Part shown: piece after piece, positions 1 through 64,000 of the stretch
How the letters are laid out: every line of letters begins with the position of its first letter
Numbering within the stretch: position 1 is the stretch's first letter
Source: Amphiscolops sp. MND2022
Taxonomy: Eukaryota
Length of the DNA: 64,000 bases
Direction of reading: 5' to 3'
Assembly: GCA_964187785.1 (NCBI GenBank)
Contig: OZ076409.1
Location: forward strand, 5,892,001-5,956,000
Translations under genes and position numbers: made by a program
The notes under the pieces: model-generated
Told to the model about the DNA's origin: nothing
The model's database searches: none
Seen by the model: only the letters and a program-made list of their open reading frames with translations

Positions 1-340
1 GCATATGCGCGCTAAAAGGGGGACCCTTTCGGATTTTTCATTATCCATTGTTGCAAAACATCAATAAAAATGAAGGGGGACCCTTTGGTGGATAAAAAAT
101 TTCGAAAAAGTCGCACAATGTCGAAAAAACTGGAAGCGGGCGGACCCTTTAGTCTCGCCCGGCATTGTGTCCCGCGAAAAAAGGAAAAACCTTTCTGGTT
201 CAGTTCGCTAGGCCAACAGGTACAATTTGACACCTTAAAGTTTCGTAGAACTTTCTAGAACTATTTTGGTCAGTTCGTGTGGATTGGAAAAAAGTCACTA
301 GTATAGTCGCGTTTCACTTCATGAAGCGCCGACTAAAAAG
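1..340 (-). mobile_element. Helentron/DINE-like non-autonomous element, family A (partial)
   Basis: Shares the GGGGACCCTTT core and the terminal TAGTCG…GCGCCGACTAAAA structure with the copies at 20824-21295, 27594-28008 and 39441-39914. Confidence 0.65.
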
Positions 341-1355
341 AACGTTTAATTTTGACAGAACAAAAATGTGGAGCTGGCAAGGTTCGAACACAGCACCTAC
401 TGCATGCCAGCGCATAAAACTGGACGAGTGAATAGTGATTTGAGAGAAACTTAATTTTCACTTTTGAAGACAAAAAAGGCAAGAAGCAAATGAATTTCTC
501 AGAAACTTCATGACCCAAAATACCCGATGAAAAAAGGGGATGGCAAAAAAACGTTTAAAAATTTCATTTTAAAAAAAGCAACATCCAAAAAATGAAGCAT
601 GGCATACCAGTTGGATGAATATACGTATAAAACCATCTAACTCAATTCAAATACCAACTTGAAGTGCAAAGCGCATTTTCATTAAAGTGGTCGTCGACCG
701 AGCCATCTAACTAAGTTCAAAAAACGCGGAATTCAAAGCTTGCATCTCCGAAGCGATACATTAGCCAGCTCAAAGATAGGAGCCCGATGCCACTCAAAGA
801 GTAGATAAGATGAAATTATCAAACGCTCATTCAACGGCGCTCTTGAGATCTTTCGTTTTTTCAGCGCCACAGTTATTTTTTTTCGGGAGGAAGGGGGGGG
901 GGTATTGTTTTTTGAAATATTTTCAAGTCAGTGGCTATCAAAGCGACCAAAATCTTGTCTGTCATTGACTGAAACGACAGCATTCAATTTCAATAGAACA
1001 CTTCTAATATTCCATTTCATTTTTAGTCAGCGCTTTTGAAGAAAAGTGCCCGATTCTTACAGTGGGTAGTTTTTTAGACGCGTAAGGTCCACTTTTTTGT
1101 TCATTTGTTCAACAAATTGAACTACTGAGGTTCAAAACATTCGAAGCCTCAGAACCTCGTTAAAAAAACCGACGTCCGGAACTTCGAAAACATACTAAGG
1201 ATCCCCCTTTGGCTATCTTGGTGTTTTTACAGCATGTATCGGAAGTGAAAACGAAAATTTGCTATTTTCTTTTCAACCATTAATTGCTGAGAAAGAACGC
1301 TCTAGTGATCAAGGTCAAAACGACGCAAAGTGATTCAAGTTCCTTTGAGAATAGT

Positions 1356-1388
1356 AAACAAACAAACAAACAAACAAACAAACAAACA
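1356..1388. repeat. (AAAC)n microsatellite
   Basis: Read directly from the sequence. Confidence 0.95.
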
Positions 1389-4344
1389 GAGCTAGGATGA
1401 ATTGGAAAACAAGAGACGCGGAAACAATCATCATAAATTTGCATAAGAAATCTTCAAGCTCTTGTAGAAATTTTAAACCGGTTGGTCGGCGAAAATCAAA
1501 AGAGTCATTAAATTAGAAAAAAACCCTGAAACGTTTCAAGAAAATTGGCAAAATGTGCAAAAAAATATCAGCTTTGGTTCAAATCATATTTAGTGACTAC
1601 ACAATGTTTTTGAAGAATTGAAAAAAATGGAAAAAATTCACTCCGCGTTGCAATATTTACATTTTCCCCCAGCATTGCATGCTATTTCCTTATTGGCTTC
1701 AGAACGTCTTACTTCCGACTAACTCGTTAGAAACTCAAAGTTATCAGCTAGCTAACTTCTGACTCTCAAATTGAAAGGTTCAAAGGAAAAGCAACTAACA
1801 ATGATTAAAGAGGGGGGCAATTGAGATTGACGAAGAAATAACGAAGCTCAAATCATGTGCACTTGACATGAAGATAGTAACTTTAGCAAGTAATAGGGTT
1901 GGTTAATATGGGTTTAAGGGTTTACCGAGATTATGCAAAAAGTGGATGATAGAAAATAGAGATAATTCACTTTGAGATTGAAGCCAAGCCGCCCGCCGAC
2001 TTGAAAGGAGAAAGGTTCGCTTTCAAATTGCCCGCAGCGGCCGTGTCACTGATTAAGGGTGCCTTTCTTTGACCCGTTTTCATGAATCTTCACAAAACTT
2101 GAGGTCCTCTGAAAGCATCGAGCACTTTTTGAAGTGAAATTCACAAGAGCTAATCACTTTCATATCGACATATTGTATTGCAAAGTTCTGAACAAATGCA
2201 ATTCAATTCATTTTACATAACCTTCAAATTACATAAAGTCAGGGCAGTATAAGAGCTCATTTCCTTCAACTGGTAAATATTATATCTTTGTTTTTTCCTC
2301 CAAAATTCATATAATGCTTCGGGTGGTGGTTATTCGAGAAGGATTGCTCGTGTCAATTCGAAAATGGAATCAAGGCAAGTTGAAGCTTATACAATTGCTT
2401 AAGACAATGCCAGCTTGCGATCAAAGAAGCTCGGTTGGTTAATTTATCCTAGCTATTTGATATTCAGCTAGCATTGTAGTATCAAGTCGGGAAATCGACA
2501 CTTTTGTATTGACACATCATTCACATGATGAAGTCGATTAAGTCAAAATAACTCAATCAGTCACCATCTAATTTTCCAGAATGCCATCAACCACCGAGTT
2601 TGAAAAGGGGGAAAAGAAAAAGAAATTATTTGAGGAAAAGGCGAATTAGTGTTAAAACAATGCCAACAGGTAGGTAGGTGAAAATGTTTTAAAAAATGTC
2701 AGTGTACTATTGCATACATAAAGGGTAAAGGTACCCGTAGAACATACACACCTACTTACTACCTACAGACCACGCCCTACACATTATATACGTTGGTCAT
2801 TAGGTAACATTGCAAGAATGTTGGAAGTTGCATGAAAAATGAGTATGCATACAGTTGGAAGGAAACAGAGGAGCAAATTTGTATGGAATTGAGAAGGAGG
2901 AGAACAATAGGAATGGAATGAAGTAGAGGTTTAAAGTGGGCAATAACACTTCCTACACTTTGTGGCGGGAAACGAAAAGATCGGTGGTAAAAACACCGGA
3001 GAGAGAAAGGTTGCTAACGTAGGGCGGAAATGACTGCATGATGGTCCGTCTGCCATAACCAACCTCGCCAGTGATTTCGTCCTCAAATGAAGACAGCGAT
3101 TTTTTCGCAATCAATAAAAAATTACGAAACGCAAAAAAAAACATATAGGGAATCGCGAAAATTTGTCTTTCTTATCAACAATCTATTGGACTATCTGGGG
3201 TGAGTTGTTATTTGTGTCAATATAGCTTTTTTCCGAGCCACCGGCAAAAAAGTAACAGGAAAAAAGTAAAAATTAGCAAAATTTTACACTTCAGAAATAG
3301 CCTTTTCTCAATAACTGAGCAACTGGTTGCTAAGTTACTGTCCCACTCTAGTAACATAGTTTGCCACCACTGAAGACGCATATATAAGTTTTTTCAATGA
3401 AGATTCACTTATGAGTTTGACCGGCATTTGAAAGGCCCAACTCCCAGCCAAACTAGAGTGCATTTGAAGCTTAGGTAACGGGCTTTCAGGAGCAGAAAAC
3501 CGATTTGAGTTGCGGCTATTATTCGCGGAGAAATGAAGCTTTGAGGACATTTGGCCAAATTTTTTGTCAATTTCTCTACTTCTCAGTGTACTGTCGAGGA
3601 TAGACTGTGGTGGTGGTGGTGGTTAAGTTAGGATAGAATGATTCGAACGAATTGTTGCAGCAATTTCGTCACTTTTTTTATTCACTTTGAGACCGTCTCT
3701 CTTTCACTCTCAAATCCGCCGGTCTGTACAAAAACAGGGCAGCACCAATCTTTGTACTCCTATTTGATTCCTGATAAATTCGTCGCATTACCTCTTAAGT
3801 GGGAGCGGCGATTTCTTGCTTCCCTATAACTACTACTTTGACTACTAGCACAGTTGAATACACAAAATTCCTCGATTCTTTTCCCAATTACAGGTTTTTT
3901 CTTTCCCTCTTCCTGTTACATTATTTGAGCGAATTGTATTCTTGAATTTTGATGAAATACTAGCTGCTTTTTGAGGTGGCAATTCCGATTTCAAGCTTTA
4001 TTGATTGGATGAAATTGGGACCATCTGTCTTATCAACAACCCCACCCACATACAAACAACTTTTATCATTGAAAAAACTTCTTAGGCGAATGAAGAGATT
4101 TGGTATGGCTCTAAATACTTAGAGGATTGTCGAAGCCGTTTCGACACATTTTGAGTTTTGACAAAAAAGCAAAAAATCACCCTATTCAAGGATAGGATTT
4201 TATCACGCAAAAAGCTAAAACTGTATAGGAAAGCCCCTATTTTAACGCAAAGTTTCTGTTGGATACAAAACATGGTCGCAAAATTGCAAACAAGACCGAT
4301 CAAGAGAAAGATTGACCAAAAAAGTAGTTGACGGAAAAGGGAAA

Positions 4345-4904
4345 ATAAAAAGCTGGGAACGGCCCAAGTCGGCGCCATATCTAAGGCTCAAAAATAGCAA
4401 AAGGACTTCAAAGTATCAAAGTATTTTCTTTTACAGTACCCGAGAAAACGAAAGTTCAACCGAATTGGCGCACCAGAGGGAACACTTTGAGATTTTTCAT
4501 CCATTCAGTCGCAAATAATCAAAAAAATTGAAGGGGGCCTTTTGGTGAAAAAAATTTGAAAAAGTCTCACAATGCCGAAAAAACTGAAAGGGGGATCCTT
4601 TGGGGTTTTTCAACATTAGTTCTGTCGAAAACCTCCAAAAAATTGAAGGGGATTTTTTTTCGAAAAAAAAGTCTCACAGAGCCGAAAATACTCTAAGGGA
4701 GTACCCGTCGAAACCGTTGAGTTTCTTAGATGATGTAAAAATACTACTTCGTAAGCTTTTGCACCATTATTTACAAATTTGCTAAGTAAGAATTGTAAGA
4801 TTGTATGAATTGTAAGAGTAGTGGACCATTCAGAGTGAACTGAAAAAAACTGCCCACTGTAATAGTCGGGCTTTTTTCCTTAAGGGAAAAGGCGCCGACT
4901 GAAA
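4345..4904 (-). mobile_element. Helentron/DINE-like element, family A
   Basis: gggaacggcccaAGTCGGCGCcatatctaaggctc at the left end and tagtcgg…GGCGCCGACT at the right end. Confidence 0.7.
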
Positions 4905-5142
4905 ATGAGATTCCTCTTGAGTGCCAATGCCAGGAGAAAGTGGCACAGATGGTGGTGGAATATTTCATTTGTCGGTGATTCACAATTAATTTCATGCCGG
5001 CTCGAATGTTACAGGCAATCCCAGTTAGAGTTTGAACATAACAGTCCCACAGGCATGCTATACAAGAAACAATATTGCTACTTCCTCTTGGGCTACAAAA
5101 GATAGACAGGCGGGACCACTAAAGACAGATCGAATCGGATTA

Positions 5143-5883
5143 CAGTAGCGTCCAAAAAAATATCGCAACCTCATTGCATAAAATGACAAAACCAAATATC
5201 TGGTGAACTGTCACAAATACGAAAAATTGTCAGCTAGGAAAGTTTCTTAGAATTTTATCTAGTTTACAAAAATAATTGCTTGAAATTTCTGCGACAAAAA
5301 TTACAAAAGTTAGAAATTGTATAAATTTTCACGAAATTTTATCAAATTTGCACTTTTCTCAATTTTCACAAAGTTGAAAATATATGTTGGGAATATTTTC
5401 AGTCAATCATTTGCCCCCAAATCTCCTGAGGATGTCGGTATAATTTGTTTGAAATATTTTTTCGATTTCCAATAAAAATCATCAATTTTCTAAATACATT
5501 TCTTATAACCTATCTTAATACATGTACTTCAGTGTTAATAGACAGAAAATATAGTGCATTTTTCTGATTGCAAAGAAATTTTCGGCCAGCACAATACAAT
5601 AGGTTCAGGAGATTGTAAGGAATCTCCGAATATCTTTAATTTCCAAAAAAGTTGAATGTAAGCCTCTCAAATATCGAAACACTCAAAAATCAATTACATT
5701 TTCCCAAAATTTGCAATTTCCAACTTTCTTAATAAGGGTCGTAGAAATTTCAAACAAACATTTTTTGTACACTACAAAAAATCCTTGCTGACAATTTTCC
5801 GTATTCCCAGCAGTTTTCAAGATATTTGGATTTGAAATTTGCAATTTTAAGCAATGGAGTTGCGATATTTTAGAACGCTACTG
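5143..5883. mobile_element. Tc1/mariner-type MITE
   Basis: TIRs CAGTAGCGT…ATATCGCAAC and GTTGCGATAT…ACGCTACTG, flanked by TA on both sides. Confidence 0.85.
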
Positions 5884-7097
5884 TACATGGAAGACAAAGC
5901 AGCCAAGATACAATCGATGAATAATATCCTTCGACCTCAACTTGTCACGAAATTTCAACCAGCACCCGGCCCAAAATTTCACGCCTCGATAAATGCTTCA
6001 CTCTTTCGCTTTTCGATAACATTTTTGCTTTGAAATACAGATTTTCAGCCTTCGATTTTTACAGCCTATACTAAGCTTGAGACCCTAAAGGCGTGTTTTC
6101 TCGAACCTAATTACACTCAAGTTTCAAGATTATTTGTGATCACGAGGAAGGTATTAAATAGCCATCAATAAATCATGCACCTGTAAAAGAAAACCAACTA
6201 TTTCAGCATCGGAAATTACAAAACTTTAGTGAAAAATTTTACCCACTTGAATAAAAAATTTTACCTTGGGTCATGTTTAAAATGGGTCCCATCCCACTTA
6301 AAGAACGGAACGCGGACTTCCTTATAAGGAAATTATTAATTCCAATTTTTCTTCCCATTGAACTGTTTCTGAATCAAAACCCAATGCGTTGATTGCTTTT
6401 TGCATTTTTTCAAACATTTGCCAATAATTCGTTTCAAATTGATATTTTGACTTCAAATAGTCACGGCAAGGCAATGAATCCATTGAAATAAGGTAAAAAC
6501 TGGCATTAAATTACAAGATACCCCGGCTTTAATTAGTCGGCGCTTTCGTAGAAAGAACAGACTATAGTAGTGAGACCGACGAACTGGGATTTATAAAAAT
6601 TTTATAAGCTCATAATAACTCCTAACTGCCACTTAAGAAGAGGTTAACTCGGATTTTCTGAGATCCGAAAAGCAGGAGTTCGTGGGTTCGAGTCTCGCAC
6701 TAAACCATTAATTTTTAAGCTTGCAAAAGTATAGGGAGACCAAAGGGCAACTTTTTCCCCGTAGTGCCCCTTTGATTTTTAGCGGAAACAAAGCGTTTTG
6801 CGAGCATAGAGAGCCCTTGTAGTTTTTTCGGCAAAATGCGATTCACCGAAGGATTTCAAAAAAAGATACCCTTTCACTTATATAAATATTTTTGGTCTGT
6901 ACAAAGCGTTTGGCGAGCTCAAAGCTCCCTTTTCAGCCCTATAAGACTTTCTCAAAAAAATTTCAAAACAATGAAAACTCTATTTTTGATGTTCGCAGTT
7001 AGGAAGAAGCGTTTTTAAATCTCGTGGGGTGTCCCTTTGGGTATTTTCCAGCACTGGAAATTTGATAACATTCTCCCACTAGTGTTTCTGCATATTC

Positions 7098-7670
7098 AAA
7101 CAAGACGGGAACGTCTAAAGTCGGCGCAATATCTAAGGCTCAAAAAGCGCAGATTTGAGATATGCGTAGGACGTTTTCATGAAAAACTGCTGTTTTCGAA
7201 TCTCCGCCTCCTCCTTACTAAAACGCAATATAGTTCGGATATAACGTCAAAAGTTCGGATATAGCGCTTGACTTCGGATATTACGGGGACCCTTCGAAGA
7301 CAAAAAAATTCCAGGAAAAAAGTCTCACAGTCCCAAAAAAAATTGAAAGGGGACCCTTTAGTCTCATCCAGTTTTGTATATTACGTTTAAAAAGTAAAAA
7401 ATTGAAAAGAGACCCTTTGCAATAACTTGGATGCGTTTCCCAGGAATTCGTTCAGTTGAACAAACTGAAAAAAAATTCGTCGCTTAGAATCTGTCTTAAA
7501 AACGAGTGACTAATAGTCGGGCTCTTTTATTAATAAAAGCGCCGACTAAAAACGAGTATTGCAATAGTCGGTCAATATTAATAGTATAATTTTATTAATA
7601 AAAGCGCCGACTAAAAACTGGCTTTTGTGAACCTTGAGCGGGACGCCGACTTGGGCCGTTCCCGGCTTGT
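7098..7670. mobile_element. Helentron/DINE-like family A copy plus rearranged terminal fragments
   Basis: caagacgggaacgtctaaAGTCGGCGC at the left. GCGCCGACTAAAA occurs near 7545 and again near 7610, and an inverted 3' hairpin end lies near 7645-7670. Confidence 0.6.
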
Positions 7671-10056
7671 TTTCCTCTCATTTTGATCGGCGACGAATGT
7701 TTGCGCATTATGAACGTTTGTTGACTAGACCCAAGAAAGGGGGGGGGGTTGGTGTCAACATGGAAAAAAGATTCAATATTAAAAAGCATTGTGTAATGGA
7801 ATAGAAATCATTTATAGAATAGTTTATCCTATGCTTTTTCTTTTTAAAAACTGTAATGGGAAAGAAATTGTTTAACTACCTTTTCCAAAGACCCTCTAGG
7901 TAAAATATCAACCGGAATCTTTTTTAAATTAGAGTTTTGACACCGCTAACTCGCTCTTCAAATTAGCGACAACTAATAAAATGTCGAAATTCAAAATTTC
8001 CTCAGAGCATACACTGAGATTCAAAATGAATTTCGAAAAATTACAATTCTCACTCACACTCAAACACACACAGTATGTAAAAATCGTCTTTTTCCCAGTT
8101 TTTAATTGTTCTGCTTCAAAGGCTTTTGTTGCATAAAAATTTCAGTTTTTGAAAATAGCGGTTTAGTGAAAAAAACCGTAAGATAGTCTCTAACCAGAAC
8201 ATAAAAACCACGGGGCTAACAGCTAACATGTGAAACATCTGGTATGTAATTCGGAAAACATCACGAACTTGTTAAAAAGCTAAAAGCTCCGCGTAACAAA
8301 ATGTCCATTCTGACATATAACAAAGTGATAGGTCAAAAAGCAGCGAGCAAGTAAAAGCGGAAAGTGATGAAAAGTTTTTAAAAATGAACACGTGTTTACT
8401 ATAGCAGTATCAGTATATCACCACACACAAGAAGGGAACATTAGGAAAGTGCAGGGAAATATAGCAGCGTTAGCACTTAGCCTTCAGTGTTGATTGTGGC
8501 TGAACTCAACACCAACCAAGGAGAATAAAATGGAAGGAAAGAAAAGTAGGACGACAAATTTAGGAGCAGGGAATCAAGGAAATGCAGAGCAGTGTCTTGT
8601 TAGCAGCAGGAGAAGGTAACAAATTCATTGCCCAACCGGCAGGCAGCAGTACTACTACTACTGCTTTTGTAGACCAGCGGTAGCTGACTGAGATTGTGCT
8701 GTCGTCGTAATTTCATTTCGTTTCATTATGTGTTACTTGTCGCTTCAAAACTGATCCATTATTGCGTCGTGAATTCGATTTAGCTGCTGCTGCTGAATTG
8801 AATGTAAAAGAAACAGCAAATTGTAATTTCACAGTGGATTTCTACCAAGTCAACACGGCCAGTACTGGTGGCAGTACCTGCTAACCAGTCAAGTAGGCAT
8901 GAAACAAGCCCCGATTGTGGGCAAAAACTACAAATTTCACCAACTTCCAACGAGGTATGTTGTCAATTTCATGTCTTGCAAAACAACAGCAGCCCCGGGC
9001 AGCCAAGACTAAATCTACGAATCACGACCCAATACAGTTAACACAAGAATCCTACTCCTTCATAAATACATGTGTCAATCCACCTACAATTAATTACAAC
9101 TGATGGCATGAATATTGAAACAATGAGATTAACCAGTAATCCATTACCCACATTAATTTCAAAAACAACCTCGCGGATGCTATTACGTAATCATGTTGTT
9201 TAAACTCCTTTTTTCTTCATTTTCTTTTTTTAAAAAAAGATCGAAACAGGGATGGATTTGGCGTAAAGAGAAATTTCGTGCCTTGTTGCCGAGAGAGGGC
9301 GTGTCAGTGAAAAAAGTTTGGGTGTCAGCACGCTGCAAGCTGCAGAGCCTCCTTACAGTGCAATACCGGTCCCATAAAACAAATTTGGAAAACATTTGAT
9401 AAGTGGAGTGTAATTTATAGATCAAGAATGTATCAAACTTTACTGATCGTCAGAAATTATTTGGTGTCATGGGAAGCACCCGATGGATTGTCGAATTTAT
9501 GACAGCCCACCATCGTGAACTACAGCAGTGATAGATGACTACGATTGCTGGTTGGTACCCTGCAGCCTCTGAGACAGAGAACGGAACAACGTAGCAAAAC
9601 TTATATTGGCTCTTATAGAGCTTATCACGTCGGCGTAGCTTTCTGATTTTTTTTCGTTCATTTTTTCAGCTAGTCGGGTAATTACTTTACTTTTGTATCA
9701 TATGGTCCAGGGCCATCTGAACATGCAAAAACTAGGGCGTTAAAGGTGCTTTTTTCTACATTTATGATTCTGGACTCGTAATTGAGCCTTTTCTTAGCTG
9801 GAAACAGCAAAAAACCATCTAGATCAACTGCTGCGAAAACATGTCTAAGAACAAAAAATTGAGAAAAAATTCTTTTTTTTTCCAAAAAATGTCTCCGGTA
9901 TTCGCATAGTGCCGAAAACCCTAAGGAATCCACTACGATCGCGAAATGCTTCGATAAAAACAATTTAGAAGAAAATCTCATAGTACCGAAAAAAACGCCG
10001 GTCTTGAAAAATTTCGGATGGTATTGAAAAAAATTATTGGTGGATATGTATTGAGA

Positions 10057-10920
10057 CAGGGTGGGGAAAAAACTGTTTTTTTTCGATAAAAAACAAACAA
10101 ACATGTTTTTTTCAAAAAATACAGTGTTTTTTATGTTTTTTATGTTTTTTATTTTTTTTCTCATTTCTACAATGAATCTCGTAAAAAACAACGCGTAAAT
10201 GCAAAAATTTAATTGCATAGGAAGGCAGTTAATCAACATCAATCCTTATTGTTCAACTGTCTGTAGAGAAAGGCCAGTTTTCCTGCCTTCTCAACTCCCA
10301 AATGGGATCTCAACTTTCCATAGTTCATGCCCAATGTTGAAAATTGCCGCTCCAGTCCTCCTGATGACGACACTGATGATACAATGGAAATCGCGCAAGA
10401 AATCAAGTTTGGATCAAAGCCAAGTTTTCCACCGGATTTCCACCATGTTGATGATGATACATCGGCAAACGATCCCTCGAAACGGGTGTTACTGCCATTT
10501 TCCGACGTTTCTCCAGAATTTCCACATATTCCTCTGGTGTGTTAAGCCCTATAGATTGCCAAATTTCATAAGCCTCTCCCAAGCAACAGTCATTTCTTTG
10601 CAACTTGTCGAGAGAAGCACCGATTGGTTTTAAAAAATCTATCGCATCGTTTGCTGAACGTTTCAGTTGTATTTCTTCCATATAGCGGTAAATTGCGTCG
10701 TGTCTGCGGAGTCCAGAACTGTTGATGATCTCTGCGATAGTAGACCAATGGACAACGAAGTATTCAAAACTCTCGATAGCAGAGTTCCAGCGAGTATCAC
10801 ATGGCAAACTCGGTCGTGGCATGTTATGTTTCTTCAATTCGGCCGAAGCCGCATGGGTGTTACGCAAGTATTTAAGTACAGAAACCACTTTGCTGCTACA
10901 TGACTTGAACTCGGTAACGT
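10057..10920 (-). mobile_element. hAT transposon remnant (internally deleted transposase)
   Basis: ORF 10403-10888 contains LPCDTRWNS. The minus strand at 10240-10365 reads SSGGLERQFSTLGMNYGKLRSHLGVEKAGKLAFLYRQLN (hAT dimerisation domain). CAGGGT terminus at 10057. Confidence 0.85.
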
Positions 10921-10959
10921 AATAACTTGCTCCAACGTAAAAAAACTTGTAAAAAACTA

Positions 10960-11347
10960 TAAAAAACTCAATATCAGACGAAACATGAGAATTTTGAACA
11001 GTGTCACAGTGCCGAAAAATGTGGAAGGGATTTGGGATTTTTTAACATCCATTCTGTTGCAGAATATCAAAAAATTGAAGGGGCCCTTTGGAGGCATTGA
11101 AAAACTTCGTATAAAATCTCACTAAACAGAAATACAGGGCAGTCTCATAGTGCCGAAAAAAGTGGAAAGGGTACCCTTCTGCTTTGAATGGTTTTGCATT
11201 TCATGTTAGAGGCTTTGGATGCGTTCAAAATGAAGTACTAAGTAAAAGTGCACAGTGTACAAAAAGTAGACCGATCGCGTTGAACTGACGGAAAAAAACT
11301 AATCACTGTAAGAGTCGTGCATATTCTTTGAAAACGCCGACTAAAAA
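10960..11347 (-). mobile_element. Helentron/DINE-like family A variant (partial)
   Basis: Highly similar to 42390-42755 and ends AAAACGCCGACTAAAAA. Confidence 0.6.
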
Positions 11348-12547
11348 TATGAAGGCGCAAAGTAGAGAAAATTTGAAAATGAGGTTTCGATGTTTTGCAA
11401 AGTACAGCCATGATTATTGAGATCAAATTTAAATACGAGATCTCTAAGCACTGGCGAATCATGCTAACAAACCTCCAAAAGCGCTCCTGCTTTTACCAAG
11501 AAACACCATATAGACCAATGGCAACAATTCCCCAAGATCTACTTTACATGAACGGTGGATGTTTATGAACATTGTAGCAAAAATTCTTGGAAACAGGCGG
11601 GTATTCTTTCCTTTACAACTGGCTCCTACATTCTTGGTCGCCGGTTTTCCCTCAAAAATGAAAAGAACTTGGTTGGAGTGGTTGTTTTGATTTCAAGAGT
11701 CTTGCAGGATTTCAAGAATTGGTCAAAACCAGACGTCACTTTTACATGTTTGATTGCTGTGATCAGAGAACCAACTTGAGAAGAGTTATTGCGAGAGAGC
11801 CAAGTCGGGATCATAAATATTGTCTAATCACAATCAAATTCAACAACAGCGGCCCGTTAGCCTGTTATAATCAAAGCATATTTTCTAAATCTTAACCGCC
11901 AAGACAGAGACAGGAATAAAGACGGAGATTACGAAAGCGCTGGTTCACACTGTGACATTAACCCTGAATTTAAATCCGGTTTACTGTGTTTTGCATTTTT
12001 ATCGCTTCCCTGTTACTTTAATGAGCAATGGATTTGAAGGCCGATCATAAGAGAATCACAGTGAAACTTGCATAAAACGACAAATCTATTAGACCCTCAC
12101 AAATGTACCATTGGCTACAATTTTAAATATTATTGAAAGGTTGAAAGTTATTTTTATTGATTTGAAATATAAGAGGACCGTTAGTGAAAAAAGCTCAAGA
12201 CGGGAACGTCTCAAGTCGGCGCACGGCTACAGCTTCAAAAAGCACAGATTTTTAATTATGCTATTACGGTTTCTTGTAAATTTTCATGATTTTTTTTCAT
12301 TTTTGAACCATTTGGCTTGAAATTTTTCTGAGCAATAATGACGGTTTGGAAATGATAGTCTCAAATGTATTAAGATAATGAGTTGTCTTTCAGACTGCAA
12401 CTTTGGATGTTTTCATTGCTTCATATTTTTAATGCAAATAACTTTTAATATTCCCAGAATATCATTGCTCTATTGAAATTTCTGTTTATGTTTCTAGTTT
12501 CTAAGCACCCCTCACTTCTTATTGCTCGCTCAAATGTGGCACAAGCA

Positions 12548-12805
12548 TAGTATAGTATGGTATAGTATAGTACAGTATAGTATAGTATAGTATAGAATAG
12601 TATAGTATAGTATAGTATAGTGTAGTAAAGTATAGTATAGTATAATATAGTATAGCATAGTATAGTATAGTATAGTATAGTATAGTATAGTATAGTATAG
12701 TATAGTATAGTATAGTATAGTATAGTATAGTATAGTATAGTAAAGTATAGTATAGTACAGTACAGTATAGTATAGTATAGTACAGTATAGCAAAGTATAG
12801 TACTA
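12548..12805. repeat. (TATAG)n pentanucleotide microsatellite
   Basis: About 50 units read directly. It explains the YYTIL-repeat ORFs. Confidence 0.97.
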
Positions 12806-12814
12806 GTATATATG

Positions 12815-13345
12815 TCACTATCCTTTGGTATTTTTTAACATTCGTTCTATTGCAAGATATCAAACAAAAGAAGGGTGGACCCTTTGTAGACATTAAAAAT
12901 TTTTGGAAAAAAAATCAAAAAATGAAAAGGGAGTCTTCAAAAAATTTTCGAAAAACAAAAATGAGAATTTTGAACAGTCTCAAAGTGCCGAAATTTCTAA
13001 AAAAAAGGACCCTTTGGGATTTTTAACATTCATTCTGTTGCAAAATATTTTAAAAAAATGAAAGGAGGACTCTCTGGGGACATTTAAAAAATTTCGAAAA
13101 AAGTCTCACAAAGCCGAAAAGTCTCATCGTGCCGAAAAAGGTGAGAACCTTCTGCTTCGCAATACTTGTAAAAAAATAAGCGCATACCCACGGGTTGAAC
13201 ACGAAACCTCTGGGTTGAAAAGCAAGCATCTTACCACTAGACCACGAACGCATGAAATGTGCGACTTGCCGCGTGAAATGAGTTGTCGCGGAAAAAAAAG
13301 CACCTGCACTTTCCCATAACACTTGCTTATCGCAAGTGTGAAAAC
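12815..13345 (-). mobile_element. Helentron-like family C, partial copy containing a tRNA-like segment
   Basis: Similar to 35650-36105 and ends ACACTTGCTTATCGCAAGTGT. tRNA-like A/B boxes on the minus strand at about 13180-13252. Confidence 0.6.
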
Positions 13346-13563
13346 AATGTAATATGCACAACGCTTTTTCATTTGTTGCCATAATTTCATTGCACAAAAA
13401 TTTAAAAAGGACTAGAAACTTCATTGAATTTTTTTCCAGATATCATTCCCACGAGGCGTTCTGATCTGTGAATAAAAGTACCAAACAAATTGAACAGCCA
13501 GAAACTAGACCATAAACAATTGAAAAGAAGCGTCTGAAGTTTTTTTTAATTGTTATATTCAGG

Positions 13564-14261
13564 TTTTTAGTCGGCGCATTTTAACAAAATGAGCCCGACC
13601 ATTACAGTGGCAAGTTTTTTTCGTCAGACCACAGAATGTATGCGTAGTGGACACTTTTTACAGAACTACTGGACTGGCAAGCGGAAAAGCATCTACGTTA
13701 GTGCAAAAGGTCCCCCTTTCGTGTACTCAATTTTCGACGTAAGATACAACACAGAGGCGAAGCGGTGCTTCGCAACACACGGCGAAGACATTATTTTAAT
13801 ATGCGTATATATATTCTTTTAATCGCATGCGTATATATTCAACAGTTCAACTTTGTTCAATAACGTCCCTATGGCACAGTGGTCAACACTTATGCCGTGC
13901 AATCGGGAGGCTGCAGGTTCGAATCTCTCAGGGGTTTTGGCTTTTGTCTAAAAGGCGCTCATTATGAAGTTGACTATTGTGGAAAAAAAAACTTTCTTAG
14001 CTGGACTGCAATGCACATTGACTTCGTCATGTGCAAAAACGGACGGGGCTACAGTGTCCCACCTTTGAATTTTTTTCGGCACCGTGTGACTTTTTTTCGA
14101 TTTTTTAAATGTCTCCAAAGGGTCCCCCTTCAATTTTTTGATACTTTGCAACAAACTGGATTTCCAAAAAGTCGAAAGGGTACCCCCTTTTACAATTTTA
14201 AAAACTTTGCGCTGTTTGAGCCTTAGATATAAGCGCCAACTTTAGACGTTCCCGTCTTGTT
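13564..14261 (+). mobile_element. Helentron/DINE-like family A, with a family B element nested inside
   Basis: Starts ttttAGTCGGCGC…cccgac and ends GCGCCAACTttagacgttcccgtcttgtt. Confidence 0.65.
13750..14039 (-). mobile_element. Helentron/DINE-like family B with internal tRNA-like cassette
   Basis: Hairpin GCGAAGcggtgCTTCGC and subterminal IR CACA(C/T)G(G/A)CGAAG / CTTCGTCATGTG. Near-identical copies at 20438 and 48840. Confidence 0.7.
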
Positions 14262-14889
14262 CAACTGTCAGTAACAATCGACAACAGACTCAACAACAAC
14301 CAAAAAATACGACCCAATTAGGATCGAAGACTGTCGAACCCTTACTTGCTACATCATTATAGAAATATATATTGACCTAAATTTTCTTCAGAAGTAATAT
14401 TCACTGATTCAGAAAAACTTTCGATCGAAACAAAAAATTTTCCAAATGTTACTAAATCGCCAAATGAAGCACCTCCCTTTATAACAGATGATTTGAAAAA
14501 CAATATCGAAAAAAAATTGAAGGGGGACCCTTTGTAGACATTGGAAAATTTTCGGAAAAAATGTCTCACAAAGTCGAAATAACATTGAAAAATTCATCAA
14601 GAAACGTTATATCCGGAATTCGCAATACCCTGTTATCGTTAATTCTAGATTGTGTTGTGTTATTGTCGAAGGGGACTCCTTAGCCCTTTTTACAGCTTTG
14701 AAAATTCTCCAAGGAAGTTATATCCAGTAAACGTTATAGCTTTTAAAACTTATAAAATCTGTCACTTCGTTTGGTCTTTAAAAAATTTTAAAAATGAAAA
14801 AGCAGAGTGCTATAGTCGTCTTTTTCTACGGAAGCGCTGACTAACAAGGGAGGTATGAATTAATAGTAAAAGAAACACTATAATAACCA

Positions 14890-15295
14890 GAGCCGTATAT
14901 GTGGTAAAGGAGTCCGCTTAGATCTTTTTCCTTCTGACTCGCTCCAATCCCAGTCATACGAATTTATTGAAACTGTACACATAGGACCATATTATGGTGT
15001 AGAAAATGACTGTAGAAAATTTTGTTCGAATCGTATGGACAGTTTTTGCGAAAATAAAAAAAAGTCGAAAAATGACTTTTTTGGCCATTTTTGGGCTAGT
15101 TTTGGCTGTTTCTCACATTCCAGTCATACGATTTTGATGCCTTTGCGCACGCAGGGACCCCTTTGGGTGTAGAATGACTGTGCAAAATTTCATGAAAATC
15201 GCATGGATAGTTTTTCATGAAAAGGTCGGGAGAAAAAAAAACAGAAAAAAAACGACACGATTGCACATTAGTCGATAATTTTTTCTGACTCCTTA
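14890..15295 (-). mobile_element. Helentron-like family D (171-bp core)
   Basis: gccgtatatgtggtaAAGGAGTC at the left and GACTCCT at the right. The core is shared with 30070-30868, 43470-43762 and 44437-44734. Confidence 0.6.
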
Positions 15296-15296
15296 A

Positions 15297-15794
15297 CCCT
15301 AATTGACCTGGGCGTTTTTGCAACTTTTCGAAAATTCGGATTAAAAATTTTAAACCATTATTATCTCCACAACTACGCGTACCAGAGAAACGAACTATAG
15401 CGCGTTTGAAAGGTCTGGTATTGGGCTTTCATTTTGGTCAGTTGAGCGCCTGTCCCCGCGCGCCCCCTTCTCCAGAATTTGTTTCTTTTTCCGGTACCGC
15501 CACTTTGTGGCAGTTCACACTTCGTGCGGCCCGCGGGGGCTTGTATTAACAACTGAATATTATTGGGATTTGTTGAGTAAGAACATGTTGTGCAAATGTA
15601 TGGGGTTGGTTTTTGCTATGGGTGAAAATTGTTTTGAGAAAACTGGATTTTACCAAAAACGGAACTTTAGAAAAATCTAGGTGTCAATGAACTGTTGAAT
15701 AAAAACTGTGCTAGAGAATATGGGCTGCTGGCAAACGGAATCAGAAATTGAAAAAATGGTAGGCTGCTTTAAAGTACTACCAGGTTAATTAGGG
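15297..15794. mobile_element. piggyBac-type MITE
   Basis: TTAA on both sides. TIRs CCCTAATTGACCTGG and CCAGGTTAATTAGGG match at 14 of 15 positions. Confidence 0.85.
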
Positions 15795-15858
15795 TTAAAA
15801 TCAATGTGGCAGGTGTAAAACGCGTGTAAAACAATTAGGCAATTGTAATTAAGCTGAC

Positions 15859-16138
15859 CTGGATTGCGGGTTGTATTCGAGGATGTAGAAGAAGTGATCG
15901 GGGAGGGGGTCGAACTCGGAGGCGGCGGCACAGATGTCGCGGAAGTGGGTGACGTGGCAGTGACCGCGGAGGTTCTTGGCGGCCACGAAGCTGAGCTGGC
16001 GTGTGGAGAAGAGTTCTCGCTCCTTGAACTCCTGCTCCGAGAAGTTGAACTGCTGCTCGTTCAGCCACTTCTCCACCGAGGAAGGCGAGGCCACAACCCC
16101 CGCACTCGCCTCTGCACCCCCAGCAGAACAGGCACCAG
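15859..16138 (-). CDS. RERE: RERE exon, C-terminal part of BAH (…KERELFSTRQ…LRGHCHVTHFRDICAA…HFFYILEYNPQSR)
   Basis: gtgtgttcag acceptor, gtcagc donor, phase 1 to 2. Resembles RERE RELFISD…LRGKCNISHFSDIFAA…SFFYILGYNPETR. Confidence 0.93.
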
Positions 16139-16435
16139 CTGAACACACAAAACCAGGCTTGGGAAAAATCCGATATTTATCCGATATTATCAAAAATAGG
16201 CCCCTGTGGGGCACAGTATTATTTCTGCCTTTTAGGCTTTCATGTTCAATAATAGAAGCATATCTGGAATAACTAAACACTCCTGTTTAATCATTATATA
16301 GCGCACAATTAATCACTACCAGTTTACACCGCCTTTATTTCTCTGACTAAAGAAAATATAACTACCAAGCGTAGACGAAGTTTCGCATTCGCATTTGAAT
16401 GCAGGCGAAGCTCTCCGTGAACGAATAATTAACAC

Positions 16436-17218
16436 TCATCAGCTTCATCTCAATGAATTCCGAGTACGACTGCATAATTACCACTCGCTCGTTTCATCCC
16501 ACGAGAACCGAATTGTCGTCGGCAGCTTGAGAAATTTAAATCTCACGTTTATACTCACTGCCGAACAAAAAATCTGAATTGACACCAGTCTTCAAGCTGT
16601 TCGGGGGATGGGAAAAGCGTTTTTTCACAGAACTGTTTTTTTCAACCAAAACAATCGATTTCTTATTTAGTTGCCGGCAGGGTTGGTTTTAAAACGTGAA
16701 AATTATTTTCATTATACTTTAAAACGTTTTTAAAACAGACTTCGAGAGCTAAAAACTCAATTCACTCCATTATCACAATTCAGTTCTTTATCGCTCAGAA
16801 AATGAAGCTGAATTCAGCAAATGCAAACAAAAGGCCAGTTTACGGACTTTCTCAGGTTTTAGTCTATTCCGAATTTCAGAATGTAGGTGACCCATGGATG
16901 GAAAAACTCTCTGCAGACCAGCTGACGACGGTGTGAAAGGTCTGCGAAAATAGAAAGGAACGATAACTGTTTTAAAACACGGTGTCATGTCACGGAAAAT
17001 GGCATTGTTTCAAAGCTGTTCGAAAACGAAAAAAGCTTTCAACGAAAAAATATTTAACACTAGTTCGCTTCATGTCAATGAATTCCGAGTACGACTGCAT
17101 AATTACCACTCGCTCGTTCCATCGCACGAGAAACGAATTGTTGTCAGCGTTTATAATCGGCAGCTTGAGAAATTTAAATCTCACGTTTATACTCACTGCC
17201 GAACAAAAAATCTGAATT
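16436..17218. repeat. Pair of ~150-bp direct repeats (16436-16580 and 17066-17218)
   Basis: Both copies contain caatgaattccgagtacgactgcataattaccactcgctcg…gccgaacaaaaaatctgaatt. Confidence 0.9.
16678..16990 (-). mobile_element. hAT remnant (dimerisation-domain fragment)
   Basis: PSSAGLQRVFPSMGHLHSEIRNRLKPEKVRKLAF in ORF 16788-16988. CAGGGTTG terminus at 16678. Confidence 0.75.
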
Positions 17219-18605
17219 TTTCAGAAGGCACACAAATCGAGTACGAAAAGTTGACTGAAGAAAAAAAAAGCAAAGTTCAAATTTCAATATCATTCCTGCT
17301 CAATATTTCGATATTATCGCAGAAAAAAAATCGAATATTTTTCGTTTTTCTTGCTTGATATTTTGGATATTCATTTTCCGCGCAAGTTTCTTGAATATAG
17401 AAAGGACATTGATTTTAAACTTCTATCACTTTCTCAGTGCCGAAAAATAACCCAAAGGATACGCATAAAACTCGAAAACCCCTTCACCCCCCCCCCCCAA
17501 TTGGAAACAAAAAATCCATTTTTCGATAAAAAATTAACAAGTATCAGTAAAGTGCCCCGACTTAGAAAAGCAGAACTGCTTATTCGGCCTCCACCCAGCG
17601 GTAATAGAGAAATTACCTTTCTTGTTCTATCCAGTCATGTTGTGCGAAATCTTTCTAACAGCTTTTTCAACGATAACCGATAACCGAAAATTTTTTTTGA
17701 CCAAAGTTAAACCAATTTTCGCCATGAATCTGAATTTAACCTATTTTTGAACAAATTTTTCCGGTGCATTAAGGTTTAATTTTGTGGCCATTTCCTAAAA
17801 GATTCAAGGTTGAGAAAATAACCGATATTTATTTATATGTCAAAAATATCGAAAACTTTGCGTTTTTTGGCTTATTTTTGATATTTATTTTTATTAATAA
17901 ACAGTATTTCATTTCAAAAATGAACTATTTTTTCTTCAATCTTTTTCAAAATACTTCGACATGCTTTGCCATTCATTCGGGGATACCCGGCATTTAACTT
18001 CGATACAATTTACAAATTGTCCAAATTTCCCCTGGCCTTCTGCCCATTTTCGACCAGAAAAGAAGACACTATATGTTAGTCTTGATATATTTCACACATC
18101 CCTGCACAAAACACCAGTTCAATGGAACGTCGATGCATCCGGTGTCAAGATCAGTGATGACCATTTTAACCAGTGGTTTAACAAATGATTAAAAAGTCAA
18201 TTTGTTTCTTGTGAACTAGATGAAACGATCAGCGATTGCTGCTGAGAATCCACAACAAAACCAAAAATTTGTTCAACTATTTTTAAAAATTTACAGATTC
18301 TGAGATTGACCTTATGTCGCTTCTTCTAATAGCACTACTGTGCTGCTGAGACTGAGATTCTGTTCTTTTCTGTTCAGGTCAGTTTGAAACAATTTTTTGA
18401 CATTTTCCATCGAAAAAACATTCAATAAGGGGGAAAATAACAATGAGGGTTTTGCCGCTCACAAACTTGGAAACTTCCAAGTTAACAGAACAAACTGTAT
18501 ATTTCGATAGAACAGAAAAAGTCTCCTCAAATTTTGAGCGCAAGTAGACCTAACAGGAACAGGTAACAGAAAGGGGTCTCAGATTGTGTGAGATTAGATT
18601 CTTAC

Positions 18606-18941
18606 AGGCAGAAGGCGGCGGCGCAGAAGTTAGCAGATGCTGTTCTAGCTGGGCTACTGCTGCTGCTGTAGTGGAAGAGCACTCGTTGGTGGGATGGGGG
18701 GTGTCATCCTGGCGACAGGTAGCGGAGAAGGAGGAGGAGGCGAGGAGGTGAGCAGAGTCCGCAAGGGTGGGGGTGGGGGTGCCGTTGACACCTCCTTCAG
18801 AGCAGCTGGGGGGTCGACGTGCCTCACACGACGTGGAAGAGGAGGAGGAGGCAGAACAAGGCGGTGCAGCTTCAGAAGCAGAAGCAGTTGTTAGACAGTC
18901 ACCACGACCATTGAGAAGTTTGTCTTTGTACTCCAACCATT
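18606..18941 (-). CDS. RERE: RERE exon, Ser/Ala/Pro/Thr-rich insertion within BAH (EWLEYKDK...SAPPPSA)
   Basis: gtttgtttcag acceptor, gtaaga donor, 336 nt, phase 1-1. GC-rich open frame that joins both neighbouring exons in frame. Confidence 0.75.
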
Positions 18942-19189
18942 CTGAAACAAACAACAACTTGTTTTTCAAAGAATTTTGCTGAAATGTCTTTTTTTCATTT
19001 CGCTACCCAAGCCTATTTTTTCATTACCTATTTATTCGAGGTAAAAACATAAACGTGATGACCAATTTTGAAAATAGTATTTTAGGTTGCTGCATAATTG
19101 ATTCTAGGGGCAGAGACTCGACGAGCTGTATAAGCTCTTTCTCTGTCCCTTTTAGATGCTATCAATGTATTTATATATGAATTTACAAA

Positions 19190-19517
19190 CTTTTGATGTT
19201 TGCATCTGAATACATAAACTTCCTTCCTTCCATCAACACGTTTCAATCTCTTTTTTACCCAATATGCCTAACAAAATAGCAAATGAAACTAGTCTTGTAT
19301 GCCAGCCTTTTTGTGGTTTGAAATGTAACCCAGATGAATATCATATGTTATTAACCTGTAATGAACTTGGCGAAATAAGCTCCCGCCGGAATTTTTATAT
19401 AAGTATTTGTTAAGTTATTAAGTGCTAAATTTGACATATAAAAACAAAAGTACTTTGTAATTTGTACGCCTCCGGGCAACAAATGATTAATTCAATTTAT
19501 TATATTCTATTCTATTC
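19190..19517 (+). mobile_element. Possible 3' end of a decayed LINE
   Basis: Reads CQPFCGLKCNPDEYHMLLTC (Cys/His knuckle-like), followed by a (TATTC)n tail. Confidence 0.35.
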
Positions 19518-20437
19518 AAAACCCACTTTTCGGTTCGTTCAATGACTTTGGTTTCTTCATCTTCTGGGATTTGTACTGAAATGTATCTGCGACAATTTCA
19601 CGTCAATAAAGCTAGAAAGAAGCAGAGGCCCCCATTGAAGCTTTTCGACACTGCCCGATTTTCTTCCGATAAAAAATTTCACAGCCTTCGGTTTTCACAC
19701 TACTTTAGCTCCAGAAAAGTCGTTTAACAAGTCTGAAAGGTTAACTCTTTTGAAGTTTTCGGCACTGCGACTTTTTCAACAAAAAAAATCGAATTTTACC
19801 CACCAAATTGGTTTTTGTATGATTCAGTCAGAGAAAAGCGTTTTTCGAGGCTACAGGGGCCCCATTGGATTTTTTTGATCTCTCTAAGTTGAAAATTTAC
19901 TGGAAGCGACTCTGTGCATATTCGAGACTTTTCGCTTTTTGAGCATTGAGATGTTCTCGTCTTGTTTGCAAACCTATCTTGCTCACAAGTGGTGACCAGA
20001 ACTTAACTTTCCTGACTGTCCCCATTGGCTCGCGTAAGAGACACACTAAATGAATGGATTACTACACAACACAAGGCAGGGGTTCAATGAGATAGTATGG
20101 AAGTATTAGAAACTATATCCTAGCTAAAATCTAAGGTTGAAGATTGTAATTAGAAAGAACATTGGTCGACTAATTCACAAGTTACGCAGTATGGGTAAGA
20201 AAAAGCCGAGAACAGCTTAAAATAGGTGCATAAAATTGGATGCTAGCTTATTTCGAAACCCGACATCCTGCTTCGGGAAGCCAATGCTCTAACCACTGGG
20301 TCAACTGTCATATAAAACGCTACGAATTTGATATCGGCAGCCCTATCAGTTCCGTCGCATTTGTGCCTTTCTTGAAGGAACAGTGAAAAGTGCCAACTAA
20401 AAACGTCTAAAATGCAATGCCTCAAAATAAGGTTCAA

Positions 20438-20487
20438 CACAGAGGCGAAGCGGTGCTTCGCAACACATGACGAAGATAGCTCTACGT

Positions 20488-20536
<49 letters not shown>

Positions 20537-20766
20537 CGTATATATTCAATCGCATGCGTATATATTCAACAGTTCAACTTTGTTCAATAACGTCCCTATG
20601 GCACAGTGGTCAACGCTTATGCCGTGCAATCGGGAGGCTGCAGGTTCGAATCTCTCTGGGGTTTTGGCTTTTCTCTAAAAGGCGCTCTTTGTCAAGTTGA
20701 CTATTGTGGAAAAAAAAACTTCTTTAGCTGGACTGCAATGCACATTGACTTCGTCATGTGCAAAAA
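20438..20766 (-). mobile_element. Helentron/DINE-like family B with (TA)n expansion and tRNA-like cassette
   Basis: Same termini as 13750-14039. (TA)n at 20490-20532. Confidence 0.7.
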
Positions 20767-20823
20767 TCAGGAAAAAGGTCGTATAGGAACGCCTTGATTT
20801 CTCCTGTATCTTTGCCAACATTA

Positions 20824-21295
20824 ACAAGCCGGGACCGGCCCAAGTCGGCGCCATATCTAAGGCTCAAAAATAGCAAAAGGACTTCAATATGTCAAAGTAT
20901 TGGTGAGTTGGGGACCCTTTTATGAAAAAAAGTTTTTGGAAAAAAGTCTCACAATGCCGAAAAAAACTGAAAGGGTGGATCCTTTGGGGGTTTTCAACAT
21001 CCATTTTGTCGCAAAACATCAAAAAATTGAAGGGGGACCCTTTGGGGAAAAAAGTCTCACAATGCCAAAAAAACTAAAAGGGGGGACGCTTTAGTCTCGC
21101 CCGGTATGGTATGTTACGCGGGAAAACAGGAAAAACCTTTTTGGTTCAGTTCGCAAGGCCAAATGTAGATTGTTGTAGAACTTTTTTGTAGAATTTTTGT
21201 AGAACTATTTTGGTCAGTTCAGGTGGTCTTAAAAAACACTGACGAAAAGCCATGACTATAGTCGACTCTTTTCTAAAAAAAGCGCCGACTAAAAA
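20824..21295 (-). mobile_element. Helentron/DINE-like family A, complete copy
   Basis: aacaagccgggaccggcccaAGTCGGCGC at one end and tagtcgactc…AGCGCCGACTaaaaaa at the other. Confidence 0.75.
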
Positions 21296-22889
21296 ATTGG
21301 TTTGGTACGGGACTCGAACGCAAGAGCTTCTGATTCACAAAGCCTGAAAATCAGCCTTAACCGCTGAGCCAAAAGGTGAGAATAACCTATCTGACAAGTT
21401 AAAGAATTGAACTTATAGAAATGTGTCAGTTCGCTGGGCTTTTAAAAAAGCCACCACTATAGTCGGCTTTTTCTAACGAAAAGCGACTTCTGAAAAATCA
21501 ATTCTGGTTAAACAGCTTTGACCATTGCAAGTTCCACCAATTGATCTCATATTCGTCTTTTAAAAAACCTCCCAGCCATACAAACTCAAAATCAAAATAA
21601 TTTCTACTACTAGTAGTTGAAGAAAAAACGCTGAAGGTTCAAAAAAAGTTTTGTGCCGATCATCATCAGAACGCCAATATCGATTACTTCAAAAATGAAA
21701 AAAAATCTACTTTCTCTAAAATCAATCAAGATGTGTCTTGCCAACTCAGACTGCCCGTCTAGACATTTGACTCTGTTTTACCAATTACAGACAGATGTCA
21801 CAAATACAAATGACGATGGCCAAGAGAAATTAGTTTAGAAACCAGAAAATCCAATTTTGAACCTTTTGTCGCTAACTTCTCAACAAAACCGATGACCAAC
21901 ATTGTATAAGTAGGTGTAAAATTTCTCCAAACCTAAAATTTATTTTTCCTTGAAAGGCATATCGTCAAAAATTCAAAGAGAGCTTTGAAGAAAATGTGAT
22001 GAGGAAATAAAGATACGTGATCAAACCGCATTAAACAGAAATACAAACCTGATTGTTATTGAGATTTGAAAATGGCGGGAAGTAAAAACTAAAACATCTC
22101 AAGACTGGCATAATTGGGCCTTCTAAATTTTCGTACGACGCAAATTAGATTCAATCTAGTTTTCAGTAATTTTTTGTATTATTCTGACGAACAAACGCGG
22201 CGAAAACGAGAAAAAGAAGGTAAATAATGGGAGTGAAGAAAACACTTAATAGACAGCTGCGATTGGGAAATTTGTAGAATGATTTGAAAATTGGTGAAAC
22301 TGCGGATGAATAATTGAGACTACGACTGGCGAGCGACCAGCGAAGCATTGCCAGAGTATCATCCAGAGAAAAGTATCTGGATCAGAGAACAGTACAAAGT
22401 GAGTGTGACGTTTTTGTTGATTGTCCAACAGCAGCTACTTATCCATAATTCACTTCCCGACTTTTCCTTCTGCCTCCGCTGCTGAAATCCAGTTTATATG
22501 CCACTTATCCAGAGAATCCCAGCTAATGTATGCCAAAAACTGAGCGATAGTTTGTTGAAAATTCGTCTGTAAGCTCAATTCGGAACAAGCTGAGTAGACC
22601 GAATCAATAATTAATCTCGAGAAGCAATCAGTGATTCAGGAAAAACTGCAAAGTAGGTATGCGACAATGCTTTTCATGGGAATATGTATTGAGAATAAAG
22701 AATTTTAGGAAAGTATTATGTATCAGCTAACAGCACTGTACTTCGCGATTTTTAAAAAAATCAAAAATACAAGCTTTCAAGTTCAAGTTACCGTTGTTTA
22801 ATGGTTTAATGGGCTGTTTGGTATGAAAACTGAGCTAACTACTGCACCTTTCAATTAAAAATAAGGCGAGATAATGCGCCAACAAATAA

Positions 22890-24300
22890 ACACCTACTAG
22901 CAGAAAACACCAAACTACTGAGTCCACATCAATTTGGTTTCAGAGCAAACTTTTCCACTGCGGACGCTCTCCTTTATGCCACAGAGAAAATTCGGTTTGA
23001 TATTGATAACAAAAACGTTGTTGCGGCAGCCTTCTTAGATCTCTCAAAAGCATTTGATTCGATCTCCCACGAAATCCTTTTACAAAAACTTCACAACCTA
23101 AATTTTAGCGAAAATTCTATTGCGATGATTCGGAGTTTCTTAAAACGACGGTTACAGAAAGTCGTTCTCGAAACAACATCTTCTGACTGGATTGAATTAT
23201 ACCAAGGTGTTCCACAGGGCACCATCTTAGGACCCCTTTTGTTTAATATATACGTGAATAGTATGCGATACAGTGTTAGTAAGCCATGCGAACTAGTACA
23301 GTATGCTGACGATACTTTTATATTTGTGAGTGGCAAGAAAATTGAAGATGCGATTAATCTGTTAGAAAAAAACGCAAAATGCTTAGTTGATTTTTTCCAT
23401 AGACATCGTCTTAACCTCAACGACAAAAAAACTGAATTTATCGTTTTCTGCCGAAAATCCACGAACGGTTTGACGAAAAAACTCAAATTGAAAATAAAGG
23501 ATCACCTCATTGAGCACAGAACTATTGTCAAATATCTTGGAGTTTATTTGGACCAAAACCTCACATATGAACCAGAAGTGAAACACCTGCTGAAAAAAAT
23601 GGCTTGTGGTATTAAAACTCTTTACTGTGTCAGAGAATTACTACCCGAAAAAATATGCTTATCACTACTAAACGCTCTGGTCATCAGTCACCTACACTAT
23701 CCAGCACTGTTACTGAACGGAATTTCACAAAATCTAATAACCACGCTCGAAAATCAATTAAGCTGGGGCATTAAAGCTTGCTGTAACAGAAACAAATACG
23801 AATCTTCAAGTGACCTAAAACTCAAACACGAAATTTTCCCTGTCAGATTACTCTTTGACTACAGAGCAAGTACATACTTCTGGAAACTTCAGAAAAATTT
23901 AGTTCCAGCTTTCAATGGGTTGAATAAAATATCCACTGACAAAATCAAATTTCATGACCGAACAGACTCCCTAATTTTTGATGCAAATGCCACAACCAGT
24001 TTTTTACAGAACTGCTTTATGAAAAGAGCAGTTGCCCTGTGGAACAACGTGCCGAAGTCAATATCAAAAAACAAATACTCTTACGAGACTATAAAAACAA
24101 AATTGAAACATTTCTACAACTCTCAAATCAAAAAAGAAGTAGAACAACCTGAGCATAGAATGAAATGTTGGAAAGATTACCGTTTTTAATATCACGTTTA
24201 CACTTTTAAATAATTATCTTTGTTATCTCGTGTTATTTCGTATTATTTTTGTACACTACTGAGCTTTTACACTACTGTTTTTTTTAAAATGATTGAATGT
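22890..24300 (+). mobile_element. 5'-truncated CR1/L2-group LINE (RT and C-terminus intact)
   Basis: Open frame from about 22890 to 24189 with QFGFR, FLDLSKAFD, GVPQGTILGP, YADD and KYLG motifs. Confidence 0.92.
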
Positions 24301-26369
24301 GCTTGTTCATTTCATTTTTTTTAAAAAAATCGGAATTCAGTGTTTTTTTTTTTAGCAAAAAAATATTCGTGGTTGTTCAAAAAATATCGGATCGACTCCT
24401 AAGTGGATCAAGTGGGAATTAAACTCGCAGAAAATCGTAGTAAAAGGCACATTAGCTAGAAGAACTTTGAAAACAAAAACTTGAAAGGGGGGGTTGTATA
24501 GAGTGTAAAACAAAAAATATATATTCAAACCTGAAAGTGGCCGAGCTTATAGTTTGAAGGTGGTTGAAAAAATGCTTGATAATAAAGTTTAAGAATACTG
24601 AAAGAAAAGTAACACCACTTGGCGCTTTAATTTCGTACCTCAACAAGGAGAAAGTGGGGTAAGAAAGTCCTTCGGCAAAAGGTTGCATACGTGCATGTAC
24701 ATTTGGAGAGCTCTCAATCAACTCAGTAATAAAGTTCGTCTTTTTTTCACTAATCGAGGCTCGTAGCAAAGAAACAAAAACGGCGAAACTACAGCACTAG
24801 TTGTAGTAGTCGCAGCATAGTAGTTTTGATGTTTTTGTAGTTTCAGCAGCAGACTACGAGCGAAGCTAAGTCGGAGAAATAGAAAAAAGTGCGATATCGT
24901 TCGTGCTAGAATATTTTAGAGCGTTTGGTGGCTTGTCAGTGACAAAAACAGCGTCACTCGAACGCAGCAATTGTCGAAAGCGCCTTCTCAAGGTAATTAC
25001 AACGACTCTCTCAAACATCCATTAAACTTACCATAATTGACACCACTTCATGACAACTCTCATCACCTATCAAGACTTATCGCATCGTAAAAGCCACTGC
25101 TTCTCATTTCAAAAGCACCAAATAGTTAAGTGAGATTAGAAAATCTCCAAGCAAAAGTCATCAGAGCTGAATGTTCCACCAAATGAAGAAATTTAGGGCT
25201 GAATATTTATTTCAGCAACAGGTAAAAATTTTTGAAAAAAATCATATAGAATAAAAACTTGCGTAAAATCTTAATGTTTTGGTTCTTCATAATTTATTGA
25301 AACAATCCCATTTTCTGAACATTGCAAACATGCGAATAAAGTAGACTTTGTGGCTCAAATAAAGGACAAGAAAACCTATTTGCAATTGAATTGACAATTG
25401 AAACATGCTGCAAGTAATCTCAGCGAACAATAAATTACTGGAGTCAATAAAAAATATCACGTTGGCTCACAGAATCCATCTCACCTAACCAATGGAGCTA
25501 GACAAATAGTATTTTTCTTAACTCCTTTTTCCAATTCGAACAAGGTTGGTTTGACGTTTTTGAGAGAGCTGCCATTCAAATAACAACTTTTGATGTTTTC
25601 ATTGCTCGAAAAACTCACTGATTTGCAGATTGTTTCAAGGATGCTCTAAAGACACACGAGTTTTCTCATGTGCACACTTTAAGTAGTAGTTGGGAACGGC
25701 AAAAGTCGGCGCCTCGCTCAAAACTCAAAATGCGCACAGTACCTAAAAGCTTCCAATAACAGTTTTAAATAATTCTCCATCTCATAGTCGCAGAAAACAA
25801 GGACAAAAACTTGGGAAACCTTTGTTTAATCTAGTTGCCTTTAAAAAATAAAATCAACAGTTAACGTAAAATAGAAACAGGTATTCAAGAATTCGAGATG
25901 TATTCAAGAACATAGGCCGAACAATGGGAAAGTCTGGAAACAACCAGATACTTTTATCAAAATTTCATATTTTTATATCCGAAGTAATTGTTATACACAA
26001 TATATCCGGAATTGAAGTTAGTTTGATTTAATTTGAAAAACTTAGAATCCGGGCGATGACTAAATTCGAACCCCCATTTTCCAGAGGCAGGACGCATGAC
26101 AAGGAAAACGCTAAATCCGAATTTTCGACAATATACCAGGAATATATCGCTTTTTAAACGATTATCAGAAAACAGCAAATAGTATGACTCAATTCGAAAA
26201 AGATGAAAACCCCAGCTTTGGATAAACTCGCACCCTGAATTCCTGACTAACAAGACACAAGAAAACAGGAAAAAGCGCTTTTTGACGTTATAACCGAATC
26301 ATATCACTTTATATATACGTTACTTCCCGAAACGCTAATCCTATAGTTCGTAATGGAAATGAAAAATAT

Positions 26370-26440
26370 TGGACATATGCAGAATTCGAACCCACGCCTC
26401 TTACTTCCATGGGTAACGGTCTTACCATTACGCCATCCGG
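26370..26440 (-). pseudogene. tRNA-like (SINE-head) sequence
   Basis: A box TGGCGTAATGG and B box GGTTCGAATTC. The acceptor stem does not pair well. Confidence 0.5.
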
Positions 26441-26772
26441 TTTTCCACCTGAGACAATTAAGTATACCTTATACAAAAGCTAGCTATTATGGTGACAGCT
26501 GAAAAAAATTCAAGTGGAATGAAAAATTTACAAAAAGTTGAACGGTGTCGAAACGGGAGGACTTTTTAGGCTGAAAAAGACTTTCGATAACACAAAACAT
26601 CAAAAAACCAAATGGGAGACTCTTTCAAAAAGTTTCAAAATGTTCGGAATAAAGTCGAAACGTGCCGAAAATGAACCGAAAAATGGCTGGAAATCCGAAA
26701 AAGCATGTTGAAAATAAAAGGTAGAAACCAAAATGAACGGGAGGACCTTTTGAATAATTTAGGCATGCGGTA

Positions 26773-26935
26773 CAGTAAACCCTCGATTGTCCGCCACCTT
26801 TGGTCAACCGCCACAAATCTACGGGGACATTTTGCTATAACACCCGTGTCTAAGCTCCCTTGATTAACCGCCACTCTCACTTATCCGCCATAATTCGCGC
26901 TGGACCGATGGTGGCGGATAATCGAGGGTTTACTG
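26773..26935. mobile_element. Tc1/mariner (pogo-like) MITE
   Basis: About 26-bp TIRs CAGTAAACCCTCGATT.TCCGCCACC with a TA target-site duplication. Confidence 0.9.
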
Positions 26936-27593
26936 TACTAATTTTGGCGGCATTCGGCACGAAATAGTCATATCAACCGGATGGAAAAACCCGCATGTGC
27001 GGTAAAAGGAGCCGGAAACGGGTTAAAATATTGAAAAACAAATTACATACTTTATTATCGTTTGGTGCTTTTTGCTCTATCTTGGCTATGTCTCTCAGAT
27101 GCCAGTCACACAATTCAGATGTCATTACACACATAGGACCCTAATATGGTGTAGAAATAGTAACATTTTCGACTCTTTTATTGTTAATAACAGCCATTTA
27201 TGCGCAACAAACCTCAGGCTCGTAACGTAGAACTAGACCAAGTTTTTGTAGCATCTAGCATAATGGGAAATTTGGGTAAAAGTGCTTGAGCTAATACATT
27301 CCATCGTTTTCATGGCTTACAAAAATGTGCTCGACGTCAGAAAGATTAAAATTCGAGATCAAGTTTTTTAACTTCATAAAGTATCGGCAACCGAGTCTCA
27401 TTTTTTATGACTTAGACTGATTAATGAGACCGCCTAGGTCGAAAATCGGTGAGAAAATTACCAATCGATTTTAAAATCCAACGATACCAGTCATTCAAAC
27501 TTCGCGTGGTTGCTACAAAATCAAGCGGATGTTGTCACGTTTGAAAACAAGTCTTTTCAAAAGTGCAGCAGAATTACAGGCCGAAGTAGAAAA

Positions 27594-28008
27594 ACAAGCC
27601 GAGAATGGCATAAGTGGGCGCCATATCTAAGGCTCAAAAATAGCAAAAGGGCTTCAAAGTGTCAAGTATTCTTCTACAGTACCCAAAAACCCAAAATGTT
27701 GGACCGATTGGCGCGAAAGGGGACCCGTTTAAGGTTTTTCAACATCCAGGGGGACCCTTTGGAGAAAAAAATCCGATAAAAAGTGTCACAATGCCGAAAC
27801 ACACTGAAAGGGGGACCCTTTAGTCTCGCCCGGTATTGCATGTTACGCTGAAAAAAAAGAACAACTTTTATATTTCAGTTCCTTGTGCCAAATGGTCTAA
27901 TTTGACACCTGTAAGTTTCGTAGAGCTTTGTAGAACTGGTCAGTTCGTGTGGATTGAAAAAAAGTCACTATAATAGTCGCGTTTCACTTCATGAAGCGCC
28001 GACTAAAG
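27594..28008 (-). mobile_element. Helentron/DINE-like family A
   Basis: Right part is nearly the same as 140-340 and has the same termini. Confidence 0.7.
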
Positions 28009-28794
28009 AACAAATTTAGTTGGTTGACGTACGTTGACAATCACACTGCGGGAACAATACATTCGAAGGCTACAAAAACGCAGATTTCTCTTGAGATCTC
28101 AAAATCAGGTCTGTTTCTAGCTAGGCAGTCTCTCTTATGAGTTATAAAAATGATACATGAAATGCATTTGAAGATAACATCACTCTGTATAATTATAAGT
28201 GGACTGCCAATAAAAATTTAATATCACTTGTCGAGAAAACGACACCACGCGTCATAAATTTTTCACACTGAGTTTAGCAGATGAACCATGTCACTGGACA
28301 AGTTAATTAATTAATTTGGCTCTCGATGACACAGATGAAAGCCAGATGAAATGTATCTTTTTGCAAAACAGCACTAAAAACTCTAGGATTGTACGACTAC
28401 GTACCAAATTACACAAGAGCAAATAACATGAAAAAGATATTTGTCCCATTTAACAAAAATGGTATTAGTTTCATATAACATAAAAATGAAACCGAATATC
28501 CGGTTAAACAATCAAACTCACGAAATTTTATCTGTATTTTCCTACATTTTTCAGTGAATCTTTTGAATTGTGAATACTTTTGTCCACTAAAACTTTCACG
28601 TAACTAATTTTATTTTCATGTTTAGTGAAACTCATATCATATCATTTTTTCATGTTATTTGCTCTTTTATGTTGTTTGAGAATCCACCCTATCAACAAGC
28701 GACTAGGAGTGTGCCATTTTAACCTCCAAATCACGTTTTGTTTACATGGTTTCTCCGAATTTATGTACAATCACAGAACTTTGTTGACAACCAA

Positions 28795-29478
28795 TGTTTT
28801 TGATCATCGGAAACGCTTCGCTCGCGCTCACGCGTATGCAAACGCCATCTGGTCCCGTTGGATTAAGGAATACATTCCACTGCTAAACCAACGTGGGAAA
28901 TTGTATTCAGACTACGACCGACACCTGAAAGTTGGCGAATTAGTGTCGATCATTGATCCTACCGCTCGGCGTGGCTTTGGAACTCAACTACGGTTCTGAC
29001 GGTATCGCCCGGTCAGCTAACTTGACAACAAAACAGCCTTTATACCAGACCGTTAGTCAAAATCGTCCCCCTTTTTGAGCCGTCTTCTTCAGGGGCGGAG
29101 GATGTTGACAACCAATGCTTGTCAACAATCGAAAGCGGTCAAAATTAATACGCGTGCGGAGTACCGAATTGTGTAGATGTCAAAATGCTTTAATGTCATG
29201 CCGCCATGACCTAGTGGAATGGTCGGTGCCTGATAGCCATACCGCGGGGGGCTCATTTCGGGTGAACTAATTTTTCGTTTTTGCGTCTCGTCTATTGCGT
29301 AATCTTTTCCTTTGTCCTCTGAAAGTATGTCATCAAATTAATTATTGTATTTGTAAACATAACAAAACAGTTTGCAGTTCCTTTGTTTCGACATGTACTA
29401 TTTGCCGATAACACCGTTCTAAAGCAAGTTATATATAATTCGTCTTGTGCATTATTACATTCATTGAGTCTTCGGACA
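28795..29478 (+). mobile_element. BEL/Pao LTR retrotransposon 3' remnant with PPT and 3' LTR
   Basis: W.RW..EY.P.L..R.K….LKVGELV and YTRPLVKIVPL (the post-integrase domain of BEL/Pao). PPT AGGGGCGGAGGA is followed by TGTTG at 29103. LTR end about 29478 (…GGACA) is inferred. Confidence 0.8.
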
Positions 29479-30239
29479 TTGTTTTGTCGAAATATCCTGT
29501 ATCAGAATTCAGACTTTGTTTTAAAAAGCCTTTCACCTACCCTATTCGAATAAGCAGACGAAGTTGAGACAAGCCTAAAATCGAAAAATCTCGGTTGGCT
29601 ATTAAAATTAGTAGCATCAAAGCTGAGGCGCTATTTTGTCATGAAAAGGTTCTTTAAATGTAAAGATTTTGAATAATAGGCAACCCACAGTGGCGAAAAG
29701 GAATTCGAAATGCTTGCTGAGTCACTTCGATTTCGTTTCGAAATAAATGAGCATTTTGTTCTTCAAAAGTTATGAAGTCTTGTCTTTGTTCTTGCCTCAG
29801 ATTTGGTCAAAAGTAACAAGTAATTTTCAGGTTAAATTTTTCGAGGCTTTCTAGATTAGCTTTGCAAGTTAGTGACATTGACTTCACTGCTGATGTTTAG
29901 GGTGACAGTTTAACGGAAATGAATTTCAAGAGACACAAAAATACGAGACTTTGATTCAAACCAAGAAGACACCAGAGAACATTGTTTGTTCTCCAGAGAC
30001 ACACTCACAATATGCTCTAAAAGTGAAACAGTATTTGCTTTTTGAACACTAAGGCAACCTATTAGCAAAACCAGAGCCTCATGTGCGGAAACGAAGTCAG
30101 ATTAGGCCTTTCCTCTCTGACTCGCTCGAATCCCAGTCGTACGATTTTGATTGAATTGCACATATTAAGGCCTTATATGGTGTAGAAAGACTCCATAAAA
30201 GTTCTTTCAAACAGTAAAGAGTATGAGAAAATGGAAAAG

Positions 30240-30810
30240 GTCCAAAATTGGCCGTTTTTTGGTCATTTTTGGGTTAATTTTGGCCATGTTTCTCAGATGC
30301 CAGTCATACGATTTTGATGCCATTGCACACATAGGACCCTAAGATGGTGTAAAATGACTGTAGAAAATTTCGTTCGAATCATACGGACAGTTTTTCAAAA
30401 AATGAAAAAAGTCCAAAATTGGCCGTTTTTTGGTCATTTTTGGGTTAATTTTGGCTATGTTTCTCAGATGCCAATCATACGATTTTGATGCCATTGCACA
30501 CATAGGACCCTAAGATGGTGTAAAATGACTGTAGAAAATTTCGTTCGAATCATACGGACAGTTTTTCAAAAAATGAAAAAAGTCCAAAATTGGCCGTTTT
30601 TTGGTCATTTTTGGGTTAATTTTGGCCATGTTTCTCAGATGCCAGTCATACGATTTTGATGCCATTGCACACATAGGACCCTAAGATGGTGTAAAATGAC
30701 TGTAGAAAATTTCGTTCGAATCATACGGACAGTTTTTCAAAAAATGAAAAAAGTCCAAAATTGGCCGTTTTTTGGTCATTTTTGGGTTAATTTTGGCTAT
30801 GTTTCTCAGA
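30240..30810. repeat. 171-bp tandem repeat (~3.3 near-identical units) inside a family D element (30070-30868)
   Basis: TCCAAAATTGGCCG recurs at 30241, 30412, 30583 and 30754. Confidence 0.95.
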
Positions 30811-30990
30811 TACGAATGGGTTGGAGTAAGAAAAGGTACGATTGCATAAGTAGTCGACTCCTAAAAACGACCACCTGAAACAGTCCAAAAGGGATCGGAT
30901 ATAAAAATTACTTTTTAAACCAAACAACTTACCTTGCTACGGAAAAGCCAATAAGCTGAGTAAACGGAAAACTGAACAATCAATCTCTAC

Positions 30991-31494
30991 CAGGGGTGTA
31001 AAATAAATAATTGTTGAAAAATATATTGCAATAAATATATTGCAATTATTTATTTTTCACATCAAAACAATGAAAATTATTTATTTTTTTGCTGCAATTA
31101 TTGGTTTTTAGGCCAAAATTATTTTGTTTGATAAAATGCAGTACGGGTATTAACTGCAAACCGTTTGCAGCGTGCAGCGTGTGCAAAGTAAACAAAACGA
31201 GTAAACCTACTTCGAATGTTCCAGAAAGGCTCTTCAGTGTGGTGCGAGGCGTTTTTACAGATTACCGAAAGAAAACGACGCCCGTCAATTTGGAATCCCA
31301 AGTTTTCTTGAAAAGCAATAAAAACTTTTGGAACGAACTCACAGTTTCGCATATTGTTGATGTTTCTGACAATAATTGAAACATTTGAGCAATAATTTAT
31401 TGTTCTTAAACAATAATTTATTTTTGCCTGAGTTCAATAAAAATAATTGATTTTTAGGTAAAATAATATTGCAATACAATATTTTACACCCCTG
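30991..31494 (+). mobile_element. Non-autonomous hAT element with 8-bp TSD
   Basis: TIRs CAGGGGTGTAAAATA and TATTTTACACCCCTG. TSD ATCTCTAC on both sides. Internal PTSNVPERLFS…LESQVFLKSN is a dimerisation-domain fragment. Confidence 0.95.
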
Positions 31495-32526
31495 ATCTCT
31501 ACGCATATACACACTTTAACAACGAAGAACGCGGAGCATAAATGAGAATGTGAGTACGGTCGTGGAATAGACGATGTTTTAAATTTATGACTTAATATAT
31601 ATTCCTTTTCCTTAACAGTCAATCAATTATGACGTTTTCCACAAAATAGCAGTGTCGAATAATTATTATAATGTTAGATACCAGCACTCACTCACTCAAT
31701 TCAACAAATTTGTGATTTTTATTTGGCAACGTTGGTTGTGCAGCAGCGATAGTTGATATAATAATTCTATTCTTTTTTGTGATTTGTTTCGTTTTGCTTT
31801 CCTCAAACACCAGTGGAGAAAGCGACGAATAATCCAATCCTGCTTGTGAGAAAAACAAGGATAGATGGTATTGAATAAAATATTCACTTAATGCTGAACA
31901 AGAAAAAGACAAAAGAGCGCTAGAATGGAATCGTTTTCGAGTTGGCACAAATTTTTCAGCCGACTTGAAAAGGATGTAACCGTGAACAACATATGGCAGC
32001 AAAACATAACCGTGAAAGAATTGTAACAAAATCTAAAAATCTACTACACGCTTGTTTTCAGTTTCCAGTAGGCTAAACAAATTTAGTTGAGTTTTCGCTC
32101 CATTAAATATCCCAACACTCTTATAAGCATCCACTGTTAATGGGATAACACTGCAGTACGGAACGGAACGCAATTGTCAATAAAAGACCGACCGAATTAA
32201 AATTGCATCATTAATTTTTGAGTGAGATTAATCTTTAAACAGCTCAAACACTTGGCAAATCAATTTAAAGCTGCAAAAACCGTTCAAACTCGCTACACTT
32301 GCAATGGTTGACACAATAACATTTATGTTTGATTAAAAACGAATCGCAGTTTGGCGCATCCAGCGTTTGCTGCAGAAAGTAGACAATCAATCAATCTTCC
32401 AAAAATAAAAATCAACGTGATTCTCGTTCTTTGCTTGATGAAAAAACAAGGAATTGAAAAACGTTGAAATTGACGCATTCGCACTTCAAAATTTCAACAT
32501 AGGACACTTCAAATACAGTTTGTCGG

Positions 32527-32912
32527 TTTTTTAGTCGGCACTTCATGGAGTGAAACACCACTATACCAGTGACTATTTTCTTTCAATCCACACGAACTGA
32601 TCAAAATATATCGGGCGATAAAAATAATACCGGGCGAGACTAAAGGGTCCCCTTTCTGTTTTTGGCATTGTGAGCCTTTTTTAAGAAAATTTTTTAATGT
32701 TCCCAAAAAGCCACCCTTCATTTTTTTAAACATTTTGCAACAGAATGGATGTAGAAAATCCGAAAGGGTCCCGCGTTAGCGGGCACCCGGCGCGCCAATT
32801 CGGTCGTTTGATGAATTTTTCATTAAAAAATGTCCTGAGCAAGTGGCTTTTAAAAAGTTTGCGCTTATTGAGCCTCAGGTATAGCGCCGACTCATGCCGT
32901 TCCCGGCTAGTT
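32527..32912 (+). mobile_element. Helentron/DINE-like family A
   Basis: Starts ttttAGTCGGCAC and ends GCGCCGACTcatgccgttcccggctag. Confidence 0.65.
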
Positions 32913-34564
32913 TATAAGCACGCAGATACTGGCCGTAGGCTAGAATTGCTTAGCAAAATCAGGATTTTAGGCAAAATTGATGCTTAGGAATTACTAAAGA
33001 AGATTGCTCTGTCCGGGACTCGAACCCCCGATGTCACAGGTGTGCGCAATAACCAACTGAGACACTGGGACAAGGTGAATTCACGTATTATGTGGACCAC
33101 ATTTCACCTAATGACTTTGACGAAGTTAAAGTTTACTTTTTCGGTGAGTAATACACTAGTGTTTTGATTCTTCAAATACTCCATAAATTAAAATATTTGT
33201 TTCATGTATTTATTTGATTGATTTTTGTTTTTAACGATTGTAAATAATAAATTGATAAACTCCCCCACTTTTGAATAACTTCTGCATTTAAACAAATCAA
33301 TTTACATATAAAAAATTAAACTAAGAAAAAGACACAATCGTTTTTCTAGCATACAGGATTGCTTAAAAATTGCTCAATTTTGAACATTTGTAGCCTACGT
33401 TGCTTAGTGTGTTGCTTATGAAAATATGAGTGTAACCTTAGGTACATTTTTAGTAGGTTATTTACTAAATATAGACCGATTATTATAGTGACTTTTCGTT
33501 GTTTTTAACCGGGTCAAAGGGACCAAATTAGTTCAGCCAGGTTTTATTTTCGAGTCATATACCGGATAAGATCGAAGAGCCCGTTTGTAGATTTTTTTTT
33601 CAATTTTTTCCAAGTTCACTGAAGGGTCCTTCTTTCGATTTATGAAAAATCATAAGAAAAGCATTTTTGACCCTGGATATTCATCGACCGTGTAGGCATT
33701 TTGAAGATTTTGTCAAAAACAGCCCTTGAGCAAAATTAAAAGAGTTGGTTTGAATTGAATATTTAACGAAAATCGTAGTTACTTCATCAAAAATGATTTG
33801 TGCAAAGCAACAACAAAGGTATGCTTTGCATTTAAATTGGATTTTCCCAGCGGGTTCCCAATATTTTTATACCATAGTTGGTAGCTGCATGAGAAAATAT
33901 ACTCAAGATGTTTTCATCTAGTTTTTCAAGAGAGAAAACAAAGCGACTGTTTAGCCTTTCTTCTAAAGAGGTTTACTTATTACTTCAACTAAGTCTTCAT
34001 TACGTTTCCCTTTCTTCAGCTAACATCTTCAAATGATGAATCAGACTAGACGGCGACTAGCAGGATTCTTGGGAATAAATTATGCGTTTGATCTATCCTC
34101 GTTTATGCATCCTAAACTAGCTCAATATCCAAGCAAACTGAAGTCGGCCATAGTCGCAATGGCACCCGGGATAAACCTTCATCTATGAGCAAAAAATCCT
34201 CCGATGCTTAAAATCGAAACACTTGGATGTATTTTCGGTGTAGTTTGATATTCTCTTTGTAAATCAGCAAGCCCCGAACTTAATCAACAGCAAACTTCAA
34301 AGTCCAGGCATGCGAGATATGTGTAGTCAAAACAGAGGAATAAATTGAAAATTCAAATTATACGGGACGGGAATAATTTTGGGTAGAAATGGTTTGAATT
34401 CTCGAAGCTTTTACCTCGAAAACTAGGCTCAAAATAGCTGAAACTACGAAAAAAAATATTGATTGAAGTCCTTTAGACATCACCCGAAACTCGAGAGCGG
34501 CAAATTATCACAATTTTGCAATAACACTTTTGCAGTATCACACATGAATTTAAAATAAACAACT

Positions 34565-34986
34565 ATTTTTCTTTTCCTTGCGTCTGTAATATTATCCAGT
34601 AGAGGGAGAAGAGAGAAGTTAATTTCCCCATTACCGCGGGGTGGACGCCGAATAAGCAGTTCTGCTTTTCTAAGTCGGCGCCCTTTCGGATACTATCTCC
34701 CCATAGCAAGCTATGGTACCATATTTGCAGCCAAGTGGTCAAGTAATGGTGGACTTGAAGCTGTGGTTTCAAAGTAACTTGCTCAAGGTCACAAAGGTCT
34801 GACTGCTCACCGTTGCTCTTTTTGTTTTGCTTTTCTCCGCCAAATGCGTTATTTTTTGTCATTGACCATACCATTAAGCTAGGGATGAAGGACTTGCTTA
34901 AGGACCAACAATGGTGAGTTGAGAGATTCGAACCTGATACCGCCACAGTACAGGCCGAATGCTCTAACCACTACGCCATGCTCCCC
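34565..34986 (-). mobile_element. tRNA-derived SINE with CORE-like motif
   Basis: Head GGGGAGCATGGCGTAGTGGTTAGAGC…GGTTCGAATC. The body contains TGTGACCTTGAGCAAGTTACTT and the end is A-rich. Confidence 0.65.
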
Positions 34987-35056
34987 ATACTCCCCAGAGG
35001 CCCATTATCTTACAGACAGATGCATGCAATGTTGGCTGTTTTGAAACATGGTTATA

Positions 35057-36106
35057 CACAGAGGCGAAGCCGTGCTTCGCAAACACTTGCGAAGTTTTGA
35101 AAACCAAATAAGCAATATCATACGTAGAACCAAGGGTAAAAGGAGTATGTTAAAATTTCATCAATTTTACAGCGCCAAAAATACCCGAAGGGATGGGCAT
35201 AAGTCTCGAAAACCATTCTTCCCCAACTGAAAACAGCAAAAAACCCATCTTCCTCAACGGAAAACCTTAAAAAAAACAGAAAATTGAAGGAAAAATAATT
35301 TTTTTTCAAAAAATTTCCGAAATTTTTCCAAAATATTTTCGAAAAATTTTTTTGAAGGACACCGGCAATTTTTTTGAAGTCGCATAGTGCCGAAAACCTT
35401 GACGAGTCCTTTAGAGTCACAAAACGTTTCATTTTTGGTAAAAATTGAGGGGCGACTTCGATGAAAAAAAAATTGAAAAAGTCGCACATGAAAAACACAG
35501 GTCTTTGAAAAAAAATCGGATATAGCGTGCTGGGCCTGAGAAAACCTAACTTTAAGACAAAAATTATTACTTTTGAAAACTCTCACAAGGCCGAAAACTG
35601 TGAAAGGGGGGTTCTTTGAGATTTTTTAACATCCATTCTTTTGCGATAATTCAAAAAAATTGAAGGGGGACCATTTGGAGACTTCGAAAAATTTTCGAAA
35701 AAATGCGAATTTTTAACAGTCTCATAGTGCCGAAAAATCTGAAAGAAGAGACCCTTTTGAATTTTTTAACGTTCGTTCTGTTGCAAAATATCAAAAAAAT
35801 GAAGGGAGGACCCTTTGGGGACATTAAAAAATTTTCGAAAATAAGTCTCAAAAAGCCGAAAAGGGGGGAGGGGGAGTCTCATATTGTCGAAAAAAGAGAG
35901 AATCTTCTGCTTCGAAAATTTTGTAAAAAAAAATAGCGCATAGGCACGGGTTCGAACCCGGACCCTCTGGGTTGAAAAGCAAGCATCTTACTGCTAGACC
36001 AAAAAAGTCTGAATTATGCGACTTGCGGTCTGAAACGAGAGAGTTGTCGCGCGGAAAAAAAAACTCACACTTTCCCATAACACTTGCTTATCGCAAGTGT
36101 AAAAAA
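35057..36106 (-). mobile_element. Helentron-like family C, complete copy with tRNA-like segment
   Basis: Hairpin GCGAAGccgtgCTTCGC and subTIR ACACTTGCGA / TCGCAAGTGT. tRNA-like B box on the minus strand at about 35935-36000. Confidence 0.65.
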
Positions 36107-36328
36107 TCGTTTTAAAAAATTACAACCCCTTGAAAGTGACTATTTTCGTTCATAACAATTGAGTTGCTGTCAAAAATATTGAGTTGTTTTGCTAATGATC
36201 AATTTGAGTTTACCCTTCTGTCGTCGTTTTGATAGGCAAGTTTTAAAGCAGGTTCTGCCGTTTTCATCATATATTATTCAACAATAAATAATTCTATATA
36301 TAATATGCCTATATAATTTCACATCAAT

Positions 36329-36459
36329 AATGGGTCGAAATAAGTGTGACATCTGGGCCCACTTCAGTAAGCCCACGTAAATTTTTTTAAAAAACGTGTT
36401 TTTTCCATTTAAAAAAAAACATAAATATGATTAAAAACTGGTTTTTTTTGCCAACCCTG
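36329..36459 (+). mobile_element. Possible hAT remnant
   Basis: MGRNKCDIWAHFSKP resembles a BED-finger start, and …GCCAACCCTG resembles a hAT terminus. Confidence 0.4.
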
Positions 36460-36532
36460 GATGAATGATTGAATGAAGAGTGGAGTCAAGGAGAGAAAGG
36501 CTATGAATGAATGAATTGTGGTGACAACTAAC

Positions 36533-36632
36533 CGAAGTCTCGTTCTTGGAGAAGCAGAGAGTAAAGTTGTTCAGGCACTTCCGGTACTCTGTAGTACCAT
36601 TTCACGTGGGCGATTACGTTGTCTTTCTTGTC
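36533..36632 (-). CDS. RERE: RERE exon, BAH domain (DKKDNVIAHVKWYYRVPEVPEQLYSLLLQERDF)
   Basis: tgtttcag acceptor, gttagt donor, 100 nt, phase 0 to 1. VKWYYR..EVP..Y..L.Q.R matches RERE [22 protein letters not shown]. Confidence 0.92.
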
Positions 36633-39440
36633 CTGAAACAGCAAAACTCACTCACCACTCAATCAAGAGTCATTCAACCAACAAATGAACAAACAGCCCA
36701 AGGCTTGAAAAATTACGAGATCCGCGAATGAAATGAGCGATTACATATCGTAACCGGTCAATTAGGTCGCTTGTAGCGAAAGCGCAAAACAAAGCGAAAG
36801 CGCCGTGATATCCGGATAAGCGCCGACAGCGAAAGCGACGCCTGAAATTTGCGCTTATCTAATTGGTCAGAAATTATAGCTATTTTGGTTACAAAAAGTG
36901 CCCAACATTAACATTGGCAAGTTTTTTTGTACTGGGAATTTCACCCGACATTAGTACAATAGAAAAATTTGTCTCTGGTGGTGGTAGTTTGTTGAGATAA
37001 GGAAGTAACCGATCGAAATTTTCAAAAGTTCGTAATGTTTTTCAAAAAATTGCAGCTTTTGAGAACCAAAATTCGCTGAGCCAGCGTTTTCTTCCAAAAA
37101 GCGCCGCTTAAGCGTAAGCGTGCCAGTCATAAGCGCAACAAGCGATAAGCGCGTTTTTTTTGGGAAAACCTAATTCACTGATCGTAACCCCCTGAGTTGG
37201 AATCGCCTAAAATAAAATCTAGATAGAACGACATCAAAAGATCCCTAGTTTGGAAGGAATTGAAATTTTGCACTTATCTTGCAAGTTTCTTGCAAGCCGA
37301 GGTTAGTGTTTCAAGAATCTTTCAAGACCATGCAAATCTTGCAAGGCATTACAGTTATGATAACGTAGTCAAAAGCTCCAACAATAGCCGGTGTAAATAG
37401 AATATATTAAGTGTAGAATCTAAAAATCGGCTCCCTAAAAAGTCAATTTAGGATTATCTGGGATTGGGACAACTGTCAAAAAAATGAAAAAATCAGAAAA
37501 ATGCTTCTAAAAAATTGATAAAAATCGACACTTGAGCATTTATTGCCAACTTTGGACCATCACTAAAAAAATCGACAATAAAATTGGACGATATCTAATA
37601 CTCCTTCGGAAATAAAACTTTCCTTGTCAAAAAAATGCGGAATGAGTGCAATAAGAATGCTCCCAAAAGGGCAATGCCCATACACTGGAATGGTAGAATT
37701 TGTGGAAAAATTGTTCAGGTCTGGAAAAAAAAACAAAACTAGATAACCCGAAGAGTACAATAGTAAAGTACTAGATTGCTTCTTCGGATGTACTGAAGAG
37801 TGAATAAAATAACGATGATGAAGCTTTAAAACATGTGTTTCTTTGAGTAACACGGGTTACATGAGGCAAACAATTATAAAAAACAATTATAATAAATATA
37901 TTAATATTAAAATGATGTCGCGAATAACAGAGAGCCCACAAATTATTGAATGAATATTTGATAAAAACTACCAGTGCTGGATATTTAGAACTGAAAAGAA
38001 TAGGATGAACGATATCAAAAAACAATTGGTACAAACTCACTCTTTTGGTAAGGCAGCTTTAGAAGCAACAACGGCGTGAATTATGGAATGAGAAAGCGGT
38101 GTCAGGAAAGACAACAAGCAATACACGATGTGAAGGGGGATAAAAATCAGGTAACGCAAAAAAGTAAATATGGTTGCAAATCGGTGGCTAACAAAACACA
38201 GCGACTGTGCTATAGTATAGTAATACTGGTACTACTGTAGTTCTGCTGTATTCATTCAGCACCGAGCGAACCTATGCGAGGAAAGAAAAAAGTGAGGAGA
38301 AAACGTGGAAAAAGGCTAGAGAGAGAGAGAGAGAGGGGGGAAGAATGAATGGATATAAGTGATGGATTCGACTAAGACGCGACCGACGGCGGAGTAATTT
38401 CCTTGAGCTGATACTTACTAGGAGGTGGTGTATGATGATGAATAATTAGTAGACCGAATTGGGATAGCTATCGAATGGAATTGCGGTGCCGATGATGGTG
38501 CTACAAGCACAAAGGTGATGCTTGCTACTTTCTTATACATGTACACTACCAGCAGCAAAATAACAAGACTTGCGCCACGATTGACTATGGACAAAGGTGG
38601 TAACACCCGTCGCAAAAAAAAAAAGATGTCAATAACTCACAGCACCCTCCTCCTTTTTATACCCCGGGGGAGGGGTATTTTTTAAATATTTTTACAGCAC
38701 AGTAAGAGGTGGGGGGAGGGGGGGTTAGATTGTTACAGGGTAAGGCGTTACTACATGGGGCGAAGGCAAGAGGCGTCCTCCTCAGTAGTTGATAGAAGCG
38801 GCGATGGTGGTGTCAAATTATTTATTGTTGCTTTTTATATTCACACGACAACACCAATTCAATTCAATCCAATTTCATACCCCATTACACATCGATAGAT
38901 ACAGCAGGAGGTAAGCAAAGCAACGCACCTCGGATCGCTCTCAAAAATGCTAACAAATAGAAGCAGATTACAACTTTTCCCCACATGCCGATGGAATTAC
39001 GCAATGGAACAAATGTTTTTTTTTTTTGGGGGGGGGGTCGTGTTGGCTAAGTAAAATTGCATAAATTTGCAAGGCTATAAAACTATCATTAAAAAACTAT
39101 GCTCATCATTTGACTCTTGGTAGTTTTTACGATCAATTCAAAACTTTCTAGATTCAATTTTCGTCGAAAGAATTTTCGAATTTAATAGGTTGGTGCAACT
39201 TATTCACCCAGCTTCGAAGGCTTTTTTCTCGAACATTTATACCATAGTAGAAAGCAAAGGCATCTGCTAAGTGAAATTAAAGAGGATTTTCGGTCCGACT
39301 CAAGAAAAGTCGGGTTTCAAACTATTTCTCACATTGCATTCAATTCTACAGTAGTCTTTTAAAAAACTTCCGAGTTTCAGCATTTTTTCAAAATTCTGAT
39401 TTGAAAGCGATTGAAGAAATACAAAAAAGAGAAGTTTCAG

Positions 39441-39914
39441 TTTTTAGTCGGCGCTTTTCTTAAGAGTCGACTATAGTCATGGCTTTTCGTCAGTGTTTTT
39501 TTAAGACCACCTGAAGTGACCAAAATAGTTCTACCAAAAGTTCTACAAAATTTTGAGAAGACGCCAAATTGTACCTGTTGGCCCAAGGAAGTGAACCAAA
39601 AAGGTTTCCCGCGTGACATACAATACCGGACGAGACCAAAGGGTCCCCCTTTAGATTTTTTCGGCACTGTGCGACTTTTTTCAAATTTTTCCCACCAAAG
39701 GGTCTCCCTTCAATTTTTTGGAGTTTTGCAACAGAATGGATGTTGAAAAATCCCAAAGGGCCCTCCCTTTCCGTTTTTTTTCGGTATTGTGGGACTTTTT
39801 TTAAAAAAATTCTCATAAAAGGTACCAAATTCACCAATACTTTGACATTTTGAAGTCCTTTCGCTATTTTTGAGCCTCAGATATGGCGCCGACTTGGGCC
39901 GGTCCCGGCTTGTT
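39441..39914 (+). mobile_element. Helentron/DINE-like family A, complete copy
   Basis: 5' T-run, subTIR AGTCGGCGC and partial IR CGACTA. 3' subTIR GCGCCGACT, hairpin GCCGgtccCGGC and TTGTT. Confidence 0.75.
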
Positions 39915-40822
39915 TATCGTTGATTTGTGAAAAGAAAAAAATGATCAAAAATGCTCACTAACTAAAAATCAGTACTTTGTTTTTCTGCCCTAATTTCCTT
40001 TTTTCAGTTCTTTTAAATATATATTTTTTGCATACACGAGTTCAAAAATTTTCTATTAAAGCTAATAATCGCGGCATGAGTGAAAATGTTCAAAACAATA
40101 GCTGTCGTATAATTACTAGCAGGAAATACCGGTTGGTTAATCTTCATTACCGATAGTGGTGGACAGGGAATAATTATCAGGGGAAGGTCTAAGAAGCACT
40201 GCAATCGAGAAGTGAATCAATCAGAAGCGACAGAGACAAATAACATTAAAAGTGACAATATTCCACTTCAACTGACATCACGGGTAGGGGTGTTTTTTTT
40301 GGGGTGGGGGGGGGTGTTAGGGGTTTGCAAGTCGAAAGGTTGAAAAGGGGCACAAAAAGGCGGGAAACGAGACCGGGAAGCGTTGAGGGAATTGGGAACA
40401 AATGGATAAGACGGAATAAGACCTGCATAACGAGGCGGGAAAGTGATCAGTGGTTCAATCAAATTTGCCATCTTCAAATAAAAAGAAAAGGTGGGAAAAT
40501 TTTAAAACGGCTGAGGTGTAACAAACTTGACCCGTGGAATTAACAGTAAAATCTCTCTGCTGTTACCTGCGTAGCTACTGATGAATTTGATGCAAATATG
40601 ATTCATGCAGTTACACAAAAAATAATTACTATCATACACCACCATCAGAAAGATGAAATAATTTTTTAAAAAAATCAAGATTACAATTTTGAGAATCTTC
40701 GGATGTTTTTGCACACTTAAAATTTAGACTGGCATATTTTGTCTATAATTTTTAGATGTTTAGTATTGAAAACCCAAAAAGACGAGAAGTTACGAAACAA
40801 CTATATCCTTCGTTAGCATATA

Positions 40823-41600
40823 CAGTCCTGTGATATAAGAATGGAACTCCTAATTGATAATAACGTTTGGAACACCTAATTTTTTTGCCCATATTTCGAA
40901 AACTATTGACTTTCAAAAGAAATACCTTTGATAAAAGCTTCTCAAAATTTAATCTAGTTTACATTCGTGTTTGTTTGAAACTTCTATGACAAATATCGGG
41001 GAAATTATTTTTCAATGCCTCTCTATGTAATATTTGGTTTGCAAACCAAGTTTGAATTTTTTGTCTAATTTACAAATAATTTTCATAGTTTTTGTTCATC
41101 AACTGGCTCATCACTGTCCACTGATTGCACTCTCAAATTTTGAGGCAGATAGTATTTATATGTCCAAAGAAAATCGATAATCTCCACTGAGTTGATTCCG
41201 GTACATGTATTAAGATTGGGTATAGATTTAAGACTTATAGATTTGTGATATTCTTTTTACATGTACACTCTAGGGTACTGAAAATTTTCGAGTCTAATTA
41301 GTGAATGATGGGTACTTTGAACAATACTAGAAAGTTAATAATGACCAGTTCTGCTCCTAATTTAGACTCTGCAACTGAATTTCCAAAGTTCTTTACGTAA
41401 AAAATATTAATTGCAAACTTATCTCATATTAATTTTTAAGGCTTCCAAAATTAGACTAATGTAAACTGGACAAAAATTCAAGAAACTTTTGTTTTTATCA
41501 AATTTTGGAGAAATTGCCTGTTTTTGAGAAATTCGCAAACTCATCAGGCGTTCCAAACTTAATTACCAAACAGGGGTTCTATTCTTTTATCACAGGACTG
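40823..41600. mobile_element. Tc1/mariner-type non-autonomous element
   Basis: TIRs CAGTCCTGTGATA.AAGAAT and ATTCTT.TATCACAGGACTG, TA TSD. Confidence 0.88.
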
Positions 41601-41766
41601 TACATTACTCTGTATACCAGGCTTTCACAAATGTTATGGCAAATTCCAGCAGTTTGAATGTAACACCAGCAAACTTGGTTGCTTTGATGGCTCACTGAAT
41701 AGCGTCATCGCTTACTCCGTAGTAGCACTCATTTAGTAGCAATTAGCTTTGTAGCACAAGTCCATA

Positions 41767-43086
41767 CGGGAGGCGGAAATTTCGTCGCCAGAAAATTCGT
41801 CGTCAGAAATTTCGTCGTCGGAAATTTCGTCGTATTAACAAATACAGAAATTTCGTCGTATTGATAAGAATTAACAGCGTTCGCGAAAAGAGATTATCTG
41901 AATTACATTAAAATGAGATCCTAACAAGTTTCATTTTGACACCAAAACTGAGTCAAAAAGTTAATTCCATTCAATGAATTCATCAAATCGCTTATTGAGC
42001 AATGGTATACTTTCACACCATACTAGCCAAAACTTTCCTTTTCAAATTTGCACTATTTGTAAACAAAGCGCTGATATTGTTTCTTTTTTGTCAATCATTC
42101 AAAATGGAGCTCCTTTTTGTTGCTCATTTTAACTTATGGCGGAGAAAACTGGTATTGTATTAGGAGCTTTACTATACAATTTAGGCTTGTTCCGGAGATG
42201 ATTTTTTGCTTCTTTTGTCAAAAAAATATCAACAAGCCGGGAACGGCCCGAGTCGGCGCCATATCTAAGGCTCAAAAAGACTCGAAAGCGAAAACAACTT
42301 TTTCTACAACTGGAGACAACAAAAGCTCTCAAACTAAAAATTGAAAAAAAAATCCGATTTTTTTCGAAATTTTTTTGAACTTTCCGGTAAGTCGCATAGT
42401 GCCGAAAAATGTAAAAGGGGGACACTTTGGGATTTTTTGAACATCCATTCTGTTGCAAAATATCGAAAAGTGATGGAGGAACAATTTAAAAAAATCGGAA
42501 AAAAATCAGTCTCATAGTGCCGAAAAAAGGAGGAAAGTTTCATAGTGTCGAAAAAAGTGGACCCTTCTGCTTTGGAATGGCTTTTTTTCTGATGTTAGAG
42601 GCTTTGGATGCGTTGAAAATGAAGTACTAAGTACATATGGTAAAAGTTGGTAAATGTGCATTAATGCACAAAAAGTGGACGTTTCGCGTTGAACTGACGA
42701 AAAAAAACTAGCCACTGTAAGAGTCGGGTTTTTCTTCGAAAACGCCGACTAAAAATACGGGGGAATTTTTGCTTCAAGTGTCGAAACAGCTTCGTATTGG
42801 GAGGGAGGATAAGAAACAATGTGTATCTGGGGTGGGAGGGATAAGGAACATGGTCCGAAACTTTTTCTGCTAAAACCATTACTATAAGTCAACAATAGCA
42901 CTAATTGCACAATTACCGATAATTAAGATAATTATCAAGACGCGATAAATTTTAAAACATTAATAATATTAGACAATTCCTTAGACAATAGCTTAAATAA
43001 AATGCGACGTTTTATAGAACGTAATATCCGATGACGAAATTTCTGACGACGAAATTTCTGAAGACAAAATTTCTGGTAATCGTCCG
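41767..43086. mobile_element. TIR element with subterminal GAAATTTCGTCG repeats and a nested family A element (42231-42755)
   Basis: TA-CGG…CCG-TA ends. The repeats face inward from both ends. Confidence 0.55.
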
Positions 43087-44436
43087 TACACCCAGAAAGG
43101 GCGTTTCATTTTTTGAAGAAAGTACAGGAAATAAAAGCATCGGAAAATAGTAGCCATTCACATTTCGAATACATTCTTTGATAGCTGATATACTCAAAAC
43201 AATGGAGCCGAATCTAAATCAAAAAGGTTACATGAAAAATCTAAGTTTTTGGAAAATCTCCTAAGTGGAAATGTAGACGAAACTTCCTAAAAATGAAATC
43301 AAAACAATGGCTGTATGATTCGGCTTTTCTCATTCCGAGGCATTTCGCGTCCCTCCAGGTCAGCCTTCGTCAAACCAGTCGCTATACCAGCAATGACCCG
43401 TCGGTCCCCTTCGCTTCGCTCCTGCTTCCACAGCACTACTAGAGGTTTGTGAACGTAGCTAGTCACATAGTATTCTAATATGTAGAATGACTGTAAAAAA
43501 TTTCGTTCGAATCGTATGGAGACTTTTTGCGAAAATCGAAAAATGGCTGTTTTTGGGCTAATTTTGGCTATGTTTCTCACATCACAGTCATGCGATTTTG
43601 ATGCCTTTGCGCACGCAGGGGCCCCCTTTGGGCGTAGAATGACTGCAAAGTTTTATGGAAATCGTATGGACAGTTTTGGAGAAATTTGAAATTTTCATTG
43701 AAAGGTCAGGAAAAAAACGACACCATTGCATAAGTAGTCGAAAAAATTTTCCGCTCCTAAAAATTGGGGTAAATTTCTTGCTTGAAGCGTTAAAACAGTT
43801 GTAGAGACAATCCTCTAAGTATATACATTCATATAATATTTTCTAATTAGTGAAACATTTATTCAAGAACAAAATGTGCGTTCGTGTTGGGGGAAATTAG
43901 CAACAAGGTGTGCTGGGGGGAAATATAACACATGGTCCGAGTATTGTCTTAAAAACGGTCAATTTACAATCTGAAAAGTAATGACATGGATGGAATTCGA
44001 TATTTACTTTAAACCTGTCATCAATTCTATGACGAATCAACATTGCATCGATTTCCAGTCAGCTTCATTGAATTCAGTCAGTCGCAGTAACGCAAATACC
44101 AACTGAACTGATGCGTAGAAAGAATGCGCTTTGATTTCGAACATTTGGAAGGAAGCGCCGTACAAAAAAGTTGTCACGCGCCAAAAATCGATGGCAACAA
44201 AGCCTCGTGATGCGTTAAGAAGTATGTGGCTTTTTTGAAATACAAACTGAAGTTCTTTGGTCAAAATCACGTTAAACAAAAACATACTTGGTGATGATTA
44301 GAATAAGAGGTTCTCGATGTTTATTGAGCTCATTGTACTCCATAAGACTTTAATTTAGAGCCCGGTTATTATCAATTCGAATATTACCTACAAAATATTT
44401 TCAAATGCATGTTGCTACTAACCAAATTGAAAAAAA

Positions 44437-44734
44437 GCCGCATGTGCGGTAAAGGAGTCGCAAACAGATTAAATTATCGAAGCAAAAAACAAATTACCTA
44501 TTTCATTGTCATTTGGTCATTTTTGAACTAATTTTGGCTGATTCTCAGATCCCAGTCATACGATTTTGATGTCATTGCACACATAGGACCCCAATACGGT
44601 GTAGAATGATTGTAAAAAAAACTTCGTACGAATTCTATGGACAGCTTTTGAGAAATTTGAAATTTTCATTGAAAGGTCGGGGATAAAAAAGGCACGAGTG
44701 CATAAGTAGTCGAAACATTTTCCGACCCCTAAAA
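44437..44734 (-). mobile_element. Helentron-like family D
   Basis: Hairpin GCCGCATGTGCGGT, subTIR AGGAGTCG / CGACCCCT, and a single core unit. Confidence 0.65.
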
Positions 44735-47441
44735 GGCATCAGACTCGGATTCAGTAAAGTCAAAAATTCAATTCACTAAGAAGAATGAAAAGTTCGTGAA
44801 ATCTTTTTTTTCTCGCGCCAAGTCAGAGCAAACAAGTGAGCATAAGCTGAATTCTAGTTTGGGGCTGATTTTTAGATCGAGAGAAAAAGTTGAAGCGCCT
44901 TCAGACCCTTATAAAAAAGAGTGATAGAACAGGCTTTGAAGAATTCTCGTTTCGCTTCCTGTCAAACTTTGATGCATGAATAATGCAGCATTATGCGAGG
45001 TTGAAATATGTTACAAAATTATTGTTATCTATAGTTTGTTTTAGTTTATTCCATTATTCCATCAAAAACCTAACCAGTATTAAATAAAAGCAATCAAATG
45101 TTGCGGCACAATTTTACAATATTAAATGCATTACGTGAGTCCTAAACGTTTCGAGTGAAGCAAACAACAAAAAGATTTTCACATAAACACATTTATCAGC
45201 AGCGTATTAATTTTACAATGAATTACAAAAAGCGCTGAGAGACTCTTGTAAGATTGTTGACAAAATCCTGTCATAAATGTTAAAAACATTGAAACACTTT
45301 CACCTTTGTGTTAGCCAATTAGTTTTTGGATGCAAGTGGGATTTAAAGAGATTTCTGTCTTGAACAAAATAACTCAACGACACTTTAGGTTACTTGCAAG
45401 CGATCAATCAACAACAAAAACAAAAACAGCACAAGAATTAACACAAAGAACTCCATCATCACCGCACCATCAAAGACCCAGTCGCAAAGTGAAGCAAATT
45501 CAAAATTCCCATCAATTATGAGAAATATCGCACCATGTTTCTTATCGCCCCAACATGAAAGCACATTTTATTCCTGAAGAAAAAGAGCTCTTTTCTGCCA
45601 CCCCCCACCACCAATTTTTTTTTGGAAAATTGGTGAAAATCTTATAGCAAAAAGACTTTAATACAAACCAGAAACCTTAAATTTTAAATTTATTTCCAAT
45701 GTGGCAGTTTGGAACTGAGATACAAACTCTGGTACACTATTTTTGCATATGAAGTCACGCATTTTTGATAAACAAATCAACAGCTTCCTGTTCTGAGTGA
45801 CAAAAAAACTGTGAATAAGATCGTAATTATAGTCAAAATTTGTGAAAATGTTTTGTACTTTCAAAAAATTTTGGTGGGAGGGGGCAGAAAAGAGCCGAAA
45901 ATATTTCAATAATAAGAGAATATTATATGAATGTATATACTTAAAGGATTGTTTCTACAACTGTTTCGACACTTCCAGCAGAAATGACCCTATTTTTTTA
46001 TACTACTCTCAAAAATGCAAAAAATCACGCTTGGAACAAATTAAAATTGTATTAAAAGGCGCCCCACTTCAACGCAAAATTTCCTGGAAATTTAACGGAG
46101 CCTTTATATGGGTATTAAACAGATTAATTATATTGGTGATCGATGTTTTAGCATAACGAAAATCACGGGGGGTTGGAATAAGAAACATGGTCCGAAATGT
46201 CAAAACTATAATACAACAGTGTACGCTAAAACGATGTCAAAACGTTTTTTCATGAACGATAAGAAATAGACAAAGTTGTGAAACTTACAACACGAAAATT
46301 CACAAACACTGTGGTTCAAAAACAGCATGCATGGCGGCGACAGTGGCACGCGATATTTTTTTTTTTAAAAAAACAAATATTGGTTGCTTAATCATGGAAT
46401 TCATCTATAGTTCATGGCTCGGCATGCTATGGTTCATTCCATAAACCATGAATGGGAATGATAGAAAGACGCCGACAAAAACTACGATTTCCCATTAAAT
46501 GCAAACAACTTTTTTCTCTTCTATCTTTTTTTCTTTTCATCACATCAACTTTTCTAATTTTTTAACTAGTTGGTTGTGCAGCGCCTCCTTGTAGATTCAA
46601 AAACGGTCCCACGAAAATGGACAGGAAAACATCACCAAGTGGAGGACTAACTTATAAATTAAGGTAAACAACTCGCCGAAAATAAAGGGCGGAAAACTGG
46701 TCGAAAATTAACTCGTCGAATAATAATTTAGTCAAACTCCGACAGATTACCCACAGGGACTGCCCAGTACTAATCATCGATTAATTTTCTTCAATTGATG
46801 CGTGACGTTGTCCATTTTTCACATGATATAGCTTTTTTAGTCATACAATTGCTTGAACTGTTTCACTTTTATAGTTTACAGTGTAATACTTCGTAATAAT
46901 TCAGAACTTCATAACAGTACGATCACAAAGTTAGCTGCTCTATATTTTTCTGAGACGATTTTCTGTACTTGCGACGAGTTTTTGCCCGATAATTTTCAGC
47001 GAATTGGTTTTCGACGAGTTTTCCGCCTAGTATTTTCGACCAGTTGCTTTCGACGTAGATTTTCGTAGATTCATAAATTAAAACACCCTGTGACAGAAAA
47101 CTTTTCGTCAAAAAATGCAAAAAAAACCGTCAATAAGAATTATTGAAAAGCAAAAAGTAGTTGAACAATTTAAAAGCAAAGTAGTACACTAACTTCAAGA
47201 TAAACGGCCCGTTGTGTAAAGACGCCCGTGTCAGAAGGGGTATAAGACCAGTAGTAGAAACGAAAGGCGATGTTGGGAAAACACAACAAAAAAGGCGGCT
47301 TTTCCAGGCGAGACAAGAAACGGTGGCAAATGTTTTATATGTTAGGTCTTGTCTCGTAAAAGTAGGGGGAGGGAAGCGGTCTCCTAAGGTAGTAGTAGTA
47401 GTAAAGTAACAGAGCGGCGGTGGTAATAAAATGAGACTAAC

Positions 47442-47512
47442 CAATTTGAATTTGAGAAGATTGCAGATATAGAATGGAGTGTCGCTTGATCGGCTTTCCA
47501 AATAGACACAAT
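47442..47512 (-). CDS. RERE: RERE exon, start of BAH domain (DCVYLESRSSDTPFYICNLLKFKL)
   Basis: ttttcag acceptor, gttagt donor, 71 nt, phase 1 to 0. Closely resembles RERE [24 protein letters not shown]. Confidence 0.9.
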
Positions 47513-48839
47513 CTGAAAATTAAATAATAGTTAATCCCAAAATAAACAAGCTCATTTCAATAGCCACCCGACCAACGTAACTCTAGACAACACAATTGCT
47601 GTGACAACATTCAACCGAATGGGGTAATCTCGAATGGGGGAAGCGAAATGGAAGCGACCTTCACGACTAACAACAACAGCACTCCACAAGAAGAGGTCCA
47701 TTCCATAACTTCTCACTTTGCCCGCCGGTTCCAGAGCAATCTCCGGCGCTTCAATACTGGCACTATACTATCCAGAAAAGCAGTTACGTAACACTCTCGG
47801 TACGAATGGAAACACCCCTCCTGTGGATAGCAAAAGTTAAGTTGAACAATTTACACATACATTTGGACAATATACTTTGGGTTGTATATTAACAATTTCC
47901 CCATTCCTTATAGTTTCCTGTCGCTCCACCGACGCTTGGCAAGAAAGCCTCGAAACTTGAATGAGTTTTGTTGAACTTTCTTAGTTTTGTAGCCTGAGAG
48001 GTCCTAGAGTAAAGACTTAGACTGACTGAAACTTTAGGTAGCGCCAACAGAAGCAACTTTCTCCACTTTGGTTCCAAGCAATTAAATATCGAATGGAAAG
48101 ACAGGCAGATATGAAACAGTTTGAATCGAGTTTCGTAACTCAGGCACTTGGGTTTAGGCCCTGAATGTGTTTCGATAAATGCCATCAGTATCGGTACAAG
48201 CTGATGTTATTAGAGCAAACACCGGAATCCGACGACGCTCAACTTTGCAATTCAAATACTTCTACTCTACTTTCAAGATAGTATACAAAGGCTACACTGT
48301 TTATTAATGCACAACACCCTTGTATTTATTACCCGATTCGATAAGTTTCGGTATGACACTTTCACTCAAAGAATAAAGCAACGCTATGTGACCTTAATTC
48401 AGTCAGTGCAAAACGAAGGAAGAATCGATCGAATTTAACAGTAGGGAAAGTCGCCGATAAAGTACTAAGACAGCAGATCAGAAACATAATTAGTAGATAG
48501 TTTTGTTCCTAGCCACAATTAGACTAATATGCATAACTCATTCAACTAATACTACGATGCCTCGAAAGTAAACAGTTTCCTAATCTTATTCAATAATTGA
48601 TGACATTTCCTCTGAGACGAGCCAAAATTTCAATCTTTTCTTGAACAATTTCCTGTTGTCAGCAATCTGTTTTCAAGCATCTATCGAAGCAATGGTTAGG
48701 AGTTCAACGTTCAATCGAGTAAACATTTTGTTTGAAATCCCAAAATCCCATCAACCACCCTCGCAGAACCATTGAACGTGTTATTGGGCCCAAAAACTAC
48801 ACCATGAACAAATCAGTATATTGTACATGGTATATTACA

Positions 48840-49133
48840 CACAGAGGCGAAGCGGTGCTTCGCAACACATGACGAAGACATCGATTATTTTAATATGCGT
48901 ATATATATTATTTTAATCGCATGCGTATATATTCAACAGTTCAACTTTGTTCAATAACGTCCTTATGGCACAGTGGTCAACACTTATGCCGTGAAATCGG
49001 GAGGCTGCAGGTTCGAATCTCTCTGGGGTTTTGGCTTTTTTCTAAAAGGCGCTCATTATGAAGTTGACTATAGTGGAAAAAAAACTTACTTAGCTGGACT
49101 GCAATGCACATTGACTTCGTCATGTGCAAAAAA
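48840..49133 (-). mobile_element. Helentron/DINE-like family B
   Basis: Near-identical to 13750-14039. Confidence 0.7.
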
Positions 49134-50134
49134 CAGTATTAGAGAAGATACGGAAGACAACAAATATACGACTTATACACAAAATCTGATGTTTTAGCTG
49201 AGTGTCTTCAATCACATTCCATTGAAATTAGAACTCACTCAATTTTTGCAGCAAAGGACTGAAGCAGTGTATTGTACAAGATATACGATTATACGAAAAA
49301 ATATACGAAACCCACAATTCTATACGAATTACATGTTATACGAAGATGTCATTATTATACGACTTATACGGAGAATCGTTTTTCAGTCTTTTTGCGTCGA
49401 TCTTCCCGCTACGGGCTAAGGAAGTTTTTGGAAATTATGAAAATTGTGTGATGGATTTCAAATGAAGTGCATCCTAAAATGGTAATAGGCTGCGAGATTT
49501 TGACGAGGGCTATCACATTCCCCTTTTTTGAAACAATAAACACTTTCCGATAGAAAAATGATCCAAAAATTGTGCTTCATGCCTTTATACGATATAAGAG
49601 GGCCAATTATACGATTATAAGAAAACTAATCGGTATGCGACAACACATTGGACTGAAGCCTAATTTAGGCAATTAATTTGGCTAATTTATGTTCTGGTTG
49701 TTATGTGTCTGTATTGCCAGTGTACAACAGATGATCAGCTAAAATTTGGCCTCGATAGCAGTTCTTCCATTTTTTGTCAGGTTAATTGTTTCAGGTTTGC
49801 AATTTTATATGATGACTTCATTTTTACGAAACTACTTTCATACATCCGACTTTCAAGTATATGAATACAATTTGTGAGAAAAATATTTTATACGGCAATG
49901 CACTGGTGCAACAACAATATATAATGCAAGTAACTTTATACTACCTATTACTTGGAAAATGTGTCTCGATTTTCAGGAAATTTATTTATTGCAACGAGTA
50001 CGTAGCTACTTTTCAACCAAACAAGTCTTAGACAATACAAACCAGTCCTCCTTTTTAAATTCCCATTCAAAAGCTTTCTTCCGAAGTAGAATTTGAAAAA
50101 TAAACCGATTTGGTGGAAATTGATTGTTTCTAAC

Positions 50135-50285
50135 CTCCTTCTTTGTAAACAGTCCCATCTGTAGTGGTATATTGAATAATATGTTGATCGTTGCAATTCG
50201 GTTTCAGAAGGCATATCCCACCACACCGGGCAACGTATCCATCGTCCGACCCTTCACTTTCACAAGGTTTCTCACAAGATTCCAT
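50135..50285 (-). CDS. RERE: RERE/atrophin-like gene, first coding exon (MESCEKP...IIQYTTTDGTVYKEG)
   Basis: ATG at 50285 has an in-frame TGA two codons upstream. The exon ends GGA G|gttaga (phase 1). YTTTDGTVYKEG-D resembles RERE YITEDDVVYRPG-D just before the BAH domain. Candidate acceptor tttatttttag at 50350-50351. Confidence 0.75.
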
Positions 50286-50548
50286 GATTCACAGGAACTT
50301 TCACTCACGAACATTTTGCTCCGAATAACCAAGGAAACATTCGCTCATTCTAAAAATAAATTACATGCAAAGATGTGAAAATTGGAAAAACGTTCGAGGA
50401 AACGCGTAGCCATGCTTGCAAAAATAAATCGAATAAATTGATCTTTGTTATATTTCATTATTGGAGATGAGCGAAATTACAAAGTCCTCTGAAACCTAAT
50501 AGGCGACAACTGAATGAAACACATTGAATAACATTTCATTGAACCAGA

Positions 50549-51348
50549 AGCCGGGGTGGTCATAAGTCACAAGGTTTTCAGTCATCTTTTATGATCGAGC
50601 GACGACTGCATACCTTCCTTGAGGAAGAAAGTATCTTCGAAGAAGAACGAGAAGTGTAACGTCAAGCTAGCAGCTACATTTTAGAACTGGGATAATGCTC
50701 AGGATGCTTTAACAAGAGACCGGTGTCCTATAACAACCTAAACACCAGCACTTCATCACAAAAGGTCTCAGTAGGGACTTTTCCAAGACGCCGTGGAGAC
50801 TCCTCATATTAGAGCTCCGTGGCGACGTGCCGGCACACTCAAAGTCCGGACACATCCCACAAGCACGTAAAAACGTATCCTAAAGAGTTCCTGCGGTCCT
50901 ACATGCCTCCAAGGTCCGAAAACGGGGTTCTAGTCTGAAAGCATTCTATTGGGAAAATAACCTTCAAAATACCAGCACAAGGATCTAGCAGATCCTGCAT
51001 TGCCCTAAATCTGCAAATGAACAATAATAACAGCATAATCAATCAAAATCGACATTTCCAGCGTTCTCTCATTGATTCTACAGTTTTCCAGTTCTTCTTA
51101 GAATATGGGATATTTGGATCCCGGGCCATTTCGTCGTAAAGAACTTGTAGTTTCCGAGTGAGATGGCACAATTCCGAGTCTCAGTATGTGTCTCTCAGTT
51201 AGTATGTCGTCTTCTTGTCTTTTTCGTCTTGGGAGGGTCTTTCGTTGCGTTCTCTGTTGTTCTTTTTTGATTTCAACGACCTGCTAGGTCGGCCATTTTG
51301 ATTCGCACTTTTTTGGTCCTTGATCGAATTTTTGGTGTCGACTGGTGG
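50549..51348. repeat. Copy 1 of an ~800-bp direct repeat (LTR-like from 50655, right end truncated)
   Basis: Nearly identical to 51756-52555, with only a handful of differences seen. Confidence 0.93.
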
Positions 51349-51610
51349 GGTTCCGGACGTTTCGGCACAAGACGTTTCGGCAACAAGATGGCGGAAGACG
51401 TTTCGGCAACTTTTTGTTGCCGAAACGTCTTTGGTGCCGAAACGTCTTCACAGCAGGTGAAAGACGTTTCGGCAACAAATTTTCAGTACTTTCCCCTTCT
51501 AATGTGGGGGCATATTCGGTGTATGCACGCTCGCCCTCACCGTCGCAAAGACCAGCTCCCACTACGATCGCTTCGCGATCCCCGTTTCCGCTAGGTCTTT
51601 GCTCCTGTTC

Positions 51611-51684
51611 GACCTCGCTTAGCAAGATGGGAATATAAGCGGCCCCTTGGGGCCGCTTATATTCCCATCTTGCTAAGCGAGGTC
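51611..51684. repeat. Perfect 74-bp palindrome (36-bp arms, TT loop)
   Basis: GACCTCGCTTAGCAAGATGGGAATATAAGCGGCCCC-TT-reverse complement. Confidence 0.97.
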
Positions 51685-51860
51685 AAATCATGTGTTGATT
51701 TCATGAGATGTCATCACTGAATCTGGTCGATAATACGTTTCATCATGTGCCCCTAGCCGGGGTGGTCATAAGTCACAAGGTTTTCAGTCATCTTTTATGA
51801 TCGAGCGACGACTGCATACCTTCCTTGAGGAAGAAAGTATCTTCGAAGAAGAACGAGAAG

Positions 51861-52563
51861 TGTAACGTCAAGCTAGCAGCTACATTCTAGAACTGGGATA
51901 ATGCTCAGGATGCTTTAACAAGAGACCGGTGTCCTATAACAACCTAAACACCAGCACTTCATCACAAAAGGTCTCAGTAGGGACTTTTCCAAGACGCCGT
52001 GGAGACTCCTCATATTAGAGCTCCGTGGCGACGTGCCAGCACACTCAAAGTCCGGACACATCCCACAAGCACGTAAAAACGTATCCTAAAGAGTTCCTGC
52101 GGTCCTACATGCCTCCAAGGTCCGAAAACGGGGTTCTAGTCTGAAAGCATTCTATTGGGAAAATACCCTTCAAAATACCAGCACAAGGATCTAGCAGATC
52201 CTGCATTGCCCTAAATCTGCAAATGAACAATAATAACAGCATAATCAATCAAAATCGACATTTCCAGCGTTCTCTCATTGATTCTACAGTTTTCCAGTTC
52301 TTCTTAGAATATGGGATATTTGGATCCCGGGCCATTTCGTCGTAAAGAACTTGTAGTTTCCGAGTGAGATGGCACAATTCCGAGTCTCAGTATGTGTCTC
52401 TCAGTTAGTATGTCGTCTTCTTGTCTTTTTCGTCTTGGGAGGGTCTTTCGTTGCGTTCTCTGTTGTTCTTTTTTGATTTCAACGACCTGCTAGGTCGGCC
52501 ATTTTGATTCGCACTTTTTTTGGTCCTTGATCGAATTTTTGGTGTCGACTGGTGGACGTTACA
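51861..52563. mobile_element. LTR (703 bp), TGTAACGTC…GACGTTACA
   Basis: TG…CA ends with 9-bp terminal inverted repeats. Purine tracts abut both ends. Confidence 0.75.
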
Positions 52564-52726
52564 TCCTCCCCGGGCCGTTGTTTGTCGTCCTCGGCAAACG
52601 GAGAAAGGCGCATTCTTGTTCACTTAGTAAATTTCAGCAACGTATTTTTCAACTTTTTTAAAAATTTTACTGCTTCAAATTCAAAAGTCTCATATAGCAT
52701 TTTTGTCATTTCGGGAAATAAAATGG

Positions 52727-53419
52727 GGTGACACGAAACGGGTCGAAATAATCCGGTCGAATTGCAAGGGTGAAACTGTGATCGAACGAAATTGATCGAA
52801 GTAAAATGATCGAAGAAAATGGTCGAAAGTTTGCAAAAAACGGACCTATACCGAATAGAAAAATAGGAAAAGCGTCGAACAACTAGAAAGTGGTCAGAAT
52901 TGCTCAAAAAATGTCAAAATGTTCAGAAATGCGATTTTTTGCAGAATGGACGAACTTTAACGCGGTTTTTTTTTAGTACAAAACGTGCCTCGGATATGTC
53001 CCCATTTCCTCTAGTGCCCCGCGGCCCCTTGGGGCCGCTTATATTCCCATCTTGCTAAGCGAGGTCGAACAGGAGCAAAGACCTAGCGGGAACGGAGATC
53101 GCGAAGCGATCGTAGTGGGAGCTGGTCTTTGCGACGGTGAGGGCGAGCGTGCATACATCGCATATGCCCCACATTATATAAACTAAAAGTCTCTGCCATT
53201 TGATGTGTTCACGACCGCGGTCACCCATAACCAAACCTGAAATTAGATTAAATAAGATTGTTGGTTAATTTTTTCGACTAAATTCTATCTTGAAAAGCAG
53301 TTCGACCTTAATCGTTCGATCAAAAAATGCTACATATTCAATTTCGACCCAATTATTTTTCGACCAGTTTCGACCTCAGTTTTTTCGACCAAACTTTTTC
53401 GACCTGGTTATACGTCGCC
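52727..53419. mobile_element. Foldback/TIR-type element with GGTCGAAA subterminal repeats
   Basis: GGTCGAA repeats at the left, TTCGACC repeats at the right, imperfect terminal IR. Confidence 0.5.
53011..53175 (-). mobile_element. Short Helitron-like element (3' hairpin plus CTAG), with an inverted copy at 51500-51657
   Basis: The minus strand ends GCGGCCCCAAGGGGCCGC-GGGGCA-CTAG. Confidence 0.55.
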
Positions 53420-53537
53420 AATAAAATGCAGTTTTGCTAAAAATTCATTCGTTTCTACTACTACTACTAAAAGACTGAATTGATTCTAGTCAACACAAAA
53501 GAAACACTTGATGATACCAGTATGTACAGATTTTTTT

Positions 53538-56368
53538 TTAACAACAGCTACATTTCAGGAACATTTTACAGCCACTATCTTCATATTTAGTTTTGTAGTG
53601 ATTCCAGTAAATTCTCTTTAGATCGGATTCAAATGCGGCAGGGTGGTTTGGCAATTTAATGTTGTATTCTTGTTGTACAAAATTGCTAAGTTTGATGATT
53701 CGATTGAAGAAAAATTCCCGTGTACACTTTAAACGTGTGTAGTCAGACATGAAAATATTTTTGGTGTTACTTCTGAGCTCATAATTATTGTTGTATTGAT
53801 TTGAACAGACATAATCCCATATGGTGAAGTCAAAAAGGCCCATAGTGAGCTTGTTGAACAGTAGCAGATCCTGCATTTGAAGATGTAAAAGAGATCGGTA
53901 AATGGTGATATTTGTCAAGAAGTTGATGAAATGAGCTCCTATAGTCAATCCACTTGAAACAGATCCGCTGCAGCCTTTGTATTTTTTTCAAGTCTCCTCT
54001 GTTCGGATGCCAAACACCTGAAGCATAAGCAAGTGCGGGTAAAATGTAGATGCGGTACAATTTAAATTTCATGTCAGGGTTTAGCATTTTAGGAAGATTC
54101 CGACGTAACATGGCTAGGCGTTTATAACAATTTGCTATTTTAATGTTTATGTGATCGGTCCATGTTAGATTTGGAGAGACCCAGACACCAAGATCACGAA
54201 TACTCTTTGTTGTAGGATAGATATCATTTTCTCCCATGTGTAGGACAAGGTTATCACATTGAATCTTTGATTTACTGAAGTGTAATAATTTCGTCTTCTG
54301 AAAGTTAAAGTCGAGTTTGTTTTCTTCACTCCACTTCATTAGTGATAACAAATCGTTCTGAAGATCAATCAGAGATGAACTTGCTAGTTTGAGGTCGTCA
54401 GCGAATAGAAATGGAACACACTCACAATTCTCGGGCAGGTCATTTATAAACGCAATGAAGAAAAGCGGGCCGACCACTGAGCCTTGGGGCACACCACTTG
54501 TAATAGGACACTCTTCTGATTGACAGTTTTCAATTTTAACTTGTTGCACTCGGTTTTGCAAATATGAAGCTATTAGTTTGAGTAGAGATCCACCCAGACC
54601 CAGAGATCGTAGTTTTTTCAGTAGTATAGAGTGAGGGACTCGATCAAATGCTTTAGAATAATCCAAATAGATTGCAAAGGCTTTTTCTTTGGAATCGATC
54701 CACTCAAAGATTTTATCAAAGAACGACAGTAACTGGATGACACATGATCGGGATTTTCGAAAACCAAATTGATGGGAGGATAGTTTGTCCTGTAGATGCT
54801 TGGAAATGCTCCTGAAAAGAATTCTTTCAAATGCGATTGAAAGTTTGCTCAAAGAAGCAATTGGACGGTAGTTGGCTATCTCATTTTTCAATCCCTCTTT
54901 GAATATAGGTGTAATAATGGTTTTTTTTCCAGGATGTTGGGTACACTCCAGTTTCTACGATAACCTTTAATAGGTTGTAGAAATGTATTGAGAGACTGTT
55001 TGAACACTTTCGTAAAATTTGACCATGAATATCATCAGGGCCAATGCCATCAGTTGATAATTCTAGAGCCTCTTTTGCGATTTCGGTAGATAGTTTTACA
55101 TCATTCAGTACATTATCAGTAAAATCGGTGAAGGTATCGTCAAAAGCATTGAATACTGATCCAAAATACTGATTGAAGGCGTTTGCAATTTTGGAACTTC
55201 CAGTAATTTTTTTCTTTTTGGGATCAATCATTGTCTTCGGAATGTCGCAAATTTTGAGTTTTCTAATCAGTTTGTAACAGTCATTTACGTCACCATTTAC
55301 GGCACAAAACTTGTCGAGGAATACATTTGTGTCCAACTCAATAGAATTTTCAAGTTCTTTACAGATAGTATTGTATTTGATATAATTTTTCAAGTTGAGG
55401 CCATTTAGTTGCTTTAATTCTGTTTGGAGGCAGTTGAAGAGATGAATACTGTAAGAGCTCAAGTAATCCGGCAACATCTTTCGCTTTTGCCGTTTGCTAA
55501 CTAAGAACTGTTTGAGAATGTTTTGAAATGAAATCAGCCAGTCCGCAATGAAGTCGACAGAATTTTGGTCTAGTTCGAACGAGAATAGTGACTGAGCTAG
55601 TGTTAGGTCAATCGAATTTAAGTCGGTTGCTGCGAGACTGTATTGTTTGAGGTCAGTTTGTGTGTACATTGTTTCAGAGTTTTTAGGGATACCCACAGAT
55701 ATGCTGAAATGATCAGAAAAAGTTGGATGTTTTTCAATATCAAGAACTTCAGGCTCGTCATAGTTTGTAAATACCAGGTCAAGGACATTACCATCTTTGT
55801 GGGTTGGTTCCTTTACAAGCTGGGTGAAATTTTTAGCAGTAAGGAATTTTTCGGTTTCACAGAAATATTCTGTACTGATCGCTGGGAACTGTGCCCAATC
55901 CTCGTTTGGTAAGTTGAAATCGCCCATAATTAATACTTTATCAATGGAAGCGTTACTGAGAACATTATAGGCCGAGGATAAGCAATTTGAGATTACATCA
56001 TCAGGAACACGATACTCACTAGGGTTTGGAGGATTGTATAAAACAATAATTCCATAGGTATCAATTGATATACCACAACAAAATGTATTGTCCAAGCATT
56101 CTATTTTTGATGCAACCAGTTCTTTTTTTGCCATAATAGTCACACCTCCATGCTGATTGGTTTCACGCACGGCTTTTGCTATGACTGAGTAGGCAGCTGT
56201 GAGAAAAGTATTGTCTGAAGAAGATTCATCCCACCAGGTTTCAGTAAGGCAGAGAATATCAGGTAATCTTGATTGGAGAATACACGATAAGTGAAGTCTT
56301 TTTTCTAGGGATAAGATACTGCGGCAGTTTAAAAGAAAGATGCGATAGACATTTTCGTAATTTTCTAG
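53538..56368 (-). pseudogene. LINE ORF2p (APE endonuclease plus RT) with two frameshifts (~54925 and ~53890)
   Basis: LNCRS, LCLTETW, GDFNLP, LDLVF and SDH (APE). NYRPI, QFGFR, DYSKAFD, GVPQGS and FADD (RT). C-terminal CSCC. Confidence 0.92.
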
Positions 56369-57220
56369 TCAGTTCACCTCTACCAGTTCATCGTCTTTGT
56401 AGAGTCTCAATTTTTTTATTTTCAAACGGCTACGATCTATGCCACTCCTGATCAATTCGTAACGTTTGGCTAACAGTTGTTTTTCCAGTAAAAGGTCCTT
56501 TGGGGACAGTTCAGGGGTGATCAAAACCCTTTTGTTCAGGAAATATTTTTTCTCGATGGCCTTTGCGATGACTTTGCGAGCATCCCATACAGATCCAAAT
56601 GTTACAAGTAGGTTCCGAGTTCTATTTTTATCAAATTTCCCAAGTCGTTGAGTTTTAATAACATTTCCGGAGCAATTTAGATCATCAAGAACATTTTCGA
56701 CTTCGGACTTATCATGCAGTTGTCTATCTATGAAAAACTTGGAATCCATTTCCTCAATTCCGAATATTCTTATTTTGTAATGATAATTTTTGTCCTCAGT
56801 TATGATCGTTTCAGGTACATGCCGATCTCGTGTTTTAGGTTCTTTCGTAGATATAGGAATTTTGTTCGGCAACTTTTCTTCAATGACGTTTTCGACGATT
56901 GTTTTGATATCTTTTCTAAGTTCATCTAGTTTAGCATTTTCAGTTGAGTCATCAAAGGCTGATTTTTTGCTAACACACGAATCGCAAAAATAGGAGAAAT
57001 TTTCAGACGAGGATAAGTAAACGAATACTTCCTTCGGTTTTTTCAGACACTGAGAGTGAAGCCAGTGAGAACATTTTTCACATTGAATCCAGTCCCTCGT
57101 TTGTTGTGATCCATGACATACAGAACAGAGTCCATGATCCACAGCACATGTTCCACCCAGTTGAATTGTCCCATCACTGTTGGAAGAGGAGACCAGTGCA
57201 CTTCTTGTGAGAACCATCAT
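56369..57220 (-). CDS. LINE ORF1p with PHD finger
   Basis: CSVC…WIQCEKCSHWLHSQC…YFCDSC, then a coiled region, IRIFGIEE, RLGK…R.LLVTF and ITPELS. Confidence 0.9.
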   Translation of the reverse strand: MMVLTRSALVSSSNSDGTIQLGGTCAVDHGLCSVCHGSQQTRDWIQCEKCSHWLHSQCLKKPKEVFVYLSSSENFSYFCDSCVSKKSAFDDSTENAKLDELRKDIKTIVENVIEEKLPNKIPISTKEPKTRDRHVPETIITEDKNYHYKIRIFGIEEMDSKFFIDRQLHDKSEVENVLDDLNCSGNVIKTQRLGKFDKNRTRNLLVTFGSVWDARKVIAKAIEKKYFLNKRVLITPELSPKDLLLEKQLLAKRYELIRSGIDRSRLKIKKLRLYKDDELVEVN

Positions 57221-57401
57221 CAAGTTTTCATATAACCGGAAACTATTTAATAAGTTTATCACAACAATTAGGCTGTTCGTTGTGACAATTAGTTTCAAGC
57301 TAGTTTAAAACTTCTTTTGGGGGAGGAAGCACTCTCACGTCTCTTACCAGCAAAGTTAGGAATATTTTAATGCAAGACTTTAATTGCACTTCTTTGTTAA
57401 T

Positions 57402-57404
57402 GGG

Positions 57405-57440
<36 letters not shown>

Positions 57441-57442
57441 CA
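57402..57442. repeat. (GGCA)n microsatellite
   Basis: Read directly from the sequence. Confidence 0.95.
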
Positions 57443-57630
57443 CCAAGCTGGGACGTTACCTACTAAGTAATTGCATCAATAAGACTGCATTCAAAATTTA
57501 ATAACTAAAATAGCGCATGGTACATGGTATTTTATTAATTGCACTGAGTGGGGTTGAAGTTGTACTTGGTGAGTTTGGGTTTGATTGGTTCAGTTCCATG
57601 CTAGGACTGTTCACTGTTGGCGTCTTTTAT

Positions 57631-60600
57631 TCAATCAGTTTGTTCTTGTGGCGCTTCGTTTAATGTTTCTGGTAGCATATCCATTGACAGCAGTTCTTTG
57701 GGGTTCACGCTGGGCAATTCATTGAGTTCTAATTCTATATCAGCTACCTCCGACTGGGATATAGATACTGGTATGTTTTCAGGACGGTTTGGTGGCATCG
57801 TTACGTCATTGTCTGGAACAATTATATTGTCTTCTGACATCTGATTGGCTTGATAAGTATCATTGGTGGATATATCCATGTTCGCTGCTGTGATAACTTG
57901 TGGGGTATCTTCTGGAATCATGGTAGATATTACTGATGTTGTGCTGCCACCTGCAGAGTTTTCCTGTCCCGCTGCCTGTCTTTCTGCAGAGGAGCCCACT
58001 GGGCATTGCTCTGGCAGCTGATTGGCGAGGTCTTGGCGTCCATATCTCTTGAATGTGTTTTTGTAGGTTTCTACTGCAGTTAGATAGTCTGTGCACACTG
58101 AGCTGTTTTCCTCTTGTTGCTTAGCTATCACTTCATAAAGATTTCCATTGCCAATTTTGGGTTGCTTGGGGCTTCTGTGTTGATGGGCAAAGGTTTTCGT
58201 TTCGGTTCTTTGGCGATTTTAGGTATGGTTGCATTTAGCATTTGGTAATTGCGATAGATGGTCTGGTCTGCTTTTGGGGGATTAGGGGACCCTACTGGGT
58301 CTACAGGGTGGAGTTCTAATGACATTGGTATTGCGCACCGCGCTCTGGCTCGGATCAGAGTTAAGAAATTGTGCTCGATTTGCTTCTTGTCTTTGATAAT
58401 GGTGTACGTCATTAGGGGTCCAAAGTTGGCAAAGTCGCGTACTAGCGTCTGAAATCCAGGTGGTCTGGCGTCGTCCTGAGGGTTTACAAAGTGCAGTATG
58501 GATAGTGTGGGTGAGCTAGCAGCTACTCTGAGTGGTTGTGTAGGGTACCTGAGAGCCATCATGGAAGCAAATGTGGCCAGACAATCGGGGCAATCACTGG
58601 GATTAAATCTTCAGTTTCCACTAGCATTAGGCTGGTAACTTGCGAGGAGAAGAGGAAACCTGGCAGGTTTTTGTCGTTGTTTTGCTGGTTCGGTGGGTCA
58701 GGAGGGTCTATGGTGATCATGATGAGACGTTTATCCACGCTGAATAGATCCAGGCCAGCATTGATTCGATGTTTTCGGCTAGTTGAGCATTGAGCTTCAG
58801 AGCGCCCGCGGAATCCAGCGTTTTCAGAATTGCGTTGATCCAGCCTCGTTGGTTTCTTGCAAATATTAAGAAGCTAAGCAGGCAAAAGTTGGCTTTGCTC
58901 AGAACTAATTTCTGTACCAGGTGCGTTGGGCCTTTATAGAACAAGCTCAGGCCAGCGGCCATCAGGTAGGCGAGAAATTCACTGATCTTGGCCCGTTGCA
59001 TGGCTTCCACATACAACTTCGCTTGTTGCTCATCTAAGTTGTTCTCACGCTGTACTATTTTGGGTACCCAGAATGGTGAGATATTATACAGGAATATCGG
59101 GAATGGGAGTCCATGACGTTCGGCCACTTCGGCCAGGGTTTCCTGTAGTTCTAGGTGCCATGATTGGTATGAGTGTCGTGGGTTGGTTCGGTTTTCCTGT
59201 GCTGTTTTCTGGGCTAATATTGATAGAAGCACTAATGTTGGAGAGACCATGTTTGGTTTTGAGTCAATTGCTTGTGTCGCTACTGGGAAGACAGTCACTT
59301 CAGTGCGAGTTTGTCTGATCTTCTCTGTCTTCTTGGAGAGAGCTACCAGCTCTTTATGGAATTTCGCGTTGTGCGTCGTCTCGTCCAGAGTTGACTCGTC
59401 TCTTTTTTTTTCGAACCATATGTTGTCAATCATGTTCGCTCTCTCGTGTTCGTTTGGGTCTCTGTTACGGCGCATTCCATTATCGTCAAAGATGCGGTGT
59501 GCCATTTGCATCCCAAAATCGAAGGCGGTGGCATCATCGGCTGACAATTGCGATTTTCCTTGGTATCCAGTATAGCTTGTAGAGCCTTTGATACTTCAGC
59601 CAAGAGTGCAGAGTATGAATTCTCACATGGGCGCCAGGTCATGGCACTGACCCTTAGGTTTTGGGCTACAATGTAGAAATGAAGGTTCTGGGCGTGGGCG
59701 GCTTCAGATAGTAGATACAACAATTGTTGGAGTGGTAGTGGTAGATATATATATCCTGGGGGTGACACGAAGATTACGCCTACTGTGGGCTTTTTTCTCT
59801 GTACTTTCCCAATAACATTCCTCATGGTTTTAATGTATGCCACTACTTCGCCAGTCAATACTGCTTCCGTTAGCCTTCGATTTCCTCCTTCAAAGTGTTT
59901 AACTGTTCCTCGAAGAGCCAAGTGACCAATTACATTGCTGTAGATCAATATTGGGGGAAATGGGATTGTTTCAGAGTGATTTGCGGTGGGACCGAAGACC
60001 TTGCAGGTCACCTCGGCCATTTCCTCTAACGATGAGCACGGCAGATTCATCACTGGAACATCCATTAGAGTGTTGTTCATATTGGCCGTTGCCTTCATTG
60101 TCGAGTCCATGAATAAGGCGATCTTTGTCTTTTGAAGCACCTCTTTGCCCATGGGTTCTGCTTCCTCTACCCCTTCCCCGCTGAAAGTTGAAGGGAGCAT
60201 GAGATGGGGGTCGTTGTCGTGAGGACGTTGTATACATGTGGAGGCAGAAGCTGAAGTGGATGCTAGCATCGGTGGTGGCATGGCTGGTAGTAGGCACGTG
60301 AATTGTTGTGTTGTGACAAGTGACATTGGTGGTTTGTTTCCAATGTTGACGGGAGCTGAGGAGGCGTGTAGGGGTGCCATGGGGGAAGGCCTAGCAGGCT
60401 CACTGTAACGCAAGCTTGATCGGTTGTCGTCAAAGTGGTGAGTCAGGTCATGGCCCTGCCATGTTCCCTTGTGGAGTTCGGCTGTGCGGTGGTAGGAGCC
60501 AATTCCAATAGAAATGGAGAGCGTGAAATCAGGGTGTGTTTCTAATGTCTGCATTTGGGCGGTTAGCATGGCTATCCCGGTGGCTAGTGTTGGTGAGACG

Positions 60601-60782
60601 TCAGATTGAAGGTTTGCCTGGGTCAGACCAGGCTGGTCGGTGTAGGTTTGGGGCTCTGCGACAGGCAGCGTGGACACGGAAGATACTGGCCCAAGTGGAC
60701 ATGGTAATTGGTTCCTGGATGATTGGTCCATTGGCCAAAATGGTAGCACCTTTATTGGAATTTGATCGTTTACAAACTGCAA
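57631..60782 (-). pseudogene. Extra retroelement ORF (~1000 aa, broken by frameshifts) with an SGNH-like domain
   Basis: Four consecutive same-strand ORFs (60782-59430, 59547-58717, 58562-58128, 58131-57631) with uniform composition. Confidence 0.65.
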
Positions 60783-61030
60783 ATGAGTGATAGCAATGCT
60801 GGTGGTGGCAGGTGCAAGCGCGTGAACAGGACTGAACTGAAAGAAACAACTAGCGTCAATTTTTGGCTAAAATGGTGTTACGTGAACTCAAACAAGGTAT
60901 AGTTAAAAATGTAGCAGGATTGACTAAACAGTCGGCGTAAAAAAATTTGAACGGTTGTTCAATTTACATGAACGCTTAAAAGAGGAATAGTCCATCCAAT
61001 GACTATTGCTAATTGCTACAAGGACTCAAG

Positions 61031-64000
61031 CTAATTTGTGCTTTGTCCGGGTAGGGTACATTTTGACGTATGCAATTGATACATCACCCTGTCGTGGAGC
61101 ACTATGTCGACTTTTGAATCAATGAAGTGATCTCGCAACATTGAATACCAAGTTGGTAGTATGTTGATTGACCTTTCAGGATCATAGATGGGAAGGTGAA
61201 TTCGGGTGACTTGGTCTTGCGTGAGCTTTTGCACTAGATCTAGCAGGCACAGATGTAGTACATCATGCAATATGGGATGTTTGTTGGAGGCTCTTGTAAA
61301 TAGTAGAAACATGCTGTTGTTCCATGGCGCGTCGGGTGACTTAGCGAGGTGTATGGCCTTCCCTACGGCAGGTCGTAGTTTGAAAATCTTCTCTTGACCA
61401 TATTCCCTGATGACATAACGTGCCATTGCTGACTAGGAGAGCAGGTCAGCCGGACAGCATATTACCACAGTACCGAGTGCTTGCAGTATATTAGTCTCAG
61501 CGTAGGTTATCCAGGGTAAGTAATTGGACTTGACTTTCGGGAGCGTTGTTAACAATTTCCCTGTGAGTGTGCTTTGATTGTCTTGATTTGGTGCGAGATG
61601 ATCTAGAATGGCTTTGCGGTCTTGCCATATTGTTCTGCGTAAGGGACGGTCTCCCAAGTTTGTGCAGGACTAATTGTGAACTACGGAGAGTGCTTCAAGC
61701 ACGGTCGTTGGATTCTCGAATGCATACATGTATTTGTCTATTAAACGTATTTTGGCTTGGCGACAGAAGATAATAGCTAGTAGCTGTGACCAATGTTGAC
61801 TAAGGAATGATCCGCGGTAGATGTCTGCTAGATGGAAACAGTGTGTCCTCGAACTCCACTAGGGTACGTAAGTTTTCTAGGAAATTTAGCAGAATTCCTG
61901 GAGTCACTGGTGATACTTCATCCAAGGAGGTGACTAGTAGCCAGCAGCCAGTTGATGGGTGATACACATCTCCCGGGGGGGGGGAGGTCACGCCCAATTG
62001 TTGCTATAGCTTTTGCGCGGTGATACAGCGTACCATTGCTATGTTCGTGTCTTCTGGTCCAATTTCTCCGAAAACCATCGATGGTGGGAGTGGAGGAATT
62101 ATAGCGGCTAAGGTAATTTCAAGTCCACTCTTATCATGCCGCGTCCACTCTTTGAATCGATAGGCAGGACAGTCTGAAGGTGATGTCTCGTGCACAGCCT
62201 TCAAAGTGGTTTCCAATGGTGGGATCACACCTGGTTCAATGCTCGAGTATGTCTTTTCTACTGTAATGAGAATATGGTGTACTTGTGGACCGTCCTGGTT
62301 TTCAGTCTGTATGGCCCAGATTGTACGTTGTTCATGGTCTTCAAAAGTATCCTCTTCAGCTAAAATGGGGGTGAGAGCGCCCACTCCCCGGGCCAATTGG
62401 TCGTCCGGTGGTTTTCGTTCGATTAGGTTGACTCAACTACAGTAGCGGGAACCACATGTTCCGCACCGGTATCGTGGTGCCCTGTTACGTCGTAGTTGGT
62501 AAGGTGGGGGTTGTGAAGGTGTTGGTGGTTGTGCTTCTCGCTCCTCTGGTGACCTACTTTCCGCAATGTCGGGTAGTGTCATAGCACGTTCTAAAGTTTG
62601 TGATTGAATTCTAGTTTCTGTTCTTCCTCTCGATCGAGTGTATGGTCTGTTTTGTTGTGTGAGTGCTCTGCTTGATGAAGTGGTGCTTCCTCTTCTACGA
62701 CCTAGAGGTCTACCTCTTGGTCTGCCCCTCCTGCTTGCAGTTCTCCCGGGTTTTGGTAATGCTTCAATGTTTCGGTCAGATTCTTGGATTTCTTCGTTGT
62801 ATTCTTCTTGGGGTTCAGCTTCCTGTGCAAGTTCTAGTCTTCCCGAGCTACCATTTTGAGAACTGTATGATGGAAAGTTACTCAAAGTGTCGGTAAGGGC
62901 TGGGTTCGACAGTAGTGGTGCCGAAGTTCCTGATGGTGAGGGTATTAGGCTCTGTGGTTGTTCGGGCAAGACTTCTTCCTGATCTGAGAACAATGGTTCC
63001 AGGTCGTCAATGTCAGGGAAAACCACTGGTTGCTGTGTTTCTGGAGAAGGTGGTGCTATTGGTTCTTGGTCAGATTCTGATTCGGATGGATATCCAAAAT
63101 GGCTAAATCGCCTGCGTGGGATTCCTTATTGCAAAGCGGATTGAGTGCGTGTTTGAATTGTGAGGGGTGGAACGGGTGCAGTTGGTACCATTTCGAATGA
63201 TGCCTCTGGCAGTTGTTCTGGAAGGAACGAGTCACACGATATGTCCGATGTAATTTCCTCATTGCTTTCTTCTGCGTATGGGTCTGCAATGATGGCGACG
63301 TTCTGGTCTGGTCCAAATGGTTGGTGTGTTGCCCAATCCCAGGATGCAGGCACATGCTCCTTCAATCGCTCAAAATGGACTTTTTTGGCCTGTATCCCAT
63401 ACGTATAGTCGTCCATCTTGTAGCACGTCTGTGACCTTTATGAGGCCCGCGCCAGGCGCGGAGAAGCTTGCGGGTACCGCCCTTGGGAATTATATGGCAG
63501 AAAACCCAAACGGCGTCGCCTACGGCGTGTGCTTTTGCTTTCAAGTGTCGATCAAACTTCTGTTTCTGTCGTACCTGCGCCTGGTGCGTGTTTCTGCGAA
63601 CAAGTTCGTGAATTTCCTGTTGTCTGGCGAGTAGGTGTTCTACAAATTCTTCCTTAGACTCGAATTCTCGTGCTGCAAACTCGGGATATATGAACGAGAG
63701 CGGAATGGATTTTTCCGCGCCATGTTGGAGCATGTACGGAGAGAACCCAGTTGTAGCATGCCTGGTTGAACTGTAGGCACCCAGGACTCCATCTATGTCC
63801 TCGTCCAAGTCGAGCATTCTGCGAGAAGTGTAGACTCGGAGCAGAGTGAGCAATGTTTTGTTTTGTCGTTCCACCAGGCCATTGCCTCTTGGGTGTGCTG
63901 GAGTCGATGTCACTTTAGTTTTTTGCGAGGCTTTCATCAGTTCCTGTGCAATTTCCGCGGTGAAGTTGGTGGCGTTGTCTGACTGCATCCTGGCGGGGGT
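61031..64000 (-). mobile_element. Decayed Gypsy/Ty3 pol: integrase plus long C-terminal extension with macro-like domains (continues beyond window)
   Basis: QSDNATNF…PAHPRGNGLVERQN…HATTGFSPY…W.GP..V…VHFERLK. The downstream ORFs are separated by single in-frame stops or frameshifts. Confidence 0.9.

Follow-up and report, generated by a model that had tools for sequence, protein, structure and literature searches.

The window analysed here, a 64,000-nt stretch of contig OZ076409.1 within which all positions are counted, was found to carry on its minus strand a LINE retrotransposon of a marine animal in which ORF1 and ORF2 share one reading frame across a single TGA (Table 1). The start of ORF1 was placed at the ATG at 57220/57217. 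The frame of ORF2 changes twice (at 54928–54921 and near 53890), so the whole of ORF2 is beyond the reach of the window copy as assembled. No second copy of the element was found within the 64-kb window, and no convincing target-site duplication was identified, the flank-to-flank matches being only 7–8 bases long. The existence of dispersed copies was indicated by many near-identical ORF1 proteins located on different contigs.

Table 1. Features of the element, with positions counted within the window.
Feature	Positions	Strand	Match
(GCCT)n microsatellite, probable 5' untranslated region	57403..57441	-	
ORF1, 283 codons and TGA; N-terminal PHD finger, then L1-ORF1p-like RRM/CTD part	56369..57220	-	
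PHD finger, ORF1 residues 31-81	56975..57127	-	PF00628, E 1e-7
Candidate readthrough codon, single TGA between ORF1 and ORF2	56369..56371	-	
CTAG 3' context; CTA common to distant element L001, G not	56365..56368	-	
Out-of-frame ATG, 7-codon frame, cannot start ORF2	56350..56352	-	
ORF2 5' part, in frame with ORF1: APE endonuclease (about 56350-55700) and linker	54881..56368	-	
First in-frame ATG, within APE domain (GVTIMAKK, cf. L1 GVAILVSD)	56132..56134	-	
A-run where ORF2 frame changes; decay or assembly error	54921..54928	-	
ORF2 reverse transcriptase frame	53830..54954	-	PF00078, E 5e-31
ORF2 last part, third frame, second break near 53890, ends TAA	53538..53987	-	
Short 3' untranslated region, five TAG repeats at end	53455..53537	-	

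When searched alone against Pfam, ORF1 of the window returned the PHD finger only. A profile of ORF1 relatives (A3) matched L1 ORF1p (2yko, E 2.9e-6) in addition to PHD fingers, and the order of its domains, a PHD ahead of a Transposase_22-like domain, assigns ORF1 to Metcalfe and Casane's type IIC. The APE region gave Pfam matches to PF03372 (E 7e-12) and PF14529 (E 8e-10), and a profile (A5) matched the L1 endonuclease 1vyb (E 1.5e-8), whereas a PDB search with the APE as a single sequence gave no match. Judged by its sequence, the element is an APE-type non-LTR retrotransposon, with APE followed by reverse transcriptase in ORF2, an RRM-type ORF1, a simple repeat at the 3' end and no LTRs. 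It resembles the type IIC LINEs of CR1/L2 (L2 subgroup 6 and CR1 subgroup 5; PMC4120745) in the N-terminal PHD, the L1-like RRM/CTD, the APE-RT ORF2 and the 3' short tandem repeat, the comparison being one of domain makeup and not of an RT tree. The term 'stop codon' is absent from PMC4120745, and translation of ORF2 is not treated in the portion covered. An Atlas search returned eukaryotic clusters only, together with a weak Transposase_22 lead.

ORF1 ends with GTG AAC TGA (56371–56369) and is followed in the same frame by CTA GAA AAT, the frame then remaining open for 495 codons, to 54881. This bears out the initial annotation, which had described ORF1 and ORF2 as one frame split only by TGA-CTAG, and translation likewise placed the motifs YRIFLLNCRS and LCLTETW within the frame that follows the stop. 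In frame, no ATG occurs before 56134, as the initial annotation had it; this ATG lies 237 nt past the stop, with 78 codons between, beyond the APE motifs and downstream of the residues aligning to N14 and E43 of the L1 endonuclease. The ATGs at 56352 and 56391 are both in the +1 frame, which is open for 7 and 3 codons respectively, and the junction shows no SART1-type arrangement, in which stop and AUG overlap or adjoin in the frame of ORF2. As a chance baseline, counted over both strands of the window, TGA is followed by CTA in 38 of 2560 cases and by CTAG in 6 of 2560.

Twenty-two family-A ORF1 proteins extend as far as the last motif (P0077, which belongs to another family, was left out); 21 of them terminate at one common residue, and the remaining one continues in another frame. 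TGA-CTAG was kept in all five contigs covering the codon, which came from four runs in three studies, and the nearest change to the TGA was a silent one in the preceding codon. Two readings raised in the initial annotation as damaging to its proposal, namely a sense codon as the family state and an ATG at 56352 that falls in frame with ORF2, were not borne out: the family proteins and contigs carry the stop, and no indel in any of the five contigs brings that ATG into the ORF2 frame. On these sequence comparisons, the stop is the state of the family and not a private mutation. The region from the stop to the first ATG showed a weak excess of silent changes among the differences listed (5/11, compared with 0.23–0.35 expected), which stood at 5/7 against the same expectation for listed differences seen in at least two runs.

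A distant element, L001, was recovered from metagenome contigs (49 of 64 parts covered) by its ORF1 motif, in a search blind to the junction, and was the sole confirmed locus of that scan (1/593 pattern matches). It is 27% identical to the window element in ORF1 and 34% in the APE, and in a quick tree with many open forks, from which the family-A copies except P0008 were left out, it was placed outside the 34-row group of the window element. The junction of L001 reads CTG TGA CTA, again in frame, and the bases after the stop are CUAU. All three frames lack an ATG across the stretch that begins 75 nt ahead of this stop and ends 150 nt beyond it, and the first in-frame ATG is 198 nt past the stop. 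Conservation does not extend to the G of CUAG, since L001 has CUAU and family B, with L-Q behind the stop, implies a C there. The check named in the initial annotation, whether TGA-CTAG and the frame are conserved, held for UGA-CUA and for the frame, both kept in the family and in L001, and failed for the fourth base. The conserved core is accordingly read as UGA-CUA and not CUAG, the DNA-level context coming from two lineages only. Further searches gave no locus, whether with the window APE in metagenome contigs (0/102 pattern matches), with alignment A4 in viral (0/199) or genome contigs (0/396), or in viral contigs with the L001 APE (0/1) or alignment A5 (0/23).

At the protein level, 104 of 158 stored ORF1 relatives end within three residues of the window's stop column, and seven of the 158 proteins reaching the end of ORF1 continue into the APE. 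At the stop column these seven have W (six proteins) or S (one), with L next in six, although for six of them TGA and TGG, and CTA and other Leu codons, are indistinguishable from the protein. They represent four more lineages, with 35–43% mutual identity, which are in frame by construction because out-of-frame relatives could not appear as fused proteins. Lineages differ in the distance from the stop to the NC motif (12, 10, and 7 residues) but agree in frame. P0185, where an APE-like stretch seems to follow on from ORF1, was left out of the count as it is degraded and has no domain match, and among 2919 candidates no longer, fused relative of the window ORF1 was found, which is weak evidence. 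P0040 is identical to the stop-ended P0010 at 271 of 272 positions, and its frameshifted tail agrees with the family frame at 35/35 positions with TGA as W, compared with 33/35 under the standard code. As the tail fits fully only with TGA as W, the W at the junction of P0040 is most likely a TGA. A true TGG codon, as in single-ORF families, was rejected by this frame-compatibility test for P0040; in P0043, P0044, P0095, P0102, and P0163 the W could stand for either codon.

It is proposed, with a probability of about three in four, that the element uses programmed type II (UGA-CUA) readthrough to make ORF1p and a minor ORF1-ORF2 fusion. The preference of the initial annotation for readthrough over reinitiation is partly supported. 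Readthrough is the likely source of the enzyme: the one frame is interrupted by nothing but a UGA-CUA stop, and distant relatives have this stop in the same place. Ribosomes would read through UGA-CUA a few percent of the time, yielding abundant ORF1 protein and a scarce fusion with endonuclease and reverse transcriptase. The fusion could be cut later; if left intact, it would become part of the ORF1p particle and hold a single enzyme on the RNA that encodes it. UGA-CUA is established as the type II readthrough signal, which in mammalian cells reaches about 1.5% or more even when RNA structure is missing. In the excerpts of the papers on which these comparisons draw, UGA-CUA by itself supports 1.5% readthrough, and in four genes with UGA-CUAG the leading six out of seven bases are universally conserved (PMC4132726). 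The window element shares UGA followed by CUA with alphavirus nsP3-nsP4, which has UGA-CUA(G), and with the vertebrate genes OPRK1, OPRL1, AQP4, and MAPK10, and its proposed products resemble the type II cases in an excess of the structural or upstream protein over the polymerase extension (PMC3159437; PMC4132726). Readthrough has been tested in those systems, whereas for the LINE it is a proposal from sequence. Alphaviruses add a 3' stem-loop, and 3' structure lifts their readthrough 3- to 14-fold (PMC3159437); in contrast, folding up to 256 nt 3' of the stop in both elements gave no structure above that of shuffles (z −0.7 to +1.7 in 12 folding windows, and z +1.1).

On a wider scale, we find it slightly more probable than its opposite that a broad, deep-branching group of animal LINEs with a PHD-ORF1 makes its endonuclease-RT only as a fusion through alphavirus-type UGA-CUA readthrough, following the logic of gag-pol. 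Such a system would set the ratio of ORF1p to enzyme and make the enzyme, on the RNA that encodes it, a built-in part of the ORF1p particle; transposition would be controlled by the termination efficiency of the host.

An unlikely but serious alternative is that ORF1p is released at the UGA and that translation restarts at or just after it without an AUG, by termination-reinitiation or by stop-and-carry-on, giving a separate ORF2p. Slow termination at UGA-CUA could favour reinitiation too, and the position of the stop, exactly where the ORF1 domain ends and a few residues short of the first APE strand, suits two proteins. In mammalian L1, as far as the portions of the papers used extend, ORF2p is a separate protein made independently of an AUG (PMC11485995), and a fusion is argued against (PMC2241872). 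The functions of ORF1 are argued in part of PMC3708506 to need a separate product. Reinitiation, however, leaves UGA and CUA unexplained in elements that are 27–34% identical. Moreover, L1 has a spacer of ~60 nt with two stops (PMC2241872) and SART1 an overlapping UAAUG with a downstream structure (PMC5972666; PMC3708506), whereas the window element has neither spacer nor AUG there. Against stop-and-carry-on, inspection of the front of ORF2 in the window and in L001 revealed no 2A motif after the stop, the motif being GD(V/I)ExNPGP as given in the part of PMC3708506 drawn on. A downstream start for ORF2, at an AUG or a near-cognate codon reached by leaky scanning or internal entry, is very improbable. 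Near-cognates do exist (an in-frame CTG six codons past the stop in L001 and ATC at codon 10 in the window), but they are not common to the lineages, and the Met that precedes the NC motif in the family-B copy P0039 is Ile in P0043, P0044, and P0067. The equivalents of N14 and E43 would be lost from an ORF2 begun at the AUG at 56134, and a downstream start needs neither a common frame nor CUA.

In the window, CTGAC and the TAG after it could be read as a branch point (TGAC) and an acceptor (CTAG), such that splicing or spliced-leader trans-splicing would provide a separate ORF2 message. This is scarcely to be expected, as the AG after the stop is missing in L001 (CTAT), and the first post-stop AGs are in phase 1 in the window and phase 2 in L001, so that in neither element would a leader ending in AUG be in frame. 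No splice joints were seen in the aligned contigs, which is weak evidence, and the sole RNA run gave two contigs for the element, both outside the junction. The idea that ORF1 and ORF2 are really one gene, which in active elements carries TGG where a nonsense mutation has put the stop, is now largely refuted and has almost no probability left, despite the seven database proteins that pass through the site and the single-ORF PHD elements reported in CR1/L2 (PMC4120745, in part). The stop is present in the family ORF1 proteins (21/22), in every contig of the family that covers it and in the clean L001 contig; the W of P0040 stems from a gene call with TGA=W, and most ORF1 relatives end at or near the stop column. 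Recoding of the UGA by another route, whether UGA becomes a Trp codon by A-to-I editing, takes selenocysteine, or is read as Trp under the host's code, is just as implausible, and the only point in its favour is the single in-frame UGA itself. In-frame Trp near the junction is encoded by TGG at 7/7 places in the window and 11/11 in L001, so general reassignment of UGA is absent. No Rfam match, SECIS included, was found in 53300–57700, nor was a duplex-forming structure 3' of the stop, and neither editing nor selenocysteine nor a code change predicts CUA.

Translation of the second gene of LINEs is a long-standing open question; the cases worked out, L1 and SART1, use reinitiation, and 2A peptides offer a third route. 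If the proposed readthrough is correct, it would be a fourth, with a fused product. One bicistronic RNA and little ORF2p would be common to L1, SART1, and, as a proposal, the window element (PMC5972666; PMC3708506; PMC2241872, each as far as excerpted). The 2A (StopGo) LINEs of CR1, L2, and related clades likewise open ORF2 with a recoding signal of viral type (PMC3708506, in part); there one open frame is split into two proteins, whereas suppression of the stop in the window element would join two frames. No paper on UGA-CUA readthrough in animal LINEs was found in a search that left most subscription papers and Repbase reports outside, and 'retrotranspos' had no match in the text available from PMC3159437 and PMC4132726. 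The only suggestion found in print is one sentence on the Group 3 non-LTR retrotransposons of Paramecium tetraurelia, given without stop context or test in the part of PMC5405496 covered. Paramecium Group 3 is a ciliate-specific clade with a zinc-finger ORF1, whereas the window element is from an animal and has a PHD/L1-type ORF1 and a conserved UGA-CUA.

A fused product, if made, would imply a different particle assembly and another way to favour the element's own RNA, and conditions or drugs that alter readthrough would be predicted to alter the activity of the element. Repeat libraries and gene callers would call such elements dead, or place the start of ORF2 inside the endonuclease.

Directly past the TGA that ends ORF1, the triplets CTA GAA AAT continue in the ORF1 frame, which stays open for 495 codons and encodes an APE endonuclease; a reverse transcriptase comes after it (ORF2). 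The single-frame layout of ORF1 and ORF2, split by TGA-CTAG, was confirmed in the window sequence. ORF1 carries a PHD finger, and a profile built from 40 of its relatives matched L1 ORF1p (E 2.9e-6). It is of type IIC as set out in the accessible text of PMC4120745, according to which CR1 and L2 subgroups carry this type. The element is an ordinary APE-type LINE, probably of the CR1/L2 lineage; its 3' end is short, with five TAG repeats. In this copy ORF2 changes frame twice, through either decay or assembly errors.

Features of the window, in window positions
Feature	Position	Strand	Remark
LINE	57220-53455	minus	
ORF1, 283 codons	stop TGA 56371-56369	minus	ends GTG AAC TGA
ORF2 frame change at A-run	54928-54921		
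Further ORF2 frame change	near 53890		
LTR retrotransposon-like fragments	57600-64000	minus	directly upstream of the LINE
Integrase-like frame	63362-64000		by motifs
Long open frames	59430-60866; 58717-59595		
Direct repeat	50549-51348 / 51755-52555		801 bases, 99.5% identity, flanking ~400-base core
Part of core	51500-51656		again, inverted, at 53021-53176
Second, unrelated LINE piece	22834-24189	plus	unbroken 451-codon frame; reverse transcriptase PF00078, E 4e-33
212-codon frame	10403-11041	minus	PCDTRWNS motif

The stop is common to the element's own family (family A). Among the family-A ORF1 proteins reaching the last motif (a count which leaves out P0077, a member of another family), 21/22 stop at the residue where ORF1 of the window stops, and the remaining one runs on in another frame; their source is a large number of ENA contigs, which may all belong to one assembly. 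Contigs aligned on 56250-56470 came from four runs in three studies, the runs holding relatives being marine or from one coded organism, and were mostly 90-99% alike to the window. TGA-CTAG was unchanged in all five that cover the stop, three of which have at least 31 letters on each side; the preceding codon carries an identical silent change in each of the five. These proteins and contigs together rule out a private nonsense mutation. No indel was present at the junction in the five covering contigs, and therefore the ATG at 56352, which might have been brought into the ORF2 frame, stays out of frame. Neither of these two sequence-level outcomes, which would have refuted the initial annotation, was thus observed. 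One contig (run X6, record 7) departs from the element at 56367, two bases past the stop, into unrelated letters and is possibly a 5'-truncated copy.

The first in-frame ATG lies 237 nt from the stop. When the APE profile is aligned with the L1 endonuclease, LNCRS falls on LNING (N14) and CLTET on CIQET (E43), while this ATG sits in GVTIMAKK, the counterpart of L1 GVAILVSD at about residue 74. Both N14 and E43 are required for catalysis by the L1 endonuclease. With its first in-frame ATG beyond the matching motifs, ORF2 has no usable AUG, as the initial annotation had proposed. Out-of-frame ATGs at 56391 and 56352 open for 3 and 7 codons, and neither a SART1-type overlapping stop-start nor a 2A motif is present at the window junction.

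A distant case came from a scan of metagenome contigs that used an ORF1 motif and took no account of the junction; of 593 matches, one locus (L001) was confirmed. Its PHD-type ORF1 ends CAA CTG TGA. Next come CTA TCC and an APE frame with no stop before the contig end, and ATG is absent in every frame between 75 nt upstream and 150 nt downstream of the ORF1 stop. Identity to the window is 27% for ORF1 and 34% for APE, and a quick tree with many open forks places it outside the window's group (SH-aLRT 93-94). Its in-frame TGA-CTA is unlikely to be due to chance, because CTA follows 38 of the 2560 TGA in the window. The seventh base is U in L001 and G in the window; of the annotated UGA-CUAG context, UGA-CUA is common to both and the final G is not. 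The conserved core is accordingly UGA-CUA, in agreement with the type II readthrough class in the accessible part of PMC3159437 and with that of PMC4132726, which describes the first six of seven bases as conserved universally and reports 1.5% for UGA-CUA alone.

Protein databases point the same way. With the ORF1 C-terminal profile, HMMER found 1549 matches, the best 150 of which were listed. The end of ORF1 is reached by 158 stored proteins: 104 of them (family-A copies included) terminate no more than three residues from the window's stop column, and seven continue into APE, namely P0040, P0043, P0044, P0067 (family B), P0095, P0102 and P0163. The stop column of these fused proteins holds W in six and S in one, with L directly past it in six. 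P0040 is identical to P0010, which ends at the stop column, at 271/272 residues, and its frameshifted tail fits the family main frame (35/35) only with TGA read as W; the contig was therefore translated with TGA=Trp, which makes TGA the most likely codon for its junction W. In the other five the W codon is TGA or TGG. Past the stop column P0040 has P instead of L, one transition from CTN, which suggests that family B has C at +4 and T at +5. The fused lineages share 35-43% identity; being in frame by construction, they are evidence of a recurring layout, not of its frequency. The distance between stop and NC motif is 12, 10 or 7 residues, and the frame is maintained throughout. Together, L001 at the DNA level and several proteins indicate that the junction is conserved beyond the family.

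As P0040, P0039 and P0010 illustrate, part of the protein collection derives from eukaryotic contigs in which TGA was translated as Trp. In-frame TGA junctions then show up as fused proteins, which offers a cheap screen for readthrough LINEs and can equally mislead claims of a 'single ORF'. Relatives P0009, P0010, P0047, P0077, P0110 and P0153 have an N-terminal YP(S/T)IxEL-type motif in place of the PHD finger; they retain the C-terminal domain of ORF1 and, wherever it could be seen, the stop column as well. The ORF1 head has apparently been swapped and the junction left unchanged. In a side group (P0184, P0192, P0195, P0199, P0200, P0203, P0207, P0208, P0209, P0171; SH-aLRT 100) ORF1 extends 20-100 Ser/Thr-rich residues beyond the usual column, and ORF2 may be reached by a different route.

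Programmed readthrough at UGA-CUA giving an ORF1-ORF2 fusion, as initially annotated, is the interpretation favored by the sequence comparisons (probability about 0.75). Most ribosomes would terminate at the observed UGA, releasing ORF1p, and a few percent would insert an amino acid and continue through APE and reverse transcriptase; the fusion made from an intact copy would have ~1,230 residues. Its ORF1 part might bring it into the ORF1p particle on its own RNA; alternatively, the fusion might be cut afterwards. The main rival, AUG-independent reinitiation directly past the stop, appears unlikely: it has been described for L1 (in the accessible parts of PMC11485995 and PMC5972666), the available text on rat L1 reports no fusion (PMC2241872) and slow termination might serve it as well, but UGA-CUA does not follow from it. 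Splicing, near-cognate starts, editing, selenocysteine and a changed code are each very improbable, failing a sequence, Rfam or folding test. No Rfam match was obtained, and no 3' RNA structure was found in the window element or L001 in folding windows of up to 256 nt. Between stop and first ATG, 5/11 of the listed differences are silent (expected 0.23-0.35), or 5/7 of those seen in two or more runs, a weak excess; in one low-depth contig this interval contains a stop.

The signal is already known from alphaviruses and vertebrate genes, and the novelty is its combination with an ordinary LINE. In the literature covered (outside subscription papers and Repbase reports), the only mention found of LINE ORF1-ORF2 readthrough is a single sentence about Paramecium Group 3 LINEs in the accessible text of PMC5405496.

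Elsewhere in the window, the LTR retrotransposon-like region has a G+C content of 47-49%, against ~37% for most of the window; neither its integrase-like frame nor its several long open frames have a Pfam match. The 212-codon frame also lacks a Pfam match, and its motif is reminiscent of hAT transposases. The second LINE piece is cut on its 5' side and therefore offers no ORF1 junction for comparison. The 801-base repeat may have arisen by recent duplication, may represent a small LTR-like element or may be an artefact of assembly.

Follow-up and report, generated by a model that had tools for sequence, protein, structure and literature searches.

In the window analysed here (a stretch of 64,000 nucleotides of contig OZ076409.1 from Amphiscolops sp. 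MND2022), the pol gene of a Gypsy retrotransposon ends in two tandem macro folds of the TARG1/OARD1 type whose ligand pocket has been rebuilt, and in open relatives these folds stand in one reading frame with the integrase. A sister Gypsy lineage carries behind its integrase a motif-complete TARG1-like domain together with one remodelled copy. It is proposed that an ADP-ribosyl hydrolase was captured by a Gypsy lineage and repurposed as an adaptor, no longer catalytic, at the tail of the integrase. The anatomy alone, that is, the parts, the fold and the fusion, can be regarded as practically certain; the whole reading, in which the function is inferred, is offered tentatively, at slightly below an even chance.

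The last 6.5 kb of the window has a G+C content of 0.47-0.49, against about 0.37 elsewhere, and the 3′ part of the Gypsy pol lies there on the minus strand, the gene entering from beyond the right window edge. The features are as follows, the motif coordinates having been counted by hand on the sequence ruler:

63365..64000, minus strand: 3′ part of the Gypsy integrase core, followed by the beginning of the integrase C-terminal domain; Pfam rve_3, E 0.004; tblastn of residues 815-1002 of the relative P0004, 95.7% identity.
62466..63389, minus strand: long pol linker, acidic and Pro/Ser-rich, then Arg-rich; stop at 63128-63126; 50% identical with 16 gaps between subfamilies.
62706..62732, minus strand: two overlapping AT-hook-like cores within the linker, by sequence inspection; no database match.
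62433..62465, minus strand: Cys cluster, a possible metal site, CxxCxxxxCxC in relatives; stop at 62435-62433 in the window copy.
62097..62282, minus strand: small beta-alpha-beta-beta region ahead of the macro pair; model of P0017 residues 17-79, pLDDT 50-70.
61736..62078, minus strand: macro A, a shortened TARG1-type macro fold with a D-x-x-R loop; stop at 62006-62004, frameshift near 61840; based on the model of the relative P0212 and a profile match to macro B.
61514..61735, minus strand: helical connector joining both macro folds; stop at 61672-61670; model helices 211-226 and 235-244; 49-51% identity between subfamilies.
61085..61513, minus strand: macro B, which ends pol, a TARG1-type macro fold of full length whose pocket is rebuilt; frame change near 61085 and stop at 61435-61433; based on profile, Foldseek, VIA-align and residue table.
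59433..60866, minus strand: downstream sense ORF with a GDSL/SGNH-like segment at about 60149-59547 (a lead only); Atlas feature score 0.92 to clusters in which 21-30% of the members carry PF13472.

The macro-bearing Gypsy copy in the window is dead and broken. Its integrase, 96% identical to that of P0004 and P0023, keeps an open frame down to 63365, and besides the in-frame stops listed above there are three changes of the pol reading frame, at about 63437-63373, 61840 and 61085. Residues 1018-1533 of P0004 align by tblastn over 63389-61839 with 76.8% identity, and four segments of P0004, with 77-96% identity, together span 64000 to 61058 of the window. The AT-hook-like cores recur in 6 of the 7 relatives scanned, among them the distant P0216. 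The CxxCxxxxCxC pattern is found in 32 of 45 longer relatives (most of the other 13 begin downstream of the cluster); the Cys cluster is 77-96% identical between subfamilies and recurs in P0216 as well. As for the downstream ORF, its G+C and skew are the same as those of pol, and it probably belongs to the same element as a second ORF; searches of Pfam and of PDB sequences gave no match for it. Self-comparison of 57500-64000 in search of LTRs revealed no repeat, the 5′ part of the element lying beyond the window edge. Judged by its element content, the window comes from a repeat-rich eukaryotic genome, probably that of an animal.

The peptides from which the original prediction was built were recovered on the minus strand where it had placed them, and its assignment to a Gypsy element agrees with the integrase in the window and with the order of domains in the open relative P0178. 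When the C-terminal 212 residues were used as query, with the stop written as X, 45 longer proteins were obtained among 354 candidates, up to 86% identical; integrase Pfam families were recognised in 5 of these 45, and RT too in 2 of the 5. P0178 (3,178 aa), which came from a cluster look-up, carries gag-PR-RT-RH-IN, the long linker and the macro module in one ORF: its Pfam order of zf-CCHC, protease, RT, RNase H and integrase, with both macro domains ending the chain, follows the Ty3/Gypsy order of gag and then PR-RT-RNase H-integrase. The integrase core is present in 31 of 92 tabulated proteins, and 22 of the 31 carry both macro domains on the same chain, the other 9 ending earlier; the tabulated relatives were collected via the macro module, so that family members without it would be missed in this count. 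Cluster sizes of 41, 178 and 45 indicate a multi-copy family, of which many database copies are truncated or decayed. It had been allowed from the beginning that no macro fold would match, or that intact members would lack the region because it was a separate insertion; the fold matches, and the open members carry the region fused in frame to pol in these 22 of 31 integrase-bearing proteins, by which a separate insertion is ruled out. Pfam scans of P0023, P0178, P0177, P0170 and P0171 gave no Chromo family. A profile search with the distant members yielded only P0216 and P0217 as longer proteins, and scans of metagenome and viral contigs returned no DNA relative of the window's own family.

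Judged by profile and predicted structure, macro B is a member of the macrodomain superfamily, in the ALC1-like/TARG1 class. The window peptide alone has no match in Pfam or the PDB, the macro domain was missed by Pfam in 6 relatives, and among 64 alignment members Macro (PF01661) was reported once, with E 0.3. This silence of Pfam is uninformative here, because the motif-complete sister domain is missed by Pfam too. A wider search collected 123 representatives with identity down to about 30%, and when a 64-sequence profile of the macro B family was compared with the PDB (E up to 10), 5 matches were returned, all of them human TARG1, with E from 5.9e-7 to 1e-6. The profile alignment has the same collinearity as the alignment previously drawn by eye and runs without gaps over the C-terminal half; identity to TARG1 is about 16%. 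With the relatives included, the likeness to TARG1 exceeds chance. The AlphaFold model of P0017 has a mean pLDDT of 79, rising to about 90 in both macro cores, and Foldseek places TARG1 first (E 1.4e-8, TM 0.83, rmsd 2.3). In a wide structural search with VIA-align, macro B matched TARG1 with Z 16.7 (rmsd 3.3 over 141 residues), DarG with 15.9 and yeast Poa1p with 12.2. Atlas, applied to the C-terminal domain, pointed weakly in the same direction (score 0.90, with PF01661 in 14% of one cluster). Human TARG1/OARD1/C6orf130 (PDB 4J5Q, 4J5R, 4J5S and 2LGR), of the ALC1-like class that also includes DarG, SCO6735 and Poa1p, is the best match by both profile and fold, as the original prediction had it, and it comes first in the fold searches of both domains.

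In sequence, no direct match between macro A and TARG1 was obtained, and macro A is linked to TARG1 through macro B. Folded alone, the macro A of P0212 has pLDDT mostly above 90 over residues 1-100; TARG1 is its top match by VIA-align (Z 11.7, rmsd 2.4, 101 residues, with DarG at 11.0) and its first by Foldseek (E 7e-4). The profiles of macro A and macro B match each other with a probability of 93% and E 3.3e-7, and the D-x-x-R loop is aligned in the two domains at the site of the TARG1 GCGLD loop. Since both carry this derived loop, macro A and macro B form a tandem duplication, and the simplest reading is that the duplication came after the loop had changed. A second copy had been suggested at about 62080-61830; the copy is real and starts near 62078, but the suggested extent was too short, as the domain extends beyond the frameshift near 61840 to about 61736.

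The pocket was examined by counting residues in TARG1 numbering on the profile alignment, which agrees with the residues named in papers and on which the register rests. From 214 realigned proteins, 101 cover macro B and 33 rows were left after removal of those more than 80% identical; P0144 was dropped before the count as a spurious repeat match, and some of the macro B rows are decayed fragments. The register finds support in the most distant members, where Gly is retained at 123 and the residues after it align with TARG1 without a gap. At the position of the catalytic Lys84, Arg is found in 31 of the 33 non-redundant rows and Lys in 1. The catalytic Asp125 is present in none of the 33, its place being taken by Pro (10), Ser (9), Gly (7), a gap (4) or another residue (3). 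The position of Gly121 is Asp in 29/33 (97/101 in all rows), and that of Gly123 is Glu in 20/33 and Gly in 5/33 (Glu in 86/101 of all rows). The loop of Gly41 and Gly43 is replaced as well, with bulky residues at the former position and Ala in 25/33 (Gly in 1/33) at the latter. Two positions are kept: Thr83 remains Thr in 26/33, and Asp20 remains Asp in 23/33, with 6 gaps. The position of Asp20, at which the window copy differs from its family, is presumably the adenine-binding one. The replacement of the GCGLD loop, already seen in the window peptide, is thus a family-wide trait, which rules out decay of the window copy as its cause. No motif-complete TARG1 was found when the window and the window's family were searched with the sister-group profile.

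These changes bear on the function of macro B in different ways. In the cited passages of PMC9411070, Lys84 and Asp125 form the catalytic dyad of TARG1. It is quite likely that the macro pair is not a canonical ADP-ribose hydrolase. SCO6735, as described in the cited parts of PMC9411070 and PMC7050489, lacks both catalytic residues and is an active hydrolase all the same, and DarG, in the same passages, keeps only the Lys of the dyad; because of SCO6735, a motif test is insufficient to judge binding and hydrolysis of ADP-ribose adducts. The G123E mutant of human TARG1 is reported, in the cited portion of PMC5928194, to have lost both ADP-ribose binding and catalysis and to have RNA binding left. 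The Glu common at 123 equals this binding-dead substitution, and the label of an ADP-ribose reader is therefore doubtful. A nucleotide could still bind macro B, since the Asp20 and Thr83 positions are kept. It had been predicted that the module is either binding-only or inactive: the loss of the catalytic residues agrees with this prediction, and the idea of a binding-only module is weakened by Glu at 123 and the bulky residues at the Gly41 position.

Conservation was compared between subfamilies of the window's family at the protein level (P0004 against P0039, P0198 and P0206). The integrase core is 95-97% identical, macro A 68-70% and macro B 60-63%, with both macro domains free of gaps; the small beta-alpha-beta-beta region is 62-63% identical, also without gaps, whereas the linker is 50% identical with gaps and the spacer before the macro module 24-27%. 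A crude test of net charge gave values from -10 to +2 for the domains in 8 proteins. Such near-neutral or negative charge does not suggest direct binding of nucleic acid by the domains, and it favours a protein partner over bulk nucleic acid, whether the pair serves as a tether or is released.

The sister lineage was reached by a metagenome scan with the distant member P0130, which gave 4 loci. On one strand of L002, an integrase 51% identical to that of P0004 is followed by a TARG1-like domain that is motif-complete, and beyond a linker the series closes with a single remodelled domain; L004 has the same domain order. The motif-complete domain of L002 matches human TARG1 as a single sequence with E 4e-21, and this copy carries stops and frameshifts. 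Ten longer relatives of the sister lineage were found; in P0223 a single open frame covers the integrase together with the motif-complete domain, and P0220 is open from the motif-complete domain far into the linker. From these overlapping open frames of different copies we infer that one continuous ORF runs from the integrase to the remodelled domain. When the ten relatives and the read-through of L002 are taken together, 8 of 11 match all four motif patterns, which include the Thr-Lys pair and the Gly-x-Asp loop, and the other 3 match one or two. Against a profile built from the motif-complete group, macro B gives a match (probability 85%, E 6.8e-6) and macro A no direct one; by-eye inspection of the sister loci revealed no macro A. 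All dN/dS figures come from the DNA of this lineage. For the remodelled domain the values are 0.15, 0.15 and 0.10 in three pairs from three loci, two of the pairs being near saturation and covering 119 codons; the motif-complete half-domain gives 0.24 and the linker control 0.33, which is also below 1. At 0.10-0.15, the remodelled domain is maintained by purifying selection beside an intact-looking enzyme. The idea, raised in the original prediction, of a module countering host PARP defence suits the motif-complete sister copy better than the two domains of the window.

The proposed course of events is as follows. In a Gypsy lineage, a TARG1-type ADP-ribosyl hydrolase would have been acquired behind the integrase, and the captured domain would then have been duplicated. 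One copy would have been remodelled, losing the catalytic Lys/Asp pair and exchanging its glycine-rich phosphate loop for D-x-x-R. The sister lineage would have retained the motif-complete enzyme with one remodelled copy, and in the window's family, where there is no motif-complete copy, the remodelled copy would have been duplicated in its turn. The macro pair would most likely be a non-catalytic adaptor that stays on the integrase tail after processing and no longer binds ADP-ribose in the usual way. Aided by the AT-hook-like cores and by the Cys cluster, the pair could anchor the integration complex on chromatin or on a host protein, as chromodomains do at the same place. Tethering is favoured by analogy with the latter, because the pair ends the integrase together with AT-hook-like cores and a Cys cluster that are kept even in P0216.

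About 400 residues separate the macro domains from the integrase C-terminal domain before them, and for this reason the macro domains may be cut off as a separate protein. One alternative, rather unlikely in our estimate, is that the pair is freed by the protease of the element and acts apart from the integrase as a host-interaction module, either an RNA or protein binder or a decoy against ADP-ribose-based restriction. The linker is long and looks cleavable, although no cleavage site was identified, and the 60-70% identity of the macro domains, against 95-97% in the integrase core, points to faster evolution. The combination of an intact and a remodelled macro domain in one sister polyprotein parallels the ADP-ribose-binding X domain and SUD of SARS coronavirus nsp3. 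The two macrodomains of SUD, in the cited passages of PMC2674928, fail to bind ADP-ribose and bind G-quadruplexes, and TARG1 G123E still binds RNA (cited portion of PMC5928194); against this, the Gypsy macro domains are not basic, and SUD matches the macro fold model with Z 7.3-7.8 as compared with 16.7 for TARG1, which speaks for analogy and not kinship.

A further reading, conceivable but unlikely and in line with the original prediction, is that macro B has kept, through a changed mechanism, the ability to read or remove ADP-ribose (or a related adduct of an adenine nucleotide at the ends of DNA or RNA) and thereby steers integration to PARylated chromatin or undoes host ADP-ribosylation. 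The preserved Asp20 and Thr83 positions, the conservative change of Lys84 to Arg and the new, almost invariant Asp and Arg of the loop could be read in this way. Loss of the dyad is tolerated within the class (SCO6735 and DarG, in the papers cited above), and ADP-ribosylation touches retrotransposon control through SIRT6 on LINE-1 (cited part of PMC4695847). Yet Glu at 123 (86/101) and Asp at 121 (97/101) should block the pyrophosphate, the Gly41/Gly43 loop is replaced too, and in the sister lineage the presence of a motif-complete copy beside the remodelled one suggests that the latter does something else. That the macro domains are passengers, a captured enzyme which lost its function and is kept merely by sitting in the pol frame, is highly improbable. 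Their conservation is far lower than that of the integrase, and many database copies are truncated or decayed; but gap-free conservation far above the adjacent spacer, confident predicted folds (pLDDT about 90 in both cores), a derived motif common to both copies and to relatives down to about 30% identity, and the dN/dS of 0.10-0.15 in the sister lineage all argue against it, and one stop codon could remove a terminal passenger.

Several known systems resemble the repurposed integrase tail in part. Compared with human TARG1, the Gypsy macros have Arg for Lys84, no Asp125 and both glycine loops replaced; they are in tandem within a retrotransposon polyprotein, and macro A is shortened. Capture of a macro domain by an LTR retroelement is shared with epsilon-like fish endogenous retroviruses, whose macro-domain ORFs are credited to Basta et al. 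2009 in the cited passage of PMC4977317; going by that description, those are additional ORFs of Retroviridae, whereas here a remodelled, TARG1-type tandem forms the in-frame end of a Ty3/Gypsy pol. In chromoviruses such as MAGGY, too, a Gypsy pol has an accessory domain of host origin at its C-terminus, and the tethering model comes from them (chromodomain tethering in Gypsy elements, cited part of 10.1101/2021.11.30.470311); the present elements differ in lacking a chromodomain by Pfam, in the fold and in the linker of about 400 residues. Nsp3 SUD-N/SUD-M are again tandem macro folds without ADP-ribose binding, in a polyprotein lineage that also has an intact macrodomain, but the macro class and origin are different, the loss of binding was measured in SUD and is inferred here, and SUD uses surface lysines for G-quadruplex binding, while the Gypsy macro domains are not basic overall. 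A very long gag-pol ORF and captured domains are found in giant Gypsy elements, with the planarian Burro and the GDSL esterase ORFs of rotifer retroelements as examples, and the GDSL-like extra ORF that may follow pol here recalls the latter; no macro domain is among the extras listed for them in the cited part of PMC6431247. No account of a macro or TARG1-type domain fused to a Gypsy pol was found in the literature searched, which was outside subscription journals and Repbase reports, so that a prior mention is possible; look-ups of terms within PMC6338049, PMC12859917, PMC13524379 and 10.64898/2026.05.21.726589 likewise yielded nothing that bears on it. The sister Gypsy lineage, with a motif-complete TARG1 domain and a remodelled copy under purifying selection, is new here.

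Where an element inserts and how it copes with the defences of its host is decided by the domains that end Gypsy integrases. The examples known so far recognise histone marks, and with a TARG1-derived pair, folds of the ADP-ribose type would join them. The interest resides in the family and its series from enzyme to pseudoenzyme, not in the window copy: a motif-complete domain with one remodelled copy in one lineage and two remodelled copies in the other amount to a natural experiment, in which the natural change of Gly123 to Glu matches the binding-dead mutant made in the laboratory. Because Pfam recognises neither macro domain, tails of this kind have probably been under-annotated. The motif-complete sister domain permits a direct test of whether LTR retrotransposons erase host ADP-ribosylation. 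A bolder idea, to which little probability is assigned, is that a whole Gypsy clade is built around ADP-ribose biology, a TARG1 eraser having been captured against host ADP-ribosylation of cDNA, RNA or proteins, and a D-x-x-R pseudo-macrodomain, evolved from this eraser, reading a different ligand and directing integration. If this were true, it would imply a PARP-type host restriction of LTR retrotransposons, so far undescribed, and an evolutionary path parallel to that of coronavirus Mac1 plus SUD.

In P0178, an open 3,178-residue relative of the window's Gypsy pol, about 250 residues (about 1820–2070) lie with RNase H on one side and the integrase zinc finger on the other; the corresponding DNA is upstream of the window edge, and this segment had no Pfam match in the open relatives. 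The following features were located in the window itself:

62097–62282, minus strand: conserved, gap-free beta-rich region preceding macro A, the upstream TARG1-type domain of pol (low-confidence model, fold unassigned)
59433–60866, minus strand: 478-codon ORF downstream of pol, containing a GDSL/SGNH-hydrolase-like segment
57631–59595, minus strand: three more sense frames (59595–58717, 58610–58128 and 58218–57631)
53830–57304, minus strand: LINE with PHD-finger ORF1 and endonuclease/reverse-transcriptase ORF2, immediately following the Gypsy sequence
50549–51348 and 51755–52555: direct duplication, 800 bp, 99.5% identity
30130–30811: tandem array, unit of about 170 bp
22834–24186, plus strand: separate 451-codon reverse-transcriptase frame (Pfam RVT_1, E 4e-33)

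The 478-codon ORF is probably a second ORF of the Gypsy element; its hydrolase-like segment has an Atlas feature score of 0.92, with PF13472 annotated on 21–30% of cluster members. The three frames beyond it had no Pfam match, share the base composition of the Gypsy element, and may be an extension of this ORF split by frameshifts. In the adjoining LINE, a single frameshift near 54900 interrupts the frame of ORF2. The plus-strand reverse-transcriptase frame resembles a LINE by eye. The 800-bp pair may have arisen by recent duplication, may flank a small element as its terminal repeats, or may be an artefact of assembly. Copies related to the unit of about 170 bp lie near 14950, 27060, 43500 and 44500.

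In a sister Gypsy lineage, represented by two metagenome loci and the proteins P0219–P0228, the integrase is immediately followed by a motif-complete TARG1-like domain, to which Pfam gave no match:

L002, 1530–1976, plus strand: motif-complete TARG1-like domain
L004, 108–330, plus strand: motif-complete TARG1-like domain

This domain is a candidate for an active ADP-ribose eraser carried by an LTR retrotransposon.
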